The notes beneath the pieces were generated by a model that worked only from the letters and a program-made list of their open reading frames with translations, did not search any database and was not told the origin of the DNA. Both the position numbers and the translations under genes were made by a program. From NCBI GenBank assembly GCA_037137395.1, contig JBAXKK010000052.1, forward strand, positions 1 through 18,547: a stretch of 18,547 nt of DNA, written 5' to 3'. This DNA is from Elusimicrobiota bacterium (GTDB lineage: Bacteria; Elusimicrobiota; Elusimicrobia; Elusimicrobiales; UBA9959). Positions 1-18,547 of this stretch are shown piece by piece. Each line of letters starts with the position of its first letter. Within the stretch, counting starts at the first letter, position 1.

Positions 1-1
1 A

Positions 2-946
2 TACGGCCTACCCTATTTAAAAGAACAACATCCGTCTTATAAAGAGCCGGTCCCGGCTTTTGAGACCGTTAAGGATTCGATCGTAATACACCGGGGCTGC
101 TTCGGCGGCTGCGCCTTCTGCTCACTTGGCCTCCACCAGGGAAAATTCATTCAGTCCCGCAGCTGCGCGTCCATCGTTAAAGAAGCCGCAAAACTGGTGA
201 GCGAAAAAGATTCCACCCGCTTTATCTCCGACTTGGGCGCTCCGTCAGCCAATATGTACAGCATGGGCGGCTTGGATAAAAACATCTGTGAAAAATGCAA
301 ACGGCCCTCCTGCCTGCATCCGTCTATCTGCTCCAACCTAAACACCGATCACAAACCGCTCCTTGATCTGCTGCGCGAAGTCAGGAGAATAAAAGGCCTG
401 AAAAAAGCTTTCGTAGCTTCCGGTATAAGAATGGACCTGGCGCTCCAGTGCGGCGAATATATAAACGAAATAGCCGTTTTCCACACCAGCGGACAGTTAA
501 AAGTAGCGCCGGAACATAGCCGGCCCGAAGTGCTGTCCAAGATGCGCAAACCCGCAAGCGGCGTGTTTCTTAAATTCGCCGAACAATTTTTAGCAGCCTC
601 CTCAAAGGCGGGAAAGGAGCAGTATCTGGTGCCCTACTTTATCTCAGCCCACCCAGGGGCCACGCTCGAAGACGCGGCGGAACTGGCGGTTTTTCTAAAG
701 GCTCACCGCTACCGCCCGCTGCAGATAAACGATTTCCTTCCCGCGCCCATGGATATAGCCTCTTCAATGTACTACACAGGGCTGGACCCTTTCACGATGG
801 AACCGGTCTACTCCGCGAAAAAAGAAACGGAACGGCGCCTGCACAGGGCGCTGCTCCAGTACTTCAAGCCGGAAAACCGGCCGCTTATAATGAAAGCTTT
901 GAAACAGATAAATAGAACGGATTTGATAAGGAAAATATTAGGCTAA
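2..946 (+). CDS. YgiQ/UPF0313-family radical SAM protein, 5'-truncated by the window edge
   Basis: The frame is open from position 2 and translates ...HRGCFGGCAFCSLGLHQGKFIQSRS (CxxxCxxC radical SAM motif). It continues with SGIRMDL, LKVAPEH, QYLVPYFISAHPG and MYYTGLDPFTMEPVY, typical of YgiQ-family proteins. The ORF-track start at 197 is internal. Confidence 0.9.
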   Translation, partial: YGLPYLKEQHPSYKEPVPAFETVKDSIVIHRGCFGGCAFCSLGLHQGKFIQSRSCASIVKEAAKLVSEKDSTRFISDLGAPSANMYSMGGLDKNICEKCKRPSCLHPSICSNLNTDHKPLLDLLREVRRIKGLKKAFVASGIRMDLALQCGEYINEIAVFHTSGQLKVAPEHSRPEVLSKMRKPASGVFLKFAEQFLAASSKAGKEQYLVPYFISAHPGATLEDAAELAVFLKAHRYRPLQINDFLPAPMDIASSMYYTGLDPFTMEPVYSAKKETERRLHRALLQYFKPENRPLIMKALKQINRTDLIRKILG

Positions 947-950
947 AAAA

Positions 951-1025
951 TTAAGGATTAAGTTGTAAGATATAAGTTATAAGAGGGAAATGATTTAAAC
1001 TTAATCCTTAGAACTTACGCCTTAA
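951..1025. repeat. Inverted pair of degenerate 7-mer arrays (core TAAG / CTTA) between convergent genes
   Basis: ttaagga ttaagtt gtaagat ataagtt ataagag (951-985), then aacttaa tccttag aacttac gccttaa (998-1025). 952-964 is the exact reverse complement of 998-1010. Confidence 0.7.
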
Positions 1026-2170
1026 GTCGTTTTTTTGTGATGGTGCAGGGCCTTCACCATCTCGTCGGCGTAAAGGACAAATTTCTCCGGCCCGAAACCC
1101 TTGACATCCTTCAACTGCTCCGGCGTCTTTGGATTTATCAAAGCCGTCTTCTCCAGGACATCGTTGCCAAGCACGGCTTCGGGCAGCATATTGCGCCTGT
1201 TAGCCGTCTCCAACCGCCAGGCCTTAAGCGTTTTAAAACGTTCTCTTATACCTTCAAAATGCTGATGTTTATCGGGAGCGGGGGCGGCGGCTCGTTTCGG
1301 AAACTGTACTTCCGGGGCCTTCAAGCCCAACTGAATGGCGTCCTTTATCCAGGGTCCGTGATTGGCCAGCACGTAAGTGGACATTCCTTTAAAAATTGAA
1401 AGATTCTCAAGTGCCTCTTTGGGCGCCGTAGCCAGACGGAACATAAGGTCTTCGCTTATAATTTTAAAAGGCGGCCGGTTCCGCTCTTTTGCCGCAGCTT
1501 CCCGGCAAATATAAAGTTCTCTGAGAACAGCCAGCCCGCGGCCATTAAGCTGGCGGGCCTCTCTGATACGGAAAAATCCGTTAGGGTCAAAAACGCTTCG
1601 TGACGGCTCAAGAACCGCGACCTCAGCGAATTCGCTTTTGATCTCTTCAAGTTTCCCCTTCTTATTGAGTTCCTCGGCGAACATGGTGCGGAGCTTGTGG
1701 AGATAAAGCACGTCACCTATGGCATAATCCAGCATTTCTTTCATCAGCGGCCGCCGGCCCCAATCGGCTTTCTGAAATTTTTTATTCAGCTCGATACCTA
1801 TATGTTCTTTAACCATATTATCAAGGCCGCAACGCTTGATGCCAAGGTATTTAGCGGCAAGCATGACATCAAATATATTCTCAAACTTGCACGGCATAGC
1901 CACCTTGAGGGTTCTGATATCGGACTCAGCCGAATGAAAAATCTTCTCTATGTGTTTATTGACGAAAATCGGCGCAAGTCCCTTGATATCTACGGCAATG
2001 GAATCAACCACGGCGTTTAAATGCTCGCTGGCCAGCTGCACCAGACAGAGCTGCTCTTTATGAACATACATACTGTTTGATTCCGTATCTATTGAAAGGT
2101 ATTTATGGGAGCTCAATTTTGCGACAAGGGCGTCAAAATCGGCCTGCCTGTCTATAAAGGTATAGGGCAT
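1022..2170 (-). CDS. rnd: Ribonuclease D-like 3'-5' exonuclease with HRDC domains
   Basis: SIDTE (ExoI), KIFHSAESD (ExoII), IFDVMLAA, FQKADWGRRPL..MLDYAIGDV (ExoIII). Two HRDC-like segments follow (REAAAKERNRPPFKII; LKAWRLETANRRNMLPEAVL...VKGFGPEK). Confidence 0.88.
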   Translation of the reverse strand: MPYTFIDRQADFDALVAKLSSHKYLSIDTESNSMYVHKEQLCLVQLASEHLNAVVDSIAVDIKGLAPIFVNKHIEKIFHSAESDIRTLKVAMPCKFENIFDVMLAAKYLGIKRCGLDNMVKEHIGIELNKKFQKADWGRRPLMKEMLDYAIGDVLYLHKLRTMFAEELNKKGKLEEIKSEFAEVAVLEPSRSVFDPNGFFRIREARQLNGRGLAVLRELYICREAAAKERNRPPFKIISEDLMFRLATAPKEALENLSIFKGMSTYVLANHGPWIKDAIQLGLKAPEVQFPKRAAAPAPDKHQHFEGIRERFKTLKAWRLETANRRNMLPEAVLGNDVLEKTALINPKTPEQLKDVKGFGPEKFVLYADEMVKALHHHKKTT

Positions 2171-2177
2171 ATAAAAT

Positions 2178-2186
2178 ATAATAACA
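2178..2186 (-). promoter_or_regulatory. Candidate extended -10 promoter (TG-T-TATTAT) 7 nt before the rnd ATG, possibly a leaderless transcript
   Basis: The minus strand reads TGTTATTAT-ATTTTAT-ATG and has no Shine-Dalgarno sequence. Confidence 0.4.
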
Positions 2187-2219
2187 TATATTGCGGTCGG
2201 CCTCAGGGGCTGACCATGC

Positions 2220-2335
2220 GATAAGCCATACGCTTTAGGCTTTAGGCAGAGGGATTTTACAATGAATAAGTAAACGCATGTGGTATAAGGTAATAAATCT
2301 GCTTATGGCTTATGGCCTATGGCTTACAGCATATA
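2220..2335. repeat. Degenerate 7-mer arrays (GCTTATG family), partly inverted, in the divergent intergenic region
   Basis: gcttatg gcttatg gcctatg gcttaca gcatata at 2301-2335. Complementary-like units gataagc catacgc and tttaggc x2 lie at 2220-2247. Confidence 0.6.
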
Positions 2336-2346
2336 GTAATAACTTT

Positions 2347-2907
2347 ATGAATTACATAATCTTCTATAAACCTTACGGCGTACTTTCACAATTCACTCCC
2401 GCGCACGGACACAAATCCCTTTCGGATTTCGGCTTTCCCAAAGGCGTCTACGCAGCCGGACGCCTGGACGCCGACAGCGAAGGCCTACTCTTCCTCACCG
2501 ACGACGGGATTTTCCAGAGCCGTATAGCCGAACCTAAGCATAAAACACCAAAGATCTACCTGGCGCAGGTAGAACGAATCATCACCCCTGAAGCCCTGGA
2601 ACAACTGAGCAAAGGCCTGGTCCTCAACGACGGACCCACCCTGCCGTGCAAGGCCACTGCCGTACCAGAGCCGTCCCTACCCCCGAGAACCCCCCCTATC
2701 AGGTTTCGCAAAACCGTTCCTACCTCCTGGGTCGAAATCGAACTAAAGGAGGGACGCAACCGCCAGGTACGCCGGATGCTGGCCTGCGTGGGCTTTCCGG
2801 TACTGCGTCTGGCGCGGCGCGCCATAGGCACGCTGACACTGGACGGTCTGACTCCCGGCCAATGGCGGGAACTGACCCCGGCCGAAATAAAGAATTTGTA
2901 TAATTAA
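2347..2907 (+). CDS. rluE: rRNA pseudouridine synthase, RsuA/RluE family (no S4 domain)
   Basis: [12 protein letters not shown], catalytic [34 protein letters not shown]. The start is moved to the ATG at 2347 because the upstream in-frame extension is largely translated 7-mer repeat (MAYGLWL). Confidence 0.85.
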
Positions 2908-3004
2908 CCTCAATCCTGCAGTTCAGAGTAGTTCTCATTGGATAAATAAGGGAGCAAATTAGCCTGCAGGATTGCCCAGGAAGCGGGCGGGAAGCGGACA
3001 AAAA

Positions 3005-4252
3005 ATGACTTTTTTAAAGGACATGAAAACCGGGTTGACCAGAAATGTGACTTTTCTGGGCATTGTAAGCGGCCTCACCGATATCTCCAGCGAGATGCTC
3101 TATCCGATAGTCCCGATTTTCCTCACCTCTATACTTGGCGCGCCGATGAGCACCGTGGGCTTTATAGAAGGAGTAGCGGAATCAACCGCCAGCTTCCTGA
3201 AGATCGCCGGCGGCATGTGGTCGGACAAGGTCGGACAACGCAAACCATTTGTCGTGGCGGGATACAGCCTCTCGGCTATCTCAAAGCCGGTACTCGCCCT
3301 TGCCTATACCTGGCATTTTGTACTCTTCTCCAGATTTATAGATCGCGTAGGCAAGGGCCTGCGCACCTCGGCTCGCGATGCGATGATAGCCAACTCCACA
3401 GAGAAGCAACACTGGGGAAAGGCATTCGGTTTCCACCGGGCGATGGACACAATGGGCGCGGCCCTCGGCCCTCTGGCAGCCCTGTTAATGCTCACCATGA
3501 TGCCGCCATCCGCGCCCGACTACCGCTTCATTTTCACGATAGCCTTTATTCCGGCTGTGCTGGGCGTTTTCGTCCTGATCTATTTTGTAAAGGAATCAAA
3601 AAGCAGGGTTGAGGGTTCAGGGTACAGGGTTCAGGGTCAAGGCATTCCGAATAACTCCACCCTAAACCCTAAACCCTCTACCCCATCCCCTACCCCTATG
3701 TCCTCAGATTTTAAAACCTTCGTCGGCCTGTACGCCATCTTCGCCCTCGGCAATTCCAGCGATGTATTTCTGATAATGAAAGCTAAAAGCGTCGGCTTTA
3801 CCACCATCAATGTTATCCTGGCTTACACGGCTTACAATCTTGTCTACGCCCTTCTGGCCGCGCCGGCAGGCTGGCTGTCGGATAAATTGGGCAAGATCAA
3901 AACCATGGTTTTCGGCTTCCTGGTCTTCGCCGCAGTTTATATTGGTTTCGCTACAGCCGGGAAAAGTTGGATGATCTGGGCGCTGTTCGCTCTTTACGGT
4001 TTCTACGGCGCGTTCAACGAGGGTATAGCCAAAGCCGTCATCTCGCACCTTAGCGCGGATGATAACCGCGCCACCGCCATGGGGTATTTTCAGGGCTCTC
4101 TGGGCTTTCTCACCTTCTTCGCCAGCACCATGGCCGGCTTCCTTTGGACCAGATTTTCTCCCGCGGCGCCTTTCCTGGTCGGAGCCGGTTGCGCCCTCAT
4201 TTCCACAATAGCGCTTACAATCTGGAGCAGAAAAAAGCAGTTAGCATTCTAA
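3005..4252 (+). CDS. Major facilitator superfamily transporter
   Basis: About 12 hydrophobic segments, with MFS motif A in both halves (GMWSDKVGQRK; GWLSDKLGK) plus DRVGKGLRTSARDAMIA and AFGFHRAMDT. The ATG at 3005 is preferred over the TTG at 2972. Confidence 0.9.
   Translation: MTFLKDMKTGLTRNVTFLGIVSGLTDISSEMLYPIVPIFLTSILGAPMSTVGFIEGVAESTASFLKIAGGMWSDKVGQRKPFVVAGYSLSAISKPVLALAYTWHFVLFSRFIDRVGKGLRTSARDAMIANSTEKQHWGKAFGFHRAMDTMGAALGPLAALLMLTMMPPSAPDYRFIFTIAFIPAVLGVFVLIYFVKESKSRVEGSGYRVQGQGIPNNSTLNPKPSTPSPTPMSSDFKTFVGLYAIFALGNSSDVFLIMKAKSVGFTTINVILAYTAYNLVYALLAAPAGWLSDKLGKIKTMVFGFLVFAAVYIGFATAGKSWMIWALFALYGFYGAFNEGIAKAVISHLSADDNRATAMGYFQGSLGFLTFFASTMAGFLWTRFSPAAPFLVGAGCALISTIALTIWSRKKQLAF
3604..3698. 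repeat. In-frame inverted 7-mer arrays (CAGGGTT)5 / (AACCCTA)5-6 within the MFS central loop
   Basis: cagggtt gagggtt cagggta cagggtt cagggtc (3604-3638), then cacccta aacccta aaccctc tacccca tccccta (3658-3692). Encodes RVEGSGYRVQGQG...STLNPKPSTPSPTP. Confidence 0.8.
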
Positions 4253-4255
4253 TAT

Positions 4256-4290
4256 CACCCTGAACCCTAACACCTATACCCTTATCCTAT
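4256..4290. repeat. Degenerate (AACCCTR) 7-mer array filling the MFS-desulfidase intergenic gap
   Basis: caccctg aacccta acaccta taccctt atcctat, the same unit family as 3658-3692. Confidence 0.6.
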
Positions 4291-5581
4291 GACCACCTTA
4301 CTTAAAGAAGTCCTGAAACATGAAGTCTACCCGGCTATGGGCTGCACCGAGCCTGTGGCCGTGGCGTTCTGCGCCGCGAGCGCCGCAAAACTGCTCGGAA
4401 ATGAAAAGATACTTACGGCGGAAATAAAAACAGATCCCGGCACCTACAAGAACGGCCTGGCTGTGGCAATCCCAAACACCCGCGGAGCAAAAGGCAACCT
4501 GCTGGCAGCCTCGCTCGGCGCTCTCATAAGAGATCCCGGTCTTAAAACGGAAATTTTTAAAAAGATTTCACCAACTCTGCTTAAAAACGCCAAATCTCTG
4601 ATAAAAAACGGAAAGATAAGACTGGCAGTGGATTATACCCGGCGCGGAATTTATATAGAGACCCGCCTTAAGACCGCGCGCCATAGCGCCGTATGCGTGG
4701 TCGCGGGAGGCCACAGCAATGTCATACTGCTAAGGAAAGACGGCAAGACCCTGTTTAAAAGCAACCCGGTCAAGCCCGGCAAAAATCACGCCTCCTACAA
4801 AAACCTCCTCAAAAAATCGGATTTCAAACACCTCTTCAAAGAAGCGGAACGAGCGGATGCCAAAGATCTGGCTTACATAAAAACAGGCATAGAACTTAAC
4901 CTCAAGGCCGCTAAAGAAGGCCTCAAGCTGAAAAAAGTCGGCTACTATATCTCCGACCTTATAAAAAAAGGCTATTTAAAAAGGGATATCCTATCCGTAG
5001 CCAAGCTCACCTCCTCCGCCGCCACCGACGCGCGAATGGCCGGGGCCACGGTAAAAGTAATGTCCAGCGGAGAATCCGGCAACCAGGGCGTTGTCGCCAT
5101 ATTGGTCCCTTACCTGGTAGGCAAGGCTTTTAAAATAAAAGAGACTAAAGTTTTACGGAGCATAGCCCTTTCTCACCTGGTGAATTCCTATATAAAGGTC
5201 TTCACGGGCGAATTGGCTCCCATCTGCGGCTGCGCTGTAGCCGCAGGCGTAGGCGCCTCGGTGGCAGTGGTCTATCAGCAAAAGGGCGCTGATCTTAAAG
5301 CCGCAACGAGGGCGGTAAACACAGTGATCAGCGATATCGGCGGCATGCTTTGCGACGGCGCTAAAAGCGGCTGCGCTCTCAAGGTGGCTTCCTCGGCCGA
5401 TTCCGCCATCCGCGCAGCCTATATGGCAATAAACGGCGAAGGCATAACGGAGCTCGAAGGCTTCATCGGCGCCACAGCCGAGGAGACCATAAAAAATATG
5501 GCCCGCATCTCAAAGATGGGCATGGATAAGGTTGACAGGATAATACTGGACATTATGTCGTCTAAGAATCTCAAAAGCTAA
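4289..5581 (+). CDS. YhaM/CyuA (UPF0597)-like L-cysteine desulfidase / serine dehydratase alpha-family Fe-S protein
   Basis: PAMGCTEPVAVA, DARMAG, SGNQG, LAPICGCAVAAG, GMLCDGAKSGCALK. Confidence 0.85.
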   Translation: MTTLLKEVLKHEVYPAMGCTEPVAVAFCAASAAKLLGNEKILTAEIKTDPGTYKNGLAVAIPNTRGAKGNLLAASLGALIRDPGLKTEIFKKISPTLLKNAKSLIKNGKIRLAVDYTRRGIYIETRLKTARHSAVCVVAGGHSNVILLRKDGKTLFKSNPVKPGKNHASYKNLLKKSDFKHLFKEAERADAKDLAYIKTGIELNLKAAKEGLKLKKVGYYISDLIKKGYLKRDILSVAKLTSSAATDARMAGATVKVMSSGESGNQGVVAILVPYLVGKAFKIKETKVLRSIALSHLVNSYIKVFTGELAPICGCAVAAGVGASVAVVYQQKGADLKAATRAVNTVISDIGGMLCDGAKSGCALKVASSADSAIRAAYMAINGEGITELEGFIGATAEETIKNMARISKMGMDKVDRIILDIMSSKNLKS

Positions 5582-5597
5582 CAGGGGCAGCGAAGTT

Positions 5598-6383
5598 ATG
5601 ACCGACTTATATTGCGTCCTACATAAAGATATCTCTTATTCCCCGGAAAAAACGGCTGATTTCCTGGCCGTGGAACGGTGTATCGACCGCGCTGACGCGG
5701 CCGCCGCTTTTAAAAAAACCCCCGGCTTTCTGCTTGAGAACGCTGAATTGGGCAAAGCTTCCGCTTTCAACTTCCGGGCTTCAGCTTTCGGTTTTGAAAC
5801 GCTGCTGCTGTCGCAAAAGGAACTCAAAAGTCCGCCACCTGCGTCCGTCCTCTCAAAGATTGAATTTAAAACGGATGGTTTTTATTATTTCTCAAGCGCC
5901 ACCAAGGAGCATCTCCCTTTTGAAGCCGTGAGGGCTGTCACCGCCTGCGCCTTCGGCGTGGAAACGCCACCCAGGGAAACTTCTGAAACAGAAGTTGACC
6001 TGCTGAATTCTCTGCGCGCGCGCTATTTCCCATTCGCCCTGCCTTTCGGAGAAAAATACAGTCAGGCGCCCGTCACTCCTTTGCCCCCCTCTCCCGTAAA
6101 GGAAACCGTATTCCTTGCGGACATACTTACCGGAGAGCCAATACCGCTCCGTTTAACTCTGAACTGCGACGAGCATGATTATTCAAGCCTTGGAGAGAAA
6201 AAAACATTATCAAGTTTTGAAAATTTCCGTTTACTACTGGGGGAACTTTCATCACTGGCCTTTGGCGCGGCCAAAAACCCATTTCTACAGGCGCTCCTCG
6301 CCAAGAAGGCACTCAGCCATCTCAAATATCCTTCGGTTGCCTCATATGAAAAAGAACTTATCTGGATTAACACAGTGCGGTAG
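5598..6383 (+). CDS. Hypothetical protein (261 aa)
   Basis: Long ORF starting 16 nt after the upstream stop, co-oriented, with AGGGG upstream. No motif I can recognise. Confidence 0.7.
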   Translation: MTDLYCVLHKDISYSPEKTADFLAVERCIDRADAAAAFKKTPGFLLENAELGKASAFNFRASAFGFETLLLSQKELKSPPPASVLSKIEFKTDGFYYFSSATKEHLPFEAVRAVTACAFGVETPPRETSETEVDLLNSLRARYFPFALPFGEKYSQAPVTPLPPSPVKETVFLADILTGEPIPLRLTLNCDEHDYSSLGEKKTLSSFENFRLLLGELSSLAFGAAKNPFLQALLAKKALSHLKYPSVASYEKELIWINTVR

Positions 6384-6487
6384 TACGACAGCAAGGCAGC
6401 GCGGCAGCAAGACAGTACGACAGGGAAACAGTACTACGGGGAGCAGTGAGTATTACTGCCGCACTGCCGCGCTATCCTGTCCCGCTG
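6373..6487. repeat. Inverted pair of degenerate 8-mer arrays (CAGYRCGR family)
   Basis: cagtgcgg tagtacga cagcaagg cagcgcgg cagcaaga cagtacga cagggaaa cagtacta (6373-6436), then tattactg ccgcactg ccgcgcta (6451-6474). ccgcactg is the reverse complement of cagtgcgg. Confidence 0.75.
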
Positions 6488-6493
6488 ACTTAG

Positions 6494-6499
6494 TATAAT
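6494..6499 (+). promoter_or_regulatory. Consensus -10 box TATAAT 6 nt before the GH57 ATG, possibly a leaderless transcript
   Basis: TATAAT-TATCCT-ATG, with no Shine-Dalgarno sequence. Confidence 0.45.
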
Positions 6500-6505
6500 T
6501 ATCCT

Positions 6506-8989
6506 ATGGAAAAAGCAGCTAAAGCAAAAAAGTATCTTACAATCCACGCTCATTTTTATCAGCCTCCCCGCGAGAACCCCTGGACGGGCGACATTCCTCC
6601 GCAGAATTCTGCCTTCCCCTACAACGACTGGAACGAGCGCATAGCCCGCGAGTGCTATATACCCAACGCTTACGCGCGCATAAACGATTCTATGGGCCGC
6701 GCCGTTGAACTGGTCAACAACTACGAATATCTCAATTTTGATTTCGGTCCCACGCTCCTGACCTGGATGGAAAAGCGATATCCGGCTTATTACGCTAAGA
6801 TCGTACAAACCGGCGCAAAAACAAGGACGAAGACCGGTCATTCCAACGCCATAGCCCAGGCCTATAATCACAGCATACTCCCGCTGGCGTCGTTCAACGA
6901 CCGGCTGACGCAAGTCCTCTGGGGACTGGCTGACTTTGAGCGGCGCTTCGGTTTTAAGGCCGAAGCCATGTGGCTGCCGGAAACCGCCGCCGACGAGGGC
7001 ACCCTGCGCCTGCTCATAGACCAGGGCCTGCGCTACGCTATATTATCTCCGTACCAGGCCGAAAAAATACGGCCTCTGGACTCGGAAACATGGACAGATA
7101 TAGAAGCCGGACAGTTCGAGAACAGGCGACCATACGCCTGGTTCGACCGCACGCCGACCGGAGAAAAAATAAAGAACCGCAGCCTCACTCTTTTCTTTTA
7201 CGACGGCCCGCTTTCAAAAGCCGTGGCTTTCGAGGGCGCGTTAAAAAATTCCGAAAGCTTCGCCTCACGCCTGGCCGAAAACTTCAAACACGGGGCCGAA
7301 CATGACCAGCTCCTCAGCATAGCCATAGACGGAGAGACCTTCGGCCACCACCACAAATTTGCCGACCTTACCCTGGCGCACGCTTTCCGCCACGAGATAC
7401 ATAAACACGGCATAGAAGTGACGAATTTCTCTTCATATCTGGATTCGCATCCGGCGACTCACGAAGCTGAGATCAAAAAAGGCCCGGACGGAGACGGCAC
7501 TGCCTGGAGCTGCGCCCACGGAATACGCCGCTGGAAAGGGGGTTGCGACTGCGGGCAGGAGGGCGCCGGCCAGACCAACTGGCGCATGCCGCTCAGGGCC
7601 GCCTTGAACTGGCTCAGAGACGCGGCGGACGAAGTTTACGCGGCGCAAGCCCAGGACCTGCTCAAGGACATCTGGCGGGCGAGGAACGATTATGTCACCC
7701 TTTTCTCGCTCCCGTCAAGGACTGGCGCGGAAGCCTTTATAGCCGCACATGCTTTAAAAACGCTATCCCATGAAGATAAAATCCGCGCGCTTAAGCTCCT
7801 TGAGCTTCAGAAAGATATTAATTTCATGTTCACCAGCTGCGGCTGGTTTTTCTCCGATATTTCCAGGATAGAAGCGGTGCAGAACCTGAAGTACGCGGCC
7901 AAAGCCGCCATGACTCTGGATGAATTGGGATTTAAGAACATAGAAAAGGGGTTTGCCGCCATTCTGGAGCTGGCGCCTTCAAATTATGCCAATTGCGAAA
8001 ATGGGCGAAAGGTGTATGAAACCCAGGCGCGGGGCCCGCTGCCGGCCATGAAATCGCTGGCGGCCTTCCGGCTGGTGGAAAAGCTGCTTTTCGGGCTGCC
8101 CCTTACCGGTCCGGGCCATACCCACTTCAGGATTTTCAAAGAGGAGACCTCAATATCAGGAGAGCTTGAAACCGTCACAGGCGAACTGATGGAGGAAAAC
8201 ACTCTAACTATCGAGAGCCGGGCAACATCCTTCCTATACGTTCGGCATGATTCTGAACTGCCTGTCGTATGGTTTTCCGCGCCGGAAAACCTGGACGAGT
8301 TTCGCCGCCTTGCGCGCAGCCCATCCTTCGACGCGCTGCGGACCGGCACCGCGTCATTAAAGGCTACGTGTGTTTCGTTTGAAGATTTCCCTCCCGAGGA
8401 CAAATCAGCCGTCATCAAGGGTTTCGTACGCTCGGTCCGCAATAAGAACCGGGGGTTGCTATCAAAGATAGTACACGACTACCTGTACATGTTCGACAAG
8501 AATCCCAAGATCGGCCTTTCGGAATTCAGCGAGATAAAGTATGAGGTTGAAATATACGCGGCTGAGGTCTTTGAAATACTTTTTGACGAACTTTCACTTT
8601 CCCACGACCCTGAGCTGCTGGAGAAGATCTACGCCCAATCGCAAAATCTGAAGCGGCATCAACTGGTGATACGCTTCGTGGTGCCGCCGCTAAAAGCCGC
8701 CGACTGCGTCCTGTACGCTCTGGAAGAAACGCTAGCCTCTCCCTCACCGGAGAATCTGGCGCGGCTGCTGAAACTGCTGCACATAGTGCGCAATCTGGGT
8801 CTGCACGACGCTTTTTTTCACCTTCAGAACGGCCTTTCGGAGTTATTCGCCGGGGCCGCGGCCTCACCCGCGCAATGGGCCCCCTACGCGCGCGAGATCA
8901 GGGACCTATACGATAATTCCGACATCATAATAGACCGGTTTTCTTCCAGGTTAGACGAACTTGCAACTATAGCGGGAAATAAAACATAA
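6506..8989 (+). CDS. Glycoside hydrolase family 57 protein with DUF3536-type region
   Basis: IHAHFYQPPRENPW, NFDFGPTLL, YNHSILPL, MWLPETA (nucleophile), AIDGETFGHH (acid/base), WSCAHGIRRW, MFTSCGWFF. Confidence 0.9.
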   Translation: MEKAAKAKKYLTIHAHFYQPPRENPWTGDIPPQNSAFPYNDWNERIARECYIPNAYARINDSMGRAVELVNNYEYLNFDFGPTLLTWMEKRYPAYYAKIVQTGAKTRTKTGHSNAIAQAYNHSILPLASFNDRLTQVLWGLADFERRFGFKAEAMWLPETAADEGTLRLLIDQGLRYAILSPYQAEKIRPLDSETWTDIEAGQFENRRPYAWFDRTPTGEKIKNRSLTLFFYDGPLSKAVAFEGALKNSESFASRLAENFKHGAEHDQLLSIAIDGETFGHHHKFADLTLAHAFRHEIHKHGIEVTNFSSYLDSHPATHEAEIKKGPDGDGTAWSCAHGIRRWKGGCDCGQEGAGQTNWRMPLRAALNWLRDAADEVYAAQAQDLLKDIWRARNDYVTLFSLPSRTGAEAFIAAHALKTLSHEDKIRALKLLELQKDINFMFTSCGWFFSDISRIEAVQNLKYAAKAAMTLDELGFKNIEKGFAAILELAPSNYANCENGRKVYETQARGPLPAMKSLAAFRLVEKLLFGLPLTGPGHTHFRIFKEETSISGELETVTGELMEENTLTIESRATSFLYVRHDSELPVVWFSAPENLDEFRRLARSPSFDALRTGTASLKATCVSFEDFPPEDKSAVIKGFVRSVRNKNRGLLSKIVHDYLYMFDKNPKIGLSEFSEIKYEVEIYAAEVFEILFDELSLSHDPELLEKIYAQSQNLKRHQLVIRFVVPPLKAADCVLYALEETLASPSPENLARLLKLLHIVRNLGLHDAFFHLQNGLSELFAGAAASPAQWAPYAREIRDLYDNSDIIIDRFSSRLDELATIAGNKT

Positions 8990-9028
8990 AAAAGCGGGAA
9001 GGTTTAAAAACCTTCCCGCTCTGCTTTT
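8987..9028. terminator. Probable bidirectional intrinsic terminator between the convergent GH57 genes
   Basis: agcgggaaggtt-taaa-aaccttcccgct (8993-9020) forms a 12-bp perfect stem. It is preceded by an A-tract (a U-tract on the minus strand) and followed by ctgctttt. Confidence 0.85.
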
Positions 9029-9048
9029 GTATACCGCAACCGAGGTTA

Positions 9049-10668
9049 CTATCCCCGCGCCGCCCTTTCCTGGGCGCCGGTAGAAAACACCTTGTAATCG
9101 ATATGGCTGAAGATATTATCACGCCACTCGATATCAGCAAGATATTTTTCCTCGATCCGATTTCCCATTATCTGCTCATAGAGCCCTATAAAGCGGTTGG
9201 TGTGCTCTATAAAACGCTTGGTGGAATAAGTCTTGGCCGTGCCAACGGTCATCAGGAAAGCCCAATCCGAGGACATACCCAGCACAACCTCTCTGGCGCA
9301 CTGATTAAGCGCGCGTTTAAGGATACCATCGGCGTTCGGGAAGCGGTTGGCCATATTTACCATACGCTCCACTCCTTTATGCAGATGCCGGTACATCCAG
9401 TCGTTGGAAGCATTGAGCCAGACTTCATTGTAGCCTTTGTCCCCCCATGAGGACATGGACGGCTGTATCATCTGGTTGTCGGGGTGCCTTTCCAGATATT
9501 CGCTCGGCGTGATCATCTTGACCGTATTCTGGTCGTAATGAAGTTTTTTGAACAGGTACTCAAGGAAATCGGGACCCTCGTACCACCAATGACCATAAAG
9601 CTCGGCGTCATACATTGATACGACAACCGGCTTTCTGCCGAGAAAATGATTCAGGTGCTCCACCTGGCGCTCGCGGTTAAACATGAAATTACCGGCGTGA
9701 CTGGCGGCCATCTCTCGCGCTTCGGCGGGATTATAAGCGGCCTTCTCGTTTAAGCCTACTTTGCCGGTGATCTTGTAGTATTTCATGCCGATATTGCGCC
9801 TGACGCCGTCCTGGTGCAGATACGGCTTCACATAGTCGTATTCCAGGTCATAGCCAAGATCGCGATAAAATTCTCGGTACCGGTGGTCGCCTGGATACCC
9901 CATCTCGGCGCTCCACACCTGGTGCGCGGATTCCATATCGCGGCTGAAAGCTGCGACGCCGGAAGGGCAATAGACCGGGGCGTACACGCCGTAGCGGGGC
10001 CTGGGACTGCCGTATATTATGCCGTGCGTCTCCAGAAAAAAATACCGGATGCCGTTAGCTTTTAAATAGACTTCGTCGCCCGGGTTATAAGCGCACTCCG
10101 CCAGCCACATACCCCTGGGGCCGCGGCCGAAACGAAGTTTGTAATCATCAGCCGCTATCTTTACCTGAGCGTAAACGGCTTCTTTACGAACCTCAAGCGG
10201 CAGGAAGCCGTGGGTGGCGCCGCAGGTGATGATCTCAAGTTTGCCCATGTCCTGAAATTTTTTGAAGCCTTCCAGGATATTGCCGTGGTAGTAATCCTCG
10301 TAGAGTTCGCGAATGCGCTTAAATTTGCGCTCATACATTTTAGCGACTTCATAAAACTGGGTGTTGCGGTTGCGGATAACTTCCTTTTCCGCGAGTTCAA
10401 GGCGCTGGTTAAAATAGCGGCGGAAGCGTTCGCGCAAAAGGTCGTCCGTCATCATATTGCAAAGAGGCGGGGTCAGCGACATTGTGACGCGGAAATCCGT
10501 ATTCTCGGAGGTTAGCCGCTCGTAGACGTCAAGGAGCGGGATATAGGTTTCGCACATCGCCTCAAAATACCAGTCTTCCTCCAGAAAATCCTCATATTCC
10601 GGATGGCGGATGAAGGGTAAGTGCGCGTGCAAAACCAGTGCAAGGTAACCTTTTTCTTTATTTTCCAT
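9049..10668 (-). CDS. GH57 1,4-alpha-glucan branching enzyme (DUF1957-containing)
   Basis: LVLHAHLPF, ETYIPLL, ATHGFLPL, WLAECAY, YPGDHRYREFYRD, YDAELYGHWWYEG, SSDWAF. SD AAGGA lies upstream. Confidence 0.92.
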   Translation of the reverse strand: MENKEKGYLALVLHAHLPFIRHPEYEDFLEEDWYFEAMCETYIPLLDVYERLTSENTDFRVTMSLTPPLCNMMTDDLLRERFRRYFNQRLELAEKEVIRNRNTQFYEVAKMYERKFKRIRELYEDYYHGNILEGFKKFQDMGKLEIITCGATHGFLPLEVRKEAVYAQVKIAADDYKLRFGRGPRGMWLAECAYNPGDEVYLKANGIRYFFLETHGIIYGSPRPRYGVYAPVYCPSGVAAFSRDMESAHQVWSAEMGYPGDHRYREFYRDLGYDLEYDYVKPYLHQDGVRRNIGMKYYKITGKVGLNEKAAYNPAEAREMAASHAGNFMFNRERQVEHLNHFLGRKPVVVSMYDAELYGHWWYEGPDFLEYLFKKLHYDQNTVKMITPSEYLERHPDNQMIQPSMSSWGDKGYNEVWLNASNDWMYRHLHKGVERMVNMANRFPNADGILKRALNQCAREVVLGMSSDWAFLMTVGTAKTYSTKRFIEHTNRFIGLYEQIMGNRIEEKYLADIEWRDNIFSHIDYKVFSTGAQERAARG

Positions 10669-10784
10669 CGGTCCTTTTGTGGAACTGCTAAGATTGTTCG
10701 ATCTTTAAACGACCAGTCAGTTAATCAAATCAATTTTACAGCTGACGAGCTGATTATCGATCCGGTTGTAGTATTCGTTTACTA

Positions 10785-11639
10785 TTACGAAGTCTTTCTG
10801 GTAACCACGATTGAAATCTGACGGGAATCGGACTCGTCTTTCGACACAGCCTTAACCGGCAGGTCCATATTTCCGTCAGGCAGCGCGAAGCGCATGGAGA
10901 AAGTACCGTCCTGATTCAGCGTGACCTTGCGCCCGGCGACGGTAACAGAAGCGTCCGGTTCCGTGGCCCCGTAAAGGATCAATTCGCAGTCGGCCACCAG
11001 CCAGAATTTTTTCTCAGCGGCTGCCGGCCTGACCAGCGTCTGAGAGGACATGGAGCTGACGCCCCAGGATGAGGCTCTGGAGAATACCGAGCGAAGCATT
11101 TCCCAGCGCTGCGCCAGAGATTTGGCGACCTCGCCTGAACTTTTACCCGTGTACTCAACTCCTGAGATCTGCAGGAGCTTGTCAAACTCGGTGGAGACCG
11201 ACATCCACTTCTCATCCATGACTTCTGAAACCCGGCTGGTCGGAAGATTTACGGTATTGGTTTTCACTATGCCGATAAACCGGCCGTCCGGCAGGACAAG
11301 GCCAACCTCGCAGCAGTAAGTCCGGCCGCCATCCTGGACGTTGATATACCAGCTCCTGGCGTCGAGCATCGCCGGGATGTCAAAATACTTCTGCCCATCT
11401 CCGGCGCCCTGACTGACGTCGTAGACGCGGATCACATGGCGTGCCTTTTCAAAAACATCGTGTCCGTGTTCGCGGGCTATATCGGCTTTGGAATTGTCGG
11501 TTATTTCCCAATAGATAAACATCCAGTTGGGATCGCGCGGCAGCAGGGCCGCCTCGGTATTGCCATAAGACTCCGGCAGCGATTTATAGTCGGAATCGGG
11601 CTTATTGTTCTTATTGTTCAACTGCCCTGATGACGTCAT
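10785..11639 (-). CDS. DUF4912-domain protein
   Basis: LPESYG..LLPRDPNWMFIYWEI, RVYDVS, SWYINV, and C-terminal FWLVADCELILYGATEPDASVTV...DGTF..RFALPDG. The ATG at 11639 follows SD-like AGGGGGG. It sits directly upstream of a GH57 branching enzyme, a common arrangement. Confidence 0.85.
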   Translation of the reverse strand: MTSSGQLNNKNNKPDSDYKSLPESYGNTEAALLPRDPNWMFIYWEITDNSKADIAREHGHDVFEKARHVIRVYDVSQGAGDGQKYFDIPAMLDARSWYINVQDGGRTYCCEVGLVLPDGRFIGIVKTNTVNLPTSRVSEVMDEKWMSVSTEFDKLLQISGVEYTGKSSGEVAKSLAQRWEMLRSVFSRASSWGVSSMSSQTLVRPAAAEKKFWLVADCELILYGATEPDASVTVAGRKVTLNQDGTFSMRFALPDGNMDLPVKAVSKDESDSRQISIVVTRKTS

Positions 11640-11794
11640 GATTTCCCCCCTAAACGTGTATAGGTCGCGCCCGGCGCGGGATCCGGCATTTTGCCCCCGC
11701 CCGAACGGCAACAACTTCTATTCAAAACATATGTTAGCTCAGCCTGAAAAAAGCGTACAATTCTGGCTTTCACGCCAGCCCCACTCCCCTTGTA

Positions 11795-13375
11795 CTATAA
11801 ATTACTATACAAAAATTGACCGTAAAAAAGCAAAAGCACCCTGAAAACATGTTTAGTCACAATTCTTGACTGAAGCTTGTGATCAAATTTTATGGCTTTT
11901 GTTTCAGTAACTACATAAACGCTATACCCTTTAGCAACAGCTTTAGCCGCGTATTTTTTCTCCAGGAACCTGGGCAGGAATGCGCACATATTGCCCAGCC
12001 GCTTACGGATACCCGGTGAAACATTTCCTGTTCCGCTGCTGATAAGTTTCAGCCCCAAAACTTCCGAGGCAACCGCCGCGTCAGGGCCGTAAAAAGCGTA
12101 AACCCGGCCCACCGGAAAAAACATTATGACCGGCCTTTCCCTGAAACATTGCTGCCCGCTTTCTTCAAAATAAAACTCAATCCCGGAAAGAACGCTTTTA
12201 AAAAATACATATTGAGCCGCCAGGTTTGGGAAATAACGCGGCGTAACCAGTTTAGCCACACGGTTAAATTCGCCCATAAACCCGTGCTTCCCGGCCATGG
12301 CGCTTTTTAGTTTGTAAGAATGGGCGTAGTTAAAATGCGCCTGGTAGGAATTAAGGCTGCTGTTGGCTTTTGCCACCACCGTCGGGTTAAATTCTATCGT
12401 GTTGCCTTTTACCGCTATTTTTCCGACCCGCTTCAATTCGCGCTTGAAATTATTTACAACCCTTTTGCGAACCAGCATATAGCCGGGCCGCACAATATAA
12501 CCCAGAAAATCTATCCCGTTTGAGACCGGCGCGATATGCTGTTTTTGCGGGTGTATCGTCAATTCCAGATTTTTACCGACAAAATCCGCTATTTTTTCGC
12601 GCCATAAAGCCAGCTCCCCGCTGTTTTCGGAAAAAAGAATAAAATCATCGACATAACGGATATAGCGCTTAACCTTTAACTCGCGCTTAACAAACTGGTC
12701 CAGCTCGTTTAAATAAACATTGGCGAAAAACTGGCTTGTAAGGTTTCCTATAGGCAGACCGCGTTTGGCGACGGCGTTAAACAGCGTTTTATGCGGCGGC
12801 AGCATTTTAAGCAGCCCCGCGGCACCCCTGAAAATATAATTCCGGGTGCAGTCGTTGTTTATTATCGTCTCCGCAAGCCACAAAGCATCCGGGTGGGAGG
12901 TCCCGCGCTTTATCAGGTTTAAAAGTATGGCTTTATCTATGCTGACAAAATAATTCCTGATATCCATCTGCAGATAAAACGCGCGCCTGGTGCCGTTTGC
13001 CGTAACCTGGCGCGTCAATGTCTGACACCGCTCCACACCTTTATGAGTTCCCTTCCCTTTTCTGCACGCGTAGGAGTCAAAGATAAATTTCGGCTCAAAT
13101 ATTTTCTCAAGATAATCCACTAAAACATGATGGATAATCCGGTCTTTGAAATCGGCGGCAAAAATCTCCCTGAATTTAGGCTTTTTAACCACAAAACAGA
13201 CAGAACGGGCTGGCTGATACGACCTTGTTTTCAGCTCCCTCTCCAGGCGGACCAGATTCTCCTCCAGATTAATCTCAAAGCGCAGCGCGTTGATGGTATT
13301 CCTTTTTCTTTCGCGGCATTTAAGATAACATCTGTGGATATTGGAGAATGAAAACAAGTCGTCTTTGTTTTTCAC
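11795..13375 (-). CDS. DGR reverse transcriptase with C-terminal MutS domain I-like extension
   Basis: KPKFREIFAADFKDRIIHH, DSYACRKGKGTH, QMDIRNYFVSID, DGR-type GLPIGNLTSQ, catalytic YVDD (12644-12655), GIDFLGY. The start is uncertain: GTG at 13375 (overlapping the TR-frame TGA) or TTG at 13393. Confidence 0.95.
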   Translation of the reverse strand: MKNKDDLFSFSNIHRCYLKCRERKRNTINALRFEINLEENLVRLERELKTRSYQPARSVCFVVKKPKFREIFAADFKDRIIHHVLVDYLEKIFEPKFIFDSYACRKGKGTHKGVERCQTLTRQVTANGTRRAFYLQMDIRNYFVSIDKAILLNLIKRGTSHPDALWLAETIINNDCTRNYIFRGAAGLLKMLPPHKTLFNAVAKRGLPIGNLTSQFFANVYLNELDQFVKRELKVKRYIRYVDDFILFSENSGELALWREKIADFVGKNLELTIHPQKQHIAPVSNGIDFLGYIVRPGYMLVRKRVVNNFKRELKRVGKIAVKGNTIEFNPTVVAKANSSLNSYQAHFNYAHSYKLKSAMAGKHGFMGEFNRVAKLVTPRYFPNLAAQYVFFKSVLSGIEFYFEESGQQCFRERPVIMFFPVGRVYAFYGPDAAVASEVLGLKLISSGTGNVSPGIRKRLGNMCAFLPRFLEKKYAAKAVAKGYSVYVVTETKAIKFDHKLQSRIVTKHVFRVLLLFYGQFLYSNL

Positions 13376-13484
13376 GCGCCGGCGCGGACGCAACGGACGT
13401 AGTTGTTGTTGTTCTTATTGTCGTTGTTCACGTTGCCATTGTTGAAGTTCACGTTCCACGCGTTGTCGGAATTCGGCACATTAG
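13372..13484 (-). repeat. DGR template repeat (TR)
   Basis: AAY-codon-rich, ungapped 113-bp homologue of 14075-14187. In the VR frame it reads NVPNSDNAWNVNFNNGNVNNDNKNNNNYVRCVRAGA*. Confidence 0.97.
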
Positions 13485-13583
13485 CCCCCGCACTTTCCCG
13501 CCGTTTTTTAACAAAACGGGGGACCACCGGTCAACCAATCCTCCATGCAGGCCGGAAGGGTATTCCTGAATAACATACCCGGA

Positions 13584-13994
13584 TTACATCCCGGGTGGCT
13601 GGGGCGCCCCGTGAATATGAGCTCGCTCCCTGTCCGCCTTAGGCGGACGGGGATTCTGGCTCCTCAGCCAACCATCGTTCTGTCCTGAGATTTCGATCAC
13701 CATTTTTATCAAACACTCAAATGAATTGAAGTTGGAAAATACCTTTAATTCCTTCGCTATCCTGGTCAGTATTTTCAGTTCTTCAAGCGATTCCCTGATC
13801 TCTGTCAGCGATCCTCGCTTATCCTGCTCCACATTAGCCCGCACAACCAGAATAAGAATCTTATGGGCTAAAGCCCTTATTTCAGAACCTATGGTATATT
13901 TATGGTATCTTGGAAACCCCCTGACGATTGTTTCCACATACACAGCCATGTCCATCGCTTTTTTATATATCGGAAGGTGTTCATATTGAGCCAT
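13584..13994 (-). CDS. avd: Avd-like accessory variability determinant (four-helix bundle)
   Basis: LPIYKKAMDM...FPRYHKYTIGSEIR...LEELKILTRIAKEL...EISGQNDGWL. It lies between VR and TR. The start is the ATG at 13994 or at 14012. Confidence 0.88.
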   Translation of the reverse strand: MAQYEHLPIYKKAMDMAVYVETIVRGFPRYHKYTIGSEIRALAHKILILVVRANVEQDKRGSLTEIRESLEELKILTRIAKELKVFSNFNSFECLIKMVIEISGQNDGWLRSQNPRPPKADRERAHIHGAPQPPGM

Positions 13995-14026
13995 AGTTAG
14001 CCTGATGGGCATAGCCTAGTGACTTC

Positions 14027-14051
14027 TTCCAAGGGGGCGGCCCCCTTGGAA
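14027..14051 (-). promoter_or_regulatory. DGR target-recognition hairpin/cruciform downstream of VR
   Basis: ttccaaggggg-cgg-cccccttggaa, a perfect 11-bp stem with a 3-nt loop, 23 nt past the target stop codon. No U-tract follows. Confidence 0.8.
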
Positions 14052-14074
14052 CCCCCAAATTACCGAATATAAGA

Positions 14075-14187
14075 TCACGGGCCGGCGCGGACGCAACGGA
14101 CGTAGTTGTTGCCGCCCTTATAGCCGGCGTCCACGGCGCCATTGTAGAAGCGCACGATCCACGCGAGGCCGGAATCCGGCACATAAG
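14075..14187 (-). repeat. DGR variable repeat (VR) at the 3' end of the target gene
   Basis: Encodes YVPDSGLAWIVRFYNGAVDAGYKGGNNYVRCVRAGP*. It differs from TR at 20 adenine positions plus one G>C near the 3' end. Confidence 0.97.
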
Positions 14188-14836
14188 TGGTGCTGGACCA
14201 GTAATAATCACTCACAGTATTCGGAAAATATGTGGGGTCTATGGCAGGACGCTGGTTCTCATAATTCACGATGCTCATCAGCTCTCTGATATTGGGCAGA
14301 CGCCAGTCTGAATAGCCGGCAAAACTTGATGCGCCTTGTAAGCCTTGACAATATGCCCCGGCAGTTTCCCAGTCGGTACCGGTTCCGCTATTACACCCTG
14401 CGGCACTGCCGTCTTGCGCCCACATAAGGCCTGTCCTATTGTCAATTGTTACAGCATCACCATTGATAGTACTTGATGAATAACTTAGCTGAGCTCCAGA
14501 CACAATACCAGCATCATCGGTAAATGTGGTGGCAAAGCTGGTTGTTTGACCGGTGTCGGGTAACTCATGGCTTGAACCGCCGCCTGCGCCTGCGTATGTC
14601 CCGGTTATGCCGAATATAGTGGTGCTGACCGCGATATTCTCCGCTTTCAAATCCGGGTCCACGGCTGATAGCGTAGTGGTCGAGTAATAACCGGCCATCA
14701 CCGTTTCAGTGCTGGCGTCCAGCGCAACCTTTTTAGCGCCAAGGATATGCGTTGTGCCATCAGCAGCATAAGCGCCGCCGACCAGGCAGGTGAACAAAAT
14801 CATAGGCAATAGCGCGCTTTTACTTGTTTTTAACAT
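14075..14836 (-). CDS. Secreted DUF1566 (Lcl C-terminal / C-type lectin fold) DGR target protein
   Basis: Sec-type signal peptide ending GGAYA, then LPDTGQT, IDNRTGLMW, GYSDWRLPNIREL, YYWSSTT, AW.V.F..G, YVRCVR. SD AAGGAG overlaps the upstream stop codon. Confidence 0.92.
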   Translation of the reverse strand: MLKTSKSALLPMILFTCLVGGAYAADGTTHILGAKKVALDASTETVMAGYYSTTTLSAVDPDLKAENIAVSTTIFGITGTYAGAGGGSSHELPDTGQTTSFATTFTDDAGIVSGAQLSYSSSTINGDAVTIDNRTGLMWAQDGSAAGCNSGTGTDWETAGAYCQGLQGASSFAGYSDWRLPNIRELMSIVNYENQRPAIDPTYFPNTVSDYYWSSTTYVPDSGLAWIVRFYNGAVDAGYKGGNNYVRCVRAGP

Positions 14837-14845
14837 ATTATCTCC

Positions 14846-16501
14846 TTAAATAGTAACGGTCCAACTACCGTTGCCGCCCAGTATTGCCCACTCTGTACCG
14901 CTAATCAGCCGTAATGTTATGGTGGCATAGGTTTCAGCCGCCACATTGTTATATATCGTGCCGCCCGCTGCTGAGTCCGCTATAGTGTAGCCGGTACCCG
15001 CCGCTATTATAACCGCGCCCGCACCCGCTTTAACAATAGTGATCGTGGCGCCTATATCCGCGCCGCTCTCTGCCGGCAAGGTGATTGTCGCGGCGGCGGT
15101 GACGGTTATGGTTTTACCGAAGTCGGTTGAATCAAGCGGTGTGCTGGCCGCCACGGAACGTACCGCGGACTTAAGGTCTGCCTTCAGACCCAGCGCCGTC
15201 AGCGTGGTCGTAGATATGGGTTTGTCCAAATCGGACGTGTTATCTACATTACCAAGCCCCAATGCCGCGCGCCCATCAGCCGCCACAAGATTTACAGCGG
15301 TGCCTGTCCAGTAAATATCCGCGCCGCCGCCAGCCGCGACTGCGCTAGTGCTGACGGTGCCGTCCGCCCATCTAACGCCCCCGTCCGCCAGGTAGAGGCC
15401 CGAAGACAGATACAGCGCGTAGTTGGCAGCGTCAGGCACGGCGGTGAAGGTGGACTTCAGGACACCTGAACCGAATTGTAATGCCGTACCATTACCGGCG
15501 GGCGCGAGGTAATCAATCCCGGCTACCGCGATACTTGGCGCGCCTGTTGTTGTGGTGTTCTTTAAGATGCCGGTGGCAAGGCCGGACAGCGCCACGCCGT
15601 TTATTCCCTTTACAGTAAGCGCCGTGGCCCCGGTGGCGTCGCCAGTGTGCGTGGCGTTTGTCACCTTTGACGTGTTGGCTTCAATAGCTGATATATGCGC
15701 CGCTGTGGCATATCCGGCGTTTAAACTGGTTGCGGCCGGCATTGAGATTACAGGGGCCGTCCCGCCGCTGGAAACGACAGGCGCGGTGCCGGTTACACCG
15801 GTTACCGTGCCGTTGCCTTTACCCACCATGTTTCCGTCTAACTTATTAATAGCCGTAAGGATCGTGTCGGTTGAGGTAATCGTCCCCGCGCCGGATGTGT
15901 AGCCTGTGATCAGCTTCCCGGTGACGGCGGCATCGGTAAAATCTGCCGATGGCAAAGCGGCGTCTGCTTTGGTGCCCTGCGCGGCGGTGGCATAAGCGCC
16001 CGTCGCCGTAAATGCAGCCGTGCCAAGGGTGCCTGTGATACTGTTCAAGTTAGCGATCGTCGCGGTTAAACCTGTGAGATTTGTGGCTGTAGCCGCGGTT
16101 GAACTGTTTAAAGCATACAAAGCGTAAACCGAGGGAACCATCCTGTAGCGGGGCAGCATCTCGCTATCGGTGCCGACTGTAACGCCAAGCCAATAGCCGA
16201 CCGAGAAGTCTACATTTAACGGTGTAACCTCGCCCAGCTGCACGCTATAGATGCCGTAACTGTCCGGGGTTACGATTTGGGTTTCAGTCCACGAAGATAT
16301 AACGCCGCTTGCGCTTGTATAAAGTCTGAACACCATAGGCACGGCGTTCGTAACCGCTTTGCCGCTCGCGTCGGTAAGTTTCCCCTGAAAATTTATCAGT
16401 TCAGGGACAGCCGCCCAAGCCGGCGTGACCAATGCTGCCAGGATTATTAACAGCCCGGCCCGCGCAGCCTTTAATATCATTGTCTTCATATTGTTTTTCA
16501 T
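14846..16501 (-). CDS. Secreted mosaic phage-tail-fibre-like / adhesin protein
   Basis: Signal peptide ending AWA. N-terminal VPELINFQGKLTD...WTETQ...YWLGVTV...MLPRYRM..VYALYA domain, followed by a T/A/G-rich shaft with fibre-like motifs (GTAAFTATGAYATAAQGTKADAA, TVTGVTGTAPVVSSGGTAPVISM, GGVRWADGTVSTSA, LGLGNVDNTSDLDKPIS) and a beta-rich C-terminal domain. SD GAGG. Confidence 0.75.
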   Translation of the reverse strand: MKNNMKTMILKAARAGLLIILAALVTPAWAAVPELINFQGKLTDASGKAVTNAVPMVFRLYTSASGVISSWTETQIVTPDSYGIYSVQLGEVTPLNVDFSVGYWLGVTVGTDSEMLPRYRMVPSVYALYALNSSTAATATNLTGLTATIANLNSITGTLGTAAFTATGAYATAAQGTKADAALPSADFTDAAVTGKLITGYTSGAGTITSTDTILTAINKLDGNMVGKGNGTVTGVTGTAPVVSSGGTAPVISMPAATSLNAGYATAAHISAIEANTSKVTNATHTGDATGATALTVKGINGVALSGLATGILKNTTTTGAPSIAVAGIDYLAPAGNGTALQFGSGVLKSTFTAVPDAANYALYLSSGLYLADGGVRWADGTVSTSAVAAGGGADIYWTGTAVNLVAADGRAALGLGNVDNTSDLDKPISTTTLTALGLKADLKSAVRSVAASTPLDSTDFGKTITVTAAATITLPAESGADIGATITIVKAGAGAVIIAAGTGYTIADSAAGGTIYNNVAAETYATITLRLISGTEWAILGGNGSWTVTI

Positions 16502-16550
16502 ATATATATTCCTCTATTCCTTAATCTCCCAAAAGCTCGTAAAACCAAGT

Positions 16551-16680
16551 CGTCTTTCCGGCTCCGTCTTTCCGGCGAAAGCCGGAATCCAGATATTCTT
16601 GATGCTGGACCCCGGCTTTCGCCGGGGAGACGATTGGCGCCCCCCCCAGTTTCACGGTGGGGCAGGCCGCCGGGGAGACG
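16551..16680. repeat. REP-like palindromic doublet with partial extra copies
   Basis: cgtctttccggcgaaagccggaatccag (16565-16592) and inverted ctggaccccggctttcgccggggagacg (16605-16632). Partial copies lie at 16551-16562 and 16668-16680. Confidence 0.8.
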
Positions 16681-16715
16681 AAGGTTTCACCAGAACGATG
16701 AAAAAAGTTCAGCCC

Positions 16716-17699
16716 TTACTTAATATAGTAAACGGGCTCAGCCTCTTTGCCGGCCGATGGCCCGCCGAATTTCATGCCCAGCGACAATCTGTGGGTTATA
16801 CCCAGATCAGTGAACGAATTCCACGCGTAGTCCAGCTGATAATCGTTCCGCTTTATACCCATACCAGCCGTAAGCCCCGACAGCACACCCAGTTCCTTTA
16901 CGGTATCGTTCTTATACCCGGCACGTACCGCCAGAACGAAGGCGCCCAGCGCGCGTGTGTATTCAGCGCCGGCGTGAATCGTGATCTCTTTTTCGATGTA
17001 ATTAATGTCTGAAGCCACCAGTAAATTATTAAACACCTTCAGAGAGCCGCCGGCGCGGATTATAACAGGCAGGGAATCCGCTTCACTTACGTATTTAGCC
17101 TTCGTTCCCATATTCTGAACCGACACGCCCAGGCTAAGCGCCTTGCCCCATGGCCGCAACCCGCTGTATAGCGCGCCTATATCGGCCGCGTATGAATGCG
17201 CGCTTTCATCTTCCAGACGCGACGAGATATATTTTAAATTGGCACCCAGCGCGAGGTTCCCTAAAGCGCGGGCGTAGGAAATAATGCCCATCGTGTCCGT
17301 CATGCTGTAATCTTCTGCAAGCCGGTTGCCCAGGTAGTCAGCTTTCTGTATCGAACCGGTATTAAGGATATTGAACGCCGCGCCTATCGTTCCGCCAAGC
17401 GCCGGCTGACCATACGCCAAGTTTGAATAGGTTATATTTTCAAGCCATAGAGCGTGCGTCATGGATAATTCTGCGCGCTCAAGACCGGCCAGGCCTGCCG
17501 GATTCCAATAAATAGCGCTTACATCGTCAGCCACGCCGGCGAATGTATCGCCCATGGCAGACGGCCTGGCGCCTACACCCAACTGCAGGAACTGGAACGC
17601 GCTGGTGCCCTCCACGCTTCCGCCGTAGACAGCGGCCAGCCAGCCCGGCAGCATCAAGGCTGCCAGCACGCCTGCCTTTATGGTTCTTTTTAATGTCAT
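16716..17699 (-). CDS. PorV/PorQ-family (UPF0164, FadL-like) outer-membrane beta-barrel
   Basis: Signal peptide, then FLQLGVGARPSAMG.....ADDVSAIYWNPAGLA, alternating beta-strands, and terminal LDYAW...THRLSLGMKF. Confidence 0.88.
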   Translation of the reverse strand: MTLKRTIKAGVLAALMLPGWLAAVYGGSVEGTSAFQFLQLGVGARPSAMGDTFAGVADDVSAIYWNPAGLAGLERAELSMTHALWLENITYSNLAYGQPALGGTIGAAFNILNTGSIQKADYLGNRLAEDYSMTDTMGIISYARALGNLALGANLKYISSRLEDESAHSYAADIGALYSGLRPWGKALSLGVSVQNMGTKAKYVSEADSLPVIIRAGGSLKVFNNLLVASDINYIEKEITIHAGAEYTRALGAFVLAVRAGYKNDTVKELGVLSGLTAGMGIKRNDYQLDYAWNSFTDLGITHRLSLGMKFGGPSAGKEAEPVYYIK

Positions 17700-17710
17700 A
17701 AAACTTTAGC

Positions 17711-18283
17711 CTATCTTATAACCGCGAATTTACCTTTTGATTTGCCGCCGCCGGGCGAGGTCATATAAAAGATATATACGCCGCTGGCCAGCTTGCGGCC
17801 GTCGCTGTTGACGCCCGGCCATTCGTAGTAATCCACCGTGCTGTCGGTCTTATGCAGTTCGGCCACCTGCCGACCGGTTATCGCGAAGATTCTTATTGTG
17901 GCTTCGGCTGGCAGATGTTTAAAGGTTAGCTTATCGGCCTGAAAGCTGCCGGGGCTGTTAGGTTTGAACGGATTGGGGTACACATAGGCGTCGCCCAGGT
18001 TCTGGGCTGGCGGGTTGGCCATTGCAACTACGGGGGCCGCGAATCCGCCCGCATTCTGATAGCTGGGACTTTGCGCGCTGCCGGGCATGCTCTGCCCGAT
18101 AGTGCCGGCTTGGATCTTATACCCGGGCGAACCGGCGTTCTCGACGCTGTTGGTTACCGCGCTGAGGGACAGGATATATTGTGAGCTTATCAGCGAGCCG
18201 GCGTACACCAAAGACCCGGTCAGCAACGCAGCCAGGAGCAGAAGCGGCAATTTGCCGCGGCACTTTTTCAAGTTAAGCGGCAT
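17711..18283 (-). CDS. Small secreted protein consisting mostly of a T9SS type-A sorting / FlgD-Ig-like C-terminal domain; the true start may lie upstream of the microsatellite
   Basis: Hydrophobic signal ending VYA, then YVYPNPF, IRIFAITGRQVAEL, W.G.N..G..LASGVYI, KGKFAVIR. There is no SD before ATG 18283 and the frame stays open to the window end. Confidence 0.8.
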   Translation of the reverse strand: MPLNLKKCRGKLPLLLLAALLTGSLVYAGSLISSQYILSLSAVTNSVENAGSPGYKIQAGTIGQSMPGSAQSPSYQNAGGFAAPVVAMANPPAQNLGDAYVYPNPFKPNSPGSFQADKLTFKHLPAEATIRIFAITGRQVAELHKTDSTVDYYEWPGVNSDGRKLASGVYIFYMTSPGGGKSKGKFAVIR

Positions 18284-18367
18284 AAATGGCTGCGCCGCGC
18301 CGCTGCGGACGAGGGTTGATGCAGGGAGATTTTGTCGGGATTTATTTCCGGTAAGGGGGGATGTGTA

Positions 18368-18547
<180 letters not shown>

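What the first reader, a model, noticed from the sequence alone, without database searches (positions are those of the whole stretch)
11850..12225. DGR reverse transcriptase fused to a MutS domain I-like module lacking the Phe-X-Glu mismatch motif
Seen: the RT is ~530 aa, with well over 100 aa beyond the thumb. This tail reads AQYVFFK...VIMFFPVGRVYAFYGPDAAVASEVLGLKL...MCAF....EKKYAAKAVAKGYSVYVVTE...SRIV. It tracks the MutS N-terminal mismatch-binding domain consensus (QY..IK...LLFF..GDFYELF..DA..AS..LGI.L...MCG.P....Y...LV..GY.VA..EQ...R.V). The GDFYE motif is replaced by GRVYA, so the wedge Phe and Glu are missing. Established: stand-alone MutS-like (MSL) accessory genes occur in some DGRs. 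Here the domain is fused to the RT and co-occurs with avd. Inference: it may bind the mismatch-rich cDNA:VR or cDNA:RNA heteroduplex, shield it from host mismatch repair or aid integration, or it may be degenerating.
Basis: partly seen in the sequence, partly recalled or inferred. Interest (0 to 1): 0.85.

Follow-up and report, generated by a model that had tools for sequence, protein, structure and literature searches.

The report
Mutator enzyme with remodelled MutS-like tail
The reverse transcriptase of this bacterial targeted-mutation element really ends in a copy of the mismatch-sensing domain of the repair protein MutS, a fusion reported in 2018; this lineage has lost the two mismatch-reading residues but keeps the domain and keeps mutating its target.

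Summary
The window holds a complete DGR (target, avd, TR, RT); 20 of 21 TR/VR mismatches are at TR adenines. The 526-aa RT ends in MutS domain I (Pfam 34 bits, cut-off 20.6). E. coli Phe36/Glu38 align to Val425/Ala427.

The fusion is not new. Wu et al. 2018 (PMC5758913) report three such RTs, and this scan noted it on at least four other genomes.

Most fused relatives keep the motif (Phe/Tyr 90 of 93, Glu 79 of 93). One 14-member, Elusimicrobiota-like clade has lost it (Phe 3 of 14, Glu 0 of 14) and carries a conserved ~17-residue insertion.

The domain is not decaying there (dN/dS 0.10-0.38). Those DGRs stayed active: VRs track their own TRs, and another sample shows a VR variant with 14 of 15 listed changes at TR adenines.

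Best reading: a retained, basic accessory domain that has given up MutS-type mismatch reading and probably holds nucleic acid non-specifically. Its function is untested. Verdict: a modest variant of a known design.

The parts
11795..13375 (-). DGR reverse transcriptase with C-terminal MutS_I domain, 526 aa from GTG (532 aa from TTG at 13393); start codon overlaps the end of the TR
   Evidence: AlphaFold2 model mean pLDDT 91.1, pTM 0.83; best structural match 8ub7
11846..12238 (-). MutS domain I-like tail (residues ~380-510)
   Evidence: Pfam PF01624 above cut-off; profile hits to solved MutS/MSH3/MSH6; hhalign to host MutS 97.7%; 10-residue block pLDDT 83-97 over residues 381-510
12095..12109 (-). 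Altered mismatch motif: G423-R424-V425-Y426-A427 at the place of E. coli G34-D35-F36-Y37-E38
   Evidence: covered without change by contigs of runs X2, X3, X4
12134..12181 (-). Clade-conserved ~17-residue insertion (residues ~399-414), modelled as a two-strand hairpin before the first MutS_I strand
   Evidence: Tyr, Glu, Gln, Phe, Arg invariant in 14 of 14 clade members; also in P0017, P0018, P0027; strands E399-403 and E409-413 in the model
11999..12022 (-). Second, ~8-11 residue insertion (residues ~452-459) just before the Gly-Phe-Pro motif, whose Gly is eroded in this clade
13372..13484 (-). Template repeat (TR), 113 nt, 36 adenines
13584..14012 (-). avd accessory gene, 142 aa
   Evidence: Pfam bAvd E 3.1e-13
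14027..14051 (-). 11-bp stem, 3-nt loop hairpin 24 nt after the VR (DGR target-recognition type)
   Evidence: z -2.47 for the 68-nt stretch; 3 of 200 shuffles fold as well
14075..14187 (-). Variable repeat (VR) at the 3' end of the target gene
   Evidence: 20 of 21 mismatches at TR adenines; variant VR in run X2
14075..14836 (-). Target gene, 253 aa, with a C-terminal Lcl_C (DUF1566, C-type-lectin-fold) domain and a signal-peptide-like N-terminus
   Evidence: Pfam PF07603 E 3.8e-38; signal peptide judged by eye, not tested

Best explanation
SHOWN: a complete, recently active DGR of the avd-TR-RT type rewrites TR-adenine positions in the tip of a DUF1566/Lcl_C protein. Its RT carries a MutS domain I inherited from a broad family of RT-MutS_I fusions, most of which keep Phe/Tyr-X-Glu. 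In one nested clade the mismatch-reading surface was dismantled: Glu is gone in all, Phe is free to vary, and the upstream Gln and the Gly of Gly-Phe-Pro are eroded. The fold core stayed under purifying selection and a hairpin insertion was fixed. INFERRED: in the motif-retaining majority the domain wedges into the mismatch-rich cDNA:VR heteroduplex and competes with host MutS, which would otherwise revert the new variant. In this clade it no longer reads mismatches MutS-style. It works as a basic, tethered, non-specific grip on nucleic acid (cDNA, RNA:cDNA hybrid or target DNA) after the thumb, aiding hand-over of the cDNA to the target. MutS-type mismatch recognition by the tail is therefore not required for retrohoming here.
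For: Motif counts: clade Phe 3 of 14, Glu 0 of 14; others Phe 76, Phe/Tyr 90, Glu 79 of 93 (107 of 120 homologs had a tail of 70 aa or more). An independent library gave aromatic-X-Glu in 65 of 76 RT/thumb-linked domains. The 13 full-length clade members form one group (UFBoot 99; tree on RT core and thumb only), nested among motif-bearing lineages, with an F-X-R sister. Of 98 shared columns, those losing most conservation in the clade include the Gly of Gly-Phe-Pro (first), the wedge Phe (second) and the Gln four before it (fourth). Tail dN/dS is 0.10-0.38 in 10 of 10 pairs among five clade loci, against 0.16-0.45 for the thumb. Tail identity at matched core identity is no lower inside the clade than outside. 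Net charge of the window's tail is +9, host MutS domain +4; terminal Arg in 12 of 14. Activity: VRs follow their own TR at lineage-specific non-A sites; 98 of 102 TR/VR mismatches at TR-A in 4 motif-less loci against 322 of 344 in 10 motif-bearing loci; variant VR in X2. The host has mutS and mutL. mutS deletion raised VR mutagenesis 5-10-fold in Bacteroides (10.1101/2024.11.15.621889, passages). Mutating Phe36 or Glu38 abolishes mismatch recognition (PMC3848065, PMC12292046, passages).
Against: No binding or function was measured; the nucleic-acid-grip role rests on fold, charge and context only. Mean tail charge is lower in the clade (+6.8) than outside (+10.1), which fits weaker binding or a purely structural role. 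Close RT relatives lack the tail altogether (47 of 64 loci had no tail hit, about a dozen of them with RT frames open at the locus end), and the Bordetella DGR has none, so the domain is dispensable in many DGRs. TR/VR pairs were pre-filtered at 70% or more A-mismatches, which biases the activity tally. The X2 variant is one contig at depth 4.6 with 20 more listed differences upstream in the target gene, and 11 of its 46 differences were not shown. Structure searches were filled by the RT domain, so the tail was not superposed on MutS. Clade members are kin, so the motif counts are not independent events.
Confidence: 0.5

Rival explanations
1. The tail is now structural only: it packs on and stabilises the thumb and no longer touches nucleic acid; selection preserves the fold, not a binding surface.
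For: Conserved positions in the clade are largely hydrophobic core residues and glycines; surface motif positions vary; mean charge is lower than in motif-bearing tails. pTM 0.83 for the two-domain model suggests a defined packing.
Against: Tail-less RTs of the same wider family exist, so the thumb can fold without it. The fixed insertion with invariant Tyr, Glu, Gln, Phe, Arg and the terminal Arg look functional.
Confidence: 0.2
2. The tail still recognises mismatched or looped DNA but by new contacts: aromatic residues of the inserted hairpin replace the wedge Phe, as MSH3 recognises loops without Phe-X-Glu.
For: The insertion is highly conserved exactly where the motif is lost (low pN). MSH3 lacks the motif (PMC3848065, passage); its loop specificity is recalled, not looked up.
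Against: The insertion also occurs in P0017, which keeps F-Y-E, and in P0018 and P0027, which keep the Phe, so gain and loss are not tightly coupled. The position of the hairpin relative to a DNA-binding face could not be measured here.
Confidence: 0.15
3. The tail is a protein-interaction module (for Avd, a host recombination or replication factor, or a decoy for the repair machinery) rather than a nucleic-acid binder.
For: avd accompanies it: 12 of 13 candidate ORFs tested in fused loci hit bAvd, and all MSL-bearing DGRs in Wu 2018 have avd. An unchecked scan note reports an MSL-Avd fusion.
Against: Avd is in 74% of all DGRs, so co-occurrence is weak evidence. In the Bordetella structure Avd binds the RT N-terminal extension, not the thumb.
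Confidence: 0.08
4. The tail is a degenerating relic.
For: The signature residues are lost. One sister-group protein (P0017) has an internal deletion in the domain, and the last ~15 residues differ among members. One family relative (L086) has an N-terminally broken RT.
Against: dN/dS 0.10-0.38; no faster divergence than in motif-bearing lineages; domain present in all 14 clade members (one, P0007, ends short), which are 62-82% identical to the window RT; confident fold.
Confidence: 0.07

Closest known systems
DGR RTs with a C-terminal MutS_I motif (three related RTs, Wu et al. 2018, NAR 46:11, PMC5758913; rows FP929063.1, FR695874.1, AMWB01060384.1)
   Same: RT of about 500 aa with MutS_I after the thumb; DUF1566 (CLec2) targets; two of three have target-avd-TR-RT (architecture B1) and no separate MSL gene.
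   Different: The passages I read make no statement on Phe-X-Glu; I did not read their RT alignment (Supplementary Data 4). This clade lacks the motif and has two insertions, while most fused relatives keep it.
Stand-alone MSL/Msl accessory proteins of DGRs (16 in Wu 2018; Bacteroides Msl in 10.1101/2024.11.15.621889)
   Same: MutS domain I without ATPase, beside avd; Glu absent in 16 of 16 (my reading). Three same-order genomes have such a gene next to a DGR RT, with Phe-X-Arg.
   Different: Separate gene; the wedge Phe is kept in 16 of 16, whereas here it is lost; many MSL proteins have an extra C-terminal helical segment.
MutS/MSH6 mismatch-binding domain I
   Same: Significant profile match along the domain.
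   Different: No connector, clamp or ATPase domains; Phe36 and Glu38 equivalents are Val and Ala; the host has its own intact mutS and mutL on contig C9.
[quoted passage not shown] 2017, PMC5512222)
   Same: MutS-I reused outside MutS by mobile elements, proposed to bind ssDNA features (passage); such proteins were recovered by the tail profile.
   Different: Not linked to an RT or DGR; often several copies, with ArdC-N.
Bordetella phage BPP-1 DGR (mtd-avd-TR-brt)
   Same: Gene order, A-specific TR/VR differences, post-VR hairpin, RT fold (8ub7, Z 30.3, 33% identity).
   Different: bRT ends at the thumb with no additional subdomain (10.1101/2023.10.23.563531, passages).

Membership tests
Diversity-generating retroelement | DGR-class RT with intact catalytic motif | tested here: met
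   RVT_1 70.3 bits; YVDD and IGNLTSQ present; best structural match is the DGR RT 8ub7
Diversity-generating retroelement | TR/VR pair differing at TR adenines, VR in a coding target | tested here: met
   20 of 21 mismatches at TR-A; 36 of 113 TR bases are A
Diversity-generating retroelement | avd accessory gene and post-VR hairpin | tested here: met
Diversity-generating retroelement | Ongoing mutagenic retrohoming | tested here: inconclusive
   Supportive: X2 variant with 14 of 15 listed VR changes at TR-A, 5 of them also in an X4 contig that reaches the hairpin and avd start. Contigs only, low depth, list cut; L017 has an identical VR.
RT-MutS_I fusion of DGRs (Wu 2018) | MutS_I motif in the same reading frame, C-terminal to the thumb | tested here: met
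   junction spanned by an X2 contig with no difference or gap
MutS domain I (PF01624) | Profile score above the curated cut-off | tested here: met
   34 and 37 bits against 20.6
MutS domain I (PF01624) | Structural superposition on solved MutS domain I | tested here: inconclusive
Mismatch-recognising MutS/MSH6-type domain | Phe-X-Glu wedge motif | tested here: not met
   Val425-X-Ala427
Mismatch-recognising MutS/MSH6-type domain | Preferential binding of mismatched DNA | not testable with these tools
   needs a binding assay
MutS repair ATPase | Domains II-V including the ABC ATPase | tested here: not met
   Only RVT_1 and MutS_I are found, at E up to 10; the protein ends about 16 residues after the domain
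Stand-alone MSL accessory protein | Separate small ORF in the DGR cassette | tested here: not met
   Fused here; 17 of 17 tail hits in 64 related loci were fused, none separate

The most novel reading that the evidence does not exclude
The clade is a natural experiment in rewiring. A DGR-borne anti-repair module passed from Phe-X-Glu through Phe-X-Arg/Lys (as in stand-alone MSLs) to a motif-free form. In that form a newly fixed aromatic hairpin recognises a different retrohoming intermediate (bubble, cruciform hairpin or RNA:cDNA junction). The RT would then carry its own target-engagement domain, a handle on the unsolved cDNA-integration step and a part for raising DGR editing in repair-proficient cells.
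Probability: 0.15. Interest if true: 0.7.

Novelty: new variant of a known kind. Interest (0 to 1): 0.32.

Why it matters
How mismatch-laden cDNA is integrated and escapes host repair is an open step in DGR biology, and host MutS limits DGR output in Bacteroides. I found no functional test of MSL or of the fused domain (searches). This family supplies matched natural versions of one fused domain: Phe-X-Glu intact, Phe-X-Lys/Arg, motif-free with a hairpin, and tail-less. Domain swaps can therefore ask directly whether mismatch reading matters. The fusion itself is published and was met repeatedly by this scan, so the added value is the clade-level motif loss together with continued selection and activity.

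Tried and rejected
Single-sequence search of the tail against solved structures found nothing useful (one hit, E 1.1); profiles were needed. The first AlphaFold2 job on 5 sequences failed (pLDDT 34) and was discarded. Foldseek and two VIA searches of the good model listed only polymerases, so they say nothing on the tail. A two-copy complex prediction of the tail gave no answer (score 0.01); it is no evidence either way. The search for shorter forms returned 1 hit among 23 candidates, an RT fragment with the tail attached, not a stand-alone version. Two other TR-like places in the genome (C137, C147) have many non-A mismatches and were rejected as current targets. L017 is 100% identical over 9578 nt and may be the same population, so it is not independent. 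No RNA holder was listed. The promoter/terminator scan gave no more than shuffles (2 against 3.8; 5 against 4.6). Fisher tests of motif counts are not used, because clade members are kin. Lcl_C hits at the N-terminus of some RT records are taken as the TR read in frame, not as true fusions (inference). The motif string printed for L009 was a pattern mismatch; one search gives the right one. Rows dropped: 13 of 120 homologs with tails under 70 aligned residues (several end inside the domain or at the thumb); P0028 left out of the trees as N-terminally truncated; the IQ-TREE run used 35 selected sequences. Roux et al. 2021 (PMC8144416) has no main-text mention of MutS or MSL.

Full report
Observation. 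The minus strand carries target gene (14075-14836), avd (13584-14012), TR (13372-13484) and RT (11795-13375) in that order. TR and VR differ at 21 of 113 positions, 20 of them TR adenines, and an 11-bp hairpin follows the VR. The RT frame is uninterrupted. Its tail scores 34 bits against Pfam MutS_I, cut-off 20.6. A profile of 15 tails matches Taq and E. coli MutS, MSH3 and MSH6 and the host's own MutS at 97.7%. By those alignments E. coli Phe36 and Glu38 correspond to Val425 and Ala427. Contigs from run X2, another study than the possible source, bridge the thumb/tail junction without change; X3 and X4 cover the motif unchanged. An AlphaFold2 model from 102 sequences is confident over both parts (mean pLDDT 91.1, pTM 0.83). 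The Bordetella DGR RT covers residues 5-368 of it. The tail itself was not superposed on MutS, because polymerase matches filled every list.

Prior knowledge. Wu et al. 2018 (PMC5758913; main-text passages, table rows and supplement part 74 read) state that about 20% of DGR RTs have a C-terminal extension of up to about 150 aa and that three related RTs match MutS_I there. Two of the three have target-avd-TR-RT with DUF1566 targets, as here. They also define stand-alone MSL genes. I found this before consulting the scan's notes, which list the same fusion on at least four other genomes, three with the motif intact (unchecked notes). Five literature searches gave no paper that tests MSL or the fused domain, or that describes loss of the motif in it. 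The library lacks most subscription papers. I did not read bioRxiv supplements (closed) or Wu's RT alignment, and either may bear on this.

The family. Of the 120 best homologs of a 5-sequence profile (the profile includes the tail, so the list favours tailed RTs), 107 have a tail of 70 aa or more. Among 93 outside the window's clade, the wedge position is Phe in 76 and Phe/Tyr in 90, and Glu is present in 79. In the 14-member clade Phe occurs in 3 and Glu in 0. A separate library search gave aromatic-X-Glu in 65 of 76 RT- or thumb-linked domains. On a tree of RT core and thumb, the 13 full-length clade members group at UFBoot 99, with a Phe-X-Arg sister (95), nested among lineages that mix Phe-X-Glu and Phe-X-Lys/Arg. 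The faster FastTree run supported the clade only weakly without that sister (0.37). Named members are Elusimicrobiota, and two same-family genomes encode clade RTs, so the host is inferred to be of that phylum. The fusion is sporadic: 3 of 61 genomes of the order have it; three carry a stand-alone MSL with Phe-X-Arg beside a DGR RT (one of these also has the fusion); all 61 have a long MutS-sized match. In Wu's 16 stand-alone MSLs I read Phe in 16 and Glu in 0, so Glu loss is ordinary and Phe loss is the rarer feature.

Not decay. Within the clade the tail has dN/dS 0.10-0.38 over 10 pairs of five loci, similar to the thumb (0.16-0.45) and above the RT core (0.08-0.18). dS is 0.7-1.3, so values are rough. 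At matched core identity the tail is as conserved inside the clade as outside. What erodes is selective: the Gly of Gly-Phe-Pro, the wedge Phe and the Gln before the motif rank first, second and fourth of 98 columns in loss of conservation. The Gly column is alignment-sensitive because of the nearby insertion. The clade has a ~17-residue insertion with Tyr, Glu, Gln, Phe and Arg invariant in 14 of 14, modelled as a hairpin, and a second shorter insertion. The first also occurs in three relatives that keep the Phe, one of them the whole motif, which counts against a simple compensation story.

Still active. TR/VR pairs were found in 14 of 17 fused loci. In four motif-less loci 98 of 102 mismatches are at TR adenines, against 322 of 344 in ten motif-bearing loci (pairs were filtered at 70% A, and some loci are near-duplicates). 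Where TRs of motif-less lineages differ at non-A sites, the VRs follow their own TR, except at one site near the 3' end. Copying therefore continued after these lineages split. Run X2, whose listed contigs match this RT and TR exactly, has a VR with 15 listed changes, 14 at TR adenines. X4 shares five and links them to the hairpin and avd start. Against this: it is a single low-depth contig, 20 further listed changes lie upstream in the target gene, and 11 of its 46 differences were not shown.

Mechanism. Phe36 stacks on the mismatched base and Glu38 hydrogen-bonds to it; mutating them abolishes discrimination (PMC3848065 and PMC12292046, passages). DGR heteroduplexes are repaired all-or-none by host MutS, and mutS deletion raised VR mutagenesis 5-10-fold in Bacteroides (10.1101/2024.11.15.621889, passages). 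Two E. coli reconstitutions disable repair (PMC12875486 and 10.64898/2026.07.21.739853, passages), while mutS is not required for the Bordetella DGR. This host has mutS and mutL. A MutS domain without ATPase, tethered to the RT and keeping the motif, is thus plausibly a shield or guide for the heteroduplex (inference). In this clade that reading surface is gone while the fold, a net charge of +9 and a terminal Arg remain. I put 0.5 on a non-specific nucleic-acid grip, 0.2 on a purely structural role, 0.15 on rewired recognition through the hairpin, 0.08 on a protein-interaction role and 0.07 on decay. MutS-I domains reused by mobile elements and proposed to bind ssDNA offer a precedent for the first (PMC5512222, passage). 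None of these functions was tested.

Verdict. A real feature and a member of the published RT-MutS_I class of DGRs; not a MutS and not a motif-bearing mismatch sensor. The new element is a clade-wide loss of Phe-X-Glu with a fixed insertion, under purifying selection, in DGRs that kept working. It is useful as a natural control for the untested MSL hypothesis, but it is a variant of a known design: interest 0.32.

Noticed in passing
window:14846-16501 (-): 551-aa Thr/Ala/Gly-rich gene directly upstream of the DGR target, no Pfam hit; its C-terminal part and the target both have paralogs side by side on contig C137, suggesting a repeated surface-protein plus Lcl_C pair.
   Followed up: partly
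G000 contigs C137 (about 38-150) and C147 (about 1856-1970): TR-like stretches in lectin-type genes with many non-adenine differences: possibly former or orphan DGR targets.
   Followed up: partly
window:14251-14546 and 14552-14814: Runs X2 and X4 carry divergent, partly mosaic alleles of the target gene upstream of the VR while listed RT and TR contigs are identical, hinting at recombination of the target gene outside the VR.
   Followed up: partly
L083:3673-4080, L084:3507-3836, L085:600-1079: Stand-alone MSL genes with Phe-X-Arg near DGR RTs in same-order genomes; L085's looks truncated and L083's RT looks broken.
   Followed up: partly
L022:3935-5500, L023:2375-3877, L027:3935-5437: Related DGR-type RTs with a long C-terminal extension that is not MutS_I; L022 and L023 have no Pfam hit there, L027 was not scanned.
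   Followed up: no
protein P0023 (676 aa): RT-MutS_I followed in frame by a signal peptidase S26 domain; may be a read-through or frameshift artefact.
   Followed up: no
proteins P0192, P0242, P0267: Proteins with tandem MutS_I domains, one fused to a Prim-Pol domain and one to DUF2510.
   Followed up: no
window:18362-18547: Long 4-nt tandem tract running off the contig end; may be an assembly-end artefact.
   Followed up: no
window:16716-18283 (-): PorV/UPF0164-like outer-membrane gene and a gene with a weak C-terminal sorting-domain (CHU_C/FlgD) hit upstream of the DGR region.
   Followed up: no
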